The translations under genes and the position numbers were made by a program. The notes beneath the pieces were generated by a model that was given only the letters and a program-made list of their open reading frames with translations, made no database searches and was not told the origin of the DNA. DNA of 34,625 nucleotides, taken from assembly GCA_030427705.1 (NCBI GenBank), contig JAUIBR010000002.1, forward strand, positions 220,631-255,255, in the 5' to 3' direction. Below, piece by piece: positions 1 through 34,625 of this stretch (within the stretch, counting starts at the first letter, position 1; each line of letters begins with the position of its first letter). The DNA comes from a bacterium. Lineage in GTDB: Bacteria > Myxococcota_A > Bradymonadia > Bradymonadales > Bradymonadaceae.

Positions 1-268
1 GCCAACGGTTCTTTACACCGGCGGTTCGCCAATACGGCACCAGCTCTAAGAGGGGCTGGTAATCGGAATGCGACGCCTCGCGCGGCGGACTCTTGTACTT
101 CGACATCTCAAGCTGGACAGACTGCGGGAGGTTCTCCCACTCCGGGTCATCTGCTCGAAGCCCCCAGACGGTATCCAGGCAATTCACTTTCTGGATATCG
201 GTCATTTTGGTGACGGCATGCCCTGCCAGCAATCGGCGAGCGGCGTCTCGGTCCAGTTCGAGGGACAT
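1..268 (-). CDS. Hypothetical protein, 5' portion. The ORF runs off the window start. The ATG is at complement 266-268. It is read manually because it has no stop in the window, which is why the ORF track does not list it.
   Basis: The minus-strand frame translates MSLELDRDAARRLLAGHAVTKMTDIQKVNCLDTVWGLRADDPEWENL... with balanced composition and GC-rich third positions. The overlapping + ORF 68..331 is Arg-rich and looks like antisense. I recognise no family. Confidence 0.4.
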   Translation of the reverse strand, partial: MSLELDRDAARRLLAGHAVTKMTDIQKVNCLDTVWGLRADDPEWENLPQSVQLEMSKYKSPPREASHSDYQPLLELVPYWRTAGVKNRW

Positions 269-417
269 GGATTAAACTCAGAGGTGTTCCGGTTGTTCAC
301 TGCCCATTGGATGACACAACATAGCTTTTGATTCTGCACGAATCGTCGCGAGATCTTCGAATGTGCAGTAATTGCGAAGAAACGGCATGTTTTTGCGCCA
401 ATGATAGGCGGCGCGCG

Positions 418-447
418 TGGACGTAAATGGAATGTTGGCTTATAAAT
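418..447 (+). promoter_or_regulatory. Putative sigma70-type promoter for the tRNA: -35-like TGGACG at 418-423, an 18-nt spacer, and -10 TATAAAT at 441-447. That puts the transcription start a few nt before the tRNA 5' end at 461.
   Basis: Seen directly in the sequence. The -10 element is an AT-rich hexamer in a GC-rich context 14 nt upstream of the mature tRNA 5' end. Confidence 0.3.
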
Positions 448-460
448 CGCGCCTCAATTC

Positions 461-534
461 GCCCTTGTAGCCCAATCGGTAGAGGCAGCGGACTTAAAAT
501 CCGTCCAGTGTGGGTTCGAATCCCACCAAGGGCA
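461..534 (+). tRNA. tRNA gene with a canonical cloverleaf, anticodon UAA (decodes UUA/UUG, Leu), a 5-nt variable loop and no encoded CCA. The identity is atypical and uncertain.
   Basis: Manual fold. Acceptor stem GCCCTTG/CAAGGGC (7 bp), discriminator A. D-stem GCCC/AGGC with one C.A mismatch and a 9-nt D-loop AATCGGTAG. Anticodon stem GCGGA/TCCGT, loop CTTAAAA with U33 and A37. Variable loop CCAGT. T-stem GTGGG/CCCAC with the canonical T-loop TTCGAAT. Confidence 0.75.
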
Positions 535-570
535 CTCGTTGAGCTCGCTGCGCTCGCGGCTAACGAGCTC

Positions 571-613
571 GGCTTTGCCTCGCGGCGACAAGATCGGCTT
601 TGCCTCGCGGCTT
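571..613. repeat. Two perfect 18-bp direct repeats TCGGCTTTGCCTCGCGGC (571-588 and 596-613) separated by 7 bp. They lie 37 bp downstream of the tRNA and 16 bp upstream of the yciH start.
   Basis: Exact duplication read in the sequence, period 25 bp. It is preceded by the short inverted repeat GAGCTCG...CGAGCTC (543-570). Confidence 0.8.
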
Positions 614-628
614 AGATCTGATGTGAAG

Positions 629-1027
629 ATGGCTAAGAAGAACAAGCGAAAGAAGTTGGGTGGGGATGAGGATGCTCAAGGTTTTGGGCATAACCCATTC
701 GCCGCTGCGCTTGGATTAGAGCCACCAGAACCAGAGGACACCCCTGTAACCACCGTACAATCAGATGGTTTTGATTGGTCGACCGTCTCGAAGGTCGTGC
801 TTCGTCGCGAACGCAAAGGTCGTGGCGGCAAGACGGTAACGTTGGTTCAAGGTCTCGAAGATGTCCCTGCTGATGCCCTCGACGACCTGGCTGCGACCAT
901 CAAGAAGTCCCTGAGTGTTGGGGTATCCGCAGAACCTGGACAATTGGTTGTGCAAGGAGACCAGCGATCACGACTTCAACCCGTGATTGAAGAACTGGGT
1001 GTGAACAAGGTCGTGCAGAGCGGTTAA
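629..1027 (+). CDS. yciH: Translation initiation factor SUI1/YciH family (eIF1-like).
   Basis: The C-terminal region RRERKGRGGKTVTLVQGL...VVQGDQRSRLQPVIEELG matches the SUI1 fold signature (RxxGRGGKxVTxIxGL ... iQGDhR). The ATG at 629 is chosen over the upstream in-frame ORF start at 539, because the upstream stretch consists of the direct repeats. Confidence 0.8.
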   Translation: MAKKNKRKKLGGDEDAQGFGHNPFAAALGLEPPEPEDTPVTTVQSDGFDWSTVSKVVLRRERKGRGGKTVTLVQGLEDVPADALDDLAATIKKSLSVGVSAEPGQLVVQGDQRSRLQPVIEELGVNKVVQSG

Positions 1028-1998
1028 GGCGCTGCGGCCTCTTTCCCGGTCGAGTACTTCTTCAAAAGCTCCCGCTTTTTCTTCGTCCCGCCCACGAATT
1101 TTCCGGGCATCGGTACGTACATCACCCAATCCTCTTCGATCCGCTCGAACTCGGCGATAGCCTCGTAGTTGGGGACTTTGCTCGCGATTGCGCGCGCGAC
1201 AGATCGAAAGCAACCTTCACGGTGGCTGATTCGTCGCTTGTCGACCTCATGTTTGCGAATCTTCGCTTTATTGAAGGCCTTGCGTTTCTTCGCCTTCGCC
1301 GAATACGCGACTCCCTTCTCTGCGAAGAACAGGCGTTTCAAACTGGGGTCACCGTAGCGACCACACAACCGAAACGTTTGCGCGTATGACCGAATGGGGG
1401 CCGCGGTGGACCGAGCTGAAATCACATCGATTCGGACCTTTGTCGCCGACAATCGAACCATCGCTTTGTCTGGCTTTGTGTTCTTGGCTGTGAACGTGAC
1501 CTCACCGGTTAGCTGATCCACAAAACCTCGGTGAACCTTGGAGTTCAGTCGCGTCAGCTCAAACGCGATTCGGTTTTCGTACGTAATCTTGTCTGTAGTG
1601 TAGCTCGCAAACGCCAGTTTTTGACGCTTCGCGGCCTCGAAAATCGCGGTGAGCGACTCCATTTCATCCAACGTCTTTGGTGGCTTCATCGCTTTGCCAA
1701 TCGTGAGTTTTACAACATCACCATCAAGATCAACCTGTACAATTCGGCCCGACAGATACCAAGTCCCGGGCCCTGATGTCGCCGTCTGCGTCCCTTTATG
1801 GTCGGTGAAGATTAGTCCAAATGTCGTTGGCAACGTCGGGAAGTAGCTCAGATGATAAAGCTCAACTTTGTCACTATTTGGCAGAGTTTTTACGTCGCCT
1901 TCTTTCGACAAACTAACTGTCGTTTGCGCCACGACTTCGGAAGCTCCAAACAGCATCACTAGCATCACGAAAATTTGCAGTCGTTCAACCCTAGCCAT
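1024..1998 (-). CDS. Secreted hypothetical protein (324 aa). It has an N-terminal signal peptide and a basic Lys/Arg-rich C-terminal third.
   Basis: MARVERLQIFVMLVMLFGASEVVAQ is a signal peptide with an AxA-like cleavage site. It is a long ORF with the codon bias of the neighbouring genes, and AAGGA lies 8 nt upstream of the ATG. It is convergent with yciH and overlaps it by 4 bp. Confidence 0.6.
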   Translation of the reverse strand: MARVERLQIFVMLVMLFGASEVVAQTTVSLSKEGDVKTLPNSDKVELYHLSYFPTLPTTFGLIFTDHKGTQTATSGPGTWYLSGRIVQVDLDGDVVKLTIGKAMKPPKTLDEMESLTAIFEAAKRQKLAFASYTTDKITYENRIAFELTRLNSKVHRGFVDQLTGEVTFTAKNTKPDKAMVRLSATKVRIDVISARSTAAPIRSYAQTFRLCGRYGDPSLKRLFFAEKGVAYSAKAKKRKAFNKAKIRKHEVDKRRISHREGCFRSVARAIASKVPNYEAIAEFERIEEDWVMYVPMPGKFVGGTKKKRELLKKYSTGKEAAAP

Positions 1999-2050
1999 CC
2001 CTACGGTCCTTCGCTAAGTTACGGGCGCTAAATGAGTTTACGAGGGAACG

Positions 2051-3616
2051 ATGGCTGAAGCGAACCTAATTGAGAATCTTCCTGAACCGGGAACGATTTC
2101 ACCTGCCACAGGTGAAGAACTGGCGCCCGTGGATTCGAACACAAAAGACGACGTCGCGGCGGCCATTAAAGCGGCCCGAGCTGCCCAGGTCAGCTGGGGA
2201 GCACTGTCGTTGGACGATAGAATCCGCGCGATCAAGAAGCTCGAAGCAGCCATGCTTGCGAGGCACAAGGAATCGTTGCCCATCATGGCTTCAGAAACTG
2301 GACGCAGCGAAACCGAATGCCTGATGAGCGAACTGTCCTTCCTTGGGCCATATTTTAAGGAAGCGATTCGTGTTTCTCGCGAGGCATTGCGACCTGAAAA
2401 GCTCCGAATCTCGCAGCTGGAGTATCCCGGCAAGCGTGGCGTAATCGAACAAGTCGCACGCGGAGTTATTGGAATCATCGCCCCCTGGAATTACCCGCTC
2501 GGAAACTTCATGAAGCACCTCTTGCCCGCACTACTCGCGGGGAACGGAGTGGTTCTGAAGCCCTCAGAACACACACCAAGAACAGGTGCATGGCTTCACG
2601 AACTTTGTGAGGAAGCACTTCCAAAAGGACTGGTTCAGTTGGTCCAAGGACGTGGCGATGTTGGTGCCTGGCTGCTTGAAGGCGGCGTCGACGGCATCGC
2701 ATTCACAGGGTCGGTTGCCACCGGGAAAAAGGTCGCAGGTCGCGCAGGCGAACTATTGGTCCCCTGCTCTGTTGAGCTCGGTGGCAAAGACGCTGCGATC
2801 GTTCTGGCCGACTGCGACCTGAATCGAACCGCATTGGGAATCGCACAGTGGGCAATCCACAACTGCGGTCAAAACTGCGCGGGGATCGAGCGGGTCTATG
2901 TCGAGGAAGCCATCGCTGACAAATTCGTCGAAAAGCTGGGCAAGATCGTCGACAAGCTACGCGTGTCACCCGACGACAACAGCGACCTTGGTCCGCTGCA
3001 AAATGCAGCGCAATTGAACATCGTGCACAACCATGTCGAAGCCGCAAAATCCGCCGGTGCGACCGTCGTCGCAGGTGGTGAGCCAACGGGCGAAGGGTAT
3101 GGTTATCGGCCGACCGTCTTGGACAATTGCTCCAACGAAATGACCGTCGTCAGCACCGAGACCTTCGGCCCCGTCATCGCGGTTGTACGCGTGAAAGATG
3201 CCGACGAAGGGATCAAGCTTGCCAACGATTCGCACTATGGGCTCAACGGGTCGATCTGGACAAAAGACATCGCGCGTGGCGAAGTCCTGGCGCGAAAGCT
3301 CGACGTCGGAATCGCGTTGGTGAACAACCACTCGTTCACAGGAACGATGCCGCAAGCGCCCTGGACCGGAGTCAAAGATACCGGCACCGGCATCGCGCTG
3401 AGTCGCCATGCCTATATCACCTACGCCAGACCACGCACCGTGATCGTCGACAAAGCGAGCGCCCCCGACCCATGGTGGTTCCCCGCCAATGATGACCTTC
3501 GCGCTTTAGGCGATGCGCTTATCGAACGGGCACAGGGATCTTTGGGAGCGACCTTCAAGCTTCTGGGCATTGTGGGCAGACGAACCAAGGCTGCCAAGGA
3601 ACTCGCCGACTCGTGA
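2051..3616 (+). CDS. NAD(P)-dependent aldehyde dehydrogenase family protein.
   Basis: ALDH glutamate motif VELGGKDAAIV, catalytic cysteine motif NCGQNCAGIERVYV, and Rossmann element GSVATGKKV. It is about 520 aa and carries a roughly 40-aa C-terminal tail beyond the usual ALDH length. Confidence 0.9.
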   Translation: MAEANLIENLPEPGTISPATGEELAPVDSNTKDDVAAAIKAARAAQVSWGALSLDDRIRAIKKLEAAMLARHKESLPIMASETGRSETECLMSELSFLGPYFKEAIRVSREALRPEKLRISQLEYPGKRGVIEQVARGVIGIIAPWNYPLGNFMKHLLPALLAGNGVVLKPSEHTPRTGAWLHELCEEALPKGLVQLVQGRGDVGAWLLEGGVDGIAFTGSVATGKKVAGRAGELLVPCSVELGGKDAAIVLADCDLNRTALGIAQWAIHNCGQNCAGIERVYVEEAIADKFVEKLGKIVDKLRVSPDDNSDLGPLQNAAQLNIVHNHVEAAKSAGATVVAGGEPTGEGYGYRPTVLDNCSNEMTVVSTETFGPVIAVVRVKDADEGIKLANDSHYGLNGSIWTKDIARGEVLARKLDVGIALVNNHSFTGTMPQAPWTGVKDTGTGIALSRHAYITYARPRTVIVDKASAPDPWWFPANDDLRALGDALIERAQGSLGATFKLLGIVGRRTKAAKELADS

Positions 3617-3660
3617 TTCGCGACTCGGGAACATCTTTGGCATCCTATACCGTTGAAGAT

Positions 3661-4467
3661 ATGAAGCCCGACTCGATTTCTATGCCCAAACTACTCTTCA
3701 TTATGGTGATTGCCCTCGCCGCGGCCTCAACGGCTTGTGAGGGCGAGGAATGTCGTGAGCAGCGTACGATCGAGAAGATCGAGGAACGCAATAAAGAGCG
3801 CGTCGACGACTGGATGGACACTGCAGAAGCCTACGATCGCCAACGTGAGCGGGTCGCTGAGCTGACCCAAGAGTTGCGACCCGACCGACTTAAACTGGAG
3901 CGTATGCGCGAGAGATCGCGCGACCAAATCCTGGACGAACTGCTCAAGAAGAAGCCTGACGTCAAGGTCATGCACGGCATGATCGACAAGACGAAGACCA
4001 AGATGATGCCCTATAACTACAAGGTCATCGACCAGGTCATGAAGGCGCATCCGGCCTTCACAACGGAACAGCGCTCGAAGATTCGAGACAAGATGGCTGA
4101 ACCGCCAGACCCATTCGAAATCTCGTTCATTGTGAAGACGGGGATCGACTACGTCCTGTACTCCATCGATGCGACTGATCCGCAAAAAACCTATATCTGG
4201 GGACAGATCAACGGCACGGTTACCGAGATCAATGGGTTGATTAAGAAACAGCACAAGGTGACCGTTGCCATCGGCGATGAATGGGCTAAGAAAGACGCCA
4301 AATATGACGTCATCAAAGCCCACGTCGATGATTCGGCCAACCGGTTTACCGGCTTCATCAAGTCGCTGACGACGAAGGCGGTTGATCTCACCGCCCAGCT
4401 CACACCGAAGCAACGTGAGTACACAAACGACCGGATTCGGCGTGGAAAGACCTGTCCGGCGAAGTGA
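3661..4467 (+). CDS. Periplasmic/lipoprotein LTXXQ-motif (CpxP/Spy/ZraP-like) protein with an N-terminal coiled coil. An alternative GTG start at 3613 overlaps the upstream stop.
   Basis: MKPDSISMPKLLFIMVIALAAASTAC is a signal peptide with a lipobox-like ASTAC. It is followed by a charged coiled-coil region and two LTXXQ-type motifs, FTTEQRSKI and QLTPKQREY. Confidence 0.55.
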   Translation: MKPDSISMPKLLFIMVIALAAASTACEGEECREQRTIEKIEERNKERVDDWMDTAEAYDRQRERVAELTQELRPDRLKLERMRERSRDQILDELLKKKPDVKVMHGMIDKTKTKMMPYNYKVIDQVMKAHPAFTTEQRSKIRDKMAEPPDPFEISFIVKTGIDYVLYSIDATDPQKTYIWGQINGTVTEINGLIKKQHKVTVAIGDEWAKKDAKYDVIKAHVDDSANRFTGFIKSLTTKAVDLTAQLTPKQREYTNDRIRRGKTCPAK

Positions 4468-4535
4468 ATCGCATCTGAACGCCTGACATTTCATCCAAAA
4501 ATTGCTAGAGAAAACTCGTCTTAACTGGGCAAGAA

Positions 4536-6137
4536 ATGAGCATTTCACGACGTAATTTTCTGAAGCAACTTGGCATCGCTTCATCTTCTCTTCCGCTATT
4601 GAGCCTCGGCTGTGCCGACGAGGTTGACCTAACTGAATCGGAAACGCGGGATCTAGAGTACGTCTACGATGGGCCAGTCGGTCCCGAGACCGCCTTCGAA
4701 CATGGCGTCGCATCTGGCGATCCGAACGGGTCGTCTGCGGTGTTGTGGACGCGCGTCACGACCGATTTTGAAGAGCCACAAAACGTTGAGGTCTTCTGGC
4801 AAGTCGCGCACGACGAGGCGTTTGAAGACGTTGCCGGCGCTGGATATTTTCAGACAGGAATCGACAGAGATTACACAGTCAAGATCATCCCCGCAGGTTT
4901 GCGCCCCGGCAATACCTACTACTACCGGTTCCAAGCTTTGGGTCGCACATCACCAATAGGTGTGACGCGGACTGTGCCACGTGGCTCGGCGGAACGTGTG
5001 CGAATTGGCGTCACAAGCTGCTCGAACCTGCGCCGCGGCTACTTCCACGCCTACCGTAACCTAGCGACGCGCGACGATCTCGATGCTGTGCTTCATCTTG
5101 GCGACTACTACTACGAAAGTGGCTCACGGGGCGAAGTACCGGGACGAGACCACGAGCCACCATGGGAAGTTGTGACGCTGGAAGATTATCGCGTCCGATT
5201 CTCGAACTATCGTCGTGACCCCGACCTCCAGGAGCTTCACCGAAAGGTGCCCTTCATCGTGGTTTGGGATGACCATGAATCCGCAAACGACTCGTTCTTC
5301 GGCGGGGCGCAAGCCCACAACGCCAACACCGAAGGTGATTGGTTTGAGCGCAAGGCAGCGTCAATCCGCGCCTACTTCGAGTGGATGCCTATCCGCGAGA
5401 TCGAGATTGGACGTTTGTGGAGGACCATCAAGTTTGGGGACCTGGTGCACCTCTCGATGTTGGACACACGGCTGTGGGGACGTGAACGGCCGCTTATCCA
5501 GGCACCTGGGCTCGAAGACGAACGACAGTTGCTTGGTGCCGACCAAGAGCAATGGCTCTTCCGCGAGCTCCAAAATTCGACCGCGAAGTGGCATGTCCTG
5601 GGCCAACAAGTCATGATGGCCCAGCTCAAAGCATCCGGCGCGCCAAACGAAGACGGTGGTGGCGGGTTCCTCAACGTCGACCAGTGGGATGGCTATCGCG
5701 GAGCACGGCGGCGACTCTACAACGTCGTCGCGTCGCAAGAGGACTTGAACCTGGTCGTGTTGACTGGCGATATCCACTCGTCTTGGGCGAACGAACTCTC
5801 TCAAGACCCCAATAACCGCGATGTCTACAATCCTTCGTCTGGTCGTGGCTCTCTGGGTGTTGAGTTTGTCACTCCCGGAGTGACCTCCTCTGGTTTGGAC
5901 GGTCTTCCCGAAGCCATTCAGGACATCGTCGTTGAGGAAAATCCACACATCAAATACTTCGACCTCGTCAAACGTGGTTACCTGGTGTTGGAGTTCAACG
6001 AAGACTACGTGCAGGCGGACTTCCACCATATCGATGACGTCACCACGACGGACCCGAGCGAAACCATCGGAGCGTCCTGGCGTGCGGCTGCAGGTACCAA
6101 CCACCTGGAACGCGTGGACAATCCACTCGACTCATGA
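4536..6137 (+). CDS. phoD: Alkaline phosphatase D (PhoD family phosphodiesterase/phosphatase), Tat-exported.
   Basis: Twin-arginine signal SRRNFLKQLG, then the PhoD-like metallophosphatase layout (GDPNGSSAVLWTRV..., DDHE, GDIHSSWANEL). Confidence 0.85.
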   Translation: MSISRRNFLKQLGIASSSLPLLSLGCADEVDLTESETRDLEYVYDGPVGPETAFEHGVASGDPNGSSAVLWTRVTTDFEEPQNVEVFWQVAHDEAFEDVAGAGYFQTGIDRDYTVKIIPAGLRPGNTYYYRFQALGRTSPIGVTRTVPRGSAERVRIGVTSCSNLRRGYFHAYRNLATRDDLDAVLHLGDYYYESGSRGEVPGRDHEPPWEVVTLEDYRVRFSNYRRDPDLQELHRKVPFIVVWDDHESANDSFFGGAQAHNANTEGDWFERKAASIRAYFEWMPIREIEIGRLWRTIKFGDLVHLSMLDTRLWGRERPLIQAPGLEDERQLLGADQEQWLFRELQNSTAKWHVLGQQVMMAQLKASGAPNEDGGGGFLNVDQWDGYRGARRRLYNVVASQEDLNLVVLTGDIHSSWANELSQDPNNRDVYNPSSGRGSLGVEFVTPGVTSSGLDGLPEAIQDIVVEENPHIKYFDLVKRGYLVLEFNEDYVQADFHHIDDVTTTDPSETIGASWRAAAGTNHLERVDNPLDS

Positions 6138-6367
6138 GCGAAACCGCAGTTTTCATAGCCGCACATGACCGTGCTTGCGAGGAGGAGGAACCGGGTTATA
6201 TCGATCCCAAGACTGGATATTGGGTGATGAGCTCGGTTTTCTTACTCGACCAAGGGTCGTGCTGTGGTTCGGGTTGCCGGCATTGTCCCTTTGATTCAAC
6301 TGAACAACAGCGCGCAGGTCGGCCAAACAAGCCGTGCTTCCCCTGGTTCCCAAGGGAGGCGTCGTGA
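6134..6367 (+). CDS. Small Cys-rich protein (77 aa) carrying a CCGSGCRHCP motif; DUF5522-like.
   Basis: GYWVMSSVFLLDQGSCCGSGCRHCPFD matches my recollection of the DUF5522 signature (CCxxGCxHCPY). Its ATG overlaps the phoD stop (ATGA), and its 3' end overlaps the dusA start region. Both point to translational coupling. Confidence 0.5.
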   Translation: MSETAVFIAAHDRACEEEEPGYIDPKTGYWVMSSVFLLDQGSCCGSGCRHCPFDSTEQQRAGRPNKPCFPWFPREAS

Positions 6368-7359
6368 GTTTTAAGTACCCAATCAGTGTCGCCCCGATGA
6401 TGGCGCGCACCGACCGTCATTTCCGCTACTTCCTGCGACTGCTCACCCGTCGAACCCTGCTATACAGCGAGATGGTGGTCTATCAGGCCATCGAACACGG
6501 CGATCGAGACTATTTGCTGGGTTATGACGAATCGGAACATCCGCTCGTCCTGCAGCTAGGTGGAGACGACCCTGAAGGGCTCGCAAGAGCCGCACGAATC
6601 GCCCAAGACTGGGGCTACGACGAGGTCAATCTTAACGTCGGGTGTCCCAGCGACCGCGTGCAATCCGGAAATTTCGGCGTGTGCCTTATGAAAGAGCCGG
6701 ACACGGTCGCGCGTTGCATCGAAGCCATGATGAAGGCCGTCGACATTCCGGTGACGGTGAAACATCGCATCGGCGTCGATGACTTGGACGCCTACGATGA
6801 CATGGCGAACTTCGTCGAGGTCGTCCGCCAGACTGGATGTGACCGGTTCACGGTGCACGCTCGGAAAGCGTGGCTGAAAGGATTGAGCCCCAAGGAAAAT
6901 CGAAACATCCCGCCACTGCGCTACGAAGACGTCTATCGATTGAAGACAGACTTCCCCGAGCTCATCGTCGAGATCAACGGCGGGGTAAAAACCCACGACG
7001 AGATTCGCGAGCACCTGAAACATGTTGATGCAGTGATGATTGGACGCGCTGCCTACGATGACCCGTTTCTCTTTGCAGAGATGGATTCGCGCTACTTCGA
7101 CGAGACCTCAGACCCATATACCGACCGGCATTCGGCGATCGAAGCAATGTATCCGTACATCGAGGCCCAACGTTCCAAAGACGTTAGACTCAGTCATATA
7201 ACCCGCCATCTTTTGGCATTGTTTAACGGCATGCCCGGGGCGCGCCGTTGGCGCCGGCATCTAAGCGAGAACGCCGTCAAAGAAGGCGCGGGCGTCGAGG
7301 TACTTCAACAGGCACTCGCCCTTGTTCCGCGCGAAGAAGCGACGGCAGCAGCTATTTAG
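6334..7359 (+). CDS. dusA: tRNA-dihydrouridine synthase A.
   Basis: The N-terminus ISVAPMMARTDRHFRYFLRLLTR is the DusA signature (VAPMxDxTDRHxRYF). A TIM-barrel FMN-binding region follows. An alternative GTG start near 6365 is possible. Confidence 0.85.
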   Translation: MLPLVPKGGVVSFKYPISVAPMMARTDRHFRYFLRLLTRRTLLYSEMVVYQAIEHGDRDYLLGYDESEHPLVLQLGGDDPEGLARAARIAQDWGYDEVNLNVGCPSDRVQSGNFGVCLMKEPDTVARCIEAMMKAVDIPVTVKHRIGVDDLDAYDDMANFVEVVRQTGCDRFTVHARKAWLKGLSPKENRNIPPLRYEDVYRLKTDFPELIVEINGGVKTHDEIREHLKHVDAVMIGRAAYDDPFLFAEMDSRYFDETSDPYTDRHSAIEAMYPYIEAQRSKDVRLSHITRHLLALFNGMPGARRWRRHLSENAVKEGAGVEVLQQALALVPREEATAAAI

Positions 7360-8686
7360 ACGACTCCCAATCGTCCTGTAGTCGCTTCAGCTCAGAAAGC
7401 ACCTCCGAATACACAACCGGGTCGACGTCGCGCAGTTGAAAGTCCGTCTTTGGGTAGCCCAGGAACCGGCGAAATCCGACATCCGTAATCTCAATTGGGT
7501 CATCGTTCGCGCTGGCGCGGAAATGCACCAAGGTGTCGACAGTTCGGAATTCTTTCGAAATTTCGGAGTACCAACGGTCAGCCGACTCGGTCTGCCAACC
7601 ACGTTGCACAAGCCATGGAAGCGCGAAGTGGTTGGGAACGGACACACCGATCGTTGCTCCGTGCGATTTACGCTCGTCTTTCGGCACTTTGAGGATCGGA
7701 CGGTCCAGCTGAGGGCAGAGGGTGACAACACCATAGTCGCTCAGCTGTTGACCCCATAGATTGAGGTCTTCCTCGCCAATCTGGCTTGGGTGTACCACGC
7801 CGATTAGCCACTCTTCGTCCAACTCAACGTCATCTTCGTCAGGCCCGATGAACGTCCCGCCTTCTTCGACACGAAACGTGGCTCGAAGCCCACCAGTGCT
7901 GGAGTAAGCCCCCCAAACGACACGCTCGGCGAGGTATCCCATCAGGGGATGATGGAGCAGGTATTCGATCCAGTGCTTTTGACGCCAGCGCATCTGGGTG
8001 ACGAGCGCTTGCTCGATCCGGCGCGCTTGGTACGGAACCGTGTCCTCGATATTGGCGCGCACCAATGCCCAGCGCTTGACCTCCTGAGGATCGGCGCCGT
8101 CAGGCAGGTCGGTGTGCGATTCCAGCGTCTCGCGATCCCGAAGATAGGGCTGCAGTCGCTCGTTCAGATGCAACGTAAACTCTCGCTCGCCCACCTTGAA
8201 TGCTGTTGAGCCCTTCTTTTCGAGGCCGCAGGTTGGAACGACTTGGTCTTCCAACTCCCACGTCCGAAGTGCACGGGCATCTGCGAGGTCCCGTAGAGCC
8301 CGTGCTGCCGCATCTGCAAACGCATGATGGCCGCAGTGGCTGCGGATATGCTGAATCTGGGCAATCGCGGGAATCGAATCAATGGCGACGAACGTCTCTG
8401 CCACCAGTTTTGCGATGTCAGGTGAACCAAGCTGTTCCGATCGCTCGTTGGGATGGGTTGCTCGAACCACCCAATCGCCGAGCAGATGCACGGTATGGTC
8501 GTCTCCAAAGCGCCCCGCGACCAGAAGCACCCACGGATAGATCGTCGGCCCTGCGCCACGCAGCGCAGCTTCTGCAATCTCGCGCGCAGCTTCAGCATAT
8601 TCGTCGCCAAACGCGTCGGTGAAAGCTGTTAGGTCATCGGCGTCACCGATCGACGTCAATCGTGCTGCAAGTTCGTTTTGGTTCAT
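7352..8686 (-). CDS. Hypothetical 444-aa protein, DUF4132-like C-terminal region. It is the last gene of the tfoX_C-polX operon.
   Basis: Long ORF with genome-typical codon usage. Its start overlaps the polX stop by 4 bp (ATGA). The region ...LAERVVWGAYSS...HPSQIGEEDLNLWGQQLSDYGVVTLCPQLDRPI...LVQRGW... resembles my recollection of the DUF4132 (MolR-associated) domain. I see no catalytic motif. Confidence 0.6.
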   Translation of the reverse strand: MNQNELAARLTSIGDADDLTAFTDAFGDEYAEAAREIAEAALRGAGPTIYPWVLLVAGRFGDDHTVHLLGDWVVRATHPNERSEQLGSPDIAKLVAETFVAIDSIPAIAQIQHIRSHCGHHAFADAAARALRDLADARALRTWELEDQVVPTCGLEKKGSTAFKVGEREFTLHLNERLQPYLRDRETLESHTDLPDGADPQEVKRWALVRANIEDTVPYQARRIEQALVTQMRWRQKHWIEYLLHHPLMGYLAERVVWGAYSSTGGLRATFRVEEGGTFIGPDEDDVELDEEWLIGVVHPSQIGEEDLNLWGQQLSDYGVVTLCPQLDRPILKVPKDERKSHGATIGVSVPNHFALPWLVQRGWQTESADRWYSEISKEFRTVDTLVHFRASANDDPIEITDVGFRRFLGYPKTDFQLRDVDPVVYSEVLSELKRLQDDWESSK

Positions 8687-10416
8687 CGAATCAATGTCCG
8701 TGTTCGAGAAATCAGCTCTTCAGCGCTCACGCAGTTAAGGAGGTCCTTCGGTTCCATCCACGCCCGGCGGGCTTGCTGCAGCGCATATTCAATATGGTCC
8801 AAGGATTCCACTGAAGTCGCCGCCGATCCGCAAACAAGCATGGCACCAAGGTGCTTCGCCCGTCCAGCCATCTGTGCGTTGAGGTCCAGACGCTGTGGAT
8901 CGCCGCTAATCTCAAGCGCGACCCCGAAGTCGTTCGCACATTGCACGACCTCTTCGAAGTACATTTTGTAGCCGTCATGGACACCCAGATGGCGTCCAGT
9001 CGGGTGCGCCAGGCATGACACGACCCCCGTCTCCATGCCCCACATCAGACGCTGCGTCATCGTGTCCGCATCCACGTCCGTGTCGGTCGTCACGCCCGCC
9101 AGGACCCAGTCGCACTCGGCCGCCAAACGCAGATCAATGTCGAGCATGCCGTCGAACGTGATCTCGCACTCAACGCCCGACAACACGGTGAAACCGTCAA
9201 TCATCGCATTGAGTTTCTTCACACGTTCGATGTGTTCTTTGAGCCCGCGGTCGTCGATTCCTTTGGCGTGGAGCGTCTTGGTCTTTTCGGTCACAACGCA
9301 CCATTTGTAGCCGCGCTTTTGTAGGGCCTGAATCAGGTCTGGTAACGCGTCGCGCCCGCCAGAAATGGTACTCGAGAGGTGGACGTCGCCTTGAACATGA
9401 TGTGGGTACACAAGGTCTGGCAGCGTGCCATCCTCGCCGGCCTTTATCTCGTCCTTCCCCATCCGAATTTCGGGGGCGATATAAGGAAGCCCGACGGCAT
9501 TAAACACCTGTTCTTCAGTGTCCATTGGACCCACGATGGTCTCAGTCGGGTCGTCATAATGCATGACGCCCTTCTCGCTAATCTTGAGCCCCATCTTCTT
9601 CGAGCGAATTCGCATCTGGATGTGGTGGTCTTTATTGCCCGTAAAGTAGTGCAACCCAGCCCCAAACAGATGGGTGTCGATGACGCGAAGGTCGCATTGA
9701 ATCTCGTTCGTGACCCGCACAGATGCGCGTGTATCGCCGTCGAAAATGATCTCAGTGACGTCGGGCAGAGACTTGAAATAGTCCGATACCGTGCGCGCAG
9801 CATCGGTGGTGACCAAAAGGTCGATATCGCCGATGGTCTCTTTGCCTCGCCGAATCGAACCACCCACCTCACACCGAGCAACCTCTGGGAGATTCAGCAG
9901 TTCAAACCGGATGGATTCGGCCAGTCCTTTGGCCTCAGGCAGAGGAAATCGACGGCCGCGACCGCGCTCCCACCCTTCGATCTCCAACAGTAGCTTGTCT
10001 TGAACGCCGCCGCCGAAGCCCGACAGCGTGGCCAAACGACCATCCAAGGCAGCCTGTTTCAGCGAAGGGATGCTAGCGATGCCCAATTCTTGGTAGAGGG
10101 TTTGGATGCGTTTGATGCCCAGGCCAGGAATATGCCACAGGTCCATCACGTCCCGACCGATGCGGTCTAGAAGCTCTTCATGCCGCGGACTAGCGCCCGT
10201 TATCCGCAGCGCCTGCAGCTCCTCTTCAATCGATTCCCCGATCCCATCGATCTCGTGTAAACGCCGCTGGTCGACCAGGTCGTCGATCGGTTCGGCAAAA
10301 TTCTCGATGAGGCGAGCGGCCCTCGAAAACGCGCGAACCTTGAAAAAGTTGTCGCCCACTACGCGTTGTAGCGTCGCGATCTCCTCCAAAATTTCTGCGT
10401 ATTCTTTGTTGTCCAC
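8683..10416 (-). CDS. polX: DNA polymerase X family protein (Pol-beta-like nucleotidyltransferase with HhH motifs plus a C-terminal PHP domain). GTG start.
   Basis: Pol-beta NT motif GGSIRRGKETIGDIDLLV, N-terminal HhH/8-kDa-like region, and C-terminal PHP-like segments (GDVHLSST..., LEISGDPQRLDL). Confidence 0.85.
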   Translation of the reverse strand: MDNKEYAEILEEIATLQRVVGDNFFKVRAFSRAARLIENFAEPIDDLVDQRRLHEIDGIGESIEEELQALRITGASPRHEELLDRIGRDVMDLWHIPGLGIKRIQTLYQELGIASIPSLKQAALDGRLATLSGFGGGVQDKLLLEIEGWERGRGRRFPLPEAKGLAESIRFELLNLPEVARCEVGGSIRRGKETIGDIDLLVTTDAARTVSDYFKSLPDVTEIIFDGDTRASVRVTNEIQCDLRVIDTHLFGAGLHYFTGNKDHHIQMRIRSKKMGLKISEKGVMHYDDPTETIVGPMDTEEQVFNAVGLPYIAPEIRMGKDEIKAGEDGTLPDLVYPHHVQGDVHLSSTISGGRDALPDLIQALQKRGYKWCVVTEKTKTLHAKGIDDRGLKEHIERVKKLNAMIDGFTVLSGVECEITFDGMLDIDLRLAAECDWVLAGVTTDTDVDADTMTQRLMWGMETGVVSCLAHPTGRHLGVHDGYKMYFEEVVQCANDFGVALEISGDPQRLDLNAQMAGRAKHLGAMLVCGSAATSVESLDHIEYALQQARRAWMEPKDLLNCVSAEELISRTRTLIR

Positions 10417-10428
10417 GGCCAGACGCAG

Positions 10429-10680
10429 CTAGTTGAGATATCCCGCATCACGCCGAAGTCGAGCTTTGGTGGCCATGTCGAGTTCGTCCCACCGAACATC
10501 GCGCAGCGCGCCCTCGAGCGCGTACAGCAGATTCAATCCGGCGCTAGCCTGGCGTGCGGATATCAGCTGGAATGCTTCGACAGGTCCGACCGCTTCGAGT
10601 TCAGCACGGGTCGTGATTCCGATATCGTTCAGCCACTGGATAGTGGTAGGTCCAAGATTCAACAGGTCCTTGAGACTCAT
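10429..10680 (-). CDS. Stand-alone TfoX (Sxy) C-terminal domain protein (83 aa).
   Basis: LLNLGPTTIQWLNDIGITTRAELEAVGPVEAFQLISARQASAGLNLLYALEGAL matches the TfoX_C (HhH-containing) domain consensus LpNiGpks..L...GI.t..dL...G...ay..l.......slnlLyaLegAl. Its stop lies 12 nt upstream of the polX start. Confidence 0.7.
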   Translation of the reverse strand: MSLKDLLNLGPTTIQWLNDIGITTRAELEAVGPVEAFQLISARQASAGLNLLYALEGALRDVRWDELDMATKARLRRDAGYLN

Positions 10681-10745
10681 AGGCCTTTCGACGTAGGTTC
10701 ATTTCAAACGTGAATGCTTGTCTCCAATCTTGGTTCGGAAAGCAA

Positions 10746-11585
10746 ATGGAACCTTTGAATCGTTATGTTTTTGTCGCGTGCTGCTTGGTCGTGTTCGCGG
10801 GCTGCACGGAAGTGGAGTCTGAGCGCCCTTGCCGGCTGACCGCAGACGGTTGGGTGTGCCAGGACATGGGCACCGATACCGGCGCGAATAATGTCAACAA
10901 CGCAAACAATGCGAACAACGACATGGGCGGGTCGAACAACGCCAATAACTCCAACAACGCGAACAACTCGAACGGTTCGAACAACAGCAACAACGCAAAC
11001 AACTCGAACAGCAACAACGCAAACAACACGAACAACACGCCAGCTCCGGCATCATGTGCTGCAGTGCGCGATGGTGGCGGCGCCACAGGAACCCACACGA
11101 TTTCGTTCAACAACAACGATGTTCAAGTCCACTGCGACAACGACACGGCTGGCGGCGGATGGATGTTGGTCGGTCGAAGCGCCCCAAACGGGACGAGCAA
11201 CTCGTTTGGGTGGCGAAACCGAACCGGGTCCGTCGACGACATGAATACCCCATATTCACTGGGGCTGGTTGACTTTCCCTTCACAGAGATGTTGGTCACG
11301 AACGCCGCTGGCGACCGAGCTTACATCGTGACCGCGCCCAATAACTTCTGGGCCGATTGCCAGACCGCTGGGTGTGGCACCGCGGTAAGCGTCGAAGCCG
11401 GAATGTGCAACAACATCACAATGCTGAACTTCACCGGGTACAACGGCGATACTGACCGATTCTTCTTCCGTGACCTCGCCGATACTGCCACACAAGGGCT
11501 GTATCCAGGTGGTTTCGACATGTTTTACGACGACTGTCAGGGCGGCGAGCTCACCGGCGCCCAGGGCTCAATTCTGATTCGATAA
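10746..11585 (+). CDS. Lipoprotein with an Asn/Ala-rich low-complexity linker and a Cys-containing, fibrinogen-related-like C-terminal domain. An alternative start lies at 10710.
   Basis: MEPLNRYVFVACCLVVFAGC has a lipobox VFAGC. A (NNANNSN)n linker of about 55 aa follows. Then comes VHCDNDTAGGGWMLVGRS...GTSNSFGWRN, which resembles the FReD core C-D-x-x-x-DGGGW-T-V-I-Q-R-R. There are further Cys residues and the gene ends DDCQGGEL. Confidence 0.65.
   Translation: MEPLNRYVFVACCLVVFAGCTEVESERPCRLTADGWVCQDMGTDTGANNVNNANNANNDMGGSNNANNSNNANNSNGSNNSNNANNSNSNNANNTNNTPAPASCAAVRDGGGATGTHTISFNNNDVQVHCDNDTAGGGWMLVGRSAPNGTSNSFGWRNRTGSVDDMNTPYSLGLVDFPFTEMLVTNAAGDRAYIVTAPNNFWADCQTAGCGTAVSVEAGMCNNITMLNFTGYNGDTDRFFFRDLADTATQGLYPGGFDMFYDDCQGGELTGAQGSILIR
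10887..11040 (+). repeat. Imperfect AAC/AACGCG/AACTCG trinucleotide-based microsatellite inside the coding sequence; it encodes poly-Asn/Ala/Ser.
   Basis: Runs of aacaacgcgaacaactcgaac-type units are visible across about 150 bp. They also produce the spurious poly-Leu antisense ORF 10763..11116. Confidence 0.75.
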
Positions 11586-13738
11586 TGATTGCTATTTATG
11601 CAGCGACCATGCTGCTGAGCGCCGCGCTTTTGTTCGTGGTGCAACCGATGGTCGCCAAGATGCTCTTGCCTTCGCTGGGAGGTAGTTCCGCCGTTTGGAC
11701 ATCATGCATGCTGTTCTTCCAGGCGCTCCTTCTTGGCGGATATGCCTACGCACATGCAGGGGCCCGATGGCTGGCTCCACGCCGACAAGCACTGGTGCAT
11801 CTTGCACTCATGCTCGCCGCGATCGTTGTGCTTCCCATCACGATTGAACACGCGGCGATCTCTGAAGATGTCTCGCCAGTCGTCTGGCTGCTTACAACCC
11901 TACTGTTGGCGGTGGGCCTTCCGTTCTTTGTCGTCTCAGCCAGCGCGCCGTTGCTGCAACATTGGTTCGCGCAGACCGATCACAAAGATGCCGGCGACCC
12001 GTACCACCTCTATGCGGCCAGTAATATCGGCAGCATGGTTTCGCTGCTGGGCTATCCGTTTTTGATCGAACCACAAATCGGTGTGCGGGCACAAAGCATG
12101 GCCTGGGCGTTTGGATTCGGCGGGCTCATTCTGGCCACGGGTGTCTGCGCTTGGGTGATGTACAGATTCGACGACGCGGGTGTGAAACCCGAACCGGCCA
12201 AGCGCGTGCAGATCGACTGGAAACGGCGGGGTAAATGGCTTGTCTATGGGTTCATCCCATCGAGTTTGATGCTGGGCGCGACCCAGTATCTGACCACAGA
12301 TATTGCGGCTGTCCCGCTGTTTTGGGTGGTGCCACTCGCCATCTATCTGCTGACGTTCATCCTGGTGTTTTCGCAACGCAATCTGCGCCCTCCGCAAAAT
12401 GTTGAGCGCGCAATCCCAGCGCTGACGCTACTGGTGATGGCGCTCTCGATGGTCAAAATCCCGATGTGGATTGTGATTGGGGCCCATCTGGTCCTCTTCT
12501 TCCTGATCGCGACGCACTATCACGGCCGCCTCGCGGACGACCGACCTCAGGTCGAGGCACTCACCGAGTTTTACCTGGTCATGTCGTTGGGCGGCGCGTT
12601 AGGTGGGCTGTTCAATGCCCTCATCGCCCCTACAGTTTTTGACCGACTGATCGAGTACTGGATCGTGCTCATTCTGGCAGTGGCGCTGGTTCCGGTTTTT
12701 GGCCACGGCAAAGAGGACGAGCTTCGCCCCAAAGTCGAGCGCTATATTCTACCTCCCGTTTTGTTCGGTTTAGGTGGATACCTTCTCTTCGCTGTTGGGT
12801 TTGTGCGGCTTGGTACCGGTTGGACCATCGCCGTTGCCGGTGCAGCGTTGCTGGCGACATCCGCCCTCGTCGCGTTCCGTCCCAAACTGGCGAACATCGC
12901 CTTCGCCGCGGTTATCGTGATGGCGGTCGGCGAGATCATCAGCGTCACCGGTCTGGTTGCCAACGACAGGTCGTTCTTCGCCTCGTACAAAGTGTTCGAC
13001 CGTAATATTGGCGACTTCAAACTTCGCAAGTTCTCGCACGGGACGACCAGCCACGGCGCTCAGGCGCTCGACCCTGAAGAACGCAAAACCCCGATCGCCT
13101 ATCACCACCCCATTGGGCCGGTTGGGCAGGTCTTGCGGGCGATTCCCCATGAGCGCGTTGCGGTTGTCGGACTGGGAGCCGGGGCCATGGCGGCCTATGG
13201 CGAGGACGGCAAGCACTTCGATTTCTACGAGATCGATCCGTTGGTCGAAGAGATGGCGCGGGACTACTTCACCTACCTCGATGACTGCGGCAAGAACTGC
13301 GATGTCCTAATCGGCGACGGACGCCTATTGGTAAGCCAGAAACCGGACAAGCACTACGACATCATCTTCTTGGACGCCTACAACTCCGATTCTGTCCCCA
13401 CCCACTTGCTGACGCGAGAAGCGCTGCAAATGTACCTAACGAAGCTGACAGATGACGGCATTATTGTGTTCCACGTCTCGAACCGTTATCTCAATGTGCG
13501 CGGGGTGGTTGGTGCACTTGCGAATGACGCCGGATTAGCGGTCAAAACGCAGCTGCACGTCCCGCCGCGAGACCTCAAGAAGAAGTATGTAATGACGTCA
13601 GCCTACTCAGTCGTCGCCCGAGACGAGGCGCACCTGAAATCGCTGGCGAATGACCCACGTTGGAAAGAGAGTCCGGCGACCAAGACCGTTTGGACCGACG
13701 ACTACACGAACATCATGGAAGTGTTCGAGTGGGACTAG
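11585..13738 (+). CDS. Fused polytopic membrane domain plus spermidine synthase-like (aminopropyltransferase-fold) domain protein.
   Basis: About 12 predicted TM helices in the N-terminal 480 aa. The C-terminal region VAVVGLGAGAMAAYG...FYEIDPLVEEMAR...CDVLIGDGRLL...YDIIFLDAYNSD...IIVFHV matches the SpeE/class I SAM-MTase fold. The start overlaps the upstream stop (TAATG). Confidence 0.8.
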   Translation: MIAIYAATMLLSAALLFVVQPMVAKMLLPSLGGSSAVWTSCMLFFQALLLGGYAYAHAGARWLAPRRQALVHLALMLAAIVVLPITIEHAAISEDVSPVVWLLTTLLLAVGLPFFVVSASAPLLQHWFAQTDHKDAGDPYHLYAASNIGSMVSLLGYPFLIEPQIGVRAQSMAWAFGFGGLILATGVCAWVMYRFDDAGVKPEPAKRVQIDWKRRGKWLVYGFIPSSLMLGATQYLTTDIAAVPLFWVVPLAIYLLTFILVFSQRNLRPPQNVERAIPALTLLVMALSMVKIPMWIVIGAHLVLFFLIATHYHGRLADDRPQVEALTEFYLVMSLGGALGGLFNALIAPTVFDRLIEYWIVLILAVALVPVFGHGKEDELRPKVERYILPPVLFGLGGYLLFAVGFVRLGTGWTIAVAGAALLATSALVAFRPKLANIAFAAVIVMAVGEIISVTGLVANDRSFFASYKVFDRNIGDFKLRKFSHGTTSHGAQALDPEERKTPIAYHHPIGPVGQVLRAIPHERVAVVGLGAGAMAAYGEDGKHFDFYEIDPLVEEMARDYFTYLDDCGKNCDVLIGDGRLLVSQKPDKHYDIIFLDAYNSDSVPTHLLTREALQMYLTKLTDDGIIVFHVSNRYLNVRGVVGALANDAGLAVKTQLHVPPRDLKKKYVMTSAYSVVARDEAHLKSLANDPRWKESPATKTVWTDDYTNIMEVFEWD

Positions 13739-13762
13739 CCCCTTTCACGGAACGAGAACGAA

Positions 13763-14956
13763 ATGTCAGCATTGTCCTTTGAACTCAAATGCACCGATGG
13801 TCGTGCGCGTCGCGGTGCTGTGACGACGCCGCATGGCACGTTTCAGACGCCGGCCTTTATGCCCGTGGGAACGCGCGGAACCGTCAAGGGACTGATGCCT
13901 CGTGACCTTCGCGAGACGGGATCGGAAATCTGCCTGGGCAACACCTATCACCTGCACATCGCGCCGGGTGACAAGATCGTAAAGAAGTTGGGTGGACTGC
14001 ACGAATTCATGAAATGGGATCGCCCAATTCTGACGGACTCAGGCGGGTTCCAGGTTTTCAGCCTTCCGCGCGTGAAACTCGACGAACAAGGTGTCGAATT
14101 CAAATTCCAGAAGGGTGGGAAATCCGTGCTGCTGACACCTGAGCGCAGCATCGGAATCCAGGAGAACCTGGGTGCCGATATCATGATGGCATTCGATGTT
14201 TGCGTCGAATACCCGACCACCTACGAAGCGGCGCGCGATGCGGTCGAACGCACCGACCGGTGGCTGAAACGATGCGCCGCTGCGCAGACTCGTGACGACA
14301 TGGCGCTCTTTGGAATCGTGCAAGGTTCCGTCTACCCAGACCTGCGGCAAATGTCGGCCGAGCTCACCAAAGCCCACGACCTTCCAGGCATCGCGATCGG
14401 TGGCGTATCCGTTGGCGAAACGCACACTCAGATGATGGACGCAGTGGACCACGCCGAACCCTTCTTGCCGACCGACAAACCGCGATATCTGATGGGTGTT
14501 GGATTTCCGGAAGATCTGGTCGAGGCGGTCGCGCGGGGAATCGATATGTTCGACTGCGTGCTGCCAAGCCGGTTTGGACGCTCTGGCGTGATCTTCACAC
14601 GACGGGGACGGTTCCGCGTCACAAAGGGCAAATTCAAAGCGGACTCCTTCCCGTTGGATCCCAACTGCAATTGCTATGCGTGCCAGAACTTCTCGCGCGG
14701 CTACATCAACCACTTGTTGAACGTGAAAGAGATCTTGGGCTCGACGCTCGCCACTTTGCACAACATCACGTTCTACCAAGACCTGATGCGGGCAACGCGT
14801 CAGTCCATCGAGGAAGGCACCTTCCAATTCTTCCGGGAGGCGTTCTTGGCCGAGTACCTCGACGACGAGAAGAAGGCTGAAATCGGTGTCGAGCACTACA
14901 CTCGGGACAATGCCGACAAGCTTTCTTGGGATACGACGCATTCGGTCGTCCCCTAG
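13763..14956 (+). CDS. tgt: Queuine tRNA-ribosyltransferase.
   Basis: TPHGTFQTPAFMPVGTRGTVKG, catalytic region LTDSGGFQVFSL, and Zn site CNCYAC...H, all Tgt hallmarks. Confidence 0.9.
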   Translation: MSALSFELKCTDGRARRGAVTTPHGTFQTPAFMPVGTRGTVKGLMPRDLRETGSEICLGNTYHLHIAPGDKIVKKLGGLHEFMKWDRPILTDSGGFQVFSLPRVKLDEQGVEFKFQKGGKSVLLTPERSIGIQENLGADIMMAFDVCVEYPTTYEAARDAVERTDRWLKRCAAAQTRDDMALFGIVQGSVYPDLRQMSAELTKAHDLPGIAIGGVSVGETHTQMMDAVDHAEPFLPTDKPRYLMGVGFPEDLVEAVARGIDMFDCVLPSRFGRSGVIFTRRGRFRVTKGKFKADSFPLDPNCNCYACQNFSRGYINHLLNVKEILGSTLATLHNITFYQDLMRATRQSIEEGTFQFFREAFLAEYLDDEKKAEIGVEHYTRDNADKLSWDTTHSVVP

Positions 14957-15058
14957 CGCAAAAATCACGCTTGCCATTAGTGCAATTTTCCGCCTCAACT
15001 GTCCGACGCAGGCGGTTCGAACGGCATTCCAATCAACTCGTATTGCGATCTAGAAAGT

Positions 15059-18000
15059 GTGCATGCTAACACTCACTTTCAAGGTGTGATGGAGCCATTG
15101 ATGGCAAAGCTTCCTCAGCTTCCAAAAGCTGGTGACATGGTTGCGGGGCGTTTCCGCATTCTCGAACTACTCGGGAGTGGCGGTTTCGGTACTGTTTACC
15201 GCGGTCTTCAAGAGAACGTGGGCCGGGAAGTTGCGCTTAAATTCCTCACACCTGGCGTCGCTAAAGACCCTGTAAATGTCGAGCGATTCCGTCGCGAGGC
15301 CTACCACGTCAGCCAACTCCGCCACCCAAATACCATCACCCTTTACGACTACGGCCAGACCGAGGAAGGCCTGATCTACATGGTCATGGAGATCCTCGAG
15401 GGCACAAGTCTGGCGGATACGGTGCAAGACGAGGGGGCCATCGAATGGCCGCGGGCCTCACACATTTTCATCCAAGTACTCAAGAGCCTATCTGAAGCGC
15501 ACCAGCGCGGGCTCGTACACCGCGATCTCAAACCGGAGAACATCTTCCTCTGTGAGCTTTTTGGCGAGCAAGACTACGTGAAGGTGTTGGATTTCGGCGT
15601 CGCGAAGATGACGATGACAGGCGACGATGACGAAGGCTCTGAAGAGAAACTGACCAAGGCTGGTCGTATCTTCGGAACGCCAATGTACATGGCGCCTGAG
15701 CAGGCATGCGCTGAACCGATCACGCCGGCCACCGACGTCTATGCGTTGGGGCTGCTGATCTTCGAGATGCTAACGGGCCTTCCGCCGGTTACAGGCCGTA
15801 ACCGCATGGATGTGATCCACAAGCAGATCCGCGATCCGGTTCCAGAGCTCACCAAGGAATTGGAGGGCACACATCTGGGCGATTTCATCCGGAAAGCGAC
15901 CGAGAAGAAACCGTCCGATCGGTACTTGGACGCATCGGAAATGCTGGAAGCGTTTGTTTTTGCCCTCCGTGGCATGAATATTCGCCCGAAAGCACGTGGA
16001 GCGACGCATCCTGAGATCTCCCTGACCGCGCTTGTCCCAGATGGGATCGACGCGATCAGCGATGTCTCTGAGGACGAACCGCTTTCGCAACCCATTCCGA
16101 AGGCCGTGTTGACGGAGGCGGATCAGACGATGCCGGCTCCGCAGGGGTTCACGGGCGATCCAAACGCCACCAAGCCACCACCAGGTGTCTATCCCGTGGC
16201 TGGTGCGGATCAAAGCGTCGACGAGATCGAGATCGACAGCAAGCCGACGAAGCCAATGCCGCCCCCGATTCCTGCGGCCCCTGATGCACCTACGAAAGCA
16301 TCGATGCCGACGACCGAGCGCAAAGAGCTCGCGCAGCGCATGGCCAGCGCGGAGCGCCGACAACTTGACCGACCAGCGTCCAAACCCCGGTACGAACTGC
16401 CGCTGATTGGGCGTGAAAAAGACGTGCTTCGCCTGTCGAGTTTGGTGCAAGAGCACATCTTCTCGAACGATGGCCATATCGTCTTTTTGGAAGGCGAGAA
16501 CGGCGTCGGAAAGTCGCGTGTCGTCAACGCGCTGCAGTCGAATCTGCGAAACTTGGGCGTCGATGTATGTATCGGCAACAGCCGGCCACGATCGATTCCG
16601 CTTGAGCCACTTCGTGAGGCGATCGCGGACTACTGGGGCGTAAGTCACGCAGAGCGTATGCAGGTCGACACGACGCTGCGCACAGACCTCGGCGCGACTG
16701 GCGATTACCAGGAAGAAGAGATCAATCGATTGGTCGACTTCCTTCGTCCGCGAGGACAGGAAGAGACGCAGGTCGATCTGGGCTCCGACGAGACCGGCGT
16801 TATGTACGCGCAGATCGAGCGGGTTCTGGTCGGGCTGTCACAGCGAAAGCAGCTCGTCATCGTGCTCGAAGACATTCAGTACGCAGACAGCGCGACACTC
16901 GCGTTTTTAGAGTACTTCGCCGTCACATTGCGCACGCAGAATCTGCCCATCGTCCTGGTGTTGACCTTCCGCCCTGAAGAGAGAGCCGCGAACCGCGACC
17001 TCGAACAAAGTCTGCGTACGATCGTCAGCAATGTCGGAACCGGGTTCACCCGCTACGTCCTGCGACGACTTCGTGGTCGGGACCTGTCGGTGCTCTTGGA
17101 CCATATCCTGACGCTGGAACCACGCTTGAAAGAGCGTATCGGTTGGCTGAGCCAAGGCGTTCCCCTTCATGCGATTCAGATCGTTCGCTACCTGCAAAAC
17201 GAAGGTAGCCTGGCGAAGAAGAAGAAGCGCTGGGGACTTAAGAAGGGCTCCCCCCGGGAAATCGATCTTCCGCCGGATTTGATGGATCTGATGCGCCTTC
17301 GCATCGAACAAGCGACTTCCCACGAGAATCGCCCGAGCCTGAAGGCAACGCTCGAGTGGTTGGCGACGTTGGGTATGCGGACCCCGGTCGAACTGCTGGG
17401 CGCAGTCGTCGGTGGTAGTGCCGCGAACCTCGACGAAGACCTGGGATTGCTTCGTGAACAAGGCATCGTCCGACAAACGCTGCATCAGAATCTGATCTGC
17501 GTAGAGTTCGACAACAGCCTGCTGCGCGAAGCAATTCTTAAGGAATTGTCTGAACGCTGGGCGAATCGACGGCTGCACCACGCCGCTGCCGAAAAGAAGA
17601 TCGAATTCTACAAAGCCAAAGGGATGGAAGTTCCACTGGTGGAAATCGCTGAGCACTGGCGACAGGCGGGTGAGACGGACAAATACCGCGATACGATCTT
17701 TGCGGCGGCGCAGCGGTCTATGCAACGTCAGGACCTACGCGGTGCTCGAGAGCGCTATCGCGAGCTCGCCGACCTGTTGGAATCGCGTGACGATTTGGGT
17801 GAACTTTGGTCGAACGCACAGCTCTCACTGGCCGAACTCGCATGGCGATTCGGTGAGTTTGGCCTCGCCGAAGACCGCTTCAAACGCGCGATCCAGAAAG
17901 GTGCCACCAAGGGACCGGGACTGGGCCGCGCGTTTCGTGGTTTGGGGCACCTTTTGGTGATGCAGGGCCGCCAAACTGAGGCCCAGCAGTGGTACCAAAA

Positions 18001-19318
18001 CGCGCTGGATTGGAGCCGTAAACACAACGACGGGCGTGGCGTGGCCAAAGCGCTCATCGGCCTCTCAAAGGTTCACCTCATCAACGGAGATCTGGCTGCC
18101 GAAGCAGAGGACTCTGAGCAGCTTGTGGGCATGCTTCCCAAGCTTCCGCGCGGCGAGATTTCCGGCAAAGTGCAGATGCACCTCGCGGAGTCGGCTCGCC
18201 GTCGCGGCGACCTGACGAAGCGACGCGACTATCTCGTGAAAGCTCGCCAGGAATTCGAGCAAGTAAACCACCGCCCCGGTCTCTCGGACGCCCTGCTCGC
18301 CTTGGGTAGCGCGTTTATGGACCCCGCGATGGACGCGCCAAACCGCTGGCAGGATGCCGGGCAGATGTTCCGACAAGCCTTGGAGCTGAAGCGGTCGTTG
18401 GGCGACCGAATGGGCGTGGCAGAAGCCTACCGAAACCTTGGCCAGCTTGAGGTCGAGCTTGGTAATTACAAAGGCGGAGAGGAATTGCTCCAGCAGAGCC
18501 TCTCGATCCACGAGGCGCTCGGCACACGTTACTACGCCGCTGCAGTCTACAACGCCATGGGTGTGGCCAGCCTGTACATGCGTGACTACGCGGCCGCCCA
18601 GCAGCAAATGCAGAAGGCAACGGACATCTTCAAACGCCTCGGCGACAAGATTGCGATGTCGCACTGCATGATGAATCTGGGAGAGCTGGCGCTTAACAGC
18701 GGCGACATCGCGAAGGCACAGACGATGCTTCGTGAAGCGCGTCGAATGAAAGAGTCGCTAGGAACCAGCTGGGCCGTCTACGACATCCGAAATCACCTCG
18801 CCATTGTCGCGATGTGGCTGGGCGAGTTCGACGAGGCCGAGAAACTCCTCGAAGAAACGCTGCAGACTGTCGATGAACGTGGAACCGGAGAAGACCGCGC
18901 CGTTGCCCGAAGCCTGTTTGGCCTGCTGCGCTGCTTCCAGAGCCGCCTGCAGCTTGCAGCCCTCGAACTTGGCCGTGCGCGCGCAGATGCTGAAGACCTT
19001 GGCACGGACCGTGTCACGTTCTTCTGCCAGGCCAATGCCGCATTCTATGCTGGCCTCACAGAATCGGAATCCGCGTTCAAAGGGATCGTGGAGACATTCC
19101 GAAATGAAGAATTCTTCTACACGCTCGATAAGCTGGTTTGGTTGGAGTTGTTGCGACGCCTCGCGACCAAAACCGCCGAGACCGAGCGCAGTCGCCAGTC
19201 GGTGCGGTTGCTTCAGACAACCGCACGATTGCACGAGGAGCTTGGATTCACGGACGAGAGCAAATCGCTCGAAGATACCGCATCCCAGCTGGAAGAAGAG
19301 ATCAATCAAGCCCGATAA
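15059..19318 (+). CDS. Ser/Thr protein kinase fused to a P-loop NTPase (AAA/STAND-type) and a long C-terminal TPR array (1419 aa). The likely true start is the ATG at 15101.
   Basis: Kinase motifs GSGGFGTVYRG, VALK, HRDLKPENIFL, DFGVAK, GTPMYMAPE. A Pro-rich linker follows. Walker A is GENGVGKSRV, and there is a Walker B-like LVIVLEDIQYAD. Many TPR-like repeats follow. GGAG lies 6 nt upstream of the ATG at 15101. Confidence 0.85.
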   Translation: MHANTHFQGVMEPLMAKLPQLPKAGDMVAGRFRILELLGSGGFGTVYRGLQENVGREVALKFLTPGVAKDPVNVERFRREAYHVSQLRHPNTITLYDYGQTEEGLIYMVMEILEGTSLADTVQDEGAIEWPRASHIFIQVLKSLSEAHQRGLVHRDLKPENIFLCELFGEQDYVKVLDFGVAKMTMTGDDDEGSEEKLTKAGRIFGTPMYMAPEQACAEPITPATDVYALGLLIFEMLTGLPPVTGRNRMDVIHKQIRDPVPELTKELEGTHLGDFIRKATEKKPSDRYLDASEMLEAFVFALRGMNIRPKARGATHPEISLTALVPDGIDAISDVSEDEPLSQPIPKAVLTEADQTMPAPQGFTGDPNATKPPPGVYPVAGADQSVDEIEIDSKPTKPMPPPIPAAPDAPTKASMPTTERKELAQRMASAERRQLDRPASKPRYELPLIGREKDVLRLSSLVQEHIFSNDGHIVFLEGENGVGKSRVVNALQSNLRNLGVDVCIGNSRPRSIPLEPLREAIADYWGVSHAERMQVDTTLRTDLGATGDYQEEEINRLVDFLRPRGQEETQVDLGSDETGVMYAQIERVLVGLSQRKQLVIVLEDIQYADSATLAFLEYFAVTLRTQNLPIVLVLTFRPEERAANRDLEQSLRTIVSNVGTGFTRYVLRRLRGRDLSVLLDHILTLEPRLKERIGWLSQGVPLHAIQIVRYLQNEGSLAKKKKRWGLKKGSPREIDLPPDLMDLMRLRIEQATSHENRPSLKATLEWLATLGMRTPVELLGAVVGGSAANLDEDLGLLREQGIVRQTLHQNLICVEFDNSLLREAILKELSERWANRRLHHAAAEKKIEFYKAKGMEVPLVEIAEHWRQAGETDKYRDTIFAAAQRSMQRQDLRGARERYRELADLLESRDDLGELWSNAQLSLAELAWRFGEFGLAEDRFKRAIQKGATKGPGLGRAFRGLGHLLVMQGRQTEAQQWYQNALDWSRKHNDGRGVAKALIGLSKVHLINGDLAAEAEDSEQLVGMLPKLPRGEISGKVQMHLAESARRRGDLTKRRDYLVKARQEFEQVNHRPGLSDALLALGSAFMDPAMDAPNRWQDAGQMFRQALELKRSLGDRMGVAEAYRNLGQLEVELGNYKGGEELLQQSLSIHEALGTRYYAAAVYNAMGVASLYMRDYAAAQQQMQKATDIFKRLGDKIAMSHCMMNLGELALNSGDIAKAQTMLREARRMKESLGTSWAVYDIRNHLAIVAMWLGEFDEAEKLLEETLQTVDERGTGEDRAVARSLFGLLRCFQSRLQLAALELGRARADAEDLGTDRVTFFCQANAAFYAGLTESESAFKGIVETFRNEEFFYTLDKLVWLELLRRLATKTAETERSRQSVRLLQTTARLHEELGFTDESKSLEDTASQLEEEINQAR

Positions 19319-19335
19319 TTTTTGCGGAGCACAAA

Positions 19336-19620
19336 ATGCCTGCCCCCAAGCTCGATGATGCTGCGATCGAAACCAATCTCTCTGCTCTCGATGGTTGGTC
19401 GCGCAAAGGCGACAAGATCGAACGAAAGTTCGAGTTCGATGACTTCCTGACCGCAATAGCGTTCATCAATCGCATTGCCCCGCTCGCGGAGGAAGCCGAC
19501 CACCACCCCGAGTTGTTCAATGTATACAACCGCGTTGAGATCGAACTGACCACCCACGATAGCGGTGGCATCACCCAAAAGGACTTCGATCTTGCTGCAG
19601 CAATTGATGCAGTTGCGTAA
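19336..19620 (+). CDS. phhB: Pterin-4a-carbinolamine dehydratase (PCD/DCoH).
   Basis: PCD signature EEADHHPELFNVYNRVEIELTTHD ([ED]xHHPx5-6Yx2Vx3TH[DE]). The product is 94 aa. GGAG lies 6 nt upstream. It sits inside the longer annotated ORF 19138..19620, whose upstream part overlaps the kinase gene. Confidence 0.8.
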   Translation: MPAPKLDDAAIETNLSALDGWSRKGDKIERKFEFDDFLTAIAFINRIAPLAEEADHHPELFNVYNRVEIELTTHDSGGITQKDFDLAAAIDAVA

Positions 19621-19722
19621 TCAGCACAGCTAAGCACAAGACCGCATATCATAAGGGGAAACAAAATTCCGATTAGACTCTTGAATTCTTAATCCCACCT
19701 GTTATGTTGCGCCGCACAACAA

Positions 19723-21342
19723 ATGACTCTGGCAGGTCGCGAAATGAATTTCTTTACCACACTTATTGATCTAATCGCTGAACGTCCCCTCATTTGGGGC
19801 CTCTTCCTTGTCTACATGGTGGGCACGTCCTACCTGGCGTGGCTTGGCCACAAGAAGACGCAAGACCTTGAGAGTTTTGCTGTCGGCAAGGGTGATATGA
19901 ACCCCTGGATGGTCGGCGTAACGCTGGCAGCGTCCATTGCTTCCACCGCGACGTTCGTCATCAATCCGGGCTTTGTTTACGTTCATGGCCTTTCTGCATT
20001 CATGCACCTCGGTGTTGCAGCGGGGCTGGGTATCGTGCTTGGCCTGCTGATCATGAGCCTTGGATTTCGCCGAATCGGTGTGAAAACGAAGGCCCTCACC
20101 CTGCCCCACTGGCTCGGTGAACGGTTTCAATCTCGTGCGATGACGGTCTTCTTCGCATTGGTAAACCTGCTGACCGTGACATTTGTGGTCCTCATCGTCG
20201 GCGGCCTTTCCATCGTGATGCAACAGACGTTGGGCCTCACCAATGTGCAGTCACTGATCCTTATTATTGGCTTTGTATTTAGCTACATCTTCGTGGGCGG
20301 AACGTATGCGCACGCATACACAAACACGTTCCAAGGCCTGTTGATGGTCGTCATTGCCGGCATCATCGTGGCAAGCGGCTTCCCACTTTTGGCTGATGGT
20401 CTTGGAGCGGCGAGCGACGTTGTTGCAGCGCAAAATCCAAACCTTGTGCTGGGCGTCAACCCCGAGAGTCCGTTGTTTGGGACGTTCTTCAGCGTCTACG
20501 TATCTGGCTTCGTCATTGGGTTCGCGCTGGTTTCGCAGCCACATATCATGATCAAAGCAATGTACGTCGAGAGCGATAGTGACGTCTGGAAATACCTGGG
20601 CGTCACCATCGGCGTTTCCGTCGTCTTTACCGCCCTGCTCTTTGTCGGCTTCTACGCTCACCTCGCCGCGATTCCGGCGGACCGCTTCGTCGACGCAGCG
20701 ACCGGCGCATTTCGGCAGGACATGGTGATGACGGTCTATATCACGGAGACGTTCTCGCCAACTTGGGTCGCGATCATCACGGTCGCCTTGCTCGCAGCGG
20801 GAATGAGCACACTCGACGGCCTGCTCATCGCCCTGTCGAGTATCACGGCCAACGACCTCTTCCTTAACTTGACCCGAAACAACTTGCTCGCGGAAATGGA
20901 CGAGCCATCGAAGCTCAAAGCCGCGCACCGTGCGGGTCAGCTCATCCTCATCGCGTTGGGTGTCGTGACCTTCATCATCGCCCTCGACCCACCCAAGTTG
21001 CTTGGGATTTTTGGTCAGGTTGGCGTGTACGGCATCATTGCCGCGAGCGCCGCCCCTATCTTGTTTGGAATCATCTTCGAGTCGTTCGGAAAGATTGGGG
21101 CATTCGCCTCGGCGATTACCGGGCTTGGGGTCCACCTCGCTCTCTACCTGATGAACATGAATGGCGCTTTCGACGCGTCATGGGGGTTCGCAAACCCAGG
21201 CGTGACGGCGACCTACGCTATCTTCGGTAGCGTTGCTGTATGTTTGCTTTCGGTGGCTGTGAACGCGGTTTTGCGACGCGAAGAACCTGGACAGGCTGAC
21301 GCCGCAGATTCCTCAAGCCTGAGCGCACGCGCCAGCGTCTAG
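19723..21342 (+). CDS. Sodium:solute symporter family (SSF) transporter. The alternative start at 19744 is plausible.
   Basis: About 13 TM helices. The N-terminal region WLGHKKTQDLESFAVGKGDMNPWMVGVTLAASIASTATFVINPGF matches the SSF consensus (GRsl..w..g.Sl.At.lSa.tflG). Confidence 0.75.
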   Translation: MTLAGREMNFFTTLIDLIAERPLIWGLFLVYMVGTSYLAWLGHKKTQDLESFAVGKGDMNPWMVGVTLAASIASTATFVINPGFVYVHGLSAFMHLGVAAGLGIVLGLLIMSLGFRRIGVKTKALTLPHWLGERFQSRAMTVFFALVNLLTVTFVVLIVGGLSIVMQQTLGLTNVQSLILIIGFVFSYIFVGGTYAHAYTNTFQGLLMVVIAGIIVASGFPLLADGLGAASDVVAAQNPNLVLGVNPESPLFGTFFSVYVSGFVIGFALVSQPHIMIKAMYVESDSDVWKYLGVTIGVSVVFTALLFVGFYAHLAAIPADRFVDAATGAFRQDMVMTVYITETFSPTWVAIITVALLAAGMSTLDGLLIALSSITANDLFLNLTRNNLLAEMDEPSKLKAAHRAGQLILIALGVVTFIIALDPPKLLGIFGQVGVYGIIAASAAPILFGIIFESFGKIGAFASAITGLGVHLALYLMNMNGAFDASWGFANPGVTATYAIFGSVAVCLLSVAVNAVLRREEPGQADAADSSSLSARASV

Positions 21343-21343
21343 C

Positions 21344-22186
21344 CTACTTCTTCGACCAGTTGTCGACAGCGATGAACTCAGATTTGTCGCCCAGCGCGCT
21401 GCAGTAACCAGCGAACAATTGGCTCGCGAAGTACTGCGTGAATGGCGCATCCTTCGCCGATGAATCACGCAAACGCGAATTGATTTCCTTCGAACCGACA
21501 TGGGTGTCTGCGGGTTTGGTGAGGTTCACCACAATCGGCGAAACTGCGCCACCCGCATAGCCGCGGGCCGTAACCGTGCCGTCAGAATCTACAGACTCAA
21601 CAACCGCAACATGCGTGTACCAGTCGTTGTTGCGGCCATCTTCGTTCGCATCCAGCACATTATGGAAGAACACCAGGTCGCCGATTTGAGGTTTGGCGTC
21701 GTGCGAGACTTTGCCTTGCGCCTTGCACTCTTTATACAGCGCAGGAATGGACGACTTCGCCTTGGCGCCAAACTCGACACCATTTGCCTTGTAGACATCC
21801 CAGATGTACGCGGCTGCAACGGGTGGCTCGTACGAGCCACCGAACTTGGAGGCCGACGAAAGCGCTTCGCTCTGCGTTCCACCAACGTTCATCTTTCCGA
21901 CGGTAGACAAAGTTGGGTACTTCGACTTTTTGGGCGTCGCCTTCTTGGCTGCAACTTTAGTGGCTTTCGCGGGAGTCGCATCACCGCCAACCGCGTAGAC
22001 GCGCTTGGGCTTATTGTGGTCGCCTGCGGAATCAAACGGGTCGTACTCTCGCGATTTACGTTGGGAAGGATGGTTCTGAGCATTTAGGAGCGGTGAATTG
22101 TAGATGTGGAATGGAGCGTTGCTCGAAGTTGAGCACGCCGTCAGGGTCAACATCACGAAAATCACTGCAATCTGCTTTGCCATCAT
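21344..22186 (-). CDS. Lipoprotein with a C-terminal CHAP/NlpC-P60-like (papain-fold) amidase/peptidase domain. The ORF extends to 22231, but the ATG at 22186 gives a proper signal peptide.
   Basis: MMAKQIAVIFVMLTLTAC has lipobox LTAC. A Lys/Ala/Pro-rich linker follows. Then ...ECKAQGK...PQIGDLVFFHN...WYTHVAVVESVDSDGTVTARGYAGG, consistent with the CHAP pattern (Cys ... GDlvff ... H-hydrophobic ... dG). Confidence 0.6.
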   Translation of the reverse strand: MMAKQIAVIFVMLTLTACSTSSNAPFHIYNSPLLNAQNHPSQRKSREYDPFDSAGDHNKPKRVYAVGGDATPAKATKVAAKKATPKKSKYPTLSTVGKMNVGGTQSEALSSASKFGGSYEPPVAAAYIWDVYKANGVEFGAKAKSSIPALYKECKAQGKVSHDAKPQIGDLVFFHNVLDANEDGRNNDWYTHVAVVESVDSDGTVTARGYAGGAVSPIVVNLTKPADTHVGSKEINSRLRDSSAKDAPFTQYFASQLFAGYCSALGDKSEFIAVDNWSKK

Positions 22187-22295
22187 CTGCCTCTGAGCCG
22201 GTGTTTGTCCGTGTGATCCGATGTAGGACAATCACGGTGTCCGAAGCACAGTGTATGATGGATTGGGGGTTAGCCAAGAAATTGGCAGCGAATCT

Positions 22296-23909
22296 TTATT
22301 TGCAGGTGACGCGGTTCAGCAGCTTGGATGCGCTGACTTCGAAAGTCTTGGTCTTGTTGACCGATTTCGATTTGAACTCGATCTCATACTCACCCTGACG
22401 CAAGCGAGTCGAGATAGGGGTCGTACCGACCTTTTTGCCTTTGTAATAGACGTCGGCAACCGGTTTGCAGGAGACCGACACGATCACGCCTTCGCTGCCA
22501 TGATCAAACGTCGGGTCGACTTTCGGCGCATCGTGATGCACCGGTTCCTTCTTTGACACCACGGGTGTCTCGGTTTCGGGCTGCTTCTTCAGATACACCA
22601 TGGTGTAGAACAGGTAGCCGCCGACCGCGGTGACGACGAGAAACAAGATCGCGAACACCGCAATCAAGCCACCGTTAGAGCCGCCACCGTCATCTGCCGG
22701 CAACACGGACTCAGAAGTGACGGTGTCCGTCCGAATCTCTGCAGGACGTTTCATCTCGACCGAAGGCATCGCGCCGGTCTCGATGTTTTCCAACATGATT
22801 TCTTCCTGAGTCTTCTCTCGGATCGGACCGTTGGTGCCTGTCACATGAGGTGAAGGCTCCGGAGTCATATGATCAAACTTCGGCGAAGAATCGTCTTGTT
22901 GTGGCTGCGGCTGTGAGCGCGCCTTGCTTTGTGCGGCCGTGTGCCGCGTCGTTGGAAGTCCTTGAACCTGGCGGATATAGGCCGCCACTTCACGGTCGCC
23001 GACATATCCTGCGTGCTCACGGAGCAACGACTCGACATCGCGCAACATGTCGTGCGCATCGATATACCGATCGTCGGCATTCTTTGCGGTCGCCTTCTGG
23101 ATTACCGCGTTGACCGCCTCTGGCAAGTCGGTCCTTACGGCGCAAACACTCGGCGTCGGCTGAGTCAAAATGTTCGTTACAGCGGCGAGGTCTTCGCCAA
23201 ATGGCTTTTGCCCGGCGAGCAGTTCATAGAACAGGACACCAGCCGCGAAGATATCGACACGGCGGTCGATCTCTTGGGATTGAATCTGCTCCGGCGCCAT
23301 GTACGCGTACTTGCCCTTCACAGCTCCGGTCTGCGTCTTGCTTTGATTCGCCTTGGCTTTTGCGACCCCAAAGTCCACCAGTTTAACGATCCCATCGTTG
23401 GAAACGATCACGTTGTGAGGTGTGACGTCGCGATGCACCAGGTTGTAAGGAGTGCCGTCCCTGTCGGTGTAATCGTGTGCGTAGTCGAGCGCTTCGAGCA
23501 CGTCGATGATGACCTTTGATGCGATGCCAAGAGGCATCACTTCGCCTCGAGATGCAGTGGTTTCAACGAGGTCGGACAGATCCATACCGTCGATGAATTC
23601 CATGGCGATGAAGTACTCTTCACCCGCCTGCCCCAGCTCATAGATCTGTGCGATCTTCGGGTGCGACAGTTGCGCAGCCAATCGTGCTTCATCCAAGAAC
23701 ATCTTCGTAAAGCTCTCATCCCGCGCCAAATGCGGTAGAATCTGCTTAATGACCAGTTCTTTGTTGAATCCGCCGGGGCCAGCCTGTTCAGCTAGCCAGA
23801 TCTCTGCCATCCCTCCAGTGGCAAGATGTCTTACCAACGTGTATTTTCCGAGAGTTCGGGTGGCTTCCATCCCGTCGAGAGCGCTAGAGTTCATGAGTAT
23901 CGAACGCAT
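22296..23909 (-). CDS. Transmembrane Ser/Thr protein kinase with an extracytoplasmic C-terminal PEGA-like domain.
   Basis: Kinase motifs GGMAEIWLA, HRDVTPHNVIV, DFGVAKA, YMAPE. A single TM helix LIAVFAILFLVVTAVGGYLFYTMVYL. The C-terminal region VSVSCKPVADVYYKGKKVGTTPISTRLRQGEYEIEFKS is PEGA-like. Confidence 0.85.
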   Translation of the reverse strand: MRSILMNSSALDGMEATRTLGKYTLVRHLATGGMAEIWLAEQAGPGGFNKELVIKQILPHLARDESFTKMFLDEARLAAQLSHPKIAQIYELGQAGEEYFIAMEFIDGMDLSDLVETTASRGEVMPLGIASKVIIDVLEALDYAHDYTDRDGTPYNLVHRDVTPHNVIVSNDGIVKLVDFGVAKAKANQSKTQTGAVKGKYAYMAPEQIQSQEIDRRVDIFAAGVLFYELLAGQKPFGEDLAAVTNILTQPTPSVCAVRTDLPEAVNAVIQKATAKNADDRYIDAHDMLRDVESLLREHAGYVGDREVAAYIRQVQGLPTTRHTAAQSKARSQPQPQQDDSSPKFDHMTPEPSPHVTGTNGPIREKTQEEIMLENIETGAMPSVEMKRPAEIRTDTVTSESVLPADDGGGSNGGLIAVFAILFLVVTAVGGYLFYTMVYLKKQPETETPVVSKKEPVHHDAPKVDPTFDHGSEGVIVSVSCKPVADVYYKGKKVGTTPISTRLRQGEYEIEFKSKSVNKTKTFEVSASKLLNRVTCK

Positions 23910-23993
23910 AATAAAACTAAATCAGCGCCTAAACTCGTGCAAGAATAAGCACTCGAAGAACAGTAGTTTGTTCGTTTCCTGTTCCCAATCGGT

Positions 23994-25319
23994 ATGACGA
24001 TGTTCCGATACATAATCTTCATAAGTGCGGCCGCCCTAGTATTTACGGGCTGCTCTGGACCTTCGACGAAACAAGATTCAATTCCGGTTGAACAGTCGAC
24101 GGTTGAGGCCAAGACACAACAATCGGATGCCAAAATCGCGGATTCGGGTTCTGAGACCATCGAACCGGTGCAAGATCAAGCTGCCAAAGCGACCGCTGAG
24201 GAGCCGGCAAAAACATCAAAAGTTGCCAATCGTCCCGCAGACCCTTTCGCAATGTTGGATGATTCCAAGACCCGAGGCGCCCGAGATTTGGTCATCGTGG
24301 CCGTCGGTGACGTGTCGCAGCCGGCCGAAAGCTGGGTTGAGCGTACAGATGCTCAAAAGGACAGCGTTTTCGACCCCACCCGCCATCTCATTACCGGCGA
24401 CCTGAACTTCATGAACTTGGAGAGCCCAGTCACTGATCTAAAGCCCAACGCTAAAAAGACGTACGCCTTTACATCCCCACCTGGCCGTCTGGATTGGTAC
24501 ATGGGTGCCGGATTCAATATGTTCAGCCTGTCGAACAACCACATCGCCGATGCAGACCAACCCGGTATCGACGATACGATTCGTAATGTTGAAGAGTACG
24601 GCAAAAAGCATGGGATGCCCGTCTATCACGCAGGTGCGGGTCAGACCCCGGAAGATGGGCTCAAACCAACGTATATCAAGCCAGAAGGCAAAGACGTCAC
24701 CGTTGCATTCATCGCCCTTGGGTTTTCGAAATCACCCAACGTCGGGAAGTTTTGGGACGAGGATTTGATCCCAACCATCAAGGAAGCGTCGACGAAGGCT
24801 GACATCGTTTACGTCAGTGTCCACGCGGGCAAAGAGTACGAGCACATTCCGCCAAAAGACCTTCAAAACCGATACCGGTCCTGGGTCGATGCTGGCGCTG
24901 ACCTCGTCATCGGGCATCACACCCACTGCATTCAGCCGATGGAGCAGTATAAGGACGGGCTCATCTTCTATAGCCTTGGAAACTACGTCTTCTCATCGCG
25001 CACCGTCAGACACCGCAAGGTTGGTGCGAAGCTCTACGGCATGATGGCGCGAATCGTGATCAGCGACGGCGCGGTGTATGGCAGTCAAATTGTCCCGCTT
25101 TGGGTCAATAACTCTGAAGATTGGAAGCTCGAATCGGGTGAGGTCCTTCCCAACGCAAACTTCATTCCTCAAGTGCTCACCGGCCCATTCGCAGATGCGT
25201 GGTTCAACGACTTTGATGAATGGACCAAAAAAGCCGGCGCAACTCCTGTCGATCGTGTCGGCGACGTTGCGTTCTACCGAATGAAGCCGTACACCAGAGA
25301 AGTCGCTTTCGTTTGGTGA
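23994..25319 (+). CDS. CapA/PGA_cap family metallophosphatase lipoprotein (poly-gamma-glutamate synthesis CapA-like).
   Basis: MTMFRYIIFISAAALVFTGCSG has lipobox FTGC. A Gln/Ala/Lys-rich spacer follows. Then GDVSQ...NLESPVT...SLSNNHIADADQPGIDDT...VSVHAGKEYEH...LVIGHHTHCIQP...YSLGNYVF, the CapA-type calcineurin-like phosphoesterase pattern. Confidence 0.75.
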   Translation: MTMFRYIIFISAAALVFTGCSGPSTKQDSIPVEQSTVEAKTQQSDAKIADSGSETIEPVQDQAAKATAEEPAKTSKVANRPADPFAMLDDSKTRGARDLVIVAVGDVSQPAESWVERTDAQKDSVFDPTRHLITGDLNFMNLESPVTDLKPNAKKTYAFTSPPGRLDWYMGAGFNMFSLSNNHIADADQPGIDDTIRNVEEYGKKHGMPVYHAGAGQTPEDGLKPTYIKPEGKDVTVAFIALGFSKSPNVGKFWDEDLIPTIKEASTKADIVYVSVHAGKEYEHIPPKDLQNRYRSWVDAGADLVIGHHTHCIQPMEQYKDGLIFYSLGNYVFSSRTVRHRKVGAKLYGMMARIVISDGAVYGSQIVPLWVNNSEDWKLESGEVLPNANFIPQVLTGPFADAWFNDFDEWTKKAGATPVDRVGDVAFYRMKPYTREVAFVW

Positions 25320-25322
25320 AAA

Positions 25323-27137
25323 TTGGCTAACAAAGACTTCATCATCGTCGGCCATCGAGGCACTGGGAAATCATCGATGGGCCTGGCGCTTGCCGAGCGC
25401 GGCTGGGATGTCATCGATCTGGACTCTGAGATTGAAGAGTCGGTCGACCGCAGTTGCGAAGATATCATTGCAGAAGATGGTGAGGCGCGATTCCGCGCGC
25501 TTGAGCAGAACACGCTGGCTGAGATCATTGGAACGGCATCTGAGACACCACGGATCATCATCGTGGGTGCCGGCTGCAATCCGATTCCCGATGAACCCAT
25601 CTGCATTTGGTTGCGCCGACCGGATTGGGAGAGCGCGGCGGCCACCGAACGCTCCCAGGTTTGGCCAGACCTTTCGATCGACGAAGAGCTAGAGCGAATG
25701 CGCTCAGAACGCAGTCCGATATACGCGGCAGCAGCGGATTTGGTTTTCAACCTGGAACGGGGAGCCGAGCTTGAGCATGCCGCGGTGCAGCTAGAGTCGC
25801 TCCTGAATTGGACGCTCACAACCGGGGACCTTTCGAAGCTCAGCTACATCGTCGTCCCCAGCCCCGAGCTTCTGCACCGTGCAGAATGCCGAGTTCGGCA
25901 ACTTGGCATGGCGGGCTTGGAGATTCGAAGCGACATCTTCGACGCTGTCCCAAAAACTACTGTGCCTTTCATCGCAAGCCTCCGACACGACGATCCTTCA
26001 TGGCTAAAGTCCGCGGGCGACGCTGCGATGTGGGATATCGATCTGGCCTATATCAACCAGGTCACGGCGAGTGGTGTTTTGGACGTGATGCCCCCAAGGC
26101 CCTTGATCTTGTCCTCTCATATGAACCACTCGCCCAAGGGTGTAGCGATCCTCGCTGACGCCCGGAACACGTTCCGCGAGGAGTTCCCGAAATGGGCTGA
26201 GAAGGTCATCATCAAGTATGCGCCGCACAATGTGACGTCGTTTGGGGAGATTGCGACGCTTCTAAACCAACGTGGCAAACTGGGTTTGGGCGGACCGCAT
26301 ATCCTCTTGCCGCAGGGTCGGCGTTGGGCTTGGCTGCGCCCAATCTTGGGCTTGCGGTCGAACTTTCTTAACTACGTCGGGCTCGGTGTCTCAACAAATC
26401 GTGGCGATGTTCAGACACTTCCCCCGTGGGACCTAAGAGACTGGTTGCCGCACCTTGGGCTCAACCGTGGGTCTCGGTTTGACGCGCTAATCGGCGATCC
26501 GGCTGACCACAGTCAGGGCGATATTTACCATCGTCGTGCCGCCGAAAGGGTGGGTTTGAACGTTGGTTACATTCGCGTTCAGGTTGATGTTGATGAGCTT
26601 GAGCATGCACTGGCGCTCTTGAAGCAGCTCGGTCTGTTTAATCTCAGCGTTACGTCGCCGCTTAAGATTCACGCGGCGGAAGTTGTCGACAACGACGCTC
26701 CGAAAGCCATCAACACCCTCACCTGGCGCGGCAACTCGTGGCACGGTTGGGATACAGACTCCGCGGGAATGCGCGCAGCACTCCAACGTTTGGAAGAGCG
26801 TGGCATCGCGCCCGGAACCATCGCAATCATTGGTCGTGGCGGCGTTAGTCCAGCACTTGTCCGCGTGATCGTGGAATCGGGCTGGACGCTGGCGTTCCAT
26901 GCGGGAGCACGCCAGGGGTGGACGAGCGCGCCACACAGCGTTGACCTCGTCGTCAACGCCGCAGGCGACCGGGATGTGGTCTACCAGGGACCGCCAGAAT
27001 CCGTGGCCTGGCTGGACCTGCATTACGTCGACGTCCGCGAACCTCCTGAGGTGCGAGTTCATCTCAATGGAGACACATTCTTCGTGGCGCAGGCAGATGC
27101 TCAGCGCCATATCTGGGGCTATCCCTTCGCAAAATAG
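25323..27137 (+). CDS. Trifunctional fusion in one polypeptide: shikimate kinase (N-terminal), type I 3-dehydroquinate dehydratase-like (middle) and shikimate 5-dehydrogenase (C-terminal).
   Basis: SK: IIVGHRGTGKSSMGLALAE (Walker A), DLD. Middle: LEIRSDIF (cf. AroD ILEWRVD), SHMNHSPKG (cf. HDFHKTP), VIIKYAPHN (cf. PKIALMP catalytic Lys), GLRSNFLN (cf. GVISRL). C-terminal: LSVTSPLK, NTLTW...GWDTDSAG, IAIIGRGGVSPA (AroE motifs). Confidence 0.85.
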   Translation: MANKDFIIVGHRGTGKSSMGLALAERGWDVIDLDSEIEESVDRSCEDIIAEDGEARFRALEQNTLAEIIGTASETPRIIIVGAGCNPIPDEPICIWLRRPDWESAAATERSQVWPDLSIDEELERMRSERSPIYAAAADLVFNLERGAELEHAAVQLESLLNWTLTTGDLSKLSYIVVPSPELLHRAECRVRQLGMAGLEIRSDIFDAVPKTTVPFIASLRHDDPSWLKSAGDAAMWDIDLAYINQVTASGVLDVMPPRPLILSSHMNHSPKGVAILADARNTFREEFPKWAEKVIIKYAPHNVTSFGEIATLLNQRGKLGLGGPHILLPQGRRWAWLRPILGLRSNFLNYVGLGVSTNRGDVQTLPPWDLRDWLPHLGLNRGSRFDALIGDPADHSQGDIYHRRAAERVGLNVGYIRVQVDVDELEHALALLKQLGLFNLSVTSPLKIHAAEVVDNDAPKAINTLTWRGNSWHGWDTDSAGMRAALQRLEERGIAPGTIAIIGRGGVSPALVRVIVESGWTLAFHAGARQGWTSAPHSVDLVVNAAGDRDVVYQGPPESVAWLDLHYVDVREPPEVRVHLNGDTFFVAQADAQRHIWGYPFAK

Positions 27138-27145
27138 GTACACCG

Positions 27146-28174
27146 ATGCGCGGAAACTCATTCGGTCGGGCGCTGACGCTCACAACCTTTGGGGAATCGC
27201 ATGGCGTCGCTCTGGGCGCGCTGATCGATGGCTGCCCCGCGGGTTTAGAATTCGACGTCGCAAAGCTAGAGGCGCAGCTCAACCGCCGCCGTCCTGGGCA
27301 GTCGGGCATTACAACGGCCCGGTCAGAATCCGATGCTCCGGAAATCTTGAGTGGGGTGTTTGAAGGCAAGACGTTGGGCACGCCAATTTGCGTGATCGTT
27401 CGAAACAAAGACGCACGAAGCAAGGACTACGATCCGAGCTATTTTCGCGCCGGACACGCCGATCGCGTCTGGGAAGACAAGTTTGGGCACCGCGACTATC
27501 GCGGAGGCGGTCGGGCATCCGGACGCGAGACATTAGCGCGCGTCATCGGAGGAACGGTCGCTGAGACTATCCTGCCCAACACGGTTTCAATCGTGGGTTT
27601 CACTCGGCAGATTGGGACCCATGTAGCCACCGACATCCCTGCAGTCCTCACCCGGGAGATCGTCGATGAACATTCGACGCGCTGCCCAGACCCAGTGGTC
27701 GCGGAGCTGATCGAAGCCGAACTATTGGCCTGCAAAGAGGCCGGTGACTCGCGCGGCGGCATCGTTGAACTATGGATCGATGGCGTTCCACGCGGTCTAG
27801 GAGAACCCGTCTTCAACAAAGCGAAAGCGTTACTTGGCGGCGCAATGATGAGCGTCGGGGCCGTCGTAGGTGTTGAGCTGGGCGAGGGTCACCTCGATGC
27901 CGCAGCAGGCGGCAAGTCGTTTCACTCCGGCGTCAGCGGCTCCGGCGAGGACGCCGGCATCAGCCCCGCCGCCAACGGTATCCAAGGCGGCATCACGAAC
28001 GGCGAGCGAATTCGGCTCCGGGTGTTCTTTAAGCCAGCAAGTACCGTCGGGTCGATGGCAAAGGCGGGGCGTCATGATCCGTGCATCGTACCCCGCGCAA
28101 TACCTGTACTTGAATCGATGGCGGCGCTTGTTTTGGCAGATCTCTATTTGCTCTCGAAACTCGATACGTTGTAG
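27146..28174 (+). CDS. aroC: Chorismate synthase.
   Basis: GNSFGRALTLTTFGESHGVALGALIDGCPAGL, GRSSARETLARV-type motif (RASGRETLARV), and ISPAANGIQGGITNGE, all canonical AroC signatures. Confidence 0.92.
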   Translation: MRGNSFGRALTLTTFGESHGVALGALIDGCPAGLEFDVAKLEAQLNRRRPGQSGITTARSESDAPEILSGVFEGKTLGTPICVIVRNKDARSKDYDPSYFRAGHADRVWEDKFGHRDYRGGGRASGRETLARVIGGTVAETILPNTVSIVGFTRQIGTHVATDIPAVLTREIVDEHSTRCPDPVVAELIEAELLACKEAGDSRGGIVELWIDGVPRGLGEPVFNKAKALLGGAMMSVGAVVGVELGEGHLDAAAGGKSFHSGVSGSGEDAGISPAANGIQGGITNGERIRLRVFFKPASTVGSMAKAGRHDPCIVPRAIPVLESMAALVLADLYLLSKLDTL

Positions 28175-28233
28175 CTCTTGCAAATAGCCGTCGTTGGACG
28201 TTAACTAGTACTTCCCTTTCGAACCGGTACGAC

Positions 28234-29124
28234 GTGGATTCGATTCTTCTAGCATGTGGTGACGTTGACCTTCTGCGCAAGATTGCTGGCGATCTGCCTG
28301 ACGGTCAGTTCAAACCCATCGCAACAAAGAAAGGCGCGGGAATCATCGAGAAGATCCAGAACCGGAACATCCAGGTGGCGGTCGTTCACGACACGCTCTC
28401 GGATTGTGCCGGCGCGGATTTGTGCCAACAGCTCGTTGCTCAGATAAGCGGAATTCAGATTCTGTTTTTGACCAGCGGCAATGTGAATCAGCAGGGTCCA
28501 TTCGCGAAGGCTCTGCGCTATCCCGTGCCCGGCCCGGTGTTTCGAAATGCGCTCAAATCCATCGCGCCTAGCGCCGATGACGGGCCCGATCTCGAACAGT
28601 GGAGAGCCTTCTACAATGAGATTAAAGAGAAGGTTGCGCTCCTTCCTGAGCAGTCCTACTGGCAGATGCTCGGACTAAAACAGGGCGCACCGCACCATAT
28701 CATTGTGAAGGTGTTCGACGCGCTGAGCCTTCGATATCACCCGGATCGATACAACAGGCATCGCGATACCAAATGGGGCGCGGCCACGTACGAATTGGTG
28801 AATGAGCTCTACAAGACCTATACCGAAGCCTTCGCCATCCTGACCGACCGGAAACTCCTGGCGAAGTACCAAACCGCTCTGGCAAACGGCGAACTGCGAC
28901 TCAGCCCCGAGGAGACCTCCGGGATGGACACTGGTCCGAAGGCGCTCGCCGACTACGCCGACACATCTCAAGGAAAGAAGTTTCTCAAGCTTGCCCAATC
29001 CGACATTGCAAGGCAGAACTGGTCTCAAGCTCTGCAGAACCTGAACTTCGCAGCGAGCATGGAACCTGATAATGCAGCGATCCAGAATGCGATTCAGGAC
29101 GTGCAATCCAAGTTGTCTTCTTAG
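28234..29124 (+). CDS. J-domain (DnaJ-like) protein with an N-terminal degenerate receiver-like domain and a C-terminal TPR-like helical region. GTG start.
   Basis: The J domain is SYWQMLGLKQGAPHHIIVKVFDALSLRYHPDRY (HPD motif) ...AFAILTDRKLLAKYQ. The N-terminal 110 aa have a receiver-like alternation (ILLACGDVDLL...VAVVHDTLSDCAG...ILFLTS) but lack the canonical acidic pair. The GTG at 28234 is the only start after the upstream in-frame stop at 28207. Confidence 0.7.
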   Translation: MDSILLACGDVDLLRKIAGDLPDGQFKPIATKKGAGIIEKIQNRNIQVAVVHDTLSDCAGADLCQQLVAQISGIQILFLTSGNVNQQGPFAKALRYPVPGPVFRNALKSIAPSADDGPDLEQWRAFYNEIKEKVALLPEQSYWQMLGLKQGAPHHIIVKVFDALSLRYHPDRYNRHRDTKWGAATYELVNELYKTYTEAFAILTDRKLLAKYQTALANGELRLSPEETSGMDTGPKALADYADTSQGKKFLKLAQSDIARQNWSQALQNLNFAASMEPDNAAIQNAIQDVQSKLSS

Positions 29125-29139
29125 GGTCATCCTCTATCT

Positions 29140-30027
29140 ATGGCCGACAAAAAGTCTGATCTGGTGCCACGACTCATCACAGCAGTCGTCGCGATCCCGA
29201 TACTACTCTACATAATCTTCGCTGCTCCAAAGTGGATGTTCTTCCTCCTGCTTGTGTGGGCCGGCGGTACGTCTGTTTGGGAGTACTGCAACATCACCTT
29301 TGGTGAATCCAATAAGGGCGGCGTGGTACTGGCGACCCTATTGGGCGTGGGCACGTATTCCACCTTCTATTGGGCCCCGGAACATGGGCTCGGCGTGGCT
29401 TGTGGGTCCGTTGTGTTGGTGTTCCTGTACTTCCTGTTCAAGTACGGGGACCAAAAACAGGTCAGTCACGAGATTGGCTCCGCCATCACCGGCATCTTCT
29501 ACGGGGCGGTTTTGCTGGGCACGCTGGCATTCATGAATCGAGACACCGGGTCGGCCGGTCCTATCTGGATTCTAATGACGCTCGCCATCGTCTGGCTTTC
29601 TGATACCGGGGCATACTTTTCGGGACGCGCGTTCGGGAAACGCAAACTGTACGAAGCCGTTAGCCCAAACAAATCTGTTGAAGGTGCAGTTGGTGGTTTC
29701 ATCGTGTCCGTCGCGGGTGTGTACGGCATGAACCTCGGCTTCGCCGCTGCGGTTGGCGACGGCTACACGACACAACTGTTCGGCATCGAGTTCCTAACTG
29801 TCGATCTGGCTTGGAAGGAACTTTCCATCGGCACCATGCTGCTGATTGCCATTCCCGCGAACATTCTGGGACAGCTCGGTGATTTGGCGGAAAGCCTGAT
29901 TAAGCGAGCACACGGCGTGAAAGACAGTGGGACTGTTATCTATGGTCACGGCGGAATTCTGGACCGAATCGACGCGTTGATTTTCGCATCGCCGTGGGTC
30001 TACTATTGCGTGACCTTCTTTGTCTAA
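29140..30027 (+). CDS. cdsA: Phosphatidate cytidylyltransferase (CDP-diglyceride synthase).
   Basis: Polytopic membrane protein with the CTP_transf_1 signature WLSDTGAYFSGRAFGKRKL...SPNKSVEGAVGG...GHGGILDRIDAL. Confidence 0.85.
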   Translation: MADKKSDLVPRLITAVVAIPILLYIIFAAPKWMFFLLLVWAGGTSVWEYCNITFGESNKGGVVLATLLGVGTYSTFYWAPEHGLGVACGSVVLVFLYFLFKYGDQKQVSHEIGSAITGIFYGAVLLGTLAFMNRDTGSAGPIWILMTLAIVWLSDTGAYFSGRAFGKRKLYEAVSPNKSVEGAVGGFIVSVAGVYGMNLGFAAAVGDGYTTQLFGIEFLTVDLAWKELSIGTMLLIAIPANILGQLGDLAESLIKRAHGVKDSGTVIYGHGGILDRIDALIFASPWVYYCVTFFV

Positions 30028-30036
30028 GCTGAGGCT

Positions 30037-31749
30037 ATGGGCCTAATCTACGCCATAATCCTTATCGGGGTGCTCATTTTCGTCCATGAGCTTGGCCACT
30101 TCCTGGTGGCGAAGTACTTCGACGTAAAAGTGCTCCGTTTCGCGATCGGATTCGGCCCAACCATCGTCAGCTACACAAGGGGCGAGACGGAGTACGCCTT
30201 GTGTGCGCTCCCGTTGGGCGGTTACGTGCAGATGCTCGGGGGTGACCTCGAATCTATTGAGCACCTCCCCAAGGAAGACCGTGAACGTGCTCTGATGAGC
30301 AAACCTATCTGGCAACGATCGCTCGTCGTTCTTGCTGGTCCAGTCTTCAATATCGTCCTTCCCGTCATCATCTACTTCGTCTTTGCGATGGGTGTCACCA
30401 CGACGATTCCAAGCGTGGTCGGCGACGTTTTCGAGGGGATGCCTGCAGCATCCGCCGGACTGAAACCTGGCGACAAGATCGTCGAGATTGATGGCGAACC
30501 CATCGGTTATTGGTACGAGGTGATTGAGAACCTCACGACCGCGCCGGGACGCGAGGTGAAGCTGAAGCTCGAACGCGACGGCAAGATCGTCGAGACCTCG
30601 GTCACACCTCAGACCAAGACGGATACCGATTTTCTGGGGCTAAATGTCAGAACCTACGGTTTGACGGGCATTCACCCAGCTACCTATGGCCCCACGCTTG
30701 GCATCACCAACCCCGAGGGGCCCGCTGCGCAAGCGGGCCTTGAGCATTTCGACCGGGTGATCTCGATCGACGGGAAACATATTCGCCGCTTCGACCAGAT
30801 CGAGTCAGCGATTCGCTCAAGCAACGGCACTGCCCTGAAAATGCAGGTCTTCCGACGTTCACCGATCTCGGTGGATTTCGGGCGATTCTATGCGCAGCAC
30901 CCCATAGAAGTGACGGTCACCCCAACCAAAGTCGGCGATGAATGGACCATCGGCGTACACAACGCTGAGATGTTCGTGTCTCGTATTGAAGATGGCTCAC
31001 CGTCTGCCAAAGCGGGACTCCAGATCGGAGATATGGTCACCAAGCTTGATGGCGTCCCGATCTCGAATTGGCGCTACCTCAATCGCCAAATCTCAAACGC
31101 GGTAAACACGAAGGTGGTCGAGGTCTCCGAAGAGACGGGAGCGCAGGCACCTGAAGTCGATGTTCCATTCGAGATCACCTATGTTCGCGATGGCAAAGAG
31201 CTCACCACGACCCTGACCCCCAAAGTCGTCAAACTTGAGCAACAAGACTTCTTCAAGCTCGACATCGGATGGGGGCACATCCCGGACCTCATCGAGCCAG
31301 ATGAGGTGCCCTTCCCGTTCTTCAAACGTCTCGCCTACGCCGCCGAATACTCAGTCAGCCAGACTTGGGAGTTCTGCAAGATGCTGGTGCTTGGATTTGT
31401 GCGTATGGCACAAGGCCGGCTCAGCCTCGATAACGTTGGCGGCCCAATTATGATTGGTGAGCTGGCAGCACAGGCAGGCAAGGCCGGGTGGGACCGCTTT
31501 CTTCAGATGATGGCGCTGATCAGTATCAATCTTGGGGTTATCAATCTGCTTCCGATCCCAATCTTGGATGGTGGACAGTTGATGCTGTTCGCACTGGAAA
31601 AGCTAAAGCGTGGGCCGCTCAGCTTCCGGACTCGCCAGATTGCCGCCTATGTCGGTTTCACGATGATCCTGTTCCTTGTCGTGCTCGCGTTCAAAAACGA
31701 TATCGAACGCCAGTGGGATGATATCGCGCAATGGGTCAACGAACTCTGA
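30037..31749 (+). CDS. rseP: RIP metalloprotease RseP (site-2 protease, M50 family) with PDZ domains.
   Basis: HELGH (VHELGHFLVAKY) in TM1, PDZ-like segments (GLKPGDKIVEIDGEPI; GLQIGDMVTKLDGVPI), and the C-terminal M50 motif NLLPIPILDGG. Confidence 0.9.
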   Translation: MGLIYAIILIGVLIFVHELGHFLVAKYFDVKVLRFAIGFGPTIVSYTRGETEYALCALPLGGYVQMLGGDLESIEHLPKEDRERALMSKPIWQRSLVVLAGPVFNIVLPVIIYFVFAMGVTTTIPSVVGDVFEGMPAASAGLKPGDKIVEIDGEPIGYWYEVIENLTTAPGREVKLKLERDGKIVETSVTPQTKTDTDFLGLNVRTYGLTGIHPATYGPTLGITNPEGPAAQAGLEHFDRVISIDGKHIRRFDQIESAIRSSNGTALKMQVFRRSPISVDFGRFYAQHPIEVTVTPTKVGDEWTIGVHNAEMFVSRIEDGSPSAKAGLQIGDMVTKLDGVPISNWRYLNRQISNAVNTKVVEVSEETGAQAPEVDVPFEITYVRDGKELTTTLTPKVVKLEQQDFFKLDIGWGHIPDLIEPDEVPFPFFKRLAYAAEYSVSQTWEFCKMLVLGFVRMAQGRLSLDNVGGPIMIGELAAQAGKAGWDRFLQMMALISINLGVINLLPIPILDGGQLMLFALEKLKRGPLSFRTRQIAAYVGFTMILFLVVLAFKNDIERQWDDIAQWVNEL

Positions 31750-32456
31750 TGTCGGCGTCTCCAAAAATCCTGGCGGTGGACACCTCGACCAAGATTCAAG
31801 TGTTGGGATTAACCATCGGAACGGCTCAAGTTGCCCGCGTTCAGCACAAGGTTCGGGTCGATCATTCAAACACGTTGCTGTCGAATATCAACGCAATGCT
31901 GTCGCAGCATGGCCTGAAGGTCCAAGATCTGGACCTCGTCGCATGTGGATTGGGGCCGGGGAGCTTCACCGGACTTCGCGTGGGCATGGCAAACGCCAAG
32001 GCAATCGCACGTGCCGCGGACGCTCCGATTGTGGGTGTCTCATCACTCGCGGCCATCGCTCGCCCGGTCGCTGCGTTGCACGATGGGACCATTGTTTCCG
32101 GAATTGACGCGCGTCGCGGAGAAGTGTTTGCCGTCGCTTTCGATAACGAAATGCAGCCACTCGACGATGAAGTCGCCTACACGCCGGACGAACTGCACCA
32201 AATGATCGAAGCGCTCGCTGAGACAACCAACGTCAAGTTGGTCGGCAATGGGTTTCGCGCTCATGATTCGCTTCAAAATTGGGCGGGCAACGTTGAGCTA
32301 CTGGATCCCGCTTGGGATTGGCCGTCGCCCTACTCTATCGCGATGATGGCCAAGAATCGGCTTGAGGAGTCAGGCCCAGATGACTTGGTCAGCCTCGAGC
32401 CGAATTACATTCGGCCAAGCGACGCTGAAATCTCTTGGAAAAAGAAGTCGTCCTAA
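31749..32456 (+). CDS. tsaB: tRNA threonylcarbamoyladenosine biosynthesis protein TsaB (YeaZ). The ORF also opens at 31731.
   Basis: ILAVDTSTKIQVLGL and ...DLDLVACGLGPGSFTGLRVGMANAKAIA... are the TsaB/YeaZ hallmarks. The ATG at 31749 overlaps the rseP stop (TGATG). Confidence 0.8.
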   Translation: MSASPKILAVDTSTKIQVLGLTIGTAQVARVQHKVRVDHSNTLLSNINAMLSQHGLKVQDLDLVACGLGPGSFTGLRVGMANAKAIARAADAPIVGVSSLAAIARPVAALHDGTIVSGIDARRGEVFAVAFDNEMQPLDDEVAYTPDELHQMIEALAETTNVKLVGNGFRAHDSLQNWAGNVELLDPAWDWPSPYSIAMMAKNRLEESGPDDLVSLEPNYIRPSDAEISWKKKSS

Positions 32457-34625
32457 GCTGGGTCAATTAGCGCCCTGAGTGCAGCGATGACTTCAGCAGA
32501 GCGCGCATCATCCAACGGACCACCTTCAAGCTCTTCGATATAGAAGGTGTCGACGACCTGGTCGCCCTCGGAGTCGATGAACGACTGGTGAATGTTCACG
32601 CCCTCGCCCTGCAATCCCGAAGTGATATCGAACAATAGACCGGGCCGGTCGCCAGTTCTCACTTCCAAGATCGTATGTTCCTTTGTCTCGTCAACGACAC
32701 GAATCTTCGTGGCAACCGCTGGACGTGCACGAGGAGGCAAGCGTTGTTCTTGGCGCTTGGTTTCGAGAATCTGTCGAACATCCGAGGTACCGGCCAGAAC
32801 GTCGGTCAACAGCTGCCTCGTGCTATCCAGACGTCGTTCGTCGTCAACAGCCCGCCCTGCCCTTGTGATTCTGAAGATATCGAACGTCCGACCATCGTTG
32901 GTCGAAATGATCTGCCCCGAAAGGATGTCCATGCCACTGGCGGATAGCGCGCCCGAGATGCTTGCCAAGAGGCCGGGCTGGTCGTCGGTGGCAACAATGA
33001 CTTCGGTAGATTTGGTCTGAGAATCCGAGGAGAAACTAACGACTGTCCCACCATCGCGTTTTGCCTGCGCGTAGATAGCCGCGTAGCGGTGCAAGTCGGG
33101 ATCGCTCAGCCCGCGTAGCAGTCCATCAGGCATGTCTGACACGAACTCGCTCGCAAACTCGGATTCGCCGAGTAGGTTGAGGAATTTGTCGGATGAAACC
33201 TCGACGGCCTTTCCTTGAATCTCCGCCAATACGCGAAGATACAGCTCGTTTAGTAGCGATGCGGTCCAGTCTGTCATCACATCATCACCCACCGTGAACG
33301 CATCACAGAAGGTCAGGCACAACAACAGGTCGAGCCGCTCCTTTGAGCCCACTGTCTGCGCAATCTCTCGAATCAGGTCGACATCCGAAATGTCGCGGCG
33401 TCGCGCGGTTTGGCTGAGCGTGAGGTGCTCAAGAACCAAGAACCTCAGGGTGTCGGTTTGGCTTTCCGACAGACCAAGCCTTGGGCCGACATCGACCATC
33501 ATTGCTGCGCCTTTCGCGCTGTGCCCCCCGCCACGGTTCTTTCCGATGTCGTGGAACAAACATGACAGCAGGAAGACGGTGGCGTCGCTTATCTCGGCCG
33601 CGACGTGCTGTACCCAAGGCCAACGGTTACTCAAGGATTCGGTTGACGATCGAAGGAGCGCGCGCCCCGCCTCCAAGCATCGCACGCTGTGAACATCGGT
33701 CGTGTAGACGTGGTAAACGTCGTGTTGCATGTGGCAGATGAGCGGCGAGAACTCGGGCACGATTCGGGCGAGTACGCCGAGGTCTAGAAGTCGAGTCGAG
33801 GTCCGTGAAGTGATGTTCACGTCAGTCAGAACCTCGGCGAGACCGCTGCCAACGCCAGATTCACCAAGAATTGTATCGTCCCAGTTTACGACGGAGGTCG
33901 CGATGGACTTCTCGAGTTCTGGCTCAAGCAGAACGGAGTGCTCGCTCGCCAATCGTAGTGCCTCAAACACTTGCTCGGGCTTCATCGGATTGGTTGTCGC
34001 GTCTAGCGAGATAAGGCTCTCATCGACGCGAAAACACGTGCCTACCGAGATAAAAGGCGTCGTTCGCTGTCCCCACATGCGCAGGTTTCGTTCGGTCAAT
34101 TGCCATAGTGATTTGGCGAACTGGTAGTGCTCCTGCATCAGCAGTTCTACATCGCCATCATCGCGCAGTTGGTGAGCAATCGCCTCTTGATCGTCGAAAT
34201 GCATCCGGTCGTTGCGCCGACCGTGGCGCACATGCAGACGTTGGCGAATATTGTATAACCAGGACAGCGCGGCCTCGAGGCGTGCGCGGTCCACTTCAGC
34301 CCAGCCGACGTTTGGAATCTCGTTCAGAAGTGGGTCAGTGTCGAAACACACGTCTGCTGCCCATCGCAAAGATTGGGCATCGCGAAGGCCTCCCAGTCCA
34401 CTCTTGATATCGGGCTCCAAGCGGTAAACCGTTTTTCCGAACCGGTCGCGGCGGGTCCGAAAGCCCTCGAACAACTGGACGACAAAGTCCAAGCCCATAT
34501 CGCTACCCCGCAACAGACGAATGGCTGAGGCGCGAAGTTCGTCGGTGTCAGCGTCTTGGAGCGGGCGGACATCCAGGTACGAGATTGCCGTACGCACGTC
34601 CTTTTGAATCTCGTCTTTAAACTGC
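32453..34625 (-). CDS. glnD: [Protein-PII] uridylyltransferase / uridylyl-removing enzyme GlnD. The N-terminal nucleotidyltransferase part lies beyond the window end.
   Basis: KSGLGGLRDAQSLRWAA (GlnD-specific), HD domain FHDIGKNRGGGH, two C-terminal ACT-like domains (ILEVRTGDRPGLLFDITSGL; VVATDDQPGLLASISGALSA). The frame stays open upstream of the GTG at 34597 (...QFKDEIQKD-VRTAI) up to position 34625. Confidence 0.85.
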   Translation of the reverse strand, partial: QFKDEIQKDVRTAISYLDVRPLQDADTDELRASAIRLLRGSDMGLDFVVQLFEGFRTRRDRFGKTVYRLEPDIKSGLGGLRDAQSLRWAADVCFDTDPLLNEIPNVGWAEVDRARLEAALSWLYNIRQRLHVRHGRRNDRMHFDDQEAIAHQLRDDGDVELLMQEHYQFAKSLWQLTERNLRMWGQRTTPFISVGTCFRVDESLISLDATTNPMKPEQVFEALRLASEHSVLLEPELEKSIATSVVNWDDTILGESGVGSGLAEVLTDVNITSRTSTRLLDLGVLARIVPEFSPLICHMQHDVYHVYTTDVHSVRCLEAGRALLRSSTESLSNRWPWVQHVAAEISDATVFLLSCLFHDIGKNRGGGHSAKGAAMMVDVGPRLGLSESQTDTLRFLVLEHLTLSQTARRRDISDVDLIREIAQTVGSKERLDLLLCLTFCDAFTVGDDVMTDWTASLLNELYLRVLAEIQGKAVEVSSDKFLNLLGESEFASEFVSDMPDGLLRGLSDPDLHRYAAIYAQAKRDGGTVVSFSSDSQTKSTEVIVATDDQPGLLASISGALSASGMDILSGQIISTNDGRTFDIFRITRAGRAVDDERRLDSTRQLLTDVLAGTSDVRQILETKRQEQRLPPRARPAVATKIRVVDETKEHTILEVRTGDRPGLLFDITSGLQGEGVNIHQSFIDSEGDQVVDTFYIEELEGGPLDDARSAEVIAALRALIDPA

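Follow-up and report, generated by a model that had tools for sequence, protein, structure and literature searches.

The window, as we call the whole stretch of 34,625 nt analyzed here, derives from a member of the Bradymonadaceae (contig JAUIBR010000002.1) and has a uniform base composition of ~56% GC. A single tRNA was called in it by ARAGORN, namely a tRNA-Leu with the anticodon taa at 461–535. The gene itself comprises 74 nt on the forward strand (Table 1), and the Rfam model RF00005 covered it end to end without truncation (66.8 bits, E = 1.3e-12; gathering score 29). Folded as a single sequence, it adopted a cloverleaf with −28 kcal/mol (z = −2.58), and an independent Logan assembly contained the same tRNA sequence with no differences. 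The tRNA gene is followed by a gene for a translation factor of the SUI1/YciH family. Further genes in the window code for an aldehyde dehydrogenase, PhoD, Dus, PolX, TGT, shikimate-pathway enzymes, chorismate synthase, CdsA, an RseP-type protease, a TsaB-like protein, GlnD, and Ser/Thr kinases. The 3 kb upstream of the window, as represented in the Logan assembly, likewise carry ordinary chromosomal genes. The named homologues of TGT, SUI1, and the aldehyde dehydrogenase come from Lujinxingia, Persicimonas, the Bradymonadaceae, and other Myxococcota at about 60–71% identity, which points to a poorly sampled relative of Bradymonadia as the source. Three genes of the window have roles in tRNA modification (Dus, 6334–7359; TGT, 13763–14956; the TsaB-like protein of the TsaD family, 31731–32456), which is probably a coincidence. 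A protein of 1,419 aa (15059–19318) combines a Ser/Thr kinase with an AAA_16 ATPase and TPR repeats, and a second Ser/Thr kinase is encoded at 22296–23909; such kinases are typical of signalling proteins of the Myxococcota.

Table 1 Features of the predicted tRNA gene and its downstream neighborhood in the window.
Feature	Position	Strand	Source or remark
Predicted type I (short variable loop) tRNA-Leu(UAA) gene, CCA not encoded	461–534	+	ARAGORN; Rfam RF00005, 66.8 bits; covariance model R1 (see text), 90.1 bits
Acceptor stem, 5' strand GCCCUUG, pairs with 527–533	461–467	+	Rfam alignment
U8, A9, D-arm GCCC-AAUCGGUAG-AGGC, and A26 (20-nt region)	468–487	+	Sequence; leuZ comparison
U8:A14, A15, G18 G19, and C13.A22 mismatch, all within the D region	468–487	+	Sequence
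Anticodon arm GCGGA-CUUAAAA-UCCGU; anticodon UAA at 495–497; U33, A37, A38	488–504	+	ARAGORN anticodon position 35
Variable loop CCAGU, 5 nt; U48 can pair with A15 (Levitt pair)	505–509	+	Sequence
T-arm GUGGG-UUCGAAU-CCCAC	510–526	+	Rfam alignment; covariation; identical in the closest relative (L139)
Acceptor stem, 3' strand CAAGGGC, and discriminator A73 (534)	527–534	+	Sequence
Two tandem 24-nt repeats in the tRNA-SUI1 spacer	563–611	+	Copies at 563–586 and 588–611
SUI1/YciH-family translation factor gene, downstream neighbor	629–1027	+	Pfam PF01253; 94 nt past the tRNA

All four stems of the window tRNA are intact. An earlier note on this DNA had described a clean cloverleaf with a UAA anticodon, a class I shape, a 5-nt CCAGU loop, and A73, and this description was borne out by ARAGORN, by the Rfam score, and by the sequence itself. 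According to textbooks, bacterial leucine tRNAs carry a long extra arm. Class II tRNAs are defined by a variable arm of more than 10 nt with a stem-loop, and the variable region of the window tRNA has 5 nt. A class I shape with a leucine anticodon departs from the textbook, and the wording "atypical tRNA" chosen in the earlier note is a fair description. Its further statement that bacterial tRNA-Leu is always class II is incorrect, as a type I tRNA-Leu has been characterized in Streptomyces (PMC6614811) and short tRNA-Leu were retrieved in the viral and metagenome scans reported below. The Leu-type D-loop (A14 A15 Y N G18 G19 N A G) and A73 are both present in the window tRNA.

The spacer between the tRNA and SUI1 contains direct repeats, which the earlier note had correctly recognized: the two copies are 92% identical, share an 18-nt exact core, and have no other occurrence in the window. 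The fold of the spacer was not unusual (z = −0.25), and the repeats are probably not part of the function of the tRNA. No promoter was detected in a sigma-70 consensus scan of positions 250–700, and thus the promoter-like element ascribed to the tRNA by the earlier note was not recovered; by eye, a weak TGGACG-17 nt-TATAAA is discernible at 418–446. The closest relative of the locus is a contig of 590 bp (L139), which encodes a SUI1 protein with 80% identity and starts inside the tRNA at U48. Its first 26 nt (U48 to A73) lie directly upstream of SUI1 and match positions 509–534 of the window in 26 of 26 positions. The spacer that follows has 44 nt, is unrelated to the 94-nt spacer of the window, and lacks the repeats found there. 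This comparison indicates that the tRNA-SUI1 arrangement was inherited in the lineage and that the tRNA was kept, whereas the spacer was not. The spacer of the relative has short tandem repeats of its own (L139:27–70; GGTGTCT in three or four copies), which are unrelated in sequence to those of the window. In the Bradymonadaceae-like contigs with SUI1 homologues (L004–L010), no tRNA was found beside SUI1.

A blastn search of phage genomes with the window tRNA yielded 534 records with near full-length matches, and those listed were mostly annotated as tRNA-Leu. In seven phage loci that were inspected, the matched tRNAs were 73–78 nt long and had the anticodons UAA, UAG, or CAA. The "Leu" labels assigned by ARAGORN derive from the anticodon. 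Viral contigs were scanned with a motif that describes the tRNA body at class I spacing and leaves the anticodon free (CCAAN{1,2}GGNAGAGRY-N6-YTNNNR-N{14,15}-GGTTCGAATCC). At least 121 matches on at least 120 contigs, representing at least 113 distinct sequences, were obtained, and all those listed had a leucine anticodon and A73. The anticodons among the viral matches listed were UAA (66), UAG (24), CAA (19), GAG (4), AAG (4), and CAG (4). Neither Lys, Asn, or Phe anticodons nor any other non-Leu anticodon occurred on the family body among the at least 121 viral matches. Since these six anticodons belong to two different codon boxes and have only the amino acid in common, the body type is a leucine body. 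This anticodon census is the independent part of the isotype evidence.

In the phage loci, which were selected for having a short tRNA-Leu, 185 of the 224 Leu tRNAs were short, and the Ser and Tyr tRNAs were nearly all long-armed. Across the viral loci L011–L017 and L019–L138, short tRNA-Leu were abundant and covered all six anticodons, often with two or three per tRNA cluster. A metagenome contig (L248:2368–7396) carried a cluster of 15 tRNAs with three short tRNA-Leu (UAG, CAG, and UAA). The same cluster holds an amber-suppressor-like tRNA with a CUA anticodon, designated "Pyl" by ARAGORN, which may indicate phage stop-codon recoding. In the locus of Pseudomonas phage Ep020 (L012:822–1224), ARAGORN called a tmRNA that overlaps a tRNA-Ala and is probably spurious. 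The tRNA-Leu(UAG) of phage T5, which was checked as a possible coliphage example, is of the long type (85 nt), and a blastn search of E. coli genomes with the window tRNA gave no match. A free-anticodon scan of genome contigs returned two short actinobacterial tRNAs, both with UAA, but these two matches are uninformative on rarity because the pattern admitted only 6-nt variable loops and so excluded the window tRNA itself. In the literature we found passing mentions of such tRNAs, and no paper that describes the phage short tRNA-Leu family as such.

Among 213 distinct short tRNA-Leu, every stem pair was paired in 92–100% of the sequences with four to seven pair types, and all seven pairs of the acceptor stem were paired in 94–100% with five to seven pair types. 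U8:A14 was present in 213/213 of these sequences, A15:U48 in 204/213, A73 in 211/213, and the "CA" combination of C13 and A22 in 202/213. The window tRNA holds all features of the family body (a G-Y-C-C / AAYNGGNAG / A-G-R-C D-arm, 13.22 CA, U8:A14, A15:U48, and A73). The C13.A22 mismatch pointed out in the earlier note is therefore present, but, as a combination shared by 202 of 213 family members, it does not serve as a sign of decay. The register of the D-stem is compatible either with this mismatch or with a C13-G pair and a bulged A, an ambiguity that follows from the near invariance of C13, the preceding G, and A22. In one alignment (A2; GCCCCTGTGGTGGAACGGAATACACATCCGTCT..., GCCCAGATGACGGAATAGGTATACGTG...), a few short tRNA-Leu had a class II-type D-arm (G9, G13, and an R-Y-G-G/A-C-R-Y stem), which suggests repeated loss of the long arm or the existence of intermediates.

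A covariance model (R1) was trained on 88 short tRNA-Leu of phages, whose anticodons were masked; the window sequence was excluded. R1 ranked the window tRNA first with 90.1 bits, a score that is high partly by construction because the scan motif and the training set were derived from the D-arm and T-loop of this very tRNA. Every cross-checked match above 72.5 bits was a Leu tRNA. The best non-Leu sequence was a tRNA-Lys(UUU) with 72.5 bits, 17.6 bits below the window tRNA, followed by Arg(UCU) and Met, and a non-Leu body (Lys, Arg, or Met) thus fits the window tRNA worse than a Leu body by at least 17.6 bits. E. coli leuZ scored 52.8 bits. Isotype-specific scoring, which the earlier note had proposed as a check on the anticodon, hence agrees on Leu. 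The impression of an Asn/Lys-like body given in that note holds for the generic UAGC.CA..GGUAGAG core and is explained by tRNA-Lys being the next-nearest body on R1, but it does not extend to the score of the Lys body. Edit distances of the D region to reference tRNAs did not discriminate between isotypes, and long-arm Leu tRNAs were even farther from the window tRNA than Asn, Ile, and Phe owing to their differing stem pairs. In the feature table of the reference set, A15:U48, A73, and the length of the D region fit Leu, yet they are shared by other isotypes. An early idea that a G34U change in a tRNA-Phe(GAA) could have given rise to the window tRNA was abandoned in light of the family evidence.

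Short tRNA-Leu(UAA) genes also occur outside of phages. A metagenome scan with the exact anticodon arm of the window tRNA, the adjoining D-stem strand, and the end of the variable loop retrieved at least 120 contigs with at least 114 parsable tRNAs and at least 38 distinct sequences, and all tRNAs listed were 73–75 nt long. Among the matches listed, 103 of 120 loci contained a solitary tRNA. In the largest cluster of metagenome loci the tRNA adjoins a PE/PPE protein, a hallmark of mycobacteria. Another large cluster adjoins an NADH dehydrogenase; the identical sequence of this enzyme is on record for Rothia dentocariosa, and cluster members are on record for R. mucilaginosa. Further loci show the order DUF501-Ppx-tRNA or Ppx-UDG-tRNA at both 41% and 54% GC, and endolysin-type genes give a few contigs a phage-like character. 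The solitary genes and their housekeeping neighbors indicate that the short tRNA-Leu(UAA) gene is a regular part of the chromosome in a diverse range of bacteria, of which Actinobacteria are the most recognizable. The arrangement of Ppx/GppA, with or without UDG, and tRNA-Leu(UAA), or of DUF501, Ppx, and the tRNA, was seen in L201, L206, and L236 (~41% GC), in L221 and L223 (~54% GC), and in L142. Its recurrence across differing GC contents suggests a conserved gene position in one large clade, probably the Actinobacteria. No synteny with the window was detected when its proteins were compared by tblastn with the at least 120 metagenome loci. In Mycobacterium kyorinense (L002:93–2595; NZ_LQPE01000148.1), a short tRNA-Leu(UAA) with a 6-nt variable loop is part of an array with the order Arg(CCG), Arg(ACG), short Leu(UAA), Arg(UCU), and Ile(UAU), which resembles the mobile tRNA arrays described in mycobacteria.

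The actinobacterial chromosomal tRNA-Leu(UAA) with Rothia- or Mycobacterium-type neighbors resemble the window tRNA in their length of 73–75 nt and their solitary position, and their D-stem 3' strand, anticodon arm, and variable-loop end are identical to it as a consequence of the search pattern. They differ in the acceptor and T stems (59–70 of 74 positions identical), in the adjoining genes (Ndh, PE/PPE, DUF501-Ppx, or Ppx-UDG), and in phylum. The phage tRNAs, such as those of P59 (UAG and UAA), Mx1 (UAA and CAA), and Mycobacterium phage Kykar (UAA), share the body of the window tRNA, including the GYCC-AAYNGGNAG-AGRC D-arm, A26, a CUUARAA-type anticodon loop, a 5-nt variable loop ending in U, the GGUUCGAAUCC T-loop, and A73. 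In contrast to the solitary chromosomal gene in the window, the phage versions are often located in tRNA clusters and have any of the six Leu anticodons. The class II tRNA of E. coli leuZ has the same D-loop, AAUCGGUAG, as the window tRNA and also shares the anticodon, the predicted decoding role, A14, A15, G18G19, and A73 with it, but its 87 nt (CCA included) comprise a long variable arm as well as G9 and a GUGG/ACAC D-stem. The animal mitochondrial tRNA-Leu(UUR) has the type I shape, the UAA anticodon, and A73 in common with the window tRNA; it differs in its organellar location, its relaxed structure, and the separate LeuRS that serves it, and no relationship is implied. In mycobacteria, a comparative study mentions a short-looped tRNA-Leu(UAG) that is encoded in a cluster (PMC6582537), and a short-loop tRNA-Leu is also implied for M. 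tuberculosis by a study of the MenT3 toxin, where long loops are named for tRNA-Leu-2, -3, and -5 alone (PMC11541572).

A precedent is the type I tRNA-Leu(CAA) of Streptomyces coelicolor, which has a 5-nt loop and is leucylated by the single LeuRS of this organism (Fan, Huang, Ji & Wang, NAR 2019, PMC6614811). According to its described features, it is like the window tRNA in being chromosomal and in having the 5-nt loop, A73, U8:A14, and G18G19, and it coexists with a single LeuRS in a system where leucylation is proven. The differences concern the anticodon (CAA versus UAA), the phylum (Actinobacteria versus Myxococcota/Bradymonadia), and the variable loop (ACAGC with C48 versus CCAGU with U48). 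The S. coelicolor LeuRS charges the type I tRNA-Leu(CAA) with approximately half the efficiency of the type II tRNA-Leu(UAA), the type I gene could not be deleted, and both U8:A14 and the exact number of five variable-loop nucleotides matter for leucylation of the type I tRNA (PMC6614811). Charging depends on the leucine-specific domain of LeuRS; animal mitochondrial tRNA-Leu(UUR) is not a substrate of the S. coelicolor enzyme, and the Streptomyces type I tRNA-Leu is not a substrate of the E. coli one (PMC6614811). The features on which bacterial LeuRS rely, namely U8:A14, A15:U48, G18G19, A73, and the 5-nt variable loop, are all present in the window tRNA. From these identity features and the Streptomyces precedent, we infer that the LeuRS of this organism charges the window tRNA, whereby acceptance of a type I tRNA-Leu is an assumption because such tRNAs are not substrates of every LeuRS: the E. 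coli enzyme rejects the Streptomyces one, and the LeuRS of S. purpurogeneiscleroticus does not accept the type I form either. The window itself contains no leuS gene.

Across 23 genes of the window, UUA accounted for 13 of 1,071 Leu codons, which were spread over nine genes, and UUG occurred 215 times (20% of the Leu codons). In the proposed course of events, the solitary chromosomal gene would be transcribed, the transcript would mature and receive its CCA post-transcriptionally, and the organism's LeuRS would, by analogy to Streptomyces, charge it with leucine. The mature tRNA would then decode UUA, and by wobble probably UUG, as leucine under low demand. The A36-A37-A38 context would fit an i6A37-type modification, and a modification of U34 would be expected for a reader of UUR codons.

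The gene could instead be a redundant copy that was acquired horizontally, for example from a phage, and resides beside a class II tRNA-Leu(UAA), being functional but dispensable or serving as a spare against tRNA-targeting nucleases. The abundance of the family in phages and the near-identical bodies in unrelated hosts would be in line with such an origin, as would the tRNA-Leu(UAG) of Bacillus phage P59, which is 89% identical over 72 nt, and the short Leu(UAA) and Leu(CAA) of Myxococcus phage Mx1. However, no integrase, phage genes, or att-like features were found in about 37 kb around the tRNA, the base composition is uniform, and actinobacterial contigs carry the same type as a solitary gene amid conserved housekeeping genes. 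The tRNA-SUI1 arrangement moreover recurs in a relative despite divergence to 80% protein identity. Any acquisition was hence not recent, and we consider a redundant copy of this kind improbable. The C13.A22 mismatch, the lack of a consensus promoter in the scanned region and of an encoded CCA, and the position of the tRNA, which a repeat-containing spacer of 94 nt separates from the translation-factor gene downstream, might suggest a decaying pseudogene, what is left of an integration site, or a tRNA-like element that regulates SUI1. These options, two of which the earlier note had also raised, are very improbable in view of the intact stems, the strong stem covariation, the Rfam and family-model scores, and the mismatch being the family norm. 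Furthermore, the sequence was identical in the independent assembly, the 26-nt 3' part is perfectly kept at the same locus in the diverged relative while the adjacent spacer is not, a duplicate of the tRNA 3' end was not found, and the fold of the spacer is unremarkable.

The earlier note had also suggested a reassigned tRNA, which would be a Lys-, Asn-, or Phe-type body that acquired the UAA anticodon and inserts another amino acid at UUA and UUG. The generic core places the D region near Asn, Ile, Phe, and Lys by edit distance, tRNA-Lys is the nearest non-Leu body on R1, and deliberately mistranslating tRNAs reportedly exist in Streptomyces (tRNA-ProX). Against this, the family body was found with leucine anticodons exclusively, and with all six of them, among the at least 121 viral matches, and the best Lys tRNA scored 17.6 bits lower on R1. 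The window tRNA has A73, whereas the Asn tRNAs of the reference set mostly have G73, and A15:U48 and the 20-nt D region are Leu-like. In housekeeping genes one fifth of the Leu codons are UUG, so that a change in their meaning would be highly disruptive. A tRNA that mis-acylates or reassigns its codons hence appears extremely improbable, and the suggestion made in the earlier note is unsupported.

The gene is very probably a bona fide type I tRNA-Leu(UAA), predicted from its sequence to be functional and to read the rare UUA codon and probably UUG. The commonness of short tRNA-Leu in phages and Actinobacteria, together with one proven leucine acceptor, indicates that it is an ordinary gene, neither reassigned nor regulatory nor decayed. 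Type I tRNA-Leu are already known from Streptomyces, phages, and Actinobacteria, and what is new here is a member in a relative of the Myxococcota. A much broader reading is that the short tRNA-Leu form a very large family that is exchanged between phages and bacteria and has displaced the class II tRNA-Leu(UAA) in several lineages, including the Bradymonadia. We regard this reading as rather unlikely. If it were true, type I tRNA-Leu would be accepted by many bacterial LeuRS, which conflicts with the description of the Streptomyces LeuRS as the only prokaryotic enzyme known for this ability. Selection might then favor loss of the long arm as an escape from toxins or nucleases that recognize class II tRNAs, and the window tRNA would be the only reader of the rare UUA codon in its genome, like bldA in Streptomyces, which resembles the window tRNA in serving this codon.

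There was no sign of codon reassignment in the window. Within the literature searched, the Streptomyces case is the only one described in detail, and the abundance of short tRNA-Leu with six anticodons in phages and the chromosomal UAA type in diverse bacteria may be of use to specialists on tRNAs and their synthetases. For annotation, the finding corrects a textbook assumption: when a bacterial or phage tRNA with a leucine anticodon turns out to be short, this is no reason to mark it as aberrant.

Follow-up and report, generated by a model that had tools for sequence, protein, structure and literature searches.

The cluster of three minus-strand genes at positions 7352 to 10680 of the window (the whole 34.6-kb stretch of DNA analysed here) is best read, with moderate confidence, as a two-gene chromosomal DNA-repair pair with an accessory gene upstream: a gap-filling family X DNA polymerase (PolX), whose PHP domain would be catalytically dead, is accompanied by a DUF4132 protein acting as a non-catalytic adaptor or regulator, and the small TfoX_C gene would be accessory to both. 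The initial annotation had proposed that the three genes form an uncharacterised DNA-uptake or DNA-repair accessory module rather than a lone polX. Its coordinates, 12-nt gap and 4-bp overlap are borne out by the open reading frame list and by the sequence (83, 577 and 444 aa, in exact agreement), and the domain calls of TfoX_C, PolX and DUF4132 all hold in Pfam. The notion of an accessory module survives for the PolX-DUF4132 pair, with TfoX_C falling outside the conserved module. No evidence connects the cluster with DNA uptake; the other genes of the window are housekeeping ones. The features discussed are as follows.

10681..10745, no strand assigned: intergenic region between the TfoX_C gene and a divergent gene for a putative 291-aa lipoprotein; presumed promoter of the cluster
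10429..10680, minus strand: TfoX_C open reading frame, 83 aa, ATG start; gene for a stand-alone TfoX_C (HhH-type) protein
10417..10428, minus strand: 12-nt spacer from the TfoX_C stop codon (TAG) to the PolX GTG, read directly from the sequence
8683..10416, minus strand: PolX open reading frame, 577 aa, GTG start
9442..10416, minus strand: PolX polymerase core, aa 1-325, with 8-kDa/HhH, fingers, palm and thumb, supported by Pfam and the 3AU2 alignment
8686..9411, minus strand: PolX PHP domain, aa 336-577, fold kept and nuclease metal site ablated
8683..8686, minus strand: overlap of the PolX stop and DUF4132 start codons, ATGA, 4 bp; signature of translational coupling
7352..8686, minus strand: DUF4132 open reading frame, 444 aa, ATG start
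8237..8686, minus strand: N-terminal HEAT/ARM-like helical repeats, aa 1-150 of the 444-aa protein
7352..8236, minus strand: DUF4132 alpha/beta core, aa 151-444 plus the stop codon

The trio has the layout of an operon, with a common strand, a 12-nt gap, a 4-bp overlap and no intrinsic terminator found inside the cluster in a consensus scan of the minus strand, and this spacing suggests that the three genes are co-transcribed. The region at 10681..10745 presumably holds the promoter of the cluster; a consensus scan revealed no sigma-70 consensus there and no sigma-70-like promoter within the cluster. No Shine-Dalgarno sequence is evident in the spacer before the PolX GTG (the upstream 20 nt are TCAACTAGCTGCGTCTGGCC), and PolX is probably translated by coupling to, or re-initiation after, the TfoX_C gene. 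All three reading frames are considered real rather than chance, because homologues were found for them, because non-synonymous differences from the nearest relative are far fewer than synonymous ones and because the PolX N-terminus aligns from its first residue with that of the Thermus thermophilus enzyme. Purifying selection acts on each of the three genes, pN being much smaller than pS in that comparison; synonymous sites are saturated (pS of about 0.7), so that dN/dS is not estimable and only dN ratios were used. An Rfam scan of the window returned a tRNA elsewhere in it and nothing else, and no mobile-element genes were found around the cluster, whose setting is housekeeping, syntenic and chromosomal.

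The polymerase core of the window PolX keeps all its recognisable parts. Pfam identifies HHH_8 (1.3e-13), palm (7e-08) and thumb (5.8e-17) domains, and the protein aligns end to end, from residue 1, with the PolX of Thermus thermophilus (3AU2; E 5e-97), the alignment extending through residue 568 and thus covering the PHP region. The match to the NCBIfam PolX equivalog model NF006375 is likewise end-to-end and reaches 414.5 bits, just under the cut-off of 426. The catalytic Asp triad D197/D199/D242, equivalent to D198/D200/D243 of the T. thermophilus enzyme, is intact, and it is kept in all 117 aligned PolX homologues. The relatives come from Bradymonadales metagenome-assembled genomes (MAGs), in accordance with the taxon guessed at first.

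The PHP domain of PolX normally supplies 3'-5' exonuclease, AP-endonuclease and 3'-phosphatase activities. In the window protein its fold is still recognised by NCBIfam PHP models, which align over aa 339-573 (E 1.4e-39), and Pfam PHP (PF02811) gives no match. The nine metal-ligand positions, canonically H H D H E H H D H, read H346 S348 G353 K378 E416 T443 H471 A532 T534, so that only three of nine ligands are left and six are lost. These ligands are degenerate in every one of the 29 members of the PolX clade to which the protein belongs (P0010-P0039 in our ligand table), whereas the HHDHEHHDH set is complete in 85 of 87 more distant relatives, the exceptions being P0042 and P0111. Within the clade, the identity of the polymerase core is 67.5% and that of the PHP domain 49.0%, the latter being lower in 100% of pairs; among the canonical relatives the core stands at 59.2% and PHP at 65.5%, and PHP is the lower of the two in 9% of pairs. 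The constraint on the PHP domain is relaxed in this clade, and the loss of ligands indicates that the nuclease activity has probably disappeared from the window PolX and from the clade as a whole. Since its PHP nuclease site is ablated, the window enzyme is not an ordinary PolX. The ablation of the PHP site, like the full extent of the DUF4132 homology and the lack of a WGR domain described below, is not mentioned in the initial annotation.

DUF4132 is a widespread family to which, to our knowledge, no function has been assigned. The 444-aa protein matches Pfam DUF4132 (PF13569) over aa 199-364 with an E-value of 7.1e-30 and 104.7 bits, the gathering cut-off being 27, and its homologous unit spans about 400 aa (aa 35-437), far beyond the 179 positions of the Pfam domain. 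Word-indexed searches gave almost no homologues, and the family, which comprises more than 4,400 cluster representatives, emerged only by exhaustive search. Residues R223, P247, H299, W311 and Q326 are invariant in a 97-sequence alignment and all present in the window protein; R223, P247, H299 and Q326, without W311, are invariant also in a 150-sequence alignment, and Q220, E225, H246, R272, Y318, R329 and E428 are near-invariant in the family. AlphaFold2 models are confident and show HEAT-like repeats followed by an alpha/beta core; structure comparison of these models returned no match to a catalytic fold, and the structure that the core resembles most is 2PWW, an uncharacterised alpha+beta protein. 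The protein contains no match to a WGR domain and its helical repeats amount to merely about 150 aa. The expectation that DUF4132 accompanies WGR domains elsewhere was confirmed in four of six sampled long relatives, which carry WGR at the N-terminus, the architecture of the family being WGR plus HEAT/LRV plus DUF4132. Within this WGR-HEAT-DUF4132 family the 444-aa protein represents a short form devoid of WGR. The literature on yehI and yehH, the former being the Escherichia coli DUF4132 gene, yielded nothing informative.

In one Bradymonadales PolX clade 12 loci could be assessed, and PolX and DUF4132 genes adjoin in nine of them, namely the window (with L001), L020, L002, L004/L007, L008, L011, L012/L013, L014 and L015. 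Conservation of the linkage, by which the proposed module was to be judged, thus holds for the pair and fails for the three-gene unit. The pair occurs in three arrangements, in tandem, in tandem with an antisense DUF5522 gene in between, and divergently (L012), and the identical 4-bp PolX/DUF4132 overlap is found in L008, L014, L015 and L020, making five loci with the window. The genes that flank it vary by locus, with, for instance, a riboflavin operon in L011 and Dus inverted between loci. In the closest DUF4132 subfamily (E<1e-55), each member with readable context adjoins a PolX of the PHP-dead clade. In Bradymonas sediminis and Lujinxingia vulgaris, where PolX has a canonical PHP domain, no DUF4132 gene was found within 7 kb of polX (two loci). 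L003, L009 and L010 have an equally degenerate PHP domain and no adjacent DUF4132 gene, which indicates that the partner is either not obligatory or encoded elsewhere in the genome. A metagenome scan with the DUF4132 subfamily alignment recovered only L007, which nearly duplicates L004. As the nine positive loci all come from a single clade within a single order, they do not count as nine independent events, and synteny by descent accounts for part of the adjacency.

The TfoX_C gene has a different history. Its 83-aa product matches Pfam TfoX_C over aa 2-77 (E 2.7e-22, 79 bits, cut-off 23), and among solved structures the closest to it is that of an uncharacterised protein, 3BQT/3MAB (E 2e-10); Pfam detects no TfoX_N domain, for which reason the protein is not a Sxy/TfoX regulator, and the TfoX_C literature provided nothing informative. 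The co-orientation, the 12-nt gap and the 4-bp overlap could indicate a single conserved DNA-uptake or repair accessory operon of which TfoX_C is an integral part, the more so as the domain is a genuine HhH-type one under purifying selection and as the nearest relative, L020 (PolX 84% identical), shows the same gene order and spacing, with a TfoX_C of 75% identity over aa 38-81 lying 14 nt before PolX. Such an operon is nevertheless improbable: tblastn found no TfoX_C gene at the 10 further loci of the clade that could be assessed, including that of a Microvenator MAG with a 75%-identical PolX, and in L002, L005 and L006 PolX directly follows a neighbouring gene, behind a conserved leader and with no TfoX_C. 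This leader, an element of about 80 nt conserved upstream of PolX in L002, L004, L005 and L006, is missing from 10681..10745 of the window. Moreover, no competence or uptake genes were found in the 34.6-kb window, and TfoX and DUF4132 are both missing from the supplementary files consulted from a published PolX gene-neighbourhood survey. These comparisons mark the TfoX_C gene as a recent gain of this lineage, placed upstream of polX.

For the pair itself, the adjacency might reflect inherited synteny without functional coupling, the decay of PHP being an unrelated, neutral loss. All positive loci come from one clade, in which three loci have no DUF4132 neighbour, and they share a wider synteny (Dus, PhoD and a 717-aa membrane protein); DUF4132 also evolves much faster than PolX, diverging at 3-5 times its rate (identity to L020 of 42% versus 84% for PolX), and a subunit in a tight complex would usually diverge more slowly. 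We consider this explanation unlikely, though the least unlikely of the alternatives, given that the pair persists despite changed neighbours and orientation, that the exact start/stop overlap is kept at five loci, that the association follows the clade with a dead PHP domain and is missing from the canonical PolX loci, and that WGR/DUF4132 genes have independent ties to DNA-damage regulons. Alternatively, DUF4132 might itself be an enzyme that has escaped recognition, such as a metal-dependent hydrolase for end processing, and replace the PHP nuclease or phosphatase in trans. Compensation for a dead PHP domain would be expected, because PHP activity is normally the most conserved function of PolX (PMC9226535, PMC12926913), and among the loci examined the DUF4132 partner occurs only with PHP-dead PolX. 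The invariant R, H and Q and the near-invariant E, H, R and Y (R223, E225, H246, R272, H299, Y318, Q326, R329 and E428, conserved family-wide in a pocket-like pattern) could outline an active site that has not been recognised, and not a surface for binding; we regard an enzyme as improbable, to about the same degree as the integral TfoX_C operon. The rapid divergence of DUF4132 relative to its neighbours, a match of the 444-aa protein to one PHROG of unknown function and the location of the E. coli DUF4132 genes beside a MoxR-type ATPase gene cluster would also be compatible with a conflict or defence system, with DUF4132 as sensor or immunity component and PolX as effector. This we consider very improbable, and it was rejected on the negative PADLOC result (no match at E<=0.01 for any of the three proteins) and on the housekeeping, syntenic chromosomal context devoid of mobile-element genes; in addition, the polymerase core is highly conserved, and dN lies far below dS, hence there is no sign of positive selection.

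In the repair pair that we favour, PolX would bind and fill short gaps through its 8-kDa/HhH core, and its PHP domain would persist solely as a faster-evolving, non-catalytic domain. The DUF4132 protein, translationally coupled through the ATGA overlap, would be made in stoichiometric amounts with PolX and would bind it, most plausibly on the inactivated PHP domain by analogy with E. coli DNA polymerase III alpha, whose dead PHP domain is the docking site of its proofreader, epsilon (PMC3666897, with discussion in PMC12926913). The DUF4132 protein, as adaptor or regulator, may connect PolX with DNA ends or with other factors for end processing, and in the long-form relatives a covalently attached WGR break sensor would take the role held here by PolX. 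The TfoX_C gene, encoding a small HhH DNA-binding protein, would have been inserted in place of the ancestral polX leader in the lineage of the window and L020 only, remaining accessory and outside the conserved module. More speculatively, and we think this rather unlikely, the dead PHP domain may have been repurposed as the DUF4132 docking site of a two-subunit gap-repair polymerase, with DUF4132 acting generally as the effector-coupling half of DNA-break sensors, either covalently with WGR (MolR/YehF-YehI type, SOS- or DdrO-regulated) or non-covalently with PolX. If true, this docking and effector-coupling scheme would provide the first functional handle on the DUF4132 family.

Compared with canonical bacterial PolX (PolX1; Bacillus subtilis YshC and T. 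thermophilus PolX, 3AU2), the window protein has the same five-part architecture, length, Asp triad and HhH motifs, and differs in its destroyed PHP metal site and its sub-cut-off NF006375 score; in canonical PolX the PHP domain evolves more slowly than the polymerase core, the reverse of what is observed in the window clade. Two surveys have reported that the PHP nuclease site is more strongly conserved than the polymerase site in bacterial PolX (PMC9226535, PMC12926913), and minor PHP-motif variants such as HHRERHEDC, in 1-3% of sequences, have been reported without being singled out (PMC9226535). The sole noncanonical PolXs described, of the Deinococcus type, have likewise lost one active site and kept the domain, yet they are polymerase-dead and nuclease-active (PMC9226535, PMC12926913); the window clade, judged on its sequence motifs, would be their mirror image, polymerase-intact and PHP-dead. 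This opposition raises the question of the role of a nuclease-less PolX and of who cleans its DNA ends. The PHP domain of Pol III alpha has similarly lost its metal ligands and been retained, there serving a separately encoded partner; however, Pol III alpha belongs to family C and not X, and epsilon is a known exonuclease whereas the window partner has no recognised catalytic fold; binding is proposed here by analogy. The TfoX/Sxy competence regulators have the C-terminal HhH-type TfoX_C domain in common with the 83-aa protein, but they combine TfoX_N with TfoX_C, whereas this protein consists of TfoX_C only, resembles 3BQT/3MAB and has no link to CRP-S or competence genes here. For DUF4132, E. 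coli molR is among the genes with a known SOS box (PMC6590174); in E. coli K-12 the locus comprises yehF (WGR), yehH and yehI (DUF4132), with an SOS-box-like CTGGATAAAATTACAG 10 nt before yehF, and in Deinococcus radiodurans depletion of DdrO strongly induces DRA0166 (DUF4132) and DR2173 (WGR) (PMC8533742). These WGR-DUF4132 proteins (molR/yehF-yehH-yehI; DR2173, DRA0166) contain the same module of about 400 aa as the window protein, which differs in its 444-aa length, its lack of WGR, its helical repeats of about 150 aa, its pairing with PolX and the absence of MoxR/vWA genes nearby; as two WGR-less proteins, one of them a well-understood polymerase, the pair is much more tractable for the study of DUF4132 function than the multi-domain forms of 900-1,200 aa.

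The initial annotation had placed three co-oriented genes on the minus strand of the window, separated by a 12-nt gap and then a 4-bp overlap. The coordinates are exactly as claimed, the TfoX_C, PolX and DUF4132 domain claims are each borne out by Pfam, and the observation of the cluster as a whole is confirmed:

10429..10680, minus strand: TfoX_C ORF, 83 aa (Pfam TfoX_C, E 2.7e-22)
8683..10416, minus strand: PolX ORF, 577 aa, GTG start (Pfam HHH_8, palm and thumb)
7352..8686, minus strand: DUF4132 ORF, 444 aa (Pfam DUF4132, E 7.1e-30, aa 199-364)

The overlap, ATGA, is the sequence signature of translational coupling between PolX and DUF4132. PolX is matched full-length by the NCBIfam PolX equivalog model (414.5 bits, slightly below the 426 cut-off) and aligns with Thermus thermophilus PolX from residue 1, so that the GTG start is fixed. 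The DUF4132 gene and dus (plus strand, 6334-7359) run towards each other and share 8 bp at their 3' ends (7352-7359), leaving no space for a terminator between them.

An alignment of 117 PolX homologues was read against T. thermophilus PolX as residue reference (polymerase triad D198/D200/D243; PHP ligands Q342/H344/D349/H374/E413/H440/H468/D529/H531). The polymerase Asp triad is kept in all aligned sequences. The nine ligands of the C-terminal PHP domain read HHDHEHHDH in 85 of the 87 more distant relatives (the exceptions being P0042 and P0111) and are degenerate in 29 of 29 members of the window's clade, with substitutions that differ from member to member; the window positions are H346, S348, G353, K378, E416, T443, H471, A532 and T534, so that three of nine ligands are left. 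Homologues with 53% identity or more to the PolX of the window have no precomputed Pfam PHP match, which is present in those with 47% or less (Lujinxingia, Persicimonas, Bradymonas). Within the clade, identity is 49.0% in PHP against 67.5% in the polymerase core, PHP being lower in 100% of pairs, whereas canonical relatives give 65.5% against 59.2%, and PHP falls below the core in just 9% of pairs; the domain has thus been kept and its catalytic constraint is gone. The PolX of this clade is polymerase-intact and PHP-degenerate, and the initial annotation overlooked that the PHP nuclease of the window protein is predicted to be dead.

The first codon of PolX (window 10414-10416) is weak across the clade: GTG in the window, L002, L006 and L009, TTG in L004, L005 and L020 (the nearest relative), ATG in L008 and L010, and ATC in four loci:

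L011:5896-5898; L012:5735-5737 (minus); L015:646-648; L003:2431-2433: ATC first codons of PolX

No in-frame ATG, GTG or TTG lies upstream of the ATC in L011, L012 and L015, and GGAGG stands 6-8 nt ahead of it in L003, L011 and L012, which suggests true ATC initiation. Gene callers cut these proteins (P0027-P0033) to 530-551 aa, and for this reason their HHH_8 Pfam match is missing.

Gene neighbourhoods were read around the PolX genes of the clade and around the nearest relatives of the DUF4132 protein; PolX adjoined DUF4132 at nine distinct loci (window/L001, L020, L002, L004, L008, L011, L012/L013, L014, L015), a count that overstates independence since all are from one lineage. L007, near-identical to L004, was counted with it; L005 and L006, where the sequence ends inside or at PolX, and L016, with too little upstream sequence, were left out. 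The exact 4-bp overlap occurs in the window, L008, L014, L015 and L020; in L011 a small antisense DUF5522 gene separates the pair and riboflavin genes flank it, and in L012/L013 the two genes are divergent. No DUF4132 adjoins PolX in the clade loci L003, L009 and L010, and two control PolX genes with canonical PHP, those of Bradymonas sediminis and Lujinxingia vulgaris, lack both DUF4132 and TfoX_C within 7 kb. From linkage and controls, therefore, the pairing is real and, in the loci examined, specific to the PHP-dead clade, and it has been maintained through rearrangements within one Bradymonadales clade. The dus gene faces DUF4132 convergently at three loci (the window, L008, L012) but points the same way in L002 and L004, and has thus been inverted at least once. 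TfoX, DUF4132 and WGR are absent from the published PolX neighbourhood analysis, as far as its available supplementary files extend.

By tblastn, TfoX_C is confined to the contig of the window and to L020 (PolX 84% identical); the L020 match is a C-terminal fragment of 75% identity that stops 14 nt short of PolX. Ten other loci lack TfoX_C. In L002, L005 (Microvenator sp., PolX 75% identical to the window's) and L006, PolX directly follows the neighbouring gene behind a conserved ~80-nt leader, found in L004 after a different upstream gene:

L002:3885-3962; L004:7925-8000; L005:795-872; L006:7925-8000: ~80-nt leader element, directly upstream of PolX

Its layout is TTTTGTGRACA, about 8 nt, GAATCCGRGTATGCTC, then GGGTTGCGC, GCGC and GAGTCAA; it has no Rfam match and resembles a promoter combined with a short GC hairpin leader. 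The window is without it, and TfoX_C sits in its place. Given this restricted distribution and the missing leader, TfoX_C is a recent insertion heading the PolX-DUF4132 pair, and there is no conserved three-gene module.

An exhaustive homologue search with the 444-aa protein returned 4,452 cluster representatives, 223 of them at E<=1e-30. Its residues ~35-437 align to the C-terminal ~400 residues of relatives mostly of 900-1,100 aa, and four of the six long relatives sampled begin with a WGR domain, some also having LRV/HEAT repeats; the protein is thus a WGR-less short form. Below E 1e-55 lie about 13 representatives, which form its own subfamily; one has 1,673 aa and the rest 285-560 aa. R223, H299 and Q326 are invariant polar residues, and Q220, E225, H246, R272, Y318, R329 and E428 are near-invariant. 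DUF4132 identity is lower than that of PolX between the window and L020 (42% vs 84%), L011 and L012 (43% vs 74%) and L002 and L004 (76% vs 91%); its dN amounts to 3-5 times the PolX value, and pN still lies far under pS.

The window sequence is also present on a Logan contig and on an NCBI contig of 255 kb, and the nearest PolX loci among reference genomes are Bradymonadaceae and Microvenator MAGs. Its other genes are housekeeping (Dus, PhoD, Tgt, aldehyde dehydrogenase, shikimate and chorismate enzymes, an RseP-type protease, TsaB, GlnD, Ser/Thr kinases), and no mobile-element, competence or defence genes were found in it. Four further features were recorded:

10710-11585, plus strand: 291-aa ORF divergent from the cluster, lipoprotein-like N-terminus
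6134-6367, plus strand: DUF5522 gene, small Cys-rich, 77 aa (Pfam 3.7e-20)
15059-19318, plus strand: STAND-like Ser/Thr kinase, 1,419 aa, carrying AAA_16 and TPR domains, 4.4 kb from the cluster
461-534, plus strand: tRNA gene, sole Rfam match in the window (66.8 bits), unrelated to the cluster

The 291-aa ORF has a long Asn/Ser-rich low-complexity tract (NNANNSNN repeats), no Pfam match, and homologues of 33-38% identity at the same position in L002 and L006. The DUF5522 gene overlaps the end of PhoD as well as the start of Dus and accompanies PolX elsewhere (L009:3845-4093, L011:7622-7861); PolX in L010 and L012 is immediately preceded by a frame whose Cys-rich C-terminal motif is the same. 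Similar kinase-STAND-TPR genes occur near PolX (L011:1-2453, L012:1-1369), and a plain kinase gene directly follows it in L009; this may be mere synteny.

WGR and DUF4132 genes have DNA-damage links elsewhere. The E. coli K-12 order is yehF ('PF05406 family', that is WGR), yehH (pseudogene), yehI (DUF4132), yehK and yehL (MoxR ATPase), and an SOS-box-like sequence precedes it:

L019:6450-6465 (NC_000913.3, about 2196449-2196464): CTGGATAAAATTACAG, 10 nt upstream of yehF

By older annotation, yehF/yehH is presumably molR. The position of CTGGATAAAATTACAG is consistent with a listing in which molR counts as a LexA-regulon gene whose SOS box is known (PMC6590174). In Deinococcus radiodurans, DRA0166 (DUF4132) and DR2173 (WGR) are strongly induced upon DdrO depletion (PMC8533742).

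PolX and the DUF4132 protein would act jointly in gap or break repair, the latter as a non-catalytic adaptor or regulator and PolX providing the DNA-lesion recognition that is WGR's part in the long-form relatives. That the adjacency is inherited synteny without functional coupling, and the PHP decay an unrelated neutral loss, accords with the single lineage of all paired loci, but appears unlikely with the pair kept through rearrangements and the canonical-PHP controls free of DUF4132. DUF4132 could instead be an unrecognised enzyme making up for the PHP loss, to which the conserved polar residues, three of them invariant, would point; we regard this as rather improbable. Equally doubtful is the initial reading of TfoX_C, PolX and DUF4132 as one module, which is supported in part: the PolX-DUF4132 linkage survives and TfoX_C, confined to the window and L020, drops out. 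A conflict system is very improbable, PADLOC having given no match for any of the three cluster proteins.

In this locus a minimal DUF4132 protein stands beside a PolX whose nuclease domain is predicted to be inactive, a new form of known kinds, and the pair offers a tractable entry to DUF4132 function. Under the joint-repair reading, the dead PHP may be a docking surface for the DUF4132 protein, on the model of Pol III alpha and epsilon in E. coli (PMC3666897, discussed in PMC12926913). According to two surveys, no feature of bacterial PolX is better conserved than the PHP site (PMC9226535, PMC12926913), a primacy to which this clade is a counter-example. In the 'noncanonical' PolXs known so far, the polymerase is dead and PHP active (PMC9226535, PMC12926913); the window clade, with polymerase intact and PHP degenerate, is their mirror image.
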